Shown here: positions 1 to 4,243 of the stretch, piece after piece
Layout of the letters: each line of letters starts with the position of its first letter
Numbering within the stretch: the first letter of the stretch is position 1
Origin: Qubevirus faecium
Sequence record: FJ539133.1
Length of the DNA stretch: 4,243 bases
Direction: 5' to 3' (one strand)
Notes under the pieces: generated by a model
Seen by the model: the letters and a program-made list of their open reading frames with translations, nothing else
What the model was told of the DNA's origin: nothing
The model's database searches: none
Position numbers and translations under genes: made by a program

Positions 1-5
1 GGGGT

Positions 6-24
6 AGGCCCCATAAAGGGGCCT
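6..24 (+). promoter_or_regulatory. 5'-terminal stem-loop following the GGGG start (replication cis-element of the RNA genome)
   Basis: AGGCCCC (6-12) is exactly complementary to GGGGCCT (18-24), giving a 7-bp stem with a 5-nt loop ATAAA. The window starts with GGGG, as levivirus genomes do. Qbeta has an analogous G/C-rich 5' hairpin. Confidence 0.6.
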
Positions 25-41
25 GCCTTCAACGCACTACA

Positions 42-47
42 GAGGAG
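42..47 (+). promoter_or_regulatory. Shine-Dalgarno sequence of the maturation gene
   Basis: GAGGAG lies 5 nt upstream of ATG 53. An in-frame TAA at 14-16 rules out an upstream extension. Confidence 0.6.
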
Positions 48-52
48 AATCT

Positions 53-1378
53 ATGCCAACCCTTCCGAGAGGTCTTCGCTTCGGATCGAACGGCGAGGTC
101 GTTAACGACTTCAACGCGCTCTGGTTTCCAGAGCGCGAAACCTTCGACTCCGGGCTTGGATCCTACGAACTCACTGGTTACGTAAGTAATCAGCCGGGAT
201 ACGAGACACGCATGCGTAATCCTAGCATGCATTGTATTCGTACACCGCACAGAAGTACGGTGCCAGTTAACCATCTTGGTTACAGGCCTGTTACGACTGT
301 TGAGTACACTCCTAATGGGACTTTCATCCGCCTTGACGGGGATGTGAAGTTTTCCGGTGGAGCGGTCAGTGGGTCGCTCAAACTTAGCAACTATGTTGTT
401 AACTTGGCGGCCCAGGGTGGCTTCGATTACCAGTCGGTAATCGGTCCAAGGTTCTCTGCGCAATTCGCTGCGTTCAGTACCAAGTATGGTACGTTACTAG
501 GCGAAGGGAGAGAAACACTTAGTTATCTTCTCCTGCTGTTTCGCAGGGTGCGTGAAGGGATCCGCGCTGTAAAGCACGGTGATCTCAAGCGCCTCAGGAA
601 TCTGATACGTACGTTCGAGCCGCGCTCCGTTCCCGGAAAGCGGCAAAGAGCATCGTTCTCAGAAGCCTATCGCGACAGAACTGCCAATGGCAGTTGGAAA
701 GACAGTAGTGCGAGTGACCTGTGGTTAGAATTCCGTTACGGGTTGATGCCGTTATTTTACGACATCCAGTCCGTAATGGAAGACTTCATGCGTGTCCATA
801 AGAAGATCGCGAAACTTCAGCGATTCTCTGCAGGACACGGCAAGCTAGTTGAGGTAAAGGGTAAGTTCTTCCCTGATCCTCACTTCGCTCTTGAGGTCAC
901 CGCAGTGTTGCAGCGGCGTCATCGTTGGGGGGTGATATACCAGGATACTGGTTCGTTCGCCACCTTCAATAATGGTCGGCTAATCCCGGTGAGGGATTGG
1001 CAGACAGCGGCTTTAGCACTCCTTAATCCCGCCGAGACTGCTTGGGAGTTAACTCCTTACAGTTTCGTCGCGGATTGGTTTGTTAATGTAGGTGATATGC
1101 TCGAGCAGATCGGCCAGCTCTATCGCCATGTCGACGTTGTCGACGGGTTTGATAGAAAGGACGTGAAGCTCAAGAGCGTGTCGGTACGTGTCATAAGAGA
1201 CGACGCGACGCACACGTCTTTCAGCTTAGCTGGAGCGGTGTTGTTGCATAGTTTCTATTCGCGCGTGCATACCGTTGCGTTTCCGCAAATCTCACCACAA
1301 CTCGATACTGAGATACGTAGTGTTAAACACGTAATCGACAGTATTGCCCTTTTAACTCAGCGTTTTAAAAGACGCTAA
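53..1378 (+). CDS. A2: Maturation (A2) protein; in Qbeta-like phages also the lysis effector
   Basis: 441-aa ORF, ATG start, TAA stop, first gene after the 5' UTR. The translation (MPTLPRGLRFG..., LWLEFRYGLMPLFYDI, AWELTPYSFVADWFVNVGDMLEQIGQLY, VVDGFDRKDVKLKS, LLTQRFKRR) closely matches the Qbeta A2 protein as I recall it. Confidence 0.93.
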   Translation: MPTLPRGLRFGSNGEVVNDFNALWFPERETFDSGLGSYELTGYVSNQPGYETRMRNPSMHCIRTPHRSTVPVNHLGYRPVTTVEYTPNGTFIRLDGDVKFSGGAVSGSLKLSNYVVNLAAQGGFDYQSVIGPRFSAQFAAFSTKYGTLLGEGRETLSYLLLLFRRVREGIRAVKHGDLKRLRNLIRTFEPRSVPGKRQRASFSEAYRDRTANGSWKDSSASDLWLEFRYGLMPLFYDIQSVMEDFMRVHKKIAKLQRFSAGHGKLVEVKGKFFPDPHFALEVTAVLQRRHRWGVIYQDTGSFATFNNGRLIPVRDWQTAALALLNPAETAWELTPYSFVADWFVNVGDMLEQIGQLYRHVDVVDGFDRKDVKLKSVSVRVIRDDATHTSFSLAGAVLLHSFYSRVHTVAFPQISPQLDTEIRSVKHVIDSIALLTQRFKRR

Positions 1379-1396
1379 TTTTGGGTCAATTCGATC

Positions 1397-1795
1397 ATGG
1401 CAAAATTGAATAAGGTTACGCTTACCGGTATTGGTAAGGCTGGAGATCAGACTTTAACTCTTACACCGCGTGGGGTAAATCCCACTAACGGCGTGGCGTC
1501 GCTATCTGAAGCTGGAGCTGTTCCGGCGTTGGAGAAGCGAGTAACTGTGTCAGTTGCTCAGCCATCTCGTAACCGTAAGAACTATAAGATCCAGATTAAA
1601 CTCCAGAACCCGACTGCATGCACGAAGGACGCATGCGACCCTTCTGTGACGCGTTCCGCGTTCGCGGACCTAACGCTGTCGTTCACGTCGTATTCTACTG
1701 ACGTTGAACGTGCGCTAGTTCGCACTGAACTGGCAGCTCTGTTGAAGGATGATTTGATTGTCGATGCTATTGACAATCTTAATCCTGCATACTGA
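1397..1795 (+). CDS. cp: Major coat protein
   Basis: 132-aa ORF separated from A2 by an 18-nt intergenic region (TTTTGGGTCAATTCGATC) that resembles the Qbeta coat initiation region. The translation (AKLNKVTLTGIGKAGDQTLTLTPRGVNPTNGVASLSEAGAVPALEKRVTVSV...NPTACTKDACDPSVTR...LNPAY) is Qbeta/SP-like, including the two Cys of the disulfide-forming loop. It ends at TGA 1793-1795. Confidence 0.95.
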   Translation: MAKLNKVTLTGIGKAGDQTLTLTPRGVNPTNGVASLSEAGAVPALEKRVTVSVAQPSRNRKNYKIQIKLQNPTACTKDACDPSVTRSAFADLTLSFTSYSTDVERALVRTELAALLKDDLIVDAIDNLNPAY

Positions 1796-2389
1796 GCAGC
1801 GTTACTGGCAGCCTCGCCGGGTGGCGGGAATAATCCCAACCCTGGCGTCCCGGATAGTCCGAACGTCAAGCCGCCTGGCGGTACAGGCACCTATCGGTGC
1901 CCGTTCGCCTGCTACCGCCGTGGTGAACTCATCACGGAGGCTAAGGACGGAGCTTGTGCGCTTTATGCGCTTGGCAGTGAGGCCATAGTTGAGTTCGATT
2001 ACGCTCTTGAGGATTTCCTCGGGAACGTGTTCTGGCGCAACTGGGACGGTCGCTTATCGACATACGATATCGACACTCACCGTCGTTGTCGCGGTAACGG
2101 GTACGTTGACCTAGACGCAACCATGATGCAGTCAGACGCTTATGTATTGTCTGGCGCTTATGATGTTGTCAAGATGCAACCACCCAGTATCTTCGACTCC
2201 CCTAGGTACTACCTCCATCTAATGGATGGTATCTATGTGGACTTAGCCGAGGTAACGGCATACCATTCTTACGGAATGGTCATTGGCTTCTGGACAGACT
2301 CTAAGAGCCCGCAGCTGCCAACCGACTTTACGCGTTTTAACGGGCGTAACTGCCCCGTACAGACCGTAATCGTCATACCCTCACTTTAA
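1397..2389 (+). CDS. A1: Minor capsid protein A1 (coat read-through protein, about 330 aa)
   Basis: Same frame as coat. No stop between 1796 and 2386, and no ATG/GTG/TTG in the first 77 codons of the extension, so independent initiation is unlikely. The extension begins with a Gly/Pro/Asn-rich linker (SPGGGNNPNPGVPDSPNVKPPGGTG) followed by GTYRCPF...CRGNGYVDLDAT...AYHSYGMVIGFW...CPVQTVIVIP, which parallels the Qbeta A1 extension (PGTGKYTCPF...CRGNGYIDLDAT...AYHADGVIVGFW...CPIQAVIVVP). The total of about 330 aa compares with 329 aa for Qbeta A1. Confidence 0.85.
1793..1795 (+). promoter_or_regulatory. Leaky UGA stop codon of the coat gene (translational read-through site)
   Basis: The coat frame stays open for 197 further codons after TGA, to TAA 2387-2389. 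The local context is TAC TGA GCA. In Qbeta the coat UGA is occasionally read as Trp to make A1. Confidence 0.8.
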
Positions 2390-2397
2390 GCAACTTA

Positions 2398-2403
2398 AAG
2401 GAG
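2398..2403 (+). promoter_or_regulatory. Shine-Dalgarno sequence of the replicase gene
   Basis: AAGGAG lies 5 nt upstream of ATG 2409. Confidence 0.65.
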
Positions 2404-2404
2404 A

Positions 2405-2424
2405 TAGCATGTCTAAGACAGCTA
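2405..2424 (+). promoter_or_regulatory. Replicase translational operator hairpin (coat-protein binding site spanning the replicase start codon)
   Basis: TAGCATGTCTAAGACAGCTA folds as an 8-bp stem (2405-2408 and 2410-2413 paired with 2417-2424), with a bulged A at 2409 (the A of the AUG) and a 3-nt loop UAA (2414-2416). The geometry and sequence match the Qbeta operator AUGCAUGUCUAAGACAGCAU. Confidence 0.7.
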
Positions 2425-4139
2425 GTCACAAGAAGAAAATTACTCAAGCATTGAGTAAGGTCGACATCAACTTTGAAGACGACATCCATATGTCTATTGC
2501 CAATGACCTCTTTGAGGCCTACGGCATTGCACCTCTTGCGTCGGCGGAGCAGTGTATCAGCACTCCGTTCCCTGACACTTCAATGGACGCTGATGCATTT
2601 CGCATCCATTACCTGCGTTCAGAGATCCTTAGCAAGTTCAGTGCGCACCCTCTCGGTATTGATACCGAAGCGGCCGCCTGGGAAAAGTTCCTGGCTGCCG
2701 AGGAGGGTTGTAGACAAACCAACGAACGTCTCACTAAGGTTAAGTACCATGATAATTCCATTTTGTCATGGGGCGAGCGTGTTATTCACACTGCTCGTCG
2801 AAAAATACTTAAACTGATCGGTGAGACTGTCCCGCTGGGGGATGTGGCGTTGCGCGCCCGATTTTCGGGAGGCGCTACGACCTCGGTTAACCGTTTACAC
2901 GGTCACCCGTCGTGGAAGCATGCCTGTCCGCAGGATGTAACCAAACGTGCACTGAAATACCTAATGGCCTATAAAAAGGCCTGTGGTGACGTCGTTGATT
3001 TACGCGTCAATGAGGTGCGCACTTCAAATAAAGCAGTCACTGTTCCAAAGAACAGCAAAACTGATCGTTGCATTGCCATCGAGCCCGGCTGGAATATGTT
3101 TTTCCAGTTAGGCGTAGGTGCTGTGCTCCGCGATAGGTTGCGCCTTTGGCAGATTGATCTTAATGACCAATCTGTTAATCAGCGCCTCGCACGCGATGCG
3201 TCGCAGTTGGACCATTTGGCCACTGTCGACTTATCAGCAGCAAGTGATTCGATAAGCTTACGGCTTGTTGAATTGCTAATGCCGCCTGCTTGGTTTGATC
3301 TCCTGACCGATCTCCGATCGGACCAGGGTGTCCTGCCAGATGGGCGTGTCGTTACTTACGAGAAAATATCCTCCATGGGTAATGGCTACACTTTCGAGCT
3401 GGAGTCGCTAATCTTTGCGGCCCTAGCCAGGAGTGTGTGCGAGTTGTTGGACCTTGACCAGTCAACCGTCAGCGTGTACGGTGATGATATAATCATCGAC
3501 TCACGTGCCGCTGATGTCCTGATGGCGGTTTTTGAGTATGTTGGGTTCACGCCTAACAGAAAGAAGACTTTCATTAAGGGCCCCTTTAGAGAGTCGTGCG
3601 GTAAGCACTGGCACTCCGGGGTTGACGTAACGCCCTTTTACATACGCCGCCCAATCCGTTGCCTAGCCGACATGATACTTGTTTTAAACAGTATATATCG
3701 GTGGGGCACGATTGACGGGGTGTGGGATCCTAGAGTACTGCCTGTGTACCAGAAGTACGTGAAGCTGCTACCAAGAGATTGGCGGCGCAACACTATACCT
3801 GATGGTTACGGTGACGGTGCTCTCGTCGGATTGGCCACGACTAACCCATTCGTTATCGTCCGGAATTATTCCAGATGGTATCCTGTGTTGGTTGAGGTCC
3901 AGAGGGATGCTAAGCGTCACGAGTTTGGCAGTTACTTATATGCCTTGCTGCGTGACCGCGAAGCACGTTACAATCCCTTCCTGCGTACTGCAGATGGGAG
4001 TGGGTTTGATGAAACACCGCTAGCTACTAGCCTTCGTCGCAAGACAGGTCGGTACAAAGTGGCGTGGATTCAGGACAGTGCCTTCATCCGGCCCCCTTAT
4101 TTTATTAAGGGAATTCCCGAGGTGAAGCTTGCGAGCTAG
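2409..4139 (+). CDS. rep: RNA-dependent RNA polymerase (replicase beta subunit)
   Basis: 576-aa ORF, ATG start, TAG stop. Contains the D-x4-D motif A (DLSAASD, 3228..3248) and the catalytic YGDD (3477..3488). The N-terminus MSKTASHKKKITQALSKVDINFEDD and much of the sequence are Qbeta/SP replicase-like; the length equals what I recall for the SP-group replicase. Confidence 0.95.
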   Translation: MSKTASHKKKITQALSKVDINFEDDIHMSIANDLFEAYGIAPLASAEQCISTPFPDTSMDADAFRIHYLRSEILSKFSAHPLGIDTEAAAWEKFLAAEEGCRQTNERLTKVKYHDNSILSWGERVIHTARRKILKLIGETVPLGDVALRARFSGGATTSVNRLHGHPSWKHACPQDVTKRALKYLMAYKKACGDVVDLRVNEVRTSNKAVTVPKNSKTDRCIAIEPGWNMFFQLGVGAVLRDRLRLWQIDLNDQSVNQRLARDASQLDHLATVDLSAASDSISLRLVELLMPPAWFDLLTDLRSDQGVLPDGRVVTYEKISSMGNGYTFELESLIFAALARSVCELLDLDQSTVSVYGDDIIIDSRAADVLMAVFEYVGFTPNRKKTFIKGPFRESCGKHWHSGVDVTPFYIRRPIRCLADMILVLNSIYRWGTIDGVWDPRVLPVYQKYVKLLPRDWRRNTIPDGYGDGALVGLATTNPFVIVRNYSRWYPVLVEVQRDAKRHEFGSYLYALLRDREARYNPFLRTADGSGFDETPLATSLRRKTGRYKVAWIQDSAFIRPPYFIKGIPEVKLAS

Positions 4140-4178
4140 ACACTAGCTCGTAATGGGAAGGGGCCTCTTTGAGGTCCC

Positions 4179-4198
4179 GGAAGGAGAAAGAAAGAAAA
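4179..4198 (+). other. 20-nt all-purine A-rich tract in the 3' UTR (candidate Hfq/host-factor binding site)
   Basis: GGAAGGAGAAAGAAAGAAAA contains no pyrimidine across 20 nt. Hfq, the host factor of Qbeta replicase, binds A-rich/ARN-type tracts near the 3' end of Qbeta RNA. Confidence 0.4.
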
Positions 4199-4213
4199 CT
4201 CCCTCCTGCGAGG

Positions 4214-4243
4214 GTGGGCTCTGCTTTGCCCACTCTCCTCCCA
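4214..4243 (+). promoter_or_regulatory. 3'-terminal hairpin plus single-stranded CUCUCCUCCCA tail (replicase initiation site)
   Basis: GTGGGC (4214-4219) is complementary to GCCCAC (4228-4233), with an 8-nt loop TCTGCTTT. The genome ends in ...CTCCTCCCA, the canonical levivirus 3' end; the final A is non-templated in Qbeta. Confidence 0.65.

Follow-up and report, generated by a model that had tools for sequence, protein, structure and literature searches.

We identify the window, the whole stretch of 4,243 nt analysed here, with very high confidence as the full-length cDNA of a plus-strand ssRNA F-specific coliphage of Qubevirus faecium, genogroup IV, NL95 sub-lineage, almost certainly the deposited HB-P24 genome (FJ539133). 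The genome is thus already sequenced and in GenBank, and is of an ordinary, textbook type. Qubevirus (family Fiersviridae) is the former Allolevivirus, with single-stranded, plus-sense virion RNA and entry through F pili; E. coli is the host stated in the records of the relatives HB-P22, BR8 and BR1.

Gene content and identity of the genome

Direct reading of the sequence gives a 5’ end of GGGGUAGGCCCC... and a 3’ end of ...CUCUCCUCCCA. The plus strand encodes a maturation protein (A2), a coat protein, a UGA read-through extension (A1) and the beta subunit of the replicase, in total 95.5% coding sequence (4050/4243 nt). The order of maturation, coat and replicase genes on one strand of approximately 4.2 kb is the layout of Qubevirus, and all four products were matched by Pfam families and by solved Qbeta structures. 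An earlier note on this DNA had described a Qbeta-like ssRNA phage in which three genes and a read-through product fill nearly the whole length of one strand, and both the protein matches and the coding fraction bear this out. The coding features are as follows.

53..1378, plus strand: maturation protein A2, 441 aa (Pfam PF03863, Qbeta structures, exact GenBank match)
1397..1795, plus strand: major coat protein, 132 aa (PF01819, Qbeta capsid structures, exact GenBank match)
1793-1795, plus strand: predicted leaky UGA of the coat gene
1796..2389, plus strand: predicted read-through extension (open frame, PF16814, Qbeta A1 structure)
2409..4139, plus strand: replicase beta subunit (RNA-dependent RNA polymerase), 576 aa (PF03431, Qbeta structures, exact GenBank match)

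The maturation protein was recognised by Phage_mat-A (2.3e-80) and by the Qbeta A2 structures 5vlz and 5mnt (1e-115), the coat by Levi_coat (4.2e-56) and Qbeta capsid structures (1e-62), and the replicase, which contains the YGDD polymerase motif at residues 356-359, by RNA_replicase_B (8.1e-240) and the Qbeta structures 3mmp and 3agp (1e-204). The A2, coat and replicase sequences are identical to the GenBank entries ACT66753.1, ACT66754.1 and ACT66756.1, respectively, from a Qubevirus faecium record of 4243 nt. These numbers fall between the protein accessions of HB-P22 (FJ539132, ACT66749-52) and those of BR1 (FJ539134, ACT66757-60) and BR8 (FJ539135, ACT66761-64), which points to FJ539133. 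The strain label HB-P24 was reached by elimination, and almost certainly applies. HB-P24 is reportedly a strain of phage FI from Friedman et al., J Virol 2009. It is the group IV strain left over in that isolate set (PMC6963950).

Whole-length nucleotide identities were highest to NL95 (90.8%), followed by HB-P22 (83.8%), SP (approximately 80%) and FI (78%), all with the same gene order, while Qbeta was matched in patches only. This agrees with the earlier assignment to group IV (SP/FI/NL95-like), and the comparison with Fiersviridae genomes that had been proposed alongside it thus returns a known isolate with NL95 as its closest relative, and no new lineage. The replicase amino acid identities (NL95 96.2%, HB-P22 90.5%, SP 86.6%, FI 81.8%, Qbeta 56.4%) place the genome nearer to FI, SP and NL95 than to Qbeta, and the identical GenBank proteins are labelled Qubevirus faecium.

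A new, undescribed Qubevirus lineage or species is very improbable. It might be suggested by the ceiling of 90.8% nucleotide identity in a collection of 50,697 phage records, and by our searches of IMG/VR and Logan contigs for relatives closer than NL95, which found none: IMG/VR held nothing nearer than FI, and the two Logan contigs examined were HB-P22-like, at approximately 83% to the genome. However, the ceiling arises because FJ539133 is absent from the phage collection. The exact matches of A2, coat and replicase (1149 aa in all) to Qubevirus faecium GenBank entries indicate that the lineage is not new, and the replicase is at least 81.8% identical to every other member of the species, against an ICTV species criterion that we take to be approximately 80% RdRp amino acid identity.

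The coat gene and its extension (1397-2389) would together encode the minor capsid protein A1, of 330 aa if the UGA is read as Trp. Here and in all relatives 197 in-frame codons remain open past the coat UGA, and its context, UAC UGA GCA GCG, is kept across group IV, consistent with the production of A1 through a leaky UGA, as is characteristic of Qubevirus. The extension was recognised by the Pfam family Read-through (1.3e-39) and by the Qbeta A1 domain structure 3rlc (9e-43). A search of the protein collection for an identical 330-aa A1, with Trp in place of the UGA, gave no match, and the replicase was absent from the gene-position index, both probably owing to indexing. By analogy with Qbeta, from whose biology the read-through efficiency is taken, the coat would build the capsid and occasional read-through of its UGA would supply A1.

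Homology with Qbeta A2 suggests that the maturation protein binds the pilus and the RNA and also lyses the host, so that a single-copy protein would serve maturation, attachment and, as in Qbeta biology, lysis. Lysis is assigned to A2 in Qubevirus, and no separate lysis gene was found here either: no alternative-frame plus-strand ORF of at least 40 codons is open in NL95, HB-P22, BR1, SP and FI alike. A +1-frame ORF inside the replicase (2473-2817, 114 aa) was considered as an overlapping lysis gene of the levivirus kind, and was rejected because stops interrupt it in all group IV relatives (two to three each) and in Qbeta (five).

In each of the four coding segments, differences from relatives accumulate at third codon positions; for A2 against NL95, they number 41/22/113 at the three positions. 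On the minus strand, the longest open stretch (154 codons) is not unusual for codon-shuffled sequences (mean 134, p = 0.20). The corresponding ORF (29-463, 144 aa) was rejected as a hidden gene, because it falls within the range of these shuffles and, in NL95 and other relatives, is either broken up or found at another position, and no conserved extra ORF was found on either strand among the relatives compared. Neither promoter-like sites (5 vs 3.5 +/- 2.1 expected) nor terminator-like sites (8 vs 4.6 +/- 1.9 expected) were, respectively, enriched over or clearly above shuffled sequences, and the slightly raised count of terminator-like hairpins is in keeping with an RNA rich in structure. These counts, the codon shuffles and the lack of conservation are consistent, as is established levivirus biology, with the proposals that the minus strand is non-coding and that regulation occurs at the RNA level only, without promoters or terminators.

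Genome ends and RNA control elements

We identified structured or conserved RNA elements at both termini, around the replicase start and within the replicase gene.

1..52, plus strand: 5’ untranslated leader (GGGG start, 5’-terminal hairpin, end alignment)
44-47, plus strand: Shine-Dalgarno GGAG of A2
1299..1413, plus strand: putative S-site homologue (replicase/S1) around the coat start, by homology only
2398..2427, plus strand: replicase ribosome-binding site and predicted coat-protein operator hairpin (folds, covariation, Qbeta geometry)
2398-2403, plus strand: AAGGAG of the replicase ribosome-binding site
2596..2923, plus strand: putative M-site homologue, internal replicase/S1 binding, by homology only
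3030..3036, plus strand: AAAGCAG, predicted upstream pseudoknot partner of the 3’-terminal hairpin loop
4140..4243, plus strand: 3’ untranslated domain with four elements and a CCCA end (folding and alignment fold)
4154-4158 with 4239-4243, plus strand: closing helix of the 3’ domain
4160-4167 with 4171-4178, plus strand: hairpin of the 3’ domain
4183-4186 with 4199-4202, plus strand: stem of the A-rich-loop hairpin (loop 4187-4198)
4210-4219 with 4228-4237, plus strand: terminal hairpin U1, with loop UCUGCUUU at 4220-4227

The GGGG and CCCA ends with terminal hairpins, noted earlier, can be read in the sequence, and both termini fold stably. The 5’ hairpin pairs 2-12 with 18-28 (11 bp, loop AUAAA, -23.7 kcal/mol, z -3.5), with one of 200 shuffles folding equally well, and is kept, with compensatory changes, in NL95, HB-P22, BR8 and Qbeta. 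The U1 hairpin (-20.1 kcal/mol, z -4.3) was equalled by 0/200 shuffles, and the 3’ UTR as a whole folds at -48.3 kcal/mol (z -3.5). An alignment fold of the 3’ domain contains 30 pairs, of which six show compensatory changes. The GGG.../...CCCA ends, the helix-closed 3’ domain and the U1 loop UGCUU with an upstream complement correspond to the features described for Qubevirus (PMC3561173). A scan of Rfam at E values up to 1 matched no family; as no curated family covers these RNA elements, this counts neither for nor against them.

The alignment with the complete NL95, HB-P22 and SP genomes runs from base 1 to the final base, indicating that the ends coincide with accepted genome ends. It is unlikely that the ends are not true termini, with bases missing, added or derived from primers instead of virion RNA. 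Two observations speak for this reading. The FI record (EF068134), labelled a complete genome, lacks 36 nt at the 5’ end and 14 nt at the 3’ end, which shows that such records in this group can be truncated. The NL95 and SP records begin with GGGGG, one G more, so that the present genome aligns from their second base. In contrast, the GGGG start and CCCA end of the present genome recur unchanged in HB-P22, BR1, BR8 and Qbeta, and the terminal hairpins are intact, as is the closing helix, in which the last five bases are paired. The sequence can thus be taken, as the earlier note proposed, as complete from terminus to terminus, with ends that align with NL95, SP and Qbeta and conserved structures at both.

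The predicted operator hairpin comprises 8 bp (2405-2408 and 2410-2413 paired with 2417-2424), a UAA loop (2414-2416) and a bulged A2409, the first base of the replicase AUG. Compensatory changes were found at two stem pairs (UA to AU, AU to UA) across 9 genomes, and the geometry equals that of the aligned Qbeta operator (8-bp stem, 3-nt loop, bulged A), pointing to a binding site for the coat protein. If it acts as in Qbeta, coat dimers would bind the hairpin, which contains the AUG, and switch off translation of the replicase.

The S-site was projected through alignment from the SP feature “replicase binding region s” (X07489), and the SP feature “replicase binding region m” maps to 2596-2923. 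The Qbeta S-site, whose coordinates we take to be 1247-1346, maps to 1299-1399 here. The Qbeta M-site (2545-2867; PMC4176380) maps to 2596-2918. Further downstream, the CUGCUUU of the U1 loop (4221-4227) is complementary to AAAGCAG at 3030-3036, 1191 nt further upstream, similar to the Qbeta partner located “approximately 1200 nucleotides upstream” (PMC3561173). AAAGCAG is unchanged in 8/8 genomes including Qbeta (2973-2979); as neither partner varies, covariation lends the pairing no support, and coding also constrains 3030-3036.

As in Qbeta, the genomic RNA would itself be the mRNA and would be controlled through RNA structure. The replicase beta subunit, with host EF-Tu, EF-Ts and S1, would copy the RNA after recruitment at the internal S and M sites, and the 3’ domain and the pseudoknot (4221-4227/3030-3036) may bring the buried 3’ end to the enzyme, a role proposed from Qbeta.

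History of the read-through extension

The tree of the read-through extension differs from that of the flanking genes and the rest of the genome. NL95 and this genome share a divergent extension (92.9% nucleotide identity) that distinguishes the pair from every other group IV strain. This discordance suggests an old module exchange. It is possible, although we hold this tentatively and from sequence comparison, that the NL95/HB-P24 extension is a module with a separate history, exchanged with an unsampled group IV-like phage through RNA recombination, or else that HB-P22 took its extension from an SP-like phage, with breakpoints at the coat UGA (approximately 1750-1825) and the replicase start (approximately 2350-2425).

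A conflict between the extension tree and the flanking genes could also mean that two group IV phages were joined into a chimera during assembly or in the laboratory. We rejected this explanation and consider it extremely improbable: NL95, sequenced independently in another laboratory, carries the same odd extension, so the mosaic pattern belongs to the lineage and not to this assembly. Moreover, NL95 is nearest in nearly every 200-nt window over the full length (82-96.5%), HB-P22 is marginally closer in two such windows only (at 1601 and 3901), and no segment is nearly identical to another strain.

The discordant history of the extension is the sole point of some research value in this genome. 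If the module exchange is real, alloleviviruses would swap, as a cassette, a domain thought to act in infection. The evidence that ssRNA phages exchange modules is sparse, and recombination here would extend it; to date, the argument for recombination has concerned Levivirus strains (PMC3499819).

Comparison with known relatives

Now fully annotated, the genome can usefully serve as an example of a group IV Qubevirus, and is one more sequence backing the conservation across species of the Qbeta control elements (operator hairpin, 3’ domain and pseudoknot partners). NL95 (AF059243, Qubevirus faecium, genogroup IV) has an equal gene order with coordinates offset by 0-5 nt, and differs by approximately 390 substitutions and five gapped positions. 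Its proteins are 87.6% (A2), 93.2% (coat), 92.7% (A1) and 96.2% (replicase) identical to those described here, and its 3’ UTR is 95% identical. The differences include an indel at the 3’ end of A2 (441 aa here, 442 in NL95), the 5’ end (GGGG here, GGGGG in NL95) and the loop of the 5’ hairpin (AUAAA here, AUAA in NL95). In the 19-nt spacer before the replicase (2390-2408), four positions are unlike NL95 and agree with HB-P22 and SP, and the spacer is 100% identical to those of HB-P22, SP and the BR strains.

HB-P22 (FJ539132), SP, BR1 (FJ539134), BR8 (FJ539135) and FI share the species, architecture, terminal sequences and operator hairpin, with 77-84% nucleotide identity overall, and approximately 70% nucleotide and 66-69% amino acid identity in the extension. 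The A2 of SP, BR1 and BR8 is of 450 aa, and the FI replicase of 586 aa.

Finally, Qbeta (Qubevirus durum, genogroup III), the prototype studied by experiment and the source of all solved structures matching these proteins, shares the four products and UGA read-through, the operator with its 3-nt loop and bulged A, the 3’ CUGCUUUGCCC...CUCCUCCCA tail, and the invariant pseudoknot partners. It is nevertheless a separate species, with 57% nucleotide identity in a global alignment, protein identities of 56% (replicase), 46% (A2), 77% (coat) and 40% (read-through domain), and a 3’ UTR with an extra helix (alignment fold; PMC3561173).

Gene content and coding strand

We identified three genes and one read-through product on a single strand of the window, with coding sequence accounting for 4050 of the 4243 nt (95.5%). 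All four products matched both Pfam families and solved Qbeta structures, in agreement with the gene layout proposed in an earlier note made from the sequence alone.

Coding features of the window, with Pfam matches and E-values for solved Qbeta structures
53-1378, + strand: A2 (maturation protein) ORF, 441 aa; Pfam Phage_mat-A 2.3e-80; structures 5vlz and 5mnt, 1e-115
1397-1795, + strand: coat ORF, 132 aa, UGA stop at 1793-1795; Pfam Levi_coat 4.2e-56; structures 5kip and 1qbe, 1e-62
1796-2389, + strand: read-through extension (coat plus extension forming A1), with the coat frame open for 197 codons beyond the UGA, to a UAA at 2387-2389; Pfam Read-through 1.3e-39; structure 3rlc (A1 read-through domain), 9e-43
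2409-4139, + strand: replicase ORF, 576 aa, YGDD at aa 356-359; Pfam RNA_replicase_B 8.1e-240; structures 3mmp and 3agp (beta chain), 1e-204

The UAC UGA GCA GCG context at the coat stop was kept throughout group IV in a multiple alignment. Differences from NL95 within the extension were distributed 8/7/27 by codon position, and this third-position excess indicates that the extension is translated and under selection.

Established levivirus biology predicts a non-coding minus strand and an absence of DNA promoters and terminators, as the earlier note had also stated, and our data are consistent with both. The longest open stretch on the minus strand (154 codons, 32-493) falls within a codon-shuffle null (mean 134, sd 27, p = 0.20); it is not conserved, the open stretch in NL95 being no more than 100 codons long (32-331) and the other strains having their longest ones on this strand at different positions. 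A minus-strand ORF of 144 aa with a TTG start (29-463), within this stretch, was accordingly rejected as a chance ORF, given this p value of 0.20 and the lack of conservation in relatives. Neither promoter-like sites (5, against 3.5 +/- 2.1 expected) nor terminator-like sites (8, against 4.6 +/- 1.9 expected) were meaningfully enriched; the slightly raised hairpin count is in keeping with extensive folding of the RNA.

A 114-aa ORF inside replicase (2473-2817, + strand, +1 frame) occupies the position of the overlapping lysis gene of leviviruses such as MS2. It is not a gene, since its frame contains 2-3 stops in each group IV relative and 5 in Qbeta. No alternative-frame ORF of at least 40 codons was open in all five group IV relatives checked, a result in line with the rule for alloleviviruses, in which lysis is a further function of A2 (PMC3561173); A2 would be the lysis protein here as well.

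Separately, we noted a hairpin, AGCGUUUUAAAAGACGCU (1359-1376), that was scored as terminator-like and directly abuts the A2 stop codon (UAA, 1376-1378), inside the region homologous to the S site. The adjoining 3' end of A2 contains small indels among strains, giving A2 proteins of 441, 442 and 440 aa.

Relatives and identity of the strain

We compared the window by megablast with 50,697 phage records from an INPHARED-derived collection, and its proteins with those of known phages.

Identity of relatives to the window (whole-length nucleotide; then amino acid for A2, coat, A1 and replicase)
NL95: 90.8%; 87.6%, 93.2%, 92.7%, 96.2%
HB-P22: 83.8%; 83.4%, 93.9%, 78.5%, 90.5%
SP: about 80% (as for BR1 and BR8); 76.3%, 90.9%, 76.1%, 86.6%
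FI: 78%; 78.2%, 87.9%, 76.8%, 81.8%
Qbeta: megablast matches in short patches only; 46.2%, 77.4%, 55.4%, 56.4%

These identities assign the window to genogroup IV and the species Qubevirus faecium, within the NL95 sub-lineage, confirming the suspected group membership. In an exact-sequence look-up, the A2, coat and replicase proteins proved identical to GenBank ACT66753.1, ACT66754.1 and ACT66756.1 ("Qubevirus faecium"). The window, whose closest relative is NL95, is thus not a new lineage but a known, deposited genome of a well-understood kind. The best DNA match is no higher than 90.8% because the phage collection does not contain FJ539133, although it does contain FJ539132 (HB-P22, proteins ACT66749-52), FJ539134 (BR1, ACT66757-60) and FJ539135 (BR8, ACT66761-64). 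Given these neighbouring accession blocks, ACT66753-56 must be the proteins of FJ539133. The source paper for this genome is reportedly Friedman et al. 2009, which PMC3499819 cites.

The group IV strains of the isolate set are SP, FI, BR1, BR8, HB-P22, HB-P24 and NL95 (PMC6963950). By elimination among these, we infer that the window is strain HB-P24, a bird isolate; nucleotide-level identity with FJ539133 is likewise probable.

Clusters of coat and replicase at 90% identity additionally include a number of members from Logan (SRA assembly), some of them near full length. Two such contigs, L008 and L009, resemble HB-P22 (about 91% identity) more closely than the window (about 83%).

Discordant signal in the read-through extension

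Identity between the window and HB-P22 is about 88% in coat and 86-89% in replicase, but only about 65-70% over 1800-2200. Across the extension (1796-2389), every other group IV strain, FI included, shows about 70% nucleotide identity to the window and to NL95, whereas per-segment matrices give 82% identity between HB-P22 and the SP and BR strains. The A2, coat and replicase segments, by contrast, put HB-P22 together with the window and NL95. Quartet counts (window, HB-P22, SP, FI) of 66/34/29 in replicase favour the window with HB-P22, and those of 9/21/33 in the extension favour HB-P22 with SP; the two distributions differ by chi-square (p = 1.3e-6). The tree signal switches at the extension borders. 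NL95 has the same pattern, which therefore did not arise in the assembly of the window record. The sequence comparisons suggest either an old exchange of the A1-extension module or a rapid divergence specific to the lineage.

Genome ends, replicase control and comparison with Qbeta

The window begins with GGGG and ends with CCCA, ends that it shares with Qbeta in a multiple alignment. A 5' hairpin lies within the first 28 nt (2-12 paired with 18-28, 11 bp, -23.7 kcal/mol, z -3.5) and is also present in NL95, HB-P22, BR8 and Qbeta. A 3' hairpin, U1, lies within the last 34 nt (4210-4219 paired with 4228-4237, 10 bp, -20.1 kcal/mol, z -4.3) and is followed by a single-stranded tail, CUCCCA. When the whole 3' UTR is folded, a helix between 4154-4158 and the final five bases closes a domain in which 30 pairs are kept in a seven-genome alignment, 6 of them via compensatory changes. 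The full window (1-4243) aligns with complete genomes of NL95 (2-4248), HB-P22 (1-4241) and SP (2-4276), and contains no flanking sequence. Together with the terminal hairpins and end motifs, this alignment argues that the genome is terminus-to-terminus, as the earlier note had claimed, except as to the true number of 5' G residues, of which there are 4 in the window, HB-P22, BR1, BR8 and Qbeta and 5 in NL95 and SP.

Two database records differ at their ends. In the SP record (X07489, 1-54), the G-run GGGGGUAGGGGGGAUAAAGGGGG, probably a sequencing error, disrupts the 5' hairpin kept in all other strains. The FI "complete genome" record (EF068134) is shorter than the others, lacking roughly their first 36 nt and last 14 nt.

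Upstream of replicase, the ribosome-binding site AAGGAG (2398-2403) is followed by a hairpin at 2405-2424. Its 8-bp stem carries the loop UAA and, as a bulged base, A2409, with which the replicase AUG begins. Among nine genomes, both bases are exchanged in two stem pairs of this operator (UA to AU, AU to UA), with no variation in the part next to the loop. In ssRNA phages, replicase synthesis is repressed by coat protein at such an operator hairpin (PMC3561173); by homology with Qbeta, 2405-2424 would have this role here.

The 19-nt spacer before replicase (2390-2408) is 100% identical in HB-P22, SP, BR1 and BR8, yet has 4 differences in NL95 (2395-2413), otherwise the closest relative; the NL95 operator stem has a compensating change (UAGC...GCUA to AAGC...GCUU). 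In L009 (SRR17509918_1643, HB-P22-like; 2325-2364), replicase starts with GUG instead of AUG, so that the bulged operator base is G instead of A; either natural variation or a sequencing error may account for this.

Our account of how the replication elements act rests on Qbeta homology, their presence and conservation being observed in the window. Alignment places the replicase-binding S and M regions of the SP annotation at 1299-1413 and 2596-2923, and the Qbeta M-site (2545-2867; PMC4176380) at 2596-2918; replicase would be recruited at these regions. Replication of Qbeta requires a pseudoknot between the U1 loop and a sequence some 1200 nt upstream, and Qbeta is the only phage for which this long-range pseudoknot has been experimentally verified (PMC3561173). 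In the window, the U1 loop CUGCUUU (4221-4227) has its complement, AAAGCAG, 1191 nt upstream at 3030-3036, within conserved coding sequence. Both partners are invariant in 8/8 genomes, and for this reason give no covariation support; the putative pseudoknot has its Qbeta counterparts at 4195-4201 and 2973-2979.

Follow-up and report, generated by a model that had tools for sequence, protein, structure and literature searches.

Maturation protein A2 as the probable lysis effector of a group IV Qubevirus faecium genome in which no dedicated lysis gene is evident

Introduction

The closest described system is that of phage Qβ (Qubevirus durum; type I single-gene lysis), whose maturation protein A2 causes lysis of E. 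coli when expressed alone and binds and inhibits MurA, targeting the closed, UDP-GlcNAc-bound form (PMC10610835; PMC7693330; PMC12856241). Most of the contacts to MurA are made by residues 30–120 of Qβ A2, which belong to its N-terminal β-region (PMC12856241), and residues 1–180 make up the smallest N-terminal piece of this protein for which lysis is reported, as cited in the same paper. Deletion and substitution data for L414–R417 indicate that cytosolic lysis by Qβ A2 also needs the C-terminus up to R417 (PMC12856241). Dedicated lysis genes are absent from both Qβ and SP (PMC12856241), and lysis by the maturation protein via MurA has been described for the whole genus (PMC13114773; PMC3561173). 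A2-mediated lysis without a dedicated gene is the genus-level consensus and is already known: in GenBank, the A-protein of NL95, FI, and M11 carries the remark "involved in particle maturation and bacterial lysis", and newer Qβ-like isolates carry the annotation "maturation-lysis protein A2". The known group IV strains comprise SP, FI, BR1, BR8, HB-P22, HB-P24, and NL95 (PMC6963950).

Work on Qβ also suggests that A2 may not be the sole exit route, since the A2 variant V418K is defective in cytosolic lysis and keeps infectivity (PMC12856241, 2026), and since particles are still released from A2-less Qβ cDNA, a release without A2 lysis that the authors tentatively put down to a +1-frame peptide (PMC12856241). 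A cryptic lysis protein of 67 aa has been reported for Qβ (Nishihara et al. 2004, Genes Cells 9:877, as cited in PMC12856241); as outlined in the citing paper, this product arises through a +1 shift after the GAG of the sequence GAGGUUG near the start of the replicase gene (rep), and continues from the UUG. Most of the new lysis genes that proved experimentally active are located in rep's +1 frame, where they arose de novo in close relatives (PMC7693330).

Results

The window, i.e., the whole stretch of DNA that was analyzed, is a complete genome of 4243 nt from Qubevirus faecium, a Qβ-like ssRNA phage of group IV (FI/NL95 type). The ORF list for its plus strand includes three long ORFs, corresponding to A2, coat, and replicase (Table 1), and four products could be matched in Pfam to Phage_mat-A, Levi_coat, Read-through, and RNA_replicase_B, the read-through domain of A1 being assigned to PF16814 with an E-value of 1.3e-39. 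The gene order, namely A2, coat, UGA read-through A1, and replicase, is that of Qubevirus, and a fourth gene is absent; the Qβ genome has this architecture in common, including the read-through A1 and the lack of a separate lysis gene. In BLASTN comparisons, NL95 was 90.7% identical over 100% of the genome, followed by HB-P22, an FI strain (83.4% genome identity), and by SP, FI, BR1, and BR8 (about 77–80%), whereas Qβ reached only ~69% identity in an alignment covering 42% of the genome. The A2, coat, and replicase proteins are exact matches to ACT66753.1, ACT66754.1, and ACT66756.1 of Qubevirus faecium, and the corresponding GenBank deposit (ACT66753-56), available since 2009, annotates four products, with no lysis gene among them. 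These accessions lie between those of HB-P22 (ACT66749-52) and BR1 (ACT66757-60), and by elimination among the known group IV strains the genome can be assigned to strain HB-P24 (FJ539133). A promoter and terminator scan of the 5′ end found neither, and for an RNA phage such a scan has no relevance.

Table 1 Features of the Qubevirus faecium genome considered in this study (positions in the 4243 nt window).
Feature	Position	Strand	Details
Shine-Dalgarno GAGGAG	42..47	+	5 nt upstream of A2 ATG; strong
A2 (maturation, presumed lysis protein)	53..1378	+	ATG, 441 aa; 5′-most gene
A2 aa 1–178	53..586	+	Equivalent to Qβ A2 1–180; 44% identity to Qβ
A2 aa 30–119, β-region tip	140..409	+	Equivalent to Qβ 30–120
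A2 aa 189–211, ~22-aa insertion vs Qβ	617..685	+	Gap in phmmer and MAFFT alignments
L-T-Q-R, A2 aa 434–437	1352..1363	+	Equivalent to Qβ L414–R417
Coat	1397..1795	+	132 aa; TGA stop, then open read-through to 2389
Lysis ORF candidate of the preliminary description	1758..1988	+	TTG, 76 aa; rejected
Replicase (rep)	2409..4139	+	576 aa
Isolate-specific ORF, +1 frame of rep	2473..2817	+	TTG, 114 aa; starts 64 nt inside rep
Small ORF, +1 frame of rep	3118..3255	+	GTG, 45 aa; hydrophobic N-terminus

The identification of ORF 53..1378 as a Qβ-type A2, already made in a preliminary description of this genome, is borne out by several lines of evidence. Using phmmer, the protein was aligned to the solved Qβ A2 chains (5vlz/5vm7/5mnt) with an E-value of 4.6e-116, in two blocks covering residues 1–188 and 212–440, and it matched the ssRNA-phage maturation protein family PF03863 with an E-value of 2.3e-80. 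An AlphaFold model based on 21 homologues (mean pLDDT of 74, and 85–96 for residues 1–130) was matched to 5mnt in a structure search (E 1.4e-40, TM 0.66–0.70), which shows a shared fold. Gene position and the two-region fold are features that this protein shares with Qβ A2 (5MNT, 5VLZ, 5VM7), the latter being shorter (420 aa); the group IV protein carries an additional segment of ~22 aa. This insertion is group-IV-specific and located between the β- and α-regions of A2, where confidence in the model is lower. It is also found in NL95, HB-P22, FI, SP, BR1, and BR8, which have the same genome architecture and otherwise display strain-level substitutions (77–88% A2 protein identity); in SP, BR1, and BR8 it is 9 residues longer, and its dN is 0.22–0.41.

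Every region of A2 is under purifying selection, with dN/dS ratios of 0.04–0.41. The Shine-Dalgarno stretch of the gene, AGAGGAGAATCTATG, is identical across all group IV genomes compared, and is unpaired in a local fold predicted for nt 1–140 only. Lysis-required residues L414–R417 of Qβ are also kept in the alignment, as L434-T435-Q436-R437 in this A2.

The similarity to Qβ A2 is however unevenly distributed. When this A2 was first described as clearly homologous to that of Qβ, the statement was accurate for the protein over its full length, which is 48% identical in a MAFFT alignment and has the same fold, and less so for the region that matters most for MurA: by Qβ residues, identity is 62% across 1–29, 30% across 30–120, 55% across 121–180, and 52% across 181–420. 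Within group IV, the equivalent region (aa 30–119) is likewise the most variable structured part of A2 (58–87% identity), and its dN/dS ratios of 0.14–0.30 are the highest among the structured parts, while still indicating purifying selection. A conserved core, RTPHRsTVP....G.RPvTtV (RTPHRxTVP....GxRPxTxV), persists inside this region, and its flanks are the most variable parts of A2 even inside group IV, where the largest differences among strains are found in the loops at aa 30–60, 91–120, and 189–211. Because the residues responsible for most MurA contacts in Qβ fall within a stretch that is 30% identical, we infer the MurA step only, as a reasonable extrapolation from Qβ; by the same analogy, this A2 would be lytic on its own.

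This pattern of divergence might alternatively indicate that group IV A2 lyses the host through a different mode of MurA binding, or through a target other than MurA, with a contact surface that has diverged from that of Qβ. The drop in identity relative to the remainder of A2 (52–62%) and the comparatively high dN/dS would both be consistent with such a shift, as would the position of the ~22-aa group-specific insertion, which adjoins the β-region. In the accessible literature on A2 lysis and MurA inhibition, direct experiments were found for Qβ (group III) only, and no study was encountered in which a group IV A2 is shown to inhibit MurA. Reportedly, a cloned "lysis gene" of the group IV phage SP induced lysis of E. 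coli in work by Nishihara in 2002. Against a change of mode or target, the fold of the β-region is kept in the model, where confidence is high, the RTPHRxTVP...RPxTxV core is common to both groups, and groups III and IV share both their host and the F pilus as the route of infection. The contact surface also seems to tolerate drift, since M11 and Qβ, both of group III, are 53% identical across region 30–120. Parsimony further argues for one origin of A2 lysis before the split between groups III and IV, both of which are without a separate lysis gene. On balance, we consider a different binding mode or a non-MurA target to be unlikely, and retain MurA inhibition by A2 as the preferred reading.

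We then evaluated whether another gene could be responsible for lysis. The preliminary description held that there was no convincing overlapping ORF resembling the lysis protein L of MS2, and mentioned one candidate, ORF 1758..1988. In a survey of plus-strand alternative-frame ORFs of ≥30 aa, nine such ORFs were detected, and these were characterized through the maximum Kyte–Doolittle (KD) mean over 19 aa and the Hessa dG, for which MS2 L (KD 1.74, dG +3.4 kcal/mol) and φX174 E (KD 2.79) provided reference values. MS2-L-like hydrophobicity was observed for two of the nine (ORFs 2473..2817 and 3118..3255), so that the notion of a single candidate has to be revised. Its broader conclusion stands, as none of the nine is conserved, constrained, above chance expectation, or assignable to a known family.

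These four properties were assessed as follows. ORF openness was checked in an alignment with six group IV genomes (NL95, HB-P22, FI, SP, BR1, and BR8). Synonymous diversity was computed as the mean pairwise value across seven group IV genomes (mean of 0.48 for rep and 0.45 for A1), and no dip was detected in these seven genomes under the embedded-ORF candidates. Chance expectation was derived from a codon-permutation null, for which the codons of each gene were reshuffled among themselves 2000 times, and in which the genes' own frames, including that of an N-terminally extended rep, were excluded by stop coordinate. This null predicts 12.5 alternative-frame ORFs of ≥30 aa, compared to the nine observed, and 1.0 ORF with KD ≥1.65, compared to two observed (P(≥2) = 0.27); the longest alternative-frame ORF has a mean length of 90 aa, and one of ≥114 aa is obtained with P = 0.15. 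Finally, the products of the embedded ORFs yielded no match in Pfam or PHROGs, whereas MS2 L, used as a control, matched PF11125 at 1.5e-40.

The candidate originally put forward, ORF 1758..1988, had been set aside for want of a transmembrane segment, in agreement with a maximum KD of 0.73 and a Hessa dG of +11 kcal/mol. As a lysis gene it can be rejected, since each of the six relatives from group IV has 1–2 in-frame stops in it. An alternative-frame ORF of ≥76 aa is expected by chance (P = 0.70 in the codon-permutation null), synonymous diversity over 1758–1988 is 0.34–0.53, compared to an A1 mean of 0.45, and the product has no family match in Pfam or PHROGs.

Other open stretches were considered and rejected. 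A hydrophobic stretch inside A2 (nt 186..344, LTILVTGLLRLLSTLLMGL, KD 1.93) would provide at most 23 aa from its first start, TTG 276, and is interrupted by stops in NL95, HB-P22, FI, and BR1 and altered in sequence in the other relatives. ORF 1554..1649, in the +1 frame of coat, is rich in arginine, lacks any hydrophobic segment, and starts at an unconserved codon; the corresponding open stretch (1545..1646) is found in all group IV genomes, and follows from the near invariance of the coat segment concerned. Minus-strand ORFs, including one of 144 aa at 29..463, reach a hydrophobicity maximum of KD 1.58, and we know of no translation of the minus strands of these phages.

The best-placed rival to A2 is ORF 2473..2817, which could in principle encode a membrane-active lysis protein, or an accessory lysis protein, in this isolate. 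Its predicted product combines a basic N-terminal part with a hydrophobic C-terminal stretch of 20 uncharged residues, LSTMIIPFCHGASVLFTLL, and its hydropathy (KD 1.71, dG +3.3 kcal/mol) equals that of MS2 L; the 114-codon frame terminates in LSTMIIPFCHGASVLFTLLVEKYLN. In MS2, the hydrophobic half of L falls in this same frame and neighborhood. MS2 L (PF11125; type II single-gene lysis) extends in the +1 frame from the last part of coat into the first part of rep, and ORF 2473..2817 resembles it in its +1 frame, basic N-terminal part, and similar hydropathy. Unlike MS2 L, however, it has no similarity to PF11125 and does not overlap the end of coat/A1, and, unlike what would be expected for an L of the MS2 type, it is broken and without a start codon in all six relatives.

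A second parallel is provided by the cryptic lysis gene of Qβ. The GAGGTTG sequence was located at Qβ nt 2421, and the product reconstructed from it includes 24 Rep codons and 43 +1-frame codons, i.e., the 67 aa reported. The UUG from which this published continuation starts, at Qβ 2425 (rep +73), is the exact positional homologue of the TTG at 2473 (rep +64), the difference in offset being accounted for by an upstream indel of 3 codons. Both peptides also open with similar residues (LKTTSICLLP for ORF 2473..2817, and LKVTSHFPLP for the Qβ cryptic gene), but the two products differ beyond this point: the Qβ one is a frameshift fusion from which a strongly hydrophobic stretch is absent (dG +9.7), while ORF 2473..2817 extends over 114 codons and has a different C-terminus. 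The +1 frame of rep as the home of most active new lysis genes (PMC7693330) would likewise be compatible with a function for this ORF.

Comparative data nevertheless argue against it. The TTG at 2473 is a TCG, in the same frame, in six of the six group IV relatives, and is unique to this genome because a Phe codon of rep is TTT here instead of TTC, a synonymous difference. The ORF would have been opened by one silent TTC>TTT change, along with a loss of stops; the same frame contains 1–3 stops in each of the six relatives, including NL95 at 90.7% identity. Synonymous diversity over 2473–2817 is 0.5–0.75, i.e., at or above the rep mean, and the ORF is inside the codon-permutation null for both length (P = 0.15) and hydropathy (P = 0.59). 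It is preceded at 12 nt by a weak Shine-Dalgarno, AAGG, and the hydrophobic stretch includes Pro, His, and Gly. The 114-aa product was also not found in a collection of 15 billion proteins, such that this ORF has never been gene-called in these public data. Given that it is isolate-unique, unconstrained, and inside chance expectation, we treat ORF 2473..2817 as a chance frame and judge it to be non-functional. That it would provide this isolate with a membrane-active protein for lysis, or with an accessory one, appears very unlikely, and the more specific scenario of a newborn gene of this type, in a phage already lysing through A2, highly improbable.

That a different small embedded ORF, e.g., 3118..3255 or 3802..4023, would be the lysis gene is extremely unlikely: ORF 3118..3255 is suitably hydrophobic (KD 1.67, dG +3.0 kcal/mol), has an AGG 5 nt upstream of its GTG, and stays open in the subclade of NL95 and HB-P22, and RNA phage lysis proteins are known with lengths down to about 35 aa, but the frame is intact in these two relatives only, with 1–3 stops in SP, FI, BR1, and BR8, there is an Arg in the middle of its hydrophobic stretch, synonymous constraint is absent (pS of 0.53–0.66 over 3118–3255, compared to the rep mean of 0.48), and the codon-permutation null predicts one ORF of this kind, while ORF 3802..4023 (73 aa) is intact in NL95 only and is less hydrophobic (KD 1.35). 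We thus judge ORF 3118..3255 to be a chance ORF.

Discussion

Taken together, the genome architecture, the exclusion of the alternatives, and phylogenetic parsimony lead us to designate A2 as the lysis effector of this phage, and the sequence data support this assignment and the absence of a dedicated lysis gene. It is likely that A2 acts here as a single-gene lysis protein via MurA, as in Qβ. Under this model, the maturation protein would double as the lysis protein, with no other lysis gene involved: free cytoplasmic A2, and possibly virion-borne A2 as well, would bind host MurA, contacting the closed, UDP-GlcNAc-loaded form through its exposed N-terminal β-region. Once MurA is blocked, the first committed step of peptidoglycan synthesis would stop and growing cells would burst at the septum, and the amount of accumulated A2 would set the timing of lysis.

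For the most part, this finding restates genus-defining biology, and the records of relatives are already annotated accordingly. The action of a group IV A2 on MurA would however show whether the "protein antibiotic" surface of A2 is conserved between groups or has been re-solved, which bears on the building of MurA inhibitors on an A2 scaffold. In addition, since recent work on Qβ questions free A2 as the only exit (PMC12856241), an isolate whose +1 frame is fully open where rep begins is of interest as a convenient natural test case for an alternative exit route. If ORF 2473..2817 were indeed a newborn gene, it would capture the birth or turnover of a lysis gene inside Qubevirus.

Deposited record and nearest relative

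The products of the A2, coat and replicase genes exactly match ACT66753.1, ACT66754.1 and ACT66756.1 of Qubevirus faecium, and the genome is one previously deposited. From the order of the accessions, and by excluding the other known strains of group IV, we infer that it represents strain HB-P24, isolated from a bird, with FJ539133 as the inferred accession. In a search of the 'phages' collection, which did not return the genome itself, the top match was NL95 (90.7%).

Open frames overlapping the coat and replicase genes

Two stretches in the +1 frame of known genes were compared with their counterparts in related phages (see the table below). Each of the seven group IV genomes keeps the stretch within coat open, and in group III the same frame is open for an even greater length. 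Across this stretch, neither a conserved start codon nor a hydrophobic segment was found, and the frame probably stays open as a side effect of the near-invariance of the coat segment SQPSRNRKNYK. The ORF near the start of the replicase gene begins exactly where Qβ has the homologous UUG of its published 67-aa 'cryptic lysis gene'. Its start codon was created by one silent TTC>TTT change seen only in this isolate, and the frame is closed by one to three stops in each of the six group IV relatives.

Features compared in the window and in Qβ
Feature	Coordinates	Strand	Frame or context
Arginine-rich open stretch, LCQLLSHLVTVRTIRSRLNSRTRLHARRTHATLL	window 1545-1646	+	+1 frame of coat
114-aa ORF	window 2473-2817	+	+1 frame of rep
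Qβ 'cryptic lysis gene' region	Qβ genome (L007) 2421-2556		
A2 insertion, aa 189-211 (~22 aa)	window 617-685		group-IV-specific; between the β- and α-regions

Constraint on synonymous sites and RNA structure

Across the seven group IV genomes, synonymous change was very strongly suppressed at the 3' end of the replicase gene (window 3969-4136), where synonymous diversity (pS) was 0.11-0.16 and the mean for the whole gene was 0.48. Since the alternative-frame stretches there are at most 33 aa long and non-hydrophobic, the low pS probably reflects the conserved 3'-domain RNA structure that serves in replication, not an overlapping ORF. Other dips, with pS of 0.22-0.27, were located at window 503-592, 1250-1339, 1607-1696 and 2409-2498, the last of which spans the start of rep and the operator region, while the second is adjoined by the position of the annotated 'replicase binding region s' of SP (X07489 1331-1443). 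These four dips likely stem from constraint imposed by RNA structure or protein binding. At the opposite end of the genome, the local fold of window 1-140 (-64.3 kcal/mol, z = -5.6) was far more stable than shuffled controls, and is predicted to include a perfect hairpin at the 5' terminus (nt 2-28) and two hairpins within the start of A2 (95-112 and 115-137), leaving the A2 Shine-Dalgarno unpaired.

Variation and diversity of A2

The A2 insertion is absent from Qβ, M11 and FrHibiscus; in SP, BR1 and BR8 it has 9 additional residues. It is basic, evolves fast (dN 0.22-0.41), and coincides with lower confidence in the predicted A2 structure. Separately, the A2 gene in the NL95 record (AF059243.1) shows a compensated frameshift aligned to window ~1110-1130, in which a single extra C following GAGCAGA is offset by two added bases 19 nt on, so that NL95 reads 'TRPALSVN' where every other strain reads 'IGQLYRH'; this is either a genuine local frame excursion or the result of old sequencing errors. 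A2 also matches PHROG family phrog_4286 (E 8e-142), whose label, 'head maturation protease', is misleading when applied to the ssRNA-phage maturation (pilus-binding) protein.

Public read-archive (Logan) assemblies contained unnamed A2 relatives (proteins P0022-P0028 and P0031-P0036), including group-IV-like proteins (89%, 83% and 80% identical), a 421-aa protein that falls between groups III and IV (52% identical), and more distant proteins of ~420-430 aa (28-41% identical). Taken together, these sequences point to Qubevirus-like diversity that is still unsampled and that could help map which surface of A2 is conserved.

What the first reader, a model, noticed from the sequence alone, without database searches (positions are those of the whole stretch)
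1793..2389. Programmed UGA read-through producing the A1 minor capsid protein
The coat stop TGA (1793-1795) is followed by 197 in-frame sense codons, and the first 77 contain no ATG/GTG/TTG. The extension begins with a flexible Gly/Pro/Asn-rich linker and then a domain similar to Qbeta A1. In Qbeta this low-level read-through (Trp at UGA) is essential for infectious virions.
Basis: partly seen in the sequence, partly recalled or inferred. Interest (0 to 1): 0.45.

Follow-up and report, generated by a model that had tools for sequence, protein, structure and literature searches.

The report
Known coat read-through (A1) gene
This is the textbook leaky-stop extension of the coat gene that Qbeta-type RNA phages use to make their minor capsid protein A1. 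It is real and well conserved here, but it is already known and already annotated in this phage group.

Summary
The window is a complete genome of a genogroup IV Qubevirus (Qubevirus faecium). It is 90.8% identical to phage NL95. Three of its proteins are exact GenBank entries, ACT66753, ACT66754 and ACT66756, so it is almost certainly FJ539133, strain HB-P24.

The coat gene ends at TGA 1793-1795. It is followed by 197 in-frame sense codons, then TAA 2387-2389. The first in-frame start-like codon is codon 78.

The extension matches Pfam PF16814 (Read-through domain, E 1e-39). It also matches the solved Qbeta A1 read-through domain 3RLC/3RLK (sequence E 9e-43; fold TM 0.66-0.73).

All 29 related genomes or contigs examined keep UGA, with no in-frame stop wherever sequence is present. 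Those that reach the end of the extension have 195-199 codons. dN/dS is 0.11-0.26 in frame and about 2 in off-frame controls. It stays at 0.15-0.27 over codons 1-77, which lie ahead of any possible start codon.

Three steps are carried over from Qbeta and not shown for this strain: Trp insertion at UGA, about 5% efficiency, and essentiality.

One small difference: genogroup IV has UGA-G, while Qbeta has UGA-A.

Novelty: already known. Interest: low.

The parts
1397..1795 (+). Major coat protein gene (132 aa), ending in the leaky UGA
   Evidence: ORF. Pfam PF01819 Levi_coat, E 4e-56. Exact match to GenBank ACT66754.1.
1793..1795 (+). Leaky UGA stop codon. Context is UAC UGA GCA GCG UUA CUG, so the +4 base is G.
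   Evidence: UGA is kept in all 29 relatives. It is the only UGA stop among the genes of this genome.
1796..1891 (+). Gly/Pro/Asn-rich linker, extension codons 1-32. This end coordinate is my own cut, not a measured domain boundary.
   Evidence: Composition. Pro and Gly positions are invariant across groups III and IV. dN/dS is 0.12-0.39, based on few substitutions. AlphaFold confidence is low here (pLDDT below 50 for residues 1-29), which fits a non-globular segment.
1841..2380 (+). Read-through domain, extension residues 16-195, homologous to the Qbeta A1 C-terminal domain
   Evidence: PF16814, E 1.3e-39, residues 16-195. 3RLC, E 9e-43, residues 12-195. Foldseek 3RLC/3RLK, E 5.5e-14, TM 0.66-0.73.
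1796..2389 (+). Whole read-through extension: 197 codons plus the UAA terminator
   Evidence: Purifying selection shown.
2387..2398 (+). Strong termination of A1: UAA, then a second in-frame UAA three codons later
   Evidence: Back-up in-frame stops are also present in 13 of the 14 relatives checked. FI has none within 11 codons.

Best explanation
Ribosomes translating the coat cistron normally stop at UGA 1793-1795, where release factor 2 acts. In a small fraction of passages a near-cognate tRNA decodes UGA instead. By analogy with Qbeta this is tRNA-Trp. Translation then continues in the same frame for 197 codons to UAA 2387-2389. The product is a 330-aa, roughly 36 kDa protein: the coat domain, a Gly/Pro-rich linker and a C-terminal read-through domain. 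This is the A1 minor capsid protein. By analogy with Qbeta, a few copies replace coat subunits in the capsid and are needed for infectivity. Shown here: the anatomy, homology to the solved Qbeta A1 domain, conservation of UGA and of the open frame, and purifying selection in that frame, including the part ahead of any start codon. Inferred from Qbeta: which amino acid is inserted, the read-through frequency (about 5%), incorporation into virions and essentiality.
For: The anatomy is exact. The genome is a Qubevirus faecium, 90.8% identical to NL95 over 100% of its length, and NL95's record annotates the same A1 CDS. The window's maturation, coat and replicase proteins are exact GenBank entries on a 4243-nt record. 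The extension matches PF16814, 3RLC/3RLK and the 3RLC fold. All 29 relatives keep UGA and an uninterrupted frame, and length differences are whole codons. dN/dS is 0.11-0.26 in frame against 1.8-2.8 in the two other frames, with substitutions concentrated at third positions. For codons 1-77 alone dN/dS is 0.15-0.27. None of the eight in-frame start-like codons has a purine-rich Shine-Dalgarno-like run in the 20 nt printed upstream of it (my reading). The mechanism in Qbeta is described in the literature: PMC6526423 and PMC6071253 for Trp at UGA and about 5% read-through, PMC13114773 for the infectivity requirement, and PMC5289835 for UGA misreading by tRNA-Trp in E. coli.
Against: Nothing here contradicts it. 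The limits are these. No protein-level data exist for this strain. The +4 base is G in all genogroup IV genomes, whereas Qbeta-like genomes have A, the context reported as especially prone to Trp misreading in E. coli (PMC5289835). Efficiency, and strictly the inserted residue, may therefore differ from Qbeta. The AlphaFold model is only moderate (mean pLDDT 62), so the fold match adds little beyond the sequence match.
Confidence: 0.97

Rival explanations
1. The extension is a separate gene translated from its own internal start, not a read-through product.
For: Automatic gene callers on assembled contigs call it as a separate ORF. They start at TTG (extension codon 4) in HB-P22-like genomes, or further in for NL95-like ones.
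Against: This genome and the NL95 clade have no ATG/GTG/TTG in the first 77 codons. Those 77 codons are nevertheless under purifying selection, dN/dS 0.15-0.27, and contain residues invariant across groups III and IV. The TTG at codon 4 is not conserved. I saw no Shine-Dalgarno-like run ahead of any in-frame start-like codon (my reading). The frame is always continuous with the coat gene in 29 genomes, despite indels.
Confidence: 0.02
2. The UGA is recoded as selenocysteine through a SECIS hairpin directly downstream.
For: UGA is the Sec codon, and predicted RNA structure surrounds it.
Against: No Rfam family, including the bacterial SECIS models, matches anywhere in the window at E up to 1. 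The bases right after UGA are predicted to pair with bases upstream of it, not to form a downstream hairpin. In Qbeta the residue is reported to be Trp (PMC6526423).
Confidence: 0.005
3. The open frame is kept only because the RNA must fold, with no protein made from it.
For: The region is strongly structured. 1775-1900 folds with z = -2.85, and conserved hairpins show compensatory changes.
Against: RNA-only constraint does not predict a third-position bias in substitutions, dN/dS of 0.1-0.2 in one frame only, or a 40%-identical match to a crystallised protein domain.
Confidence: 0.005

Closest known systems
A1 (read-through) protein of phage NL95, GenBank AF059243 / AAC14704.1, Qubevirus faecium genogroup IV
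   Same: Same gene order. The 9 nt before and 15 nt after the UGA are identical. Same 197-codon length and the same UAA GCA ACU UAA ending. The extension is 92% identical in amino acids and 93% in nucleotides.
   Different: 15 amino-acid differences in the extension, all ordinary strain variation.
Qbeta A1 protein, read-through domain, PDB 3RLC/3RLK, Pfam PF16814
   Same: UGA at the end of the coat gene. In-frame extension of about 195 codons. Gly/Pro-rich linker followed by a homologous globular domain. Position between the coat and replicase genes. 58 invariant alignment columns across groups III and IV.
   Different: Only about 42% amino-acid identity. The +4 base is G here and A in Qbeta. 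There is a 3-residue insertion (YDI) and two 1-residue deletions relative to Qbeta. The terminator is UAA with a back-up UAA three codons later, against tandem UAG UAA in Qbeta.
Read-through proteins of SP, FI, BR1, BR8 and HB-P22 (other genogroup IV phages)
   Same: Same UGA-G context and same architecture.
   Different: The extension is only 66-70% identical in amino acids, while the coat is 88-94% and the replicase 84-90%. The read-through module of the NL95/window clade is an outlier within genogroup IV.

Membership tests
Qubevirus A1 read-through minor capsid protein | Coat cistron ends in a single UGA codon | tested here: met
   TGA at 1793-1795. It is the only UGA-terminated gene in the genome.
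Qubevirus A1 read-through minor capsid protein | In-frame extension of about 195-200 sense codons, ending just upstream of the replicase gene | tested here: met
   197 codons, with UAA at 2387-2389. The replicase AUG is at 2409.
Qubevirus A1 read-through minor capsid protein | Extension belongs to Pfam PF16814 (Read-through domain) | tested here: met
   136.3 bits against a gathering cut-off of 27. Covers 181 of 182 profile positions.
Qubevirus A1 read-through minor capsid protein | Homology and fold match to the solved Qbeta A1 domain | tested here: met
   phmmer E 9.2e-43 to 3RLC. Foldseek E 5.5e-14, TM 0.66-0.73, and no other significant PDB match. The model itself has mean pLDDT of only 62.
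Qubevirus A1 read-through minor capsid protein | Qubevirus genome organisation: maturation, coat, read-through, replicase | tested here: met
   Pfam hits for all four products. Full-length nucleotide match to NL95, SP and FI. I did not run a dedicated search for a separate lysis gene.
Qubevirus A1 read-through minor capsid protein | Stop codon and open frame conserved in relatives, with purifying selection in the coat frame | tested here: met
   29 of 29 relatives. dN/dS 0.11-0.26 in frame against about 2 off frame.
Qubevirus A1 read-through minor capsid protein | A fusion protein of about 36 kDa is made at a few percent of coat level, with Trp at the UGA position, and is built into virions | not testable with these tools
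   Known for Qbeta only (PMC6526423, PMC6071253). Predicted mass here is 35.9 kDa.
Qubevirus A1 read-through minor capsid protein | Required for infectivity | not testable with these tools
   Reported for Qbeta (Hofstetter et al. 1974, as cited in PMC13114773). Strong purifying selection here is consistent with it but does not prove it.
Bacterial selenocysteine recoding | SECIS hairpin immediately 3' of the UGA | tested here: not met
   No Rfam match at E up to 1. The bases just 3' of UGA are predicted to pair upstream.
Programmed ribosomal frameshifting | Downstream ORF lies in the -1 or +1 frame relative to the upstream gene | tested here: not met
   The extension is in the zero frame. The off-frame ORF 1758-1988 is broken by stops in every relative.

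The most novel reading that the evidence does not exclude
Two readings are not excluded. First, genogroup IV phages may set their read-through level differently from Qbeta. They have a conserved UGA-G context instead of UGA-A, the UGA sits in the loop of a small conserved hairpin (1780-1804), and a very stable branched hairpin starts about 20 nt downstream (1814-1884). Second, the read-through domain of the NL95/window clade may have been exchanged by recombination. It is only 70% identical in nucleotides to every other genogroup IV phage. HB-P22, the nearest relative outside that clade in the replicase gene, carries an SP-like domain. That would point to the domain being a swappable module, perhaps involved in host interaction.
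Probability: 0.15. Interest if true: 0.3.

Novelty: already known. Interest (0 to 1): 0.08.

Why it matters
It matters little as a discovery. UGA read-through producing A1 is a classic example of translational recoding (Weiner and Weber 1971) and a defining trait of the genus Qubevirus. It is already annotated in NL95, and almost certainly in this very genome's GenBank record. There is practical value: automatic gene callers mis-annotate the extension as a separate ORF. Recognising the read-through gives the correct protein. What the A1 domain does is still unknown (PMC13114773). The unusual divergence of this module within genogroup IV may therefore be a modest lead.

Tried and rejected
- **Rfam:** a scan of the whole window at E up to 1 found nothing, so there is no SECIS or other curated RNA family.
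- **Direct look-up of FJ539133** failed because the record is not in the tool's phage collection. Identity rests on exact protein matches and the accession order.
- **Exact look-up of the 330-aa A1 with Trp at position 133** found nothing in the protein collection. I did not try other placeholder residues.
- **Exact look-up of contigs encoding the replicase** found none on record.
- **Two papers** could not be read because they are not held: Rumnieks and Tars 2011, and the PMC id I guessed for Friedman et al. 2009.
- **IMG/VR scan** with the extension alignment added only FI, SP and two Qbeta-like contigs.
- **Qbeta RT4-R22 kissing loop** (PMC8880383): I looked for its counterpart. The hairpins are there, but I saw no consistent loop-loop complementarity in genogroup IV. 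This was a by-eye comparison, not a systematic search.
- **+1-frame ORF 1758-1988 (76 aa):** rejected as chance, since stops break it in all relatives.
- **Downstream hairpin as a read-through stimulator:** considered and not adopted. It starts about 20 nt after the UGA. From my own knowledge, known stimulators sit closer, so this is not a tested result.

Full report
**What the window is.** The 4243-nt window starts GGGG and ends CCCA. It carries three long + strand ORFs plus one long stop-to-stop open run directly after the coat gene. The products match Pfam families as follows:
- Phage_mat-A for 53-1378
- Levi_coat for 1397-1795
- Read-through (PF16814) for 1796-2386
- RNA_replicase_B for 2409-4139

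Megablast against phage records aligns the whole window. Identity is 90.8% to NL95 (AF059243), 83.8% to FI strain HB-P22, about 80% to SP and 78% to FI. All of these are Qubevirus faecium, genogroup IV.

An exact-sequence look-up shows that three of the window's proteins are GenBank entries on a 4243-nt NCBI record. They are ACT66753.1 (maturation), ACT66754.1 (coat) and ACT66756.1 (replicase). These numbers fall between those of HB-P22 (FJ539132, ACT66749-52) and BR1 (FJ539134, ACT66757-60). The window is therefore almost certainly FJ539133. I infer that this is strain HB-P24, one of the listed genogroup IV isolates (PMC6963950). The missing ACT66755 would be its annotated read-through protein. 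That record is not in the tool's collection, so this step is inference.

**Checking the observation.** Every number in the finding holds.
- TGA lies at 1793-1795, followed by 197 sense codons, then TAA at 2387-2389.
- The first in-frame ATG/GTG/TTG is GTG at 2027, which is codon 78.
- From base composition, the chance of 197 open codons is about 1.3e-4. Only 2 of 10,000 shuffles of the segment stayed open.
- It is the third-longest stop-to-stop run in the genome, after the replicase and maturation genes.
- The first 32 residues hold 7 Pro, 7 Gly and 4 Asn. Coat + Trp + extension is 330 aa and 35.9 kDa.

**What it is.** The extension matches PF16814 at 136 bits, against a cut-off of 27. It matches the crystallised Qbeta A1 read-through domain (3RLC/3RLK) at E 9e-43 over residues 12-195. 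An AlphaFold model built from a 13-sequence alignment is only moderate, with mean pLDDT 62 and pTM 0.62. Even so, a search of the PDB returned only 3RLC and 3RLK as significant matches, at E 5.5e-14 and TM 0.66-0.73. [quoted passage not shown] SP, FI, HB-P22, BR1, BR8, Qbeta and MX1 carry the same annotation.

**Tests that could have refuted it.** I examined four sets of relatives:
- 10 GenBank Qubevirus genomes
- 13 HB-P22-like contigs from public sequencing runs
- 4 NL95-like contigs
- 2 Qbeta-like metagenome contigs

All 29 have UGA at the end of the coat gene, and none has an in-frame stop wherever sequence is present. The 21 that reach the end of the extension have 195-199 codons. The other eight contigs end inside it. 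Length differences are whole codons.

Nei-Gojobori dN/dS for the extension against the window is as follows:

| Comparison | dN/dS |
|---|---|
| NL95-like contigs, in frame | 0.11-0.13 |
| NL95, in frame | 0.21 |
| Other genogroup IV phages, in frame | 0.16-0.26 |
| Same nucleotides read in the two other frames | 1.8-2.8 |

Of 41-46 substitutions, 31-35 fall at third codon positions. These values resemble those of the maturation gene (0.13-0.24). They are somewhat higher than for coat (0.09-0.17) and replicase (0.05-0.11).

Codons 1-77, which precede any possible start codon in this clade, give dN/dS of 0.15-0.27. They also contain residues invariant across groups III and IV. This part is therefore translated, and the only way in is through the UGA.

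**Mechanism.**
- *Shown:* the anatomy, homology, conservation and selection described above.
- *Taken from the Qbeta literature:* the UGA is occasionally decoded as Trp, in about 5% of passages. A few A1 copies enter the capsid and are needed for infectivity, and their precise role is unknown (PMC6526423, PMC6071253, PMC13114773).
- *General background:* UGA is the leakiest stop in E. coli and is misread by tRNA-Trp, especially when followed by A (PMC5289835).

The window and every genogroup IV genome have UGA-G, in the context UAC UGA GCR GCG UUA YUG. Every Qbeta-like genome has UGA-A. Read-through frequency in genogroup IV may therefore differ from Qbeta, and this has not been measured here.

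Termination at the far end is robust. UAA is followed by another in-frame UAA three codons later. No other gene in the genome ends in UGA.

**Rivals.**
- *Independent initiation:* suggested only by automatic gene calls on contigs. It is contradicted by the lack of start codons and by selection on codons 1-77.
- *Selenocysteine:* no SECIS-like match in Rfam.
- *RNA-only constraint:* cannot explain the frame-specific selection or the protein homology.
- *Frameshifting:* irrelevant, because the frame is unchanged. The +1-frame ORF 1758-1988 is broken by stops in all relatives.

**Seen along the way.**
- *Divergent module.* The read-through module is the most divergent part of the genome between the NL95/window clade and the other genogroup IV phages. 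Nucleotide identity is 65-71% there, against 80-90% in the flanks. The relationships are also incongruent. HB-P22 is closest to the window and NL95 in the replicase gene (0.85-0.88). In the extension it is closest to SP and BR1 (0.82-0.83) and only 0.70 to the window. This suggests recombination.
- *Structured RNA.* Region 1775-1900 folds with z = -2.85.
  - UGA lies in the 7-nt loop of a small predicted hairpin.
  - The linker-coding RNA forms a stable branched hairpin. Its outer stem pairs Gly codons with Pro codons, and the same arrangement is predicted in Qbeta and MX1.
  - A hairpin at 1915-1940 is kept across genogroup IV by two adjacent compensatory pairs that also change the encoded amino acids.

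**Verdict.** The feature is a textbook one and already annotated, so novelty is 'already known' and interest is low.

Noticed in passing
window 1800-2350, compared with L001-L007: The read-through module is a divergence hot spot and is phylogenetically incongruent. The window and NL95 are only 0.70 identical to all other genogroup IV phages here, against 0.8-0.9 in the flanks. HB-P22 is nearest to the window in the replicase gene (0.87-0.88) but carries an SP/BR1-like extension (0.82-0.83). Synonymous divergence is raised too (dS 1.0-1.45). This suggests recombination or exchange of the module.
   Followed up: partly
window 1915-1940: An RNA hairpin (CCGUGGUG / CAUCACGG) lies inside the read-through ORF and is conserved across genogroup IV. 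Two adjacent compensatory pairs (U-A, C-G to G-C, U-A) also change the protein, from L..E to R..T. 88% of cells are paired, against 36-70% in the slid controls. It sits at about the same place in the protein alignment as the Qbeta RT4 kissing-loop hairpin (PMC8880383), though the Qbeta stem is a few nucleotides out of register. By eye I saw no consistent complementarity to the R22-like loop (UUAC, about 2895-2898).
   Followed up: partly
window 1780-1804: The leaky UGA sits in the 7-nt loop (AUACUGA) of a small predicted hairpin. The hairpin is conserved in genogroup IV through G-U-compatible changes only and is not clearly present in Qbeta or MX1. Its significance is unknown.
   Followed up: partly
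window 1814-1884: A stable branched hairpin lies in the linker-coding RNA. Its outer stem pairs the Gly codons (GGUGGCGG) with the Pro codons (CCGCCUGG). An equivalent structure is predicted in Qbeta and MX1, and 2-3 pairs show compensatory changes. The Gly/Pro-rich linker composition and the RNA fold may constrain each other.
   Followed up: partly
window 1793-1798 and the equivalent site in L001-L032: The base after the leaky stop divides cleanly by genogroup. It is UGA-G in all 25 genogroup IV sequences and UGA-A in all four Qbeta-like ones.
   Followed up: yes
L011-L028 (assembled contigs from public sequencing runs): Automatic gene callers split A1 into a coat gene plus a separate 'Read-through' ORF. 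That ORF starts at TTG (extension codon 4) in HB-P22-like genomes, or at internal codons giving 111-133 aa in NL95-like ones. This is a systematic mis-annotation of read-through genes.
   Followed up: yes
window 1758-1988, + strand, +1 frame: A 76-aa ORF with a TTG start overlaps the coat/extension junction. It is broken by stops in every relative, so it is a chance ORF.
   Followed up: yes
window 2405-2423: By eye, the replicase start AUG (2409) lies in a short hairpin, GCAUGUC-UAA-GACAGC, with a bulged A. It resembles the Qbeta-type coat-protein operator as I recall it. I did not test this with any tool.
   Followed up: no
L024 about 2341: One NL95-like contig has GUG where the other genomes have the replicase AUG start (agcGUGucuaa).
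   Followed up: no

Follow-up and report, generated by a model that had tools for sequence, protein, structure and literature searches.

The lysis gene L of MS2 (Emesvirus), a type II or L-like Sgl, comprises about 75 codons, starts in the +1 frame inside the 3′ end of the coat gene and crosses the gap between coat and rep into rep. Its start lies a few tens of nucleotides before the coat stop, its start codon is held in a hairpin, and its translation is coupled to coat termination. In L-like Sgls a cationic domain comes first, at the N terminus, and a hydrophobic domain containing an LS dipeptide comes after it (bioRxiv 10.1101/2023.10.16.562596); related phages share the start, stop and length of L-type genes (PMC7693330). 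The lysis protein of Qbeta is A2 (PMC7693330), a maturation protein that doubles as an Sgl and inhibits MurA. Candidates for further sgl genes were screened by Chamakura et al. 2020 (PMC7693330) as ORFs of at least 25 codons with an ATG, GTG or TTG start, a Shine-Dalgarno (SD) sequence and a predicted TMD. Most of these candidates were inert on testing, even those that passed every criterion, and ~10% of those pre-selected for SD and TMD were functional (PMC7693330; bioRxiv 10.1101/2023.10.16.562596).

The 4243-nt stretch of DNA analysed here, hereafter the window, is a complete genome (plus strand) of Qubevirus faecium, a Qbeta-like RNA phage and group IV allolevivirus. Its full-length identity is 90.7% with NL95, 83% with FI strain HB-P22 and 78–80% with SP/FI; identity to Qbeta, M11 and MX1 is ~68–70% in a partial alignment. 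The replicase is an exact match to ACT66756.1 and the maturation protein to ACT66753.1 (Qubevirus faecium). The coat cistron has the Qubevirus (allolevivirus) layout, with a Levi_coat domain, a UGA stop and an in-frame read-through domain homologous to that of Qbeta A1. These gene assignments (Table 1) agree with the annotation of every relative retrieved. A search of the whole genome against Rfam at E ≤ 1 gave no match, and an exact look-up of the coat protein sequence for near-identical contigs found none on record.

The relatives compared were NL95, HB-P22, SP (three records), BR1, BR8 and FI from group IV and M11, Qbeta, MX1, FrHibiscus and FrSangria from group III, together with two MAVO metagenome contigs found through a degenerate pattern (DNLNPAY-UGA) and three Logan contigs reached via the replicase cluster (L024, SRR17509918_1643; L025, SRR24138264_319; L026, SRR30895314_3197). 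Among viral contigs, the pattern of coat C-terminus plus UGA returned only FI and SP again. Among metagenome contigs it returned 8 loci, of which only MAVO01000006 and MAVO01000019 are real Qubevirus sequences, the others being chance matches. In the first of these (MAVO01000006.1), an SP-like contig, the read-through frame ends after 720 nt, versus ~996, which could be due to a premature stop, a frameshift or an assembly error. The replicases of the three Logan contigs cluster with the window replicase at ≥90% amino-acid identity, whereas their nucleotide identity across coat-A1 is only 76–79%, and their read-through linker resembles that of HB-P22; a mosaic or recombinant relationship is possible, as are uneven rates between genes.

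Table 1. Positions of genes, signals and structures in the 4243-nt window
Feature	Position	Strand	Basis or remark
A2/maturation protein	53-1378	+	PF03863; 46% identity to Qbeta A2
Coat protein gene	1397-1795	+	PF01819 Levi_coat, E=4e-56; leaky UGA 1793-95; annotation of relatives
AAGGA, SD-like pentamer	1745-1749	+	8 nt 5′ of TTG; derives from coat codons Lys117-Asp118
In-frame TGA shutting the +1 frame directly before TTG	1755-1757	+	
Predicted RNA hairpin, 10-bp stem 1756-65/1769-78, 3-nt loop 1766-68	1756-1778	+	Local fold; RNAalifold on 14 genomes
+1-frame ORF, 76 codons, TTG start, TAG stop	1758-1988	+	Judged a chance, strain-specific frame
TTG start of ORF	1758-1760	+	
In-frame ATG	1764-1766	+	From coat codons GAT GCN (Asp-Ala)
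+1 codon TTA	1779-1781	+	T1780 is the third base of coat Leu128 (CTT)
A1 read-through extension, real coding frame under the ORF	1796-2389	+	PF16814 Read-through, E=1e-39; phrog_7959; Qbeta A1 domain PDB 3RLC/3RLK, E=9e-43
TAG stop of ORF	1986-1988	+	
Replicase	2409-4139	+	Protein identical to ACT66756.1

Position and signals of the +1 frame

The initial annotation had described a 76-codon ORF with a TTG start in the +1 frame over the coat/A1 junction, placed like MS2 L and with an AAGGA 8 nt upstream of the start. Coordinates and register confirm the ORF (1758-1397 = 361 = 3x120+1, hence +1 relative to coat), and the pentamer lies where it had been reported. The ORF starts ~35 nt before the coat stop; 38 nt of it overlap the end of the coat gene and the other 193 nt the beginning of the A1 read-through extension. 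The likeness to MS2 L also holds, in that both have ~75 codons and begin in the +1 frame inside the coat 3′ end, a few tens of nucleotides before the coat stop, in a region that is base-paired. The two differ in where they lead: MS2 L crosses the coat-rep gap into rep, whereas the ORF stays within the coat gene and the A1 extension and ends 421 nt short of rep (2409), with no rep overlap.

The SD-like AAGGA is a by-product of the coat Lys-Asp codons and is absent from most relatives, occurring only in NL95 and two of the Logan contigs (L025 and L026); elsewhere the corresponding sequence is GCGGAT, CAGGAT or GCTAGT. It is also predicted to be mostly paired. All but the first base of AAGGA fall within AGGAU (1746-50), which pairs with AUCCU (1782-86) in the local MFE fold. 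The bases of the in-frame ATG are invariant across a 14-sequence alignment and the three Logan contigs, and in relatives this ATG opens only a 5-codon mini-ORF.

Predicted product compared with lysis proteins

The predicted product (MSMLLTILILHTEQRYWQPRR…) contains 13 Arg and no Lys and has a pI of 12.0. The longest stretch of uncharged hydrophobic residues is at the N terminus and 10 residues long (MSMLLTILIL), half of a membrane-spanning length, with the Arg-rich part after it. The best Kyte-Doolittle mean over 19 residues is 0.73 and, at the resolution of this crude hydropathy scan (not TMHMM), the earlier statement that the product lacks a full-length transmembrane helix is borne out. Relative to L-like Sgls, the ORF product has the reverse domain order, only 10 hydrophobic residues and no LS dipeptide. 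Searches of the product against Pfam and PHROGs at E ≤ 1 gave no match, and its exact sequence is absent from a collection of 15 billion proteins. Because the frame is closed in every relative compared, as described below, no meaningful homologues are to be expected.

Measured against the criteria of Chamakura et al. 2020, the ORF has the length and the start codon (76 codons, TTG); its candidate SD, AAGGA with an 8-nt spacer, is predicted to be mostly paired and is absent from most relatives, and by the hydropathy scan the product has no TMD. It resembles the inert embedded sgl candidates of that screen (PMC7693330) in lying in an alternate frame, in having at least 25 codons and in being preceded by an SD-like sequence; unlike the screened candidates, it falls at the TMD filter.

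The initial annotation had also argued that Qbeta-like phages lyse via A2, and for Qbeta itself this agrees with PMC7693330. The window encodes an A2 homologue, which is presumed to provide the lysis function of this phage; for group IV the basis is the GenBank notes for NL95 and FI together with the 46% identity to Qbeta A2. With this homologue present, a separate lysis gene would not be required. Qbeta A2 shares nothing with the ORF.

The +1 frame in relatives, against chance and under selection

We regard the ORF as very probably an accidental +1 open frame of one Qubevirus faecium strain and not a gene, and its peptide as presumably either not made or without function. The earlier judgement of most likely non-functional is supported by the closure of the frame in relatives and by the lack of synonymous suppression. 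In 16/16 relatives, drawn from both Qubevirus species, the +1 frame carries a TGA at window positions 1779-81, seven codons past the TTG (codon 8); the sample of close relatives behind this count is small, and its nearest genome (NL95) is 9% divergent. Stops in close relatives, which the initial annotation had named as evidence against a gene, are found even in NL95 (90.7% identity). The conserved TGA depends on the third base of the Leu128 codon (CTG/TTG) and the AA of the Asn129 codon (AAY), so relatives have only a 7-codon mini-ORF (TTG TCG ATG CNA TYG AYA AYC TGA). The window alone has CTT, which turns the triplet into TTA: the ORF is open here because a silent G-to-T change at 1780 (CTG to CTT) removes the TGA. 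Further +1 stops are scattered downstream in relatives, at codon 177 in NL95, 180 in HB-P22, 137 in SP, BR1 and BR8, and 173–176 in Qbeta-type genomes (173 in Qbeta). In contrast to L-type genes, then, the start, stop and length of this ORF are not conserved.

A single base thus decides the ORF, and that base is G in all 16 other genomes of both species. T1780 might accordingly have arisen by error in sequencing or cloning, or might represent a minority variant, the real population carrying CTG and the ORF not occurring in nature. We consider this quite improbable, as CTT is a legitimate synonymous codon and the neighbouring third-position differences from NL95 (1768, 1771 and 1774) are ordinary variants common to SP. 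An error at 1780 would only strengthen the conclusion that the ORF is not a gene.

The G at 1780, replaced by T only in the window, also keeps a conserved mini-ORF (ATG, 4 codons and TGA) along with the +1 TGA. Its conservation could stem from a preference for the CTG codon, from the local RNA structure or from an 'ambush' stop kept out of frame.

The length of the accidental frame was set against chance by permuting synonymous codons within coat-A1 over 5000 rounds, with the protein and codon usage kept. The longest +1 ORF reached at least 76 codons in 7.1% of the 5000 shuffles (P=0.07); for the longest +1 run free of stops the figure is 12.2%. A length of 76 codons is not beyond chance expectation. 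The initial annotation had expected open alternate frames here on account of a GC-rich sequence, and both halves of this expectation hold: GC content around the ORF is 0.57–0.58 versus ~0.51, the highest of the genome, and few +1 stops are expected. The amino acids of the read-through linker (AALLAASPGGGNNPNPGVPDSPNVKPPGGTG…) permit only ~3 +1 stops per 97 codons, against ~18 in the 330-codon cistron. Across 14 genomes, 0–3 +1 stops are observed in codons 128–225, where 1.4–3.6 are expected from the amino-acid sequence alone, and we found no consistent depletion of +1 stops in these codons.

Long alternate frames are not peculiar to this locus. The plus strand of the genome carries 8 other alternate-frame ORFs of at least 30 aa, including ones of 114 and 73 aa, a count in line with the >10 ORFs of at least 25 codons in each levivirus genome (PMC7693330). 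Two of them served as controls. The longest on the coding strand (2473-2817, +; 114 aa), in the +1 frame of the replicase gene, contains 1–3 stops in 8/8 relatives checked. The other (3802-4023, +; 73 aa, ATG start), in the +1 frame of the 3′ part of the replicase gene, is open only in the window and NL95, with two or three stops in HB-P22, SP, BR1, BR8 and the three Logan contigs. Judged by these comparisons, the long alternate-frame ORFs of this genome are strain-specific accidents. Two ORFs on the minus strand (29-463, 144 aa; 1582-1890, 102 aa, the latter overlapping the ORF region) were set aside because the minus strand of these phages is not known to act as mRNA.

A different possibility is that a conserved +1 gene lies in the read-through linker and starts past the TGA, the window ORF being an N-terminally extended version of it. 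A GTG near A1 codon 142, for example, would give 83–95 codons in SP, BR1, BR8 and FI, and long +1 runs follow codon 128/137, extending to codon 237 in FI, 240 in MX1, 225 in SP and 226 in MAVO01000019. In 6/7 group IV genomes, +1 stops are slightly less frequent here than in the shuffles (P=0.03–0.34), although these genomes are phylogenetically non-independent. The ends of the runs are nevertheless scattered (158, 173–181, 196 and 219–240), and the run is just 36–39 codons long in NL95, HB-P22 and MAVO01000006. The GTG is a by-product of Gly codons with no SD upstream, and in group III no stop depletion is seen (P=0.4–0.86). Synonymous diversity is not reduced, and A1 amino-acid divergence peaks exactly here. 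We therefore reject such a downstream-starting gene, whose probability we put close to nil, and return to the reading of an accidental frame.

The initial annotation had proposed looking for suppressed synonymous change in the coat/A1 frame, and this check was negative, which favours a non-functional ORF. Among seven group IV genomes, synonymous differences in the coat/A1 frame amount to 0.298 within the ORF and 0.317 outside it (Mann-Whitney p=0.74), and a 21-codon sliding window revealed no dip in synonymous diversity across 1758-1988. Amino-acid divergence of A1 is 0.26 within the ORF versus 0.15 outside, with its peak inside the ORF, the opposite of what is expected for a doubly coding stretch. 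Within the ORF, the window differs from NL95 at 14 sites, of which 9, 4 and 1 are third, first and second positions of A1 codons, respectively; these differences are 9 synonymous and 5 nonsynonymous in the A1 frame, against 4 and 10 in the +1 frame. For the 66 differences from HB-P22, the corresponding counts are 34 and 32 in the A1 frame and 17 and 49 in the +1 frame. By these counts, substitutions track the A1 frame and ignore the +1 frame.

Elsewhere in coat-A1, the lowest synonymous diversity of group IV is found at 1595-1700, coat codons ~66–101 (0.19–0.25 versus a mean of 0.31), which may reflect RNA structure or some other non-coding constraint within the coat gene.

The hairpin at the ORF start and the origin of the frame

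The predicted hairpin at the start of the ORF lies inside the C-terminal codons of the coat gene, 15 nt before the leaky UGA, and RNAalifold on 14 genomes returned the same 10-bp stem as the local fold. Across these 14 Qubevirus genomes, 95% of cells are compatible with its pairing, against 13–45% in slid-register controls. Compensatory double changes occur at 3 pairs of the hairpin, one pair, for instance, being G-C in 6 sequences and A-U in 6. There are 12 double-change cells, compared with 4.0 in column shuffles, a number reached in 0/500 shuffles.

Aligned column for column, the Qbeta counterpart of the hairpin is 1706-1728, with its tip at 1711-1723 and compensatory changes between groups III and IV. 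Qbeta 1711-1723 is stem-loop 23, of the 'CP-sandwiched' class, in a cryo-EM genome model (Chang et al. 2022, PMC8880383, Table S2), and on this alignment the hairpin at 1756-1778 corresponds to that stem-loop. Contact with the capsid is seen only for the Qbeta stem-loop, the window hairpin being a predicted structure.

Both the TTG at 1758 and the ATG at 1764 sit in the 5′ arm of the hairpin. With the start codons in a stem and AGGA predicted to be paired, independent initiation would be hindered. By analogy with MS2 L, reinitiation by ribosomes ending at the coat stop may be compatible with a paired start. Along these lines the ORF could be a newly born, strain-specific accessory or lysis gene whose basic peptide of 74–76 aa acts on the host; the hairpin would be opened by ribosomes that end at UGA 1793-95 and then start again from ATG 1764 or TTG 1758, as has been proposed for MS2 L. 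The topology is right, the SD-like AAGGA is well spaced, the N-terminal 10 residues are hydrophobic, and a strain-specific function is compatible with non-conservation. Sgl genes, moreover, evolve rapidly and arise de novo in many parts of the genome, and for a few of those that work no TMD or RBS is predicted (PMC7693330). We nevertheless hold a newborn gene to be highly improbable. The open frame is unique to one genome and bears no selection signature, and its product has no segment of TM length, no LS dipeptide and a domain order opposite to that of L. A homologue of A2, the Qbeta lysis protein, is already present in the phage, and even among candidates pre-selected for SD and TMD in the published screen, only ~10% were functional.

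A narrower version of this idea, fainter still in our estimation, is that G1780T has just created a 76-codon proto-gene at an MS2-L-like position, expressed by reinitiation at the leaky UGA, whose basic peptide would slightly influence either the host or read-through. If true, the de novo birth of a gene in an ssRNA phage would here be caught at its very beginning.

For the accidental frame that we favour, an origin can be proposed from the coding sequence itself. The coat C-terminus (…LIVDAIDNLNPAY*) forces the +1 triplets at the start of the ORF, with the TGA arising from Leu-Ile, the TTG from Ile-Val and the ATG from Asp-Ala. In this strain, the silent G-to-T change at 1780 removes the Leu128/Asn129 TGA, and the +1 frame stays open until the next stop at 1986. 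On the way it crosses the linker with which the read-through domain begins, a stretch high in GC and in Gly, Pro and Ala that by its nature offers few +1 stops. These coordinates do encode the C-terminal end of the coat protein, followed by the leaky UGA and the N-terminal portion of the A1 read-through domain, and they carry the conserved hairpin. The frame over them is closed in the relatives, is free of constraint and lacks the features of lysis proteins.

Together, these findings mean that the coat/A1 junction of group IV Qbeta-like phages holds no second, MS2-like lysis gene and that the four-protein annotation of A2, coat, A1 and replicase stands. The ORF is also an example of how a single synonymous change can open a long alternate frame in a GC-rich, Gly/Pro-rich linker. 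Sgl genes are thought to originate from frames of this kind, although this one shows no sign of having become a gene.

Follow-up and report, generated by a model that had tools for sequence, protein, structure and literature searches.

The hairpin at positions 2405-2424 of the window, by which we mean the whole stretch of DNA that was analysed, i.e. the complete 4243-nt genome of Qubevirus faecium, a group IV allolevivirus, is very probably the translational operator of the replicase gene and the orthologue of the Qbeta operator. The evidence consists of the structure of the hairpin, its position, its conservation and covariation in related genomes, and the conserved RNA-binding residues of the coat protein. 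This is a textbook regulatory element that has been re-identified, which adds little. It may nevertheless be regarded as a positive control, i.e. a functional RNA hairpin that was recognisable to a first-stage reader from sequence alone.

The genome and its genes

The sequence begins with GGGG and finishes with CCCA. It is almost certainly FJ539133, i.e. strain HB-P24, which was isolated from a bird. The coat and replicase proteins are exactly identical to ACT66754.1 and ACT66756.1, respectively (GenBank, 4243-nt record), and the genome has been publicly deposited since 2009. In the accession series these two proteins come between HB-P22 (FJ539132) and BR1 (FJ539134), and HB-P24 is the one listed group IV strain that is left after elimination of the others. 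The Pfam domains Phage_mat-A, Levi_coat, Read-through and RNA_replicase_B were found, and the UGA stop codon of the coat gene is read through in frame to give A1, the read-through domain of which ends at 2389. The nearest record in the phage collection is NL95 (90.8% identity), followed by HB-P22 (83.8%) and by SP and FI (both approximately 80%). Only patchy nucleotide matches to Qbeta were found in the same search, and the overall identity to Qbeta is 55%.

Table 1. Coordinates of the genes and RNA elements referred to in the text.
Feature	Position	Strand	Remarks
Maturation/A2 reading frame	53-1378		
Coat protein gene, trans-acting repressor	1397..1795	+	132 aa; UGA stop
Predicted long-range helix, partner in the coat gene	1636..1650	+	Codons CDPSVT
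Upstream hairpin	2380..2403	+	10 bp, bulged A2383, loop CAA
Replicase Shine-Dalgarno sequence (SD), AAGGAG	2398..2403	+	5 nt upstream of the AUG; in the 3' arm of the upstream hairpin
Operator hairpin	2405..2424	+	4 bp, bulged A, 4 bp, 3-nt loop UAA
Replicase initiation codon AUG	2409..2411	+	A2409 bulged (Qbeta A+1); U2410 and G2411 in the upper stem
Replicase beta-subunit gene, regulated cistron	2409..4139	+	576-aa RNA_replicase_B reading frame
Operator loop U+6 A+7 A+8	2414..2416	+	A2415 = Qbeta A+7 (stacked on Tyr); A2416 = the essential A+8 of Qbeta
Predicted long-range helix, 3' strands	2425..2463	+	2425-2435 and 2459-2463; abut the operator and enclose the hairpin 2440-2458

Structure of the hairpin

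The initial annotation had proposed an 8-bp stem with a bulged A and a UAA loop at this site (UAGCAUGUCUAAGACAGCUA), and the proposal is exact to the base, both in the sequence, which is segmented into UAGC, A, UGUC, UAA, GACA and GCUA, and in the minimum free energy (MFE) structure. All of the 4 + 4 stem pairs are Watson-Crick pairs, i.e. U2405-A2424, A2406-U2423, G2407-C2422 and C2408-G2421 in the lower stem and U2410-A2420, G2411-C2419, U2412-A2418 and C2413-G2417 in the upper stem. The AUG had also been rightly placed inside the stem: since the replicase reading frame begins at A2409, the A of the initiation codon is the bulge, and its U and G are paired in the upper stem.

Folding of the region, which had been named as a check, gave the same picture at every scale. 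The hairpin is both the MFE and the centroid structure of the isolated 20-mer (RNAfold, -5.9 kcal/mol), the fold is identical in contexts of 41, 71 and 131 nt, the pair probabilities are between 0.84 and 1.00 in contexts of 120 to 1220 nt, and all eight pairs are retained in the MFE structure of the full-length genome. The stability as such is modestly unusual (z = -2.4), and 9 out of 200 shuffled sequences fold equally well. The full motif, i.e. 4 bp, a bulged A, 4 bp and an NNA loop, has a single match in the 4243 nt, and this match is at the replicase start; the expectation is 0.11 per dinucleotide-shuffled genome. By our own arithmetic, the chance that the motif overlaps the replicase AUG is roughly 5e-4. 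An Rfam scan of the whole genome (E <= 1) gave no match, and no family covered the operator or other elements of the genome. Our results support the annotation of a group IV operator without an Rfam model.

Conservation and covariation in Qubevirus

The regions around the replicase AUG were compared in 14 deposited Qubevirus genomes, two IMG/VR contigs and six Logan assemblies (approximately 84% identical to FJ539133). Each of the 23 Qubevirus sequences has a hairpin at the orthologous position, and all eight pairs are kept in 20 of them. The placement of the AUG inside the stem is strict across the compared genomes, and the consensus structure calculated by RNAalifold is the operator hairpin.

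Among the nine distinct sequences, 93% of the pair cells are standard pairs, as compared to 21-49% if the partners are slid, and the covariation score was not reached by any of 500 shuffles. The bottom two pairs covary: they are U-A/A-U in FJ539133, A-U/A-U in NL95, U-A/U-A in FI and A-U/U-A in Qbeta. In other words, two out of eight pairs covary, and the upper stem is invariant. Part of the conservation of the upper stem could be due to coding, because it overlaps codons 1-4.

The distribution of variable sites within the hairpin can be compared with the reading frame. The 5' arm (2405-2408), which is non-coding, covaries with the 3' arm, which is coding. Within the stem, synonymous third positions are either invariant, i.e. 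G2417 (Lys) and A2420 (Thr), or, in the case of U2423 (Ala), change only jointly with the non-coding partner 2406; in the loop, the synonymous site 2414 (Ser) is freely U or A. A2415 and A2416 are each invariant in the 23 sequences, and free variation is limited to the first loop base (2414) and to the bulge. Judging from these patterns, coding constraint does not explain the conservation of the operator.

We also scanned metagenome contigs with the 16-nt core that the operator has in common with Qbeta, which gave 85 loci. By BLAST against the genome one of these is a Qubevirus sequence, a duplicate of an IMG/VR contig, and the other 84 are chance matches. Apart from SP and FI, a scan of viral contigs with the coat protein gave only two Qbeta-like fragments, which bear the Qbeta operator.

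Comparison with known operators

The operator of Qbeta (Qubevirus durum) is given as AUGCAUGUCUAAGACAGCAU (PMC12724129), a sequence that its close relatives share; in Qbeta it occupies nt 2348-2367, and its complex with the coat protein is PDB entry 4L8H. The hairpin had been described as nearly identical to it, and the description holds: 16 out of 20 bases are equal, and the four differences amount to two compensatory swaps, by which the bottom pairs are flipped with respect to Qbeta (U-A/A-U in FJ539133, A-U/U-A in Qbeta). The 16-nt core GCAUGUCUAAGACAGC is identical in both, and it is the sixth-longest exact run common to the two genomes. The two operators have the position at the replicase AUG, the 8-bp stem, the UAA loop and the bulged A of the AUG in common; the flanks and the upstream hairpin that contains the SD differ in sequence.

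The definition of a Qbeta-type operator and the contacts to the coat protein, including the 3-nt loop and A+8, are described in PMC12724129. As far as a sequence can tell, every defining feature is found here, namely a 3-nt loop, an 8-bp stem, an A at the last loop position, a replicase initiation codon enclosed in the hairpin, a 5' bulged A four pairs below the loop, the orthologous position, and a coat protein with the adenine pocket and an aromatic residue. Location, architecture and homology all agree with the Qbeta replicase operator, and the original reading of the hairpin as an operator of the Qbeta type is supported.

In comparison with the other group IV operators, the copy in FJ539133 shows nothing distinctive. 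The 20-mer is the same in HB-P22 and in an environmental contig (L106), the operators of BR1 and BR8 differ from it solely in loop base 1, FI has only a compensated change in the bottom pairs and keeps the UAA loop, and NL95 has a compensated change in the bottom pairs together with an A at loop base 1. Operators of this kind at this position were known before, and the exact sequence was known from HB-P22.

Three departures from the canonical structure were seen in the genus. In SP (X07489; L003, 2438-2457), AUG CCA replaces AUG UCA, which creates a C.A mismatch in the upper stem and lowers the predicted stability to -1.8 kcal/mol; comparison with the SP operator had been suggested alongside that with Qbeta. 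The mismatch is probably real, because it is present in three separately deposited records (including L104 and L105), which means that the lineage can do without a perfect 8-bp stem. The canonical U is retained at this site in BR1 and BR8, two SP-like strains. In MX1 (L012, 2345-2370) and M11 (L013, 2346-2371), which belong to a sublineage of Qubevirus durum, the upper stem and the position of the AUG are the same and the loop is UAA or AAA, but the hairpin has 9 bp and a bulged C on the 3' side, the A of the AUG is paired and there is no 5' bulged A. A 5' bulged A is therefore not found throughout the genus, and it is reportedly dispensable for binding. The third case is a Logan contig (SRR17509918; L107, 2335-2354) in which the replicase starts with GUG and the bulged base is a G. 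As the contig comes from a single assembly, this may be natural variation or an error.

Taken as a catalogue, the natural variants, i.e. flips of the bottom pairs, U or A at loop base 1, A or G in the bulge, the C.A mismatch of SP and the 3' bulge of MX1 and M11, indicate the positions where selection tolerates change.

The operator of MS2/R17 (TR, Emesvirus) is likewise a hairpin of approximately 20 nt at the replicase start, which is bound by a coat dimer via adenine pockets and a stacking aromatic residue. Its stem comprises 7 bp and is closed by a loop of 4 nt, with a bulged A two pairs below this loop and the AUG at the 3' end of the stem. An MS2-type operator was rejected for FJ539133 on account of the 3-nt loop, the 8-bp stem and a bulge that is four pairs, rather than two, below the loop.

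The coat protein

The coat protein is 78% identical to that of Qbeta. The two proteins have the same fold. Every Qbeta capsid entry of the PDB is matched, among them the coat-operator complex 4l8h (E 1e-56), and the match to the MS2 coat protein is weak (E 5.5e-07). The adenine pocket of the Qbeta coat is formed by a Ser, a Gln and a Lys residue (PMC12724129). The corresponding residues, Ser51, Gln65 and Lys67, are identical in 15 out of 15 aligned genomes.

The same complete identity (15/15) is seen for Asn30, Val32, Arg47, Thr49, Arg59, Lys60, Asn61, Lys63, Asp91 and Thr93, which, outside the pocket, we take to be the residues that touch the RNA in the MS2 and Qbeta structures. Residues 30, 32, 47, 49, 51, 59-67, 91 and 93 are the same as in Qbeta.

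Residue 89 distinguishes the two groups. All group III genomes have Tyr here, and Phe is found in FJ539133 (codon 89 = 1661-1663) and in the other group IV genomes except NL95, i.e. in 6 out of 7 named group IV strains. In Qbeta, Tyr89 stacks on A+1 and A+7 (PMC12724129). Phe89 retains the aromatic ring for stacking, and the exchange of Tyr for Phe is probably tolerated. The equivalent change in MS2, Tyr85Phe, is said to be tolerated.

At this site the coat protein of NL95 has SGSRD instead of the SAFAD of the others, owing to a local, GC-rich rearrangement (L001, 1645-1695). It is possibly a sequencing artefact caused by gel compression.

Phe89, the flipped bottom pairs and the tolerated mismatch of SP raise the question of whether the coat/operator pair of group IV has a slightly shifted specificity with respect to Qbeta; we consider such a shift unlikely. 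If the groups did discriminate each other's operators, the result would be a naturally occurring pair of orthogonal RNA-protein tags and an instance of co-evolution between RNA and protein.

Neighbouring structures at the replicase start

The operator is preceded by a second local hairpin, from which it is separated by a single nucleotide, A2404. This upstream hairpin is predicted at -6.8 kcal/mol (z -4.45), with pair probabilities of 0.93-1.00, and across Qubevirus there are compensatory changes at three of its pairs. Its 5' arm contains the UAA stop codon of A1 (2387-2389) and its 3' arm contains the SD. As ribosomes that terminate A1 translation would open the hairpin, the arrangement suggests that access to the replicase start is linked to termination.

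On the other side, the full-length MFE structure pairs 2425-2435 and 2459-2463 with the coat gene segment 1636-1650. The long-range duplex is predicted at -17 to -20 kcal/mol in every group IV genome and at about -9 kcal/mol at the aligned group III site; the partner in the coat gene is strong in FJ539133, whereas it is weak at the aligned site of Qbeta. Across group IV, 97.5% of the cells of the helix are paired, and the helix is nearly invariant with little covariation. According to the folding model, the replicase start site is probably closed by this helix too.

A shift in the register of the helix was seen in FJ539133 and NL95, where a synonymous A-to-U change at 1642 occurs together with an Arg-to-Lys codon change at 2430-2432.

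The operator hairpin is not the sole control on the replicase ribosome binding site, because the SD is located in the adjoining hairpin and the long-range helix probably closes the site as well.

Mechanism and alternative explanations

In RNA phages a hairpin of approximately 20 nt at the replicase start binds the coat protein and represses the replicase once coat protein has accumulated (PMC3561173; PMC6071253). In Qbeta, the replicase initiation site first becomes accessible through translation of the coat gene, and the replicase cistron is repressed later by excess coat protein (PMC2978339). Dimer binding, repression and its timing are taken here from the Qbeta literature; we infer that they are the same in FJ539133, with coupling to the long-range helix in addition.

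The sequence of events would be as follows. On the naked RNA, the ribosome binding site would be closed by the weak local hairpins and by the long-range helix. Ribosomes that translate the coat gene would probably open the helix between 1636-1650 and 2425-2463, and early in infection the operator, at -5.9 kcal/mol, would be weak enough for initiating ribosomes to melt it. With the build-up of coat protein, a coat dimer would bind the operator. A2416 (A+8) is expected to enter the adenine pocket of Ser51, Gln65 and Lys67, and A2415 (A+7) and the bulged A2409 (A+1) may stack on residue 89 of the two subunits (Phe here, Tyr in Qbeta). The bound dimer would lock the AUG in the stem and block the 30S subunit next to the SD, which would result in the late shut-off of the replicase. 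The same coat-operator complex would probably be one high-affinity contact in capsid assembly.

By analogy with the related phages the operator probably doubles as a packaging signal. The TR of MS2/R17 is both repressor site and packaging signal (PMC3561173; PMC6071253), and in the Qbeta virion the operator is stem-loop 34, which is bound to a coat dimer (PMC8880383). A more far-reaching reading is that the hairpin is mainly a signal for packaging and the nucleation of assembly and that translational repression is a side effect. We regard this as a possible but clearly less probable explanation. It draws on the Qbeta virion, in which stem-loop 34 is in contact with a C/C coat dimer, as are 32 other operator-like stem-loops (PMC8880383; PMC10610835). 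Against it, the operator is only one among many capsid contacts in Qbeta. The genome of FJ539133 also contains two more 8-bp hairpins with an NNA loop, without a bulge (2440-2458 and 4132-4150), as compared to an expectation of 0.47 per shuffled genome. A packaging role leaves repression possible and is compatible with it, because both follow from the same binding event. Packaging alone, however, does not account for the constant location of the AUG within the stem, which translational control explains.

The two additional hairpins are worth describing in their own right. The hairpin 2440-2458 is located 16 nt past the operator, is nested in the predicted long-range helix and covaries in group IV. 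The hairpin 4132-4150 holds the replicase stop codon UAG (4137-4139) and is predicted at -10.4 kcal/mol (z -5.3). Both fit a minimal definition of operator-like hairpins and could be capsid contacts.

Far less probable than a primary role in packaging is a passive structural attenuator, i.e. that the pairing of the AUG alone lowers initiation and that the coat protein has no specific role in FJ539133. The arrangement of the site is in keeping with this, in that AUG and SD are each in a local hairpin and are abutted by the long-range helix, and the stacking aromatic is unlike that of Qbeta. A stem of -5.9 kcal/mol is nevertheless weak for constitutive silencing. Moreover, A+7, A+8 and the 3-nt loop, which are invariant in the 23 sequences, would be superfluous for a passive stem, although they are required for recognition by the coat protein, and the residues of the adenine pocket are invariant too.

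Finally, it is hardly credible that the hairpin simply reflects conserved coding of Met-Ser-Lys-Thr-Ala or self-complementarity by chance, a reading that could appeal to its coding 3' half, to the first five residues of the replicase, which are conserved from group III to group IV, and to the 9 out of 200 shuffled 20-mers that fold equally well, but that is largely refuted because of the covariation of the non-coding 5' arm (2405-2408) with the coding 3' arm, and that is further opposed by synonymous sites that are fixed in the stem and variable in the loop and by a full motif that is expected 0.11 times per genome yet sits exactly on the AUG.

Similarity to Qbeta within the coat gene

The longest exact run common to FJ539133 and Qbeta is the 29-nt segment 1466-1494, CCGCGUGGGGUAAAUCCCACUAACGGCGU, which corresponds to the coat codons PRGVNPTNGV. 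The conservation of its nucleotides is greater than the protein requires. The segment folds as a small hairpin (GUGGG/CCCAC) with a z-score of only -1.7.

Follow-up and report, generated by a model that had tools for sequence, protein, structure and literature searches.

We analyzed a 4,243-nt stretch of Qubevirus faecium DNA (FJ539133.1; hereafter the window), which corresponds to a complete group IV Qubevirus genome and shares 90.8% identity with NL95 along its entire length (100%). The ORFs were located at positions 53-1378, 1397-1795 (with read-through to 2389) and 2409-4139, in the gene order of Qubevirus (former Allolevivirus), i.e., maturation protein, coat protein with a read-through extension, and replicase. 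The counterpart of the M-site was placed by transferring the "replicase binding region m" annotated in phage SP (X07489, 2629-2956) with a 33-nt offset, the replicase alignment being free of indels; in phage Qβ the M-site spans 2545-2867 (PMC4176380). The features of the replicase gene and the 3' end considered here are the following:

2409-4139, positive strand: replicase beta-subunit ORF (576 aa), which houses the upstream site; it matches PF03431 and is 100% identical to an NCBI Qubevirus faecium replicase
2596-2923, positive strand: counterpart of the M-site, the internal replicase (S1) binding region, assigned by position from the SP annotation
2840-2850, positive strand: 5' arm of a predicted domain-closing long-range helix (RNAalifold, 15 genomes)
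3030-3036, positive strand: putative upstream pseudoknot strand AAAGCAG, covering Lys208 and Ala209 plus base 1 of the Val210 codon, within the invariant 11-mer AATAAAGCAGT (3027-3037)
3040-3055, positive strand: predicted small hairpin directly 3' of the site (window MFE fold and 15-genome consensus fold)
4078-4089, positive strand: 3' arm of the predicted domain-closing long-range helix (RNAalifold, 15 genomes)
4210-4219, positive strand: 5' arm of the U1 hairpin (MFE fold), two stem pairs showing compensatory changes across Qubevirus
4220-4227, positive strand: 8-nt U1 loop UCUGCUUU, of which 4221-4227 would pair with 3036-3030 (3'-end fold, conservation)
4228-4237, positive strand: 3' arm of the U1 hairpin (MFE fold)
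4238-4243, positive strand: 3' tail CUCCCA, the start site of minus-strand synthesis, with 4239-4243 predicted to pair with UGGGA at 4154-4158 (MFE and alignment folds)

The last 50 nt of the window had a predicted folding energy of -20.1 kcal/mol and formed the U1 hairpin, with a 10-bp stem (4210-4219/4228-4237, one G·U pair among them) and an 8-nt loop that was unpaired with a probability of 1.0 in the 3'-end fold. The last six nucleotides of Qβ fold back in the same manner as predicted here for the tail (PMC8880383). A sequence-only reading of the window had proposed that the loop bases at 4221-4227 are complementary to AAAGCAG at 3030-3036, and the sequence bore this out: AAAGCAG had a single positive-strand copy in the window, and its reverse complement, CTGCTTT, occurred once, at 4221-4227. 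These seven bases do lie in the loop; however, they are not the whole of it, as had been described, but positions 2-8 of its eight nucleotides (4220-4227). The proposed spacing of about 1190 nt also held, being 1190 nt from start to start, with the two segments separated by 1184 nt.

The consensus fold of 15 genomes (RNAalifold) contained the predicted helix 2840-2850/4078-4089, with 99% of the cells paired and compensatory changes in three pairs. The upstream site is located within the domain closed by this predicted helix and U1 outside of it, so that pairing between the loop and the site would have a true pseudoknot topology. The predicted hairpin at 3040-3055 would leave the site in a short linker, and the site was essentially unpaired in the 15-genome consensus fold. 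Local partition functions gave the site a mean probability of being unpaired of 0.42-0.77, versus a background of 0.31-0.42, with the CAG half paired in some genomes; in the single-sequence MFE fold of the genome, 3033-3038 paired with 1612-1617. A search of the whole window with the Rfam covariance models gave no match at E <= 1. Note that Rfam has no model of this element, and a pseudoknot with a range of 1.2 kb is not representable as such a model.

Codon alignment showed that 3030-3036 falls on Qβ 2973-2979, with identical sequence, at the replicase residues Asn-Lys-Ala-Val. This Qβ segment is the sole 7-base complement, and the longest one, of the Qβ U1 loop in the Qβ genome; it lies 1220 nt upstream of the loop and about 100 nt past the M-site, as compared with about 107 nt past the M-site counterpart (2596-2923) in the window. 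In Qβ, the U1 loop forms a replication-essential pseudoknot with a site about 1200 nt upstream (Klovins & van Duin, J Mol Biol 1999, as summarised in PMC3561173 and PMC4176380); according to the first of these summaries, a single mismatch abolishes replication and a compensatory change restores it (PMC3561173). Qβ 2973-2979 appears to match the published site as described in these secondary sources. A full-text literature search on the sequence words returned unrelated papers only. The pairing in the window resembles the Qβ pseudoknot in both strands (AAAGCAG and CUGCUUU), the replicase codons, the terminal hairpin as partner and the genus, as well as in the placement just past the M-site and the distance class (1190 vs 1220 nt). 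They differ in that the window is from group IV and NL95-like, and in the sequence of the U1 stem, which carries compensatory changes; moreover, the loop is a clean 8 nt in the window, whereas the Qβ tip folds less cleanly.

Across 18 Qubevirus genomes, AATAAAGCAGT was invariant, synonymous positions included; no invariant stretch of the replicase ORF was longer, and one other equalled it in length. AAT AAA GCA GT occupied the same codons in all of them (18/18), and in 16 of the 18 the AAAGCAG heptamer was the only copy. Asn-Lys-Ala was also one of just two runs of three codon-invariant codons in this ORF; the base rates of codon invariance (0.22, 0.22 and 0.12) gave about 0.006 for the triple. 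On the other strand, the U1 loop was identical in 14 of the 15 Qubevirus genomes in which the loop was present. Complementarity was thus kept in these 14, and its loss in relatives, which the sequence-only reading had named as the result that would speak against the pairing, was not what we found. In the remaining genome, that of strain HL4-9, the loop is CUGCUUA, which breaks the terminal pair and leaves six of the seven pairs. Both strands being invariant and six of the seven pairs never varying, covariation was absent within Qubevirus.

The covariation that the earlier reading had suggested looking for in Qβ-like genomes was found only farther away, as changes of both strands in two distant lineages. 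These are metagenomic, allolevivirus-like lineages with readable 3' ends and a replicase identity of 46-48%. The first (L356) has AAAGCGA at the site and UUUGCUUU in the loop, which turns one G-C pair into A-U and one A-U pair into G·U. The second (L355/L354) combines the site AAGCAACA with the loop GUGUUGCUUA, with one G-C pair replaced by A-U and an 8-bp helix on the same codons; the contig has no other 8-mer complement of its loop, and this one lies 1149 nt upstream, with a duplex energy of -10.4 kcal/mol. With the distant lineages included, 98% of the cells were paired and 7 of 500 shuffles reached the observed covariation score; the covariation events are few, and both lineages may share one G-C to A-U event by descent. 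The 3' end of one of the two lineages comes from a single head-to-tail junction contig.

A wider set of about 40 sequences showed the same restriction of codon use: the Lys codon was always AAA and the Ala codon GCA or GCG only, both compatible with the pairing because A and G each pair with U, and the third base of the Asn codon, outside the helix, varied between T and C. More distant lineages presented AAAGCAA or AAAGCGA at the site. In an IMG/VR replicase alignment of 80 loci, Qubevirus was represented by SP and FI only and the others were about 40% identical; these other loci have Gly-Asn-Lys-Val/Ile in place of Asn-Lys-Ala, and all of them lack an intact 3' end. The P0137 and P0153 contigs end at the U1 5' arm or are chimeric. 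BLAST comparison of the metagenomic 3' regions with the phage collection gave no extended records, and the degenerate 3'-end pattern GCCCNCNCTCCTCCCA found random matches only in viral and metagenome contigs.

Homology, conservation and covariation thus support the proposal of the sequence-only reading that this is the counterpart of the Qβ pseudoknot, and we assign a probability of about 0.87 to the feature being the Qβ long-range pseudoknot as it occurs in group IV Qubevirus, with the pairing in the window as a prediction. The finding is correct but not new, since the pairing is the same as the already described Qβ replication pseudoknot. The complementarity of loop and site taken by itself is weak evidence and is not thermodynamically distinctive: the duplex of the loop with 3030-3036 has an energy of -7.8 kcal/mol, and with G·U pairs allowed four other sites in the window match or beat it (1103-1109, -9.5; ~3145, -8.1; ~996, -8.0; ~2545, -7.9 kcal/mol), leaving 3030-3036 fifth among the duplex partners of the U1 loop. 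The match stands above chance because of homology, conservation and covariation, and only through these.

Chance complementarity would mean that the replicase motif Asn-Lys-Ala-Val-Thr-Val-Pro-Lys and the A2-binding U1 loop are conserved separately. The existence of sites that pair equally or better is in line with this, and so is the expected frequency of a given 7-mer in 4.2 kb, which the earlier reading had put at about one in four and which shuffling reproduced (0.53 matches with both strands counted, or about 0.26 per strand). Invariance also holds for the amino acids NKAVTVPKNSKTDR, and that of the loop has a second known cause in maturation-protein binding: U1 is a binding site of the maturation protein in Qβ virions, and mutating U1 prevents incorporation of this protein and abolishes infectivity (PMC8880383). 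Protein constraint, however, does not account for three consecutive invariant synonymous positions (about 0.006) and leaves unexplained the A-or-G-only use in the Ala codon. In addition, the alternative partner sites lack genus-wide conservation, the site change in the lineages with Val to Thr was met by a complementary loop change in both cases with readable 3' ends (2/2), and the Qβ compensatory mutagenesis, as given in a secondary source (PMC3561173), concerns this very sequence pair. We consider a chance match very unlikely. Among the candidate partner sites, 1103-1109, ~2545 and ~3145 were rejected as unconserved across the genus.

Hfq and ribosomal protein S1 have a preference for A/U-rich single strands, and the upstream 11-mer AAUAAAGCAGU might be mainly a single-stranded protein-binding site (for Hfq, S1 or coat protein) rather than an RNA partner. 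Its richness in A, its largely unpaired state in local folds and its proximity to the S1-bound M-site speak for this, and binding would have to be deduced from them. A protein site, however, does not predict complementary changes in a distant 3' loop and leaves the conservation of the exact loop complement unexplained, and as a substitute for RNA pairing it is about as improbable as a chance match; both roles can coexist. The least probable alternative is that, in group IV, GAGCAGA at 1103-1109 (maturation-protein gene) takes the place of 3030-3036 as partner of the loop or alternates with it. This site gives the best duplex in the window (-9.5 vs -7.8 kcal/mol) and every group IV genome examined has it, but it requires a terminal G·U pair, is absent from Qβ-type genomes (GCT CAA/CAG at the homologous position), is without literature support and has its bases explained by conserved Glu-Gln codons in one closely related group.

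Returning to the Qβ-type pseudoknot, we infer from the Qβ literature that the pairing would form, and would be needed for replication, in the Qubevirus faecium strain. In the plus strand, the U1 loop (4221-4227) would pair with AAAGCAG (3030-3036), a short replicase-gene linker some 107 nt beyond the M-site. The pseudoknot would then anchor the 3' terminus at the docking region of the replicase holoenzyme, which binds there through ribosomal protein S1, and would offer the 3'-terminal CCCA to the active site for the start of minus-strand synthesis, as extrapolated from Qβ.

Other ssRNA phages present candidate pairings of the same kind, in which the loop of the terminal hairpin complements a site in the replicase gene 1.1-1.5 kb upstream. 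In phage M the candidate is UUGCU with AGCAA about 1215 nt upstream (Rumnieks & Tars 2012, PMC3561173). MS2, GA, PP7 and AP205 have different U1 loops, and each carries a 6-8 nt stretch complementary to its own loop within a single aligned part of the replicase gene; these complements are positioned about 110-215 nt before the Val-Pro-Lys motif, whereas the Qubevirus site is 15 nt before it. The codons homologous to 3027-3038 in MS2, GA, PP7, PRR1, AP205 and M were not complementary to their own loops, hence the exact site is specific to the allolevivirus-like clade. We tentatively raise the possibility, which we hold to be less than even, that U1-loop pairing is old in many ssRNA phages with an upstream partner that moved, and that the loop could switch between replication and packaging. 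Since the U1 loop is also held by the maturation protein in virions, such a switch could consist of mutually exclusive pseudoknot and protein-bound states.

Two other types of long-range pairing are related to the one described here. The predicted helices 2840-2850/4078-4089 and 2892-2896/3912-3916, both covarying, are candidates for the counterpart of the Qβ nested long-range helix. The latter is part of the same architecture, through which the 3' domain reaches the internal site bound by the replicase, but is an ordinary nested pairing, in contrast to the loop-to-linker pseudoknot here. The kissing loops of the Qβ virion (2844-UCGU-2847/1876-ACGA-1879 and 2811-UUUUC-2815/2749-GAAAA-2753; Chang et al. 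2022, PMC8880383) are likewise short, conserved, long-range tertiary pairings in coding sequence that constrain synonymous sites; their proposed role, unlike that of the pseudoknot, is in genome packaging and not in replication initiation, and the 3' terminus is not involved (PMC8880383). Another invariant run in the window, 2800-2807, corresponds to the Qβ GAAAA bulge (2749-GAAAA-2753).

The pseudoknot is part of the route by which Qβ-type replicases reach the buried 3' end of the genome, i.e., docking at an internal site followed by delivery of the terminus by RNA tertiary structure, and its confirmation in group IV brings nothing unexpected. The metagenomic relatives supply natural compensatory variants (A-U for G-C, and the 8-bp form), which add support to a model whose basis inside the genus is sequence invariance plus the mutagenesis of a single phage. 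The element puts a measurable synonymous constraint on the replicase gene, and in recoding these phages or designing vectors from them the 11-mer at 3027-3037 and the U1 loop must stay complementary.

The window aligned end to end with the NL95 genome at 90.8% identity and showed 78-84% identity to HB-P22, SP and FI; by these comparisons it reads as a complete group IV allolevivirus genome of Qubevirus faecium. Its replicase was 100% identical to the NCBI protein 'replicase [Qubevirus faecium]', so this genome had already been deposited. Around 1109-1120 the NL95 record gives ...EQTRPAL where every other group IV genome, the window included, has ...EQI-GQL; this looks like a local frame shift caused by an extra base in the 1998 record, either a sequencing error or a real indel pair. 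The ORFs expected for an allolevivirus were:

53-1378, + strand, maturation protein ORF
1397-1795, with read-through extension to 2389, + strand, coat ORF
2409-4139, + strand, replicase ORF

The last 34 nt folded into the 3'-terminal hairpin, U1, and a short tail:

4210-4219/4228-4237, + strand, U1 stem of 10 bp
4220-4227, + strand, U1 loop of 8 nt, UCUGCUUU
3' of the U1 hairpin, + strand, CUCCCA tail

The sequence-only reading had matched AAAGCAG at 3030-3036, in the replicase gene, with CTGCTTT at 4221-4227 in the U1 loop. This complementarity was confirmed: each heptamer is single-copy on the + strand of the window, and seven contiguous Watson-Crick pairs can form, 3030-4227 through 3036-4221; extending the helix beyond 3036 would bring U opposite U. 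The accompanying estimate of about a 1-in-4 chance of such a match agreed with shuffles (0.53, both strands together). The match is thus real, but together with the approximate distance it is not strong evidence by itself, since, once G·U pairs were admitted, four further window sites bound the loop equally well or better (-9.5 to -7.9 versus -7.8 kcal/mol). The best duplex, at -9.5 kcal/mol, was with GAGCAGA at 1103-1109 in the maturation-protein gene, a rival partner conserved in all group IV genomes; however, its conservation extended only partly to M11 and MX1 outside that group, and Qβ-type genomes lack it at the homologous position.

A protein-guided codon alignment was made of 18 Qubevirus genomes from group IV (the window, NL95, HB-P22, SP, BR1, BR8 and FI) and group III (Qβ, BR12, HL4-9, BZ1, TW18, VK, three Fr phages, M11 and MX1). 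Positions 3027-3038 (Asn207-Lys208-Ala209-Val210) fall on homologous codons in all 18, AAT AAA GCA GT being identical throughout, and the heptamer was single-copy in 16 of them. Its Qβ homologue, 2973-2979, is the longest complement of the Qβ U1 loop anywhere in that genome, 1220 nt upstream of it and 106 nt past the M-site, the internal replicase (S1) binding region; no other Qβ candidate fitting published descriptions of the pseudoknot (PMC3561173, PMC4176380) was seen. The 'replicase binding region m' annotated in SP corresponds to window positions 2596-2923, 107 nt before the site.

Among the amino-acid-invariant degenerate codons of the 18 replicase genes, 15% were codon-invariant (22% of two-fold and 12% of four-fold codons). 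Asn-Lys-Ala formed one of only two runs of three codon-invariant codons in the gene (expectation for a pre-specified triple, ~0.006), and AATAAAGCAGT tied for its longest invariant nucleotide run. Other invariant runs lay at 3723-3733, 3822-3831, 2800-2807, 2662-2669, 3639-3646 and 3096-3103; their sequences were TGGGATCCTAG (11 nt, also tied for longest), CTCGTCGGAT (10 nt), GAAAAATA, ATACCGAA, TACATACG and ATGTTTTT. GAAAAATA is the counterpart of the Qβ 2749-GAAAA-2753 bulge, which forms a published kissing loop (PMC8880383), and the remaining runs may mark further RNA elements.

Of the 15 genomes with records long enough to include the U1 loop, 14 had an identical loop. The exception, HL4-9, has CUGCUUA at 4199-4205 instead of CUGCUUU and loses only the outermost A-U pair. 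The U1 stem differed between groups, with two compensatory pairs; within the genus no covariation of the pseudoknot pairs was found, as they never vary, and this is uninformative either way on pairing. Loop invariance has two plausible causes, because in Qβ virions the maturation protein binds U1, and Qβ U1 mutants give non-infectious particles without maturation protein (PMC8880383). By analogy, the pseudoknot and maturation-protein binding may be mutually exclusive states of U1.

A search of a large protein collection retrieved allolevivirus-like lineages (46-61% replicase identity), whose contigs were examined. All kept Asn-Lys-Ala at the homologous position, with AAAGCAG, AAAGCAA or AAAGCGA as the heptamer. 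In about 40 sequences the Lys codon was always AAA and the Ala codon only GCA or GCG, both pairing with U, while the third base of the Asn codon, immediately beyond the helix, was T or C; these patterns fit a pairing constraint. Most of the metagenomic contigs ended at the U1 5' arm, and 3' ends were readable in two lineages, L356 and L355/L354. The L356 end, ...GGGGACAGG UUUGCUUU GCCUGUUCCCCUCC, ran directly into the 5' end of the genome, GGGGUAGGGCCCC... (3524-3560); this head-to-tail junction contig, sole source of the terminal hairpin of that lineage, may have arisen through misassembly or by template switching. With the site AAAGCGA, G3036-C4221 of the window became A-U and A3035-U4222 became G·U, and seven pairs were kept. 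L355 had a complete 3' end, ...GAGAGGAGGC GUGUUGCUUA GCCUCCUCU ACCCCA, with its loop confirmed by L354 from an independent sample. Its site read AAU AAA GCA ACA, and AAGCAACA, which lies on the homologous codons at a distance of 1149 nt upstream, was the only 8-mer complement of its own loop in the contig (-10.4 kcal/mol). Relative to the window, G-C was again A-U, the terminal A-U was lost as in HL4-9, and the other end of the helix gained two new pairs, C-G and A-U. The same A as in HL4-9 occupies that loop position (3171-3180); the terminal pair seems dispensable. The contig ends (3195-3201) in ACCCCAAAAAAA, where a short stretch of A follows the expected ...CCCA terminus; this stretch probably comes from library preparation, not the genome.

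In a covariation count on 14 sequences, also made as a nine-pair version, 98% of cells were paired; one pair had both of its bases changed in two sequences, and another had a change at one base only. The score was reached by 7 of 500 shuffles, and slid registers were only 28-55% paired. Pairing was kept through changes on both strands in L356 and L355/L354, though independent events are few, and both lineages may have inherited their A-U in place of G-C from a shared ancestor. The A-rich 11-mer may also serve as a protein-binding site, but such a role gives no reason to expect the loop changes. A chance match with separate constraints on each segment is disfavoured by the synonymous-position pattern at the site and the complementary changes in site and loop.

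The stretch from replicase start to 3' end was folded as an RNAalifold consensus with 15 genomes. In this fold the site was essentially free of pairing and lay immediately 5' of a conserved hairpin; the predicted elements were:

~3040-3055, + strand, small conserved hairpin
2840-2850/4078-4089, + strand, long-range helix (99% of cells paired, three compensatory pairs)
2437-2443/4097-4103, + strand, long-range helix (four compensatory pairs)
2892-2896/3912-3916, + strand, long-range helix (one compensatory pair)

Since the site lies inside the predicted domain closed by 2840-2850/4078-4089 and U1 outside it, the loop pairing would be a genuine pseudoknot. Klovins et al. [quoted passage not shown] In local partition functions the U1 loop was fully accessible (P = 1.0) and the site more accessible than its surroundings, but the CAG half of the site was paired in some genomes; the single-sequence minimum free energy fold paired 3033-3038 with 1612-1617. 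The models thus only partly support the site as a single-stranded linker. Rfam gave no family match anywhere in the window. Single-sequence and alignment folds predicted pairing of the 3'-terminal UCCCA (4239-4243) with UGGGA (4154-4158), just past the replicase stop codon, matching the fold-back modelled for the last six nucleotides in the Qβ virion (PMC8880383).

In MS2, GA, PP7, PRR1, AP205 and M, the codons homologous to 3027-3038 were not complementary to their own loops. Own-loop complements were present in one aligned replicase region of four of these phages, 1244-1468 nt upstream of U1 loops that differ:

2211-2216, MS2, CAAGCA
2199-2205, GA, CAAGCAA
2320-2325, PP7, CUGAGC
2777-2784, AP205, UGCUAAGC

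In that region PRR1 had no loop complement and M a 5-mer only. Window-level frequencies were 0.03-0.07 each, with region centres chosen after the matches were known; the complements are therefore a lead, not a result, pointing to a pseudoknot shared across the family whose partner site differs in position.

[quoted passage not shown] Complementarity, homology, constraint and covariation of site and loop were all observed here, and they support the sequence-only reading of a Qβ-type long-range replication pseudoknot, here in a group IV strain that had been sequenced before. The element is thus already known, and the modest new content is its natural covariation in metagenomic relatives.

Follow-up and report, generated by a model that had tools for sequence, protein, structure and literature searches.

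The hairpin at the replicase stop codon of a group IV Qubevirus faecium genome as the counterpart of the Qβ R1 element

The last codons of the replicase gene of the RNA phage genome analysed here run into a short inverted repeat that encloses the stop codon, and the question raised by this locus is whether the repeat represents a structural element of the 3' untranslated region (UTR) domain or is merely incidental, both options having been offered in an initial annotation. To judge from its sequence, the stretch under analysis (the window, 4243 nt) is a complete RNA-phage genome that has already been deposited, namely that of a group IV Qβ-like RNA coliphage of the species Qubevirus faecium (the SP/NL95/FI group). 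The genomic RNA corresponds to the plus strand as given, which opens with GGGG and closes with CCCA. Full-length megablast matches among the phage records include NL95 (90.8%), the FI strain HB-P22 (83.8%) and SP (about 80%), all of which belong to Qubevirus faecium. The window contains the maturation-protein (A2) ORF (53-1378), the coat ORF (1397-1795), a further ORF (2027-2389) that continues the coat frame and matches the read-through A1 protein annotated in relatives, and, on the plus strand, the ORF of the replicase or RNA-directed RNA polymerase beta subunit (2409-4139), the last 11 nt of which constitute the 5' arm of the hairpin. The replicase is 100% identical to NCBI ACT66756.1, which comes from a 4243-nt record, and matches Pfam PF03431.

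The initial annotation had described a perfect 8-bp hairpin at this site, and examination of the sequence both directly and by script bears this out: the arms CGAGCUAG/CGAGCTAG (4132-4139) and CUAGCUCG/CTAGCTCG (4143-4150) are perfect reverse complements separated by the loop ACA (4140-4142), and the TAG stop of ORF 2409-4139 lies at 4137-4139, inside the stem. The helix extends beyond the reported 8 bp, comprising 11 bp (4129-4139 with 4143-4153) in the minimum-free-energy fold of 4100-4243, in which the added pairs are G4131-U4151, U4130-A4152 and U4129-A4153. All parts of the complete hairpin are read on the plus strand. Its 5' arm, UUGCGAGCUAG (4129-4139), codes for the last replicase codons cuU-gcG-agC-UAG (Leu-Ala-Ser-stop), with the UAG occupying the top three base pairs; its triloop ACA (4140-4142) is GCA in SP and has A as the third base in all group IV sequences; and its 3' arm, CUAGCUCGUAA (4143-4153), consists of 11 nt near the start of the 104-nt 3' UTR, after the 3-nt loop. 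When folded alone, the 25-mer 4129-4153 forms 10 bp at -14.4 kcal/mol (z = -5.27), a stability equalled by none of 200 shuffles. The repeat also goes beyond chance expectation, the genome having 4 distinct loci with perfect hairpins of at least 8 bp and loops of 3-8 nt as against a mean of 0.4 per dinucleotide-shuffled genome. Ten of the 11 pairs have a probability of 0.9-1.0 in folds of the last 400 or 800 nt, the segments on which these values were computed in place of the full 4243-nt genome. The minus-strand version of the stem has only 8 bp and -11.5 kcal/mol; because the conserved G-U pairs (G4131-U4151 and others) turn into C-A mismatches on that strand, the plus-strand form is favoured as the selected one, and the minus-strand hairpin was rejected as such. 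Two other candidate explanations were also discarded, namely an intrinsic terminator and a significance of the CTAG tetramers at the level of DNA, be it as palindrome or as restriction site, the latter on the ground that the genome is RNA.

The surroundings of the hairpin correspond to a known arrangement. In the scheme published for the family, a long-distance interaction, ld IX, joins the 3' terminus to an upstream stretch and encloses the hairpins U2, V and U1, with the "terminal replicase hairpin R1" sitting just outside it (PMC3561173). The window reproduces this layout on its plus strand, with ld IX enclosing three hairpins and R1 lying outside. The 5' strand of ld IX, UGGGA (4154-4158), which is invariant in 7 genomes, pairs with the UCCCA of the genome terminus (4239-4243) at probabilities of 0.5-0.9. 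The enclosed elements are a U2-like hairpin, GGGGCCUC-UUU-GAGGUCCC (4160-4178), with 3 compensatory pairs among the group IV genomes, a V-like hairpin with the 12-nt A-rich loop AAAGAAAGAAAA (4179-4206) and 2 compensatory pairs, and the 3'-terminal hairpin U1 with the conserved loop sequence CUGCUUU (4210-4237). The hairpin under study ends at 4153 and the ld IX strand begins at 4154, and the lack of any spacer between them would allow coaxial stacking of the two helices. Nowhere in the window was there a match to an Rfam covariance model at E <= 1; the absence of an Rfam model for R1 is a gap in the library and not a sign of novelty.

The 3' ends of 16 complete or near-complete Qubevirus records were compared for covariation, which had been proposed as the check on this hairpin, with loss of the pairing in related genomes as the outcome that would count against it. 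The pairing is conserved: the hairpin is present in every group IV sequence, its differences are compensated, and compensatory changes were found in both group IV and the Qβ group. At 4133-4149 the window has G-C, whereas NL95, BR1, BR8 and SP have A-U and HB-P22 has U-A, the last variant being also found in three further independent Logan contigs whose replicase falls in the same 90%-identity cluster. The pair 4130-4152 is present as U-A, as C-G (SP) or as U-G (BR1 and BR8), while 4134-4148 is A-U, but C-G in FI. The variable sites of the 5' arm are third codon positions (cuU, gcG), and their partners in the UTR change accordingly. In the ungapped group IV alignment, which has 6 distinct rows, 98.5% of the cells are paired and 3 pairs are changed on both sides; the covariation score was reached by none of 500 shuffles, and when the partner was slid by 1-3 columns the paired fraction was 17-38% as against the observed 98.5%. 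RNAalifold recovers the same helix. In the Qβ group (III), with 5 distinct rows, strains such as BZ1 and TW18 contribute 2 compensatory pairs, and 97.8% of the cells are paired, the number of independent lineages on which the covariation rests being small in either group. For groups III and IV together the slid controls gave 17-51% of cells paired versus about 98% observed; compensatory pairs were counted separately in the two groups, between which the MAFFT register differs by one column. The above observations, taken together with the position of the hairpin, make it very probable that 4129-4153 is R1, a selected structural element. Of the two options originally offered, the first is therefore sustained by the covariation and by the adjoining ld IX helix.

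The identification with R1 is further supported by direct comparison with Qβ. The original structure model of the Qβ 3' domain is said to go back to a 1995 paper in J Mol Biol, and the internal coat proteins of the Qβ virion were reportedly first described in a 2017 PNAS paper. [quoted passage not shown] 2022; PMC8880383). The coordinates of this stem-loop are printed as 4104-4416, evidently for 4104-4116, and the last six nucleotides of Qβ pair with 4124-4129, thereby lengthening R1 (PMC8880383). In the Qβ record, 4104-4116 corresponds to UCUCUACACGAGG, which is the tip of the hairpin homologous to that of the window, and 4124-4129 is UGGGAG, complementary to the terminal CUCCCA. MAFFT aligns the pattern GAAG-(C/G)UU...ACAC...UGGGA(A/G)GG across groups III and IV, and the Qβ and window hairpins share the columns between GAAG and UGGGA. 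Hence, the hairpin of the window has the attributes of R1: the last replicase nucleotides form one of its arms, it lies directly 5' of the ld IX strand, its pairing is compensated, and it is homologous to stem-loop 57 of Qβ.

The version of the hairpin in the Qβ group is uuGCGUCUC-UACAC-GAGGCGUAA, with 9-11 bp. Both Qβ and the window have R1 just 5' of UGGGA(G), the partner strand of the 3' terminus, a stem of 11 bp that overlaps the replicase stop and shows covariation, an ACA(C) loop core, and the stem base UUGCG...CGUAA, which is also found in strain BR12; in the other strains of the Qβ group this base carries covarying substitutions. The two versions differ in their loop, which has 5 nt (UACAC) in Qβ and 3 nt (ACA) in the window, in the stop codon, Qβ having UAA at the base of its 3' arm and the window UAG at the top of its 5' arm, and in the presence of a CC spacer before ld IX in Qβ, which the window lacks. 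The 5-nt loop of Qβ R1 indicates that loop geometry is not strictly conserved. In M11, MX1 and their relatives the hairpin takes the form CUAUCCUA-AAA-UAGGGUAG or variants thereof. SP, which belongs to the same species as the window, has A-U in place of the G-C at 4133-4149 and C-G in place of the U-A at 4130-4152; its 3' domain is described as comprising just three hairpins inside ld IX, with R1 outside (PMC3561173). The 3' UTR of MS2 resembles that of the window in several respects: ld IX closes its 3' domain, the maturation protein binds its U1 hairpin, and a UGCUU loop is conserved (PMC8880383, PMC3561173). In contrast, MS2-type domains contain several more hairpins, and R1 does not directly adjoin ld IX in some groups (PMC3561173).

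More distant relatives, gathered by protein search and contig look-ups, have replicases 46-61% identical to that of the window. Across the 11 lineages there is invariably a hairpin of 23-29 nt placed against a UGGGA(G) or UGGAG strand, the sequence of the hairpin differing between lineages while its place remains the same. Wherever the 3' end of the genome is at hand, the strand pairs with it, as in ld IX. The gap between hairpin and strand is 0-1 nt in most lineages, and 3 nt in BR1, the fold of which omitted basal pairs. Ten of the 11 loop types encountered across the lineages end in A. A scan of IMG/VR with the conserved 3'-terminal pattern returned phage SP alone. The metagenome pattern CCCGAGGTGAAG-N(24-28)-TGGGAA gave 120 loci, none of which had BLAST similarity to the window, and was set aside as too loose, its matches being attributable to chance.

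The resemblance of R1 to the coat-protein binding sites of these phages bears on its likely role. The coat protein of the window is 77% identical to that of Qβ, with residues 24-60 being nearly identical, and its replicase gene has a translational operator of the Qβ type, a coat-protein binding hairpin, AUAGCAUGUCUAAGACAGCUAGU, at about 2404-2426, the core of which, GCAUGUCUAAGACAGC, is identical to the Qβ operator core. R1 resembles this operator in having a 3-nt loop that ends in A and an upper stem of at least 4 bp. It differs from the operator, with its bulged A, UAA loop and internal start codon, in having no bulge and an ACA loop, and it is not placed to repress translation initiation. 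R1 was rejected as the replicase translational operator itself, given that it lies at the stop rather than the start codon and lacks the bulge, and that the true operator is found at about 2404-2426. Early binding studies reportedly showed that the bulged A of the Qβ operator is dispensable. For the Qβ coat protein the loop must have 3 nt and the upper stem 4 bp, with an A at +8 (PMC11724954). By these criteria the loop of R1, which is ACA (GCA in SP) with a 3' A on an uninterrupted 11-bp stem, agrees with a coat-protein binding hairpin. The regularity with which the loop ends in A is in keeping with recognition by the coat protein, and it yields a definite prediction as to the structure of group IV virions.

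In Qβ, deletion or coding-neutral scrambling of R1 yielded particles that were formed without the maturation protein and were non-infectious (PMC8880383; also PMC10610835). These mutants were built on a cDNA plasmid, and replication or, in the deletion, the replicase C-terminus was possibly affected too; the link between R1 and incorporation of the maturation protein in Qβ may be indirect. The internal coat dimer and the mutant phenotypes are established in Qβ only, and Chang et al. regard the contact of R1 with an internal coat-protein dimer as unique to Qβ (PMC8880383). R1 of group IV is a plus-strand RNA structure, with its 5' arm supplied by the last four replicase codons and its 3' arm by the start of the 3' UTR; it can stack on ld IX, the closing helix of the 3' domain, and, along with the U2-like, V-like and U1 hairpins, would form a multi-way junction at the 3' end. 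By analogy with Qβ, this rigid, operator-like arm would most likely offer its 3-nt loop with the 3' adenine to a coat-protein dimer, the R1-bound dimer of Qβ representing an extra dimer inside the capsid, and might help keep the 3' junction in a shape suited to incorporation of the maturation protein, and hence to infectivity. The evidence leans, if only slightly, towards such a role of R1 in group IV, with regard to both the coat dimer and the maturation protein. Taken as a whole, the locus is probably best explained as the group IV R1 of Qβ-like phages with a role derived from that in Qβ.

Three other readings were weighed against this explanation. RNA phage genomes are rich in hairpins, the window having 32 triloop hairpins of at least 6 bp versus 14 in shuffles; one could thus suppose that in the present hairpin two CTAG tetramers have given rise to an inverted repeat by chance, without any selected function. 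However, the 3 compensatory pairs in group IV and the 2 in group III, the excess of paired cells over the slid controls, the recurrence of hairpins of differing sequence at the same place in 11 lineages, and the abolition of infectivity on mutation of the Qβ homologue (PMC8880383) all contradict this notion. The option of an incidental origin is excluded because the pairing covaries, and a chance palindrome retains a vanishingly small probability. Another reading takes its cue from the location of the stop codon within the stem, on which the initial annotation had laid stress: the hairpin might sequester the replicase stop and modulate termination, or might allow the terminating ribosome to melt R1 and ld IX, exposing the 3' end to the replicase after translation. 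A ribosome terminating at this site would, given its footprint, necessarily unwind R1 and could reach ld IX, which begins a mere 15 nt past the stop in group IV and 3 nt past it in Qβ. The stop does lie in the stem in the window, but its position varies among relatives. In group IV it is at the top of the 5' arm, in the SRR28250698 lineage in the loop (as UAA), in MX1 and a JGI relative at the top of the 3' arm, and in Qβ and M11 at the base of the 3' arm. Five more distant lineages have it 7-24 nt upstream of the hairpin, and their R1 is entirely within the UTR. The FI record EF068134 has an A for the U of the UAG, with loss of the stop, an A-A mismatch in the stem and an ORF longer by ten codons, the UAG being kept in an FI-like Logan contig. 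A fixed spacing between stop and structure, as expected of a stop-codon-linked recoding or termination structure, is not seen across the relatives, and the hairpin with its adjoining ld IX is conserved whatever the position of the stop. In the three distant lineages with a computed distance, 38-51 nt separate the stop from ld IX, a helix that a terminating ribosome could not open from so far away; a role linked to termination is therefore excluded as the conserved function. The translation-coupled switch is weakened by this wandering of the stop and appears quite improbable; the overlap of stop and hairpin is better regarded as a by-product of where the ORF ends in the group IV lineage, the conserved features being the hairpin and its adjacency to ld IX.

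The remaining alternative concerns replication, with R1 mainly stabilising the ld IX and 3'-domain fold that controls access of the replicase to the 3'-terminal CCA, or with its complement acting near the 5' end of the minus strand, the coat contact being secondary. R1 abuts ld IX, all Qβ R1 mutants were non-infectious (PMC8880383), and the Qβ 3' domain carries replication signals such as the pseudoknot of the U1 loop (PMC3561173), which has a counterpart in the window at 4221-4227 / 3030-3036. Yet the R1-scrambled Qβ mutant still made particles and the defect measured was loss of the maturation protein (PMC8880383), while the conserved G-U pairs speak against a selected minus-strand hairpin. 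As the principal function this appears improbable, and a replication role may coexist with an assembly role. A variant of the preferred assembly reading, which we consider a long shot, is that the 11-bp ACA-triloop R1 of group IV is a high-affinity coat-protein site gated by translation. If so, R1 and, 15 nt downstream, part of ld IX would be kept melted by the ribosome that terminates at the UAG of the 5' arm, and loading of the internal coat dimer and the maturation protein would be confined to RNAs whose translation has ended. The outcome would be a translation-to-packaging switch specific to those lineages whose replicase ORF grew into R1.

R1 as such is already known, having been named and functionally studied in Qβ and forming part of the published 3'-domain schemes, including that of SP. 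The present identification is of little importance beyond annotation, where R1 of the 3' domain may now serve as the label of the hairpin in this Qubevirus faecium genome. Only certain comparative points are mildly new, namely the presence of R1 with ld IX in uncultured lineages, the apparent growth of the ORF into R1 and the near-universal adenine at the 3' end of the loop. With regard to the second of these, R1 lies wholly in the 3' UTR in the more distant lineages, which implies that in the E. coli phages the replicase ORF was extended into a structural element already in place; it thus appears that this ORF grew into R1. The reach of the combined R1 and ld IX arrangement into uncultured Qβ-like lineages with replicase identities of 46-61% should be of modest use to RNA-phage specialists. 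In one of these lineages, represented by a permuted contig, the true 3' end (...CCCCUCC) is complementary to the strand adjoining the hairpin.

The closest match to the window in the phage collection searched, which does not include the record of the window itself, is NL95 (90.8%). The replicase encoded by the window (2409-4139) is ACT66756.1, an accession that lies between those of the FJ539132 and FJ539134 proteins; judged by this order of accessions alone, the genome is probably FJ539133. The terminal replicase hairpin R1 (window 4129-4153), which carries the UAG stop of this gene (4137-4139) in its 5' arm, departs from this arrangement in a single group IV record. In phage FI (EF068134, ~4085-4128) the sequence reads CAAG, whereas every other group IV genome has CUAG, including the FI-like Logan contig from ERR1302821. 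In the FI record the replicase stop is consequently lost, the reading frame is extended by 10 codons to a UGA within the hairpin that follows, and an A-A mismatch is present in the stem of R1. The CAAG of EF068134 might be either a sequencing error or a genuine variant.

Beyond group IV, the Logan and JGI assemblies contain a set of uncultured Qβ-like genomes (L139, L142, L143-L145, L146, L147 and L148-L151), whose replicases share 46-58% identity with that of the window. In most of these a read-through-domain ORF comes after the coat gene, and its counterpart in L146 and L147 has no match in Pfam. In all of them other than L142, R1 lies wholly within the 3' UTR, 7-24 nt past the stop. One member of this set, L148 (JGI Ga0616298_00517), is a circularly permuted contig in which the 3' end ...GCCUGUUCCCCUCC abuts the 5' end GGGGUAGGGCCCC... 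(3530-3560). This junction probably arose when the two ends of the genome were joined during assembly, and the contig is useful in that it exposes the 3' terminus of its lineage.

Downstream of R1, the loop of the 3'-terminal hairpin U1 (CUGCUUU, window 4221-4227) is complementary to AAAGCAG at window 3030-3036 in the replicase gene, the two stretches being separated by ~1190 nt. In Qβ, the U1 loop forms a long-range pseudoknot that is reported to be essential for replication (PMC3561173), and the complementarity in the window corresponds to it.

Across the window as a whole, triloop hairpins with stems of at least 6 bp number 32, as against 14 +/- 3.6 in dinucleotide shuffles, and those among them with A as the last loop base number 7, as against 3.1 +/- 1.8. 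This excess is consistent with the presence of many operator-like packaging signals, that is, hairpins resembling the coat-protein-binding hairpin of Qβ, comparable to the many such signals mapped in that phage. The longest of the triloop hairpins found, with a UAC loop and a 16-bp stem that includes G-U pairs, lies in the replicase gene (window 3243-3277). The longest perfect short-loop hairpin of the genome, the 10-bp CGCGCUCUGG-UUU-CCAGAGCGCG, is situated towards the 5' end of the maturation-protein gene (window 115-137).

Follow-up and report, generated by a model that had tools for sequence, protein, structure and literature searches.

The all-purine tract in the 3' untranslated region of a Qubevirus faecium genome is the 5' arm and loop of hairpin V, a candidate docking platform for Hfq

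The sequence analyzed here, referred to below as the window, is the complete 4243-nt genome of Qubevirus faecium (FJ539133.1), a previously deposited sequence whose replicase matches NCBI protein ACT66756.1 exactly. Megablast places the window among the NL95-like members of the group IV alloleviviruses, with NL95 itself as the best match (90.8% identity), followed by HB-P22 (83.8%) and SP (~80%). Its genes and 3' untranslated region (UTR) are arranged as follows:

53-1378: maturation protein gene
1397-1795: coat protein gene, with a read-through extension
2409-4139: replicase gene, with its stop codon at 4137-4139
4140-4243: 3' UTR, 104 nt

The features described below were followed through a group IV set consisting of NL95, HB-P22, BR1, BR8, SP, FI and two Logan contigs; variability figures refer to seven group IV genomes, and stem covariation to seven distinct sequences in which the changes represent two lineage events. 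A search of IMG/VR for group IV relatives returned SP and FI alone, and metagenome scans for further natural relatives found none; contigs from Logan and JGI added two variants to group IV as well as five lineages outside it. A further 78 distant levivirus contigs from IMG/VR were excluded because their 3' ends are incomplete and the ORF heuristic is unreliable for them.

Past the replicase stop codon, within the 3' UTR, lies the tract GGAAGGAGAAAGAAAGAAAA (4179-4198, or -65 to -46 from the 3' end), which is composed of 13 A and 7 G without a single pyrimidine, exactly the 20-nt, A-rich, pyrimidine-free run that had been picked out by a sequence-only reading of this DNA. It is the longest purine run of the 4243-nt genome, the runner-up measuring 13 nt; when the sequence was shuffled by mononucleotide, 0.16% of the results contained a run of at least 20 nt; first-order Markov simulations gave one in 0.03% of cases, and the analytical expectation is ~0.0017 runs. 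The second-longest run, GAAGGGAGAGAAA at 503-515 in the maturation gene, reaches 16 nt in relatives; together with the pyrimidine run TCTTCTCCT downstream of it at 526-534, it looks like a conserved hairpin.

The 3'-terminal 124 nt fold with an MFE of -63.4 kcal/mol (z = -4.8) into five structural elements, encountered in the order R1, ld IX, U2, V, U1, ld IX. These elements, together with the presumed long-range partner of U1, are:

4129-4153, plus strand: hairpin R1, the last of the replicase gene, with an 11-bp stem and the loop ACA, holding the TAG at 4137-4139 (MFE fold and RNAalifold)
4154-4158, plus strand: 5' strand of ld IX, UGGGA, which pairs with the last 5 nt and closes the 3' domain (MFE fold; invariant among relatives)
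4160-4178, plus strand: hairpin U2, G+C-rich, with an 8-bp stem, the loop UUU and three covarying pairs (MFE fold and RNAalifold)
4179-4186, plus strand: 5' arm of hairpin V, GGAAGGAG, the first 8 nt of the tract, with A4182 mismatched with C4203
4187-4198, plus strand: apical loop of hairpin V, AAAGAAAGAAAA, the last 12 nt of the tract and the candidate Hfq docking platform
4199-4206, plus strand: 3' arm of hairpin V, CUCCCUCC, covarying with 4179-4181
4210-4237, plus strand: terminal hairpin U1, with a 10-bp stem and the loop UCUGCUUU (4220-4227) bearing the conserved UGCUU (MFE fold and RNAalifold)
4239-4243, plus strand: 3' strand of ld IX, UCCCA, sequestering the 3' end (P(unpaired) ~0 for 4239-4242)
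3030-3036, plus strand: AAAGCAG, presumed pseudoknot partner of the U1 loop at 4221-4227, ~1190 nt upstream

This layout corresponds to that of all Leviviridae, in which ld IX closes a 3' domain holding U1, U2 and V (PMC3561173, summarising Beekwilder et al. 1995). In Qbeta, the homolog of the ld IX 5' strand spans 4124-4129 and pairs with the last six nt (PMC8880383, PMC3561173), and the conserved UGCUU loop on U1 forms an essential pseudoknot with a site ~1200 nt upstream (PMC3561173). All 13 allolevivirus genomes compared have AAAGCAG at the homologous site, and in group IV it falls within a 20-nt invariant run (3027-3046). The R1 stem carries compensatory changes in three pairs, and the terminal 11 nt, CUCUCCUCCCA, are almost entirely paired, in U1 and ld IX. 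In FI (4184b, 4095-4130), the TAG within R1 is replaced by AAG and the replicase extends by ~30 nt, into U2, up to a TGA. Rfam 15 covariance models gave zero matches against the whole window at E values up to 1, and the levivirus 3' domain is evidently absent from that release.

The tract is not a free single strand: positions 4179-4186 form one arm of a stem and positions 4187-4198 the loop of hairpin V. The sequence-only reading had set the tract just upstream of the 3'-terminal hairpins; more precisely, it is itself the 5' arm and loop of the second-to-last of them. In stem V, GGA.GGAG (4179-4186) pairs with CUCC.UCC (4199-4206) through seven pairs, with 98% of cells paired, and three of the seven pairs (alignment columns 60/87, 61/86 and 62/85) show compensatory double changes in two lineages, namely G-C to A-U and A-U to G-C in the SP clade and G-C to A-U in FI; slid controls give at most two double-changed pairs over the whole structure. 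In six group IV genomes the hairpin V fold is the MFE structure or no more than ~1.4 kcal/mol above it; the fold is ~9 kcal/mol better than any that leaves the tract unpaired, stays constant in 300-, 700- and 1300-nt contexts, and is also the RNAalifold consensus. Taken in isolation, hairpin V is not stabler than shuffled sequences (z = -1.6). Its 12-nt loop is A at 10 of 12 positions and has a P(unpaired) of 0.8-1.0. The A4182.C4203 mismatch is conserved, and is displaced by one pair in FI. Hairpin V has been described as carrying a "large, adenine-rich loop" in MS2, Qbeta, SP and AP205 (PMC3561173), and it is the agreement of the computed fold with this description that identifies the tract as part of an element already described for SP/NL95-type phages. 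The structure also bears on the AGGAG within the tract, which does not qualify as a Shine-Dalgarno sequence or ribosome-binding site: beyond the tract just 45 nt are left before the 3' end, with no ORF downstream, and the GGAG of the tract is paired with CUCC in stem V.

Conservation of the tract in relatives had been proposed as a check on its significance, and the outcome depends on the lineage. In every available group IV relative the tract lies equally far from the 3' end, with an invariant core GAGAAAGAAAG(A/G)AAA that reaches GGAGAAAG… in all but FI, and the two natural variants from Logan retain it next to a U2 that differs. Group III phages (Qbeta, MX1, M11 and others) are without it. 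Among the seven group IV genomes, only one of the 12 columns of the V loop is variable, as against 63% of columns in U2 and 66% of third codon positions, an invariance with P ~5e-5 relative to the third-position rate and 0.01 relative to the rest of the UTR. The SP reference (X07489) has G at its position 4228 where the other group IV genomes, including SP_2, the one further SP isolate retrieved, have A (AAAGGAAA vs AAAGAAAA); this G is the sole V-loop variant seen in group IV. The longest invariant stretches in the seven genomes lie elsewhere, at 4062-4096 (35 nt) and 2907-2938 (32 nt), both within the replicase gene, where an RNA-level constraint is suggested by the conservation of synonymous sites as well.

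Outside group IV, the architecture is retained and the loop sequence is not. Qbeta-type genomes have, at the homologous place, an A/U-rich hairpin with the loop AUAAAUUA in Qbeta and CAAACUUAAA in MX1, each followed by a small tetraloop helix. All five other read-through-bearing lineages (46-61% replicase identity) keep the architecture, and their V loops are A/U-rich and 8-13 nt long in four cases and U-rich (UAUUCCUUUAU) in one, the allolevivirus-like L107-L110. GA and AP205 have an A-rich loop in the hairpin directly before U1, and MS2 has a purine-rich GAAGA loop in the hairpin two before U1. On the sequences compared, an all-purine V loop is specific to group IV. One contig of the U-rich lineage, L107 (JGI 3300066766), has its 3' end joined straight to its 5' end at ~3540-3560 (…CCCCUCC followed directly by GGGGUAGGG…), which may be a head-to-tail assembly or replication product; it gives the complete termini of this 46%-identity lineage.

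The sequence-only reading had further proposed the tract as a site for Hfq, and two of its premises are documented: Hfq is needed on the Qbeta plus strand, where it helps the replicase to gain access to the 3' end (PMC8956599, PMC6071253), and it binds A-rich or ARN-containing single-stranded RNA (PMC3936774, PMC3710371). The distal face of Escherichia coli Hfq accepts A-rich (A-R-N or A-A-N) single strands, (AAG)5 among them, and its R site has been argued to prefer A (PMC3936774). In the predicted fold, the V loop is the sole long A-rich single strand near the 3' end. A distal-face site calls for an unpaired stretch with no fewer than 3-4 A-R-N triplets in succession, or A-A-N in the strict sense. 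The tract contains four consecutive ARN triplets at 4182-4193, and three consecutive triplets lie within the loop at 4189-4197, so that the loop alone offers three and the tract four if the stem opens; consecutive AAN triplets number only two. Runs of four ARN triplets occur three times in the genome (two besides the tract), against ~0.7 expected. One of them, AAGAACAGCAAA at 3048-3059, starts 12 nt downstream of 3030-3036 and is coding-constrained (PKNSKTD motif). The repeat in the tract is AAAG, whose period of 4 matches the 3-nt register of Hfq only partly.

We favor, tentatively and with a probability of about 0.4, Hfq docking on the V loop, since this mechanism fits the position, composition and conservation of the loop. 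Hairpin V would present a single-stranded A-rich platform ~45 nt from the 3' end, on which an Hfq hexamer would dock, probably by the distal face that recognizes A-R-N. From this position next to U1 and ld IX, the protein would work as a chaperone to loosen the buried 3' end, and it might also bridge that end to internal replicase sites; the loosened end would then allow the replicase to begin minus-strand synthesis. In Qbeta-type phages, the A/U-rich loop of the homologous hairpin would serve equally. In Qbeta itself, RNase T1 would release the 26 nt from -63 to -38, made up of the V loop, the 3' arm of the hairpin and the short helix, as one intact product, and Senear and Steitz in 1976 reportedly recovered an oligonucleotide from -63 to -38 bound to host factor and/or S1. 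Against Hfq stand the lineage with a U-rich V loop, the only partial fit of the AAAG repeat to the Hfq register, the fact that runs of four ARN triplets are not rare, and the ordinary stability of the isolated hairpin. MS2, moreover, reportedly replicates normally without Hfq (Su and colleagues, 1997); as an A-rich V loop is also present in MS2, GA and AP205, it may serve an older function independent of Hfq. A literature search on Hfq dependence found it documented for Qbeta and returned nothing for SP, NL95 or FI. A preprint on ApeA that mentions Hfq proved to have no relation to this 3' region.

The strongest competitor, to which we assign a lower though still appreciable probability, builds on such an Hfq-independent function: the adenines of the V loop would dock in the helices of the junction, in A-minor fashion, or touch the replicase, and so keep the 3' end, together with U1 and the pseudoknot, arranged as initiation requires. 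Consistent with such a role, a large A-rich loop at this place is general among single-stranded RNA phages (PMC3561173), some of which are not known to use Hfq, the Qbeta 3' UTR forms a compact multi-way junction (PMC8880383), and the invariance of the V loop equals that of the U1 loop, whose RNA-RNA role is proven. The loops of the different lineages (AAAGAAAGAAAA, AUAAAUUA, CAAACUUAAA and UAUUCCUUUAU) have, however, diverged completely, which argues against one specific tertiary receptor, and a search of the genome found no Watson-Crick partner of at least 8 bp for the loop, the 7-bp matches touching the stem part only. A contact in the virion, in which a coat dimer or the maturation (A2) protein would bind the loop for packaging or infectivity, seems to us improbable. 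Hairpin V is possibly a maturation-protein site in MS2 (PMC3561173), and the Qbeta 3' UTR junction as a whole rests against Mat and coat dimers (PMC8880383), but the contacts reported for the Qbeta virion are U1 with Mat, U2 with a coat dimer and R1 with an internal coat dimer, V not being listed, and the older MS2 protection data have been re-interpreted (PMC8880383). The same list, having no contact for V, would leave the hairpin free for a role in replication. We consider it very improbable that the selected feature lies instead on the minus strand, where the complementary hairpin would expose, at 46-65 nt from the 5' end of that strand, the U/C-rich loop UUUUCUUUCUUU as a contact for S1 or replicase or as an aid in separating product from template. 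The isolated hairpin is indeed more stable on the minus strand (-12.5 kcal/mol) than on the plus strand (-8.1 kcal/mol), a gain of ~4.4 kcal/mol that arises because the A.C mismatch becomes a U.G pair, and the mirrored minus-strand domain has z = -3.9; nonetheless, these data give no sign of a 5'-proximal requirement, and minus-strand initiation is independent of S1 and Hfq (PMC4176380).

A different set of readings gives the tract a pairing partner other than the 3' arm of V, beginning with the suggestion in the sequence-only reading that it base-pairs with the terminal CTCTCCTCC. Such pairing is disfavored: it has zero compensatory changes and costs 8-15 kcal/mol, CUCCCUCC is the partner of the first part of the tract instead, and, with the tail CUCUCCUCC taken up by U1 and ld IX, tract-tail pairing is unsupported. 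In its more general form, GGAAGGAGA, the 5' part of the tract, would pair with the terminal CUCUCCUCC, or stem V would interconvert with a CCCUC/GAGGG helix and in this way regulate how accessible the 3' end is. Positions 4179-4187 and 4234-4242 can form eight pairs around a single mismatch, and CCCUC (4201-4205) with GAGGG (4210-4214) can be drawn in all group IV sequences, resembling the short extra helix of Qbeta. Yet compensatory changes are absent from both pairings, the GA-to-AG swap of the tract has its exact counterpart in a UC-to-CU swap at 4204-4205 and not in the tail, both alternatives are 8-17 kcal/mol less stable, the CCCUC/GAGGG hairpin requires a 1-nt slip in SP and FI, and U1 and ld IX still form in five of six genomes when the tract is forced single-stranded in predicted folds. 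We therefore regard a switch of this kind as highly doubtful. Two further arrangements were rejected: a fully single-stranded tract combined with the CCCUC/GAGGG hairpin pairs only 88.6% of cells, needs slips and is 11-17 kcal/mol worse, and a triple helix of the homopurine-homopyrimidine stem V with the tail, which scores 8/8 for the SP-clade arm GAGAGGAG, scores 6/8 for GGAAGGAG here and is not conserved. Just as doubtful, in our estimate, is a bistable latch operated by Hfq, in which capture of the whole strand would unzip stem V, release CUCCCUCC to pair with GAGGG (4210-4214), cut the U1 stem down from 10 to 5 bp and leave CUCUC of the tail open to the replicase. The 20-nt all-purine strand would approximate the 18 nt that fill the six distal-face sites of one Hfq hexamer, and the conserved A.C mismatch would leave the plus-strand stem weak enough to open. 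The persistence of U1 and ld IX with the tract open also qualifies the preferred docking of Hfq on the V loop, since, on this prediction, binding alone would leave the 3' end sequestered.

In other respects this is routine annotation, the purine run having been assigned to a known conserved hairpin. The group IV V loop, a clean 12-nt purine sequence and the most ARN-like of the lineages compared, would be a convenient substrate for studying, at the nucleotide level, how Hfq recognizes Qbeta-type plus strands and frees their buried 3' end.

Three known systems come closest to the element. The tract resembles the Hfq distal-face sites of the rpoS, fhlA and glmS leaders (PMC3936774) in being a purine run rich in A, single-stranded in its loop, with successive ARN triplets, and differs from them in its period of 4 rather than 3, in being presented as a closed 12-nt loop instead of an open leader, and in having no part in sRNA pairing. 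With hairpin V of Qbeta, of the two hairpins the one with measured protein binding, the group IV hairpin shares its place in the domain, its stability (-8.0 kcal/mol in Qbeta vs -8.1 kcal/mol here) and an A-rich unpaired loop adjoining a sequestered 3' end. The two have no alignable sequence, BLAST alignment being limited to the last 34 nt, and the Qbeta loop is A/U-rich with an extra short helix after it, whereas the group IV loop is all-purine and lacks that helix, in keeping with the description of the SP 3' domain as having three hairpins only and that of Qbeta as having one additional short helix (PMC3561173). The closest counterpart is hairpin V (V2) of SP, as drawn by Beekwilder et al. 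1995 and summarised by Rumnieks and Tars in 2012 (PMC3561173), which matches the element described here in its position between U2 and U1 within ld IX, in its three-hairpin domain and in its large adenine-rich loop. The loop sequence itself is identical to that of NL95, HB-P22, BR1, BR8 and one SP isolate, and, apart from the covarying GA/AG and UC/CU swap in stem V, the hairpin differs from that of the SP clade in nothing essential.
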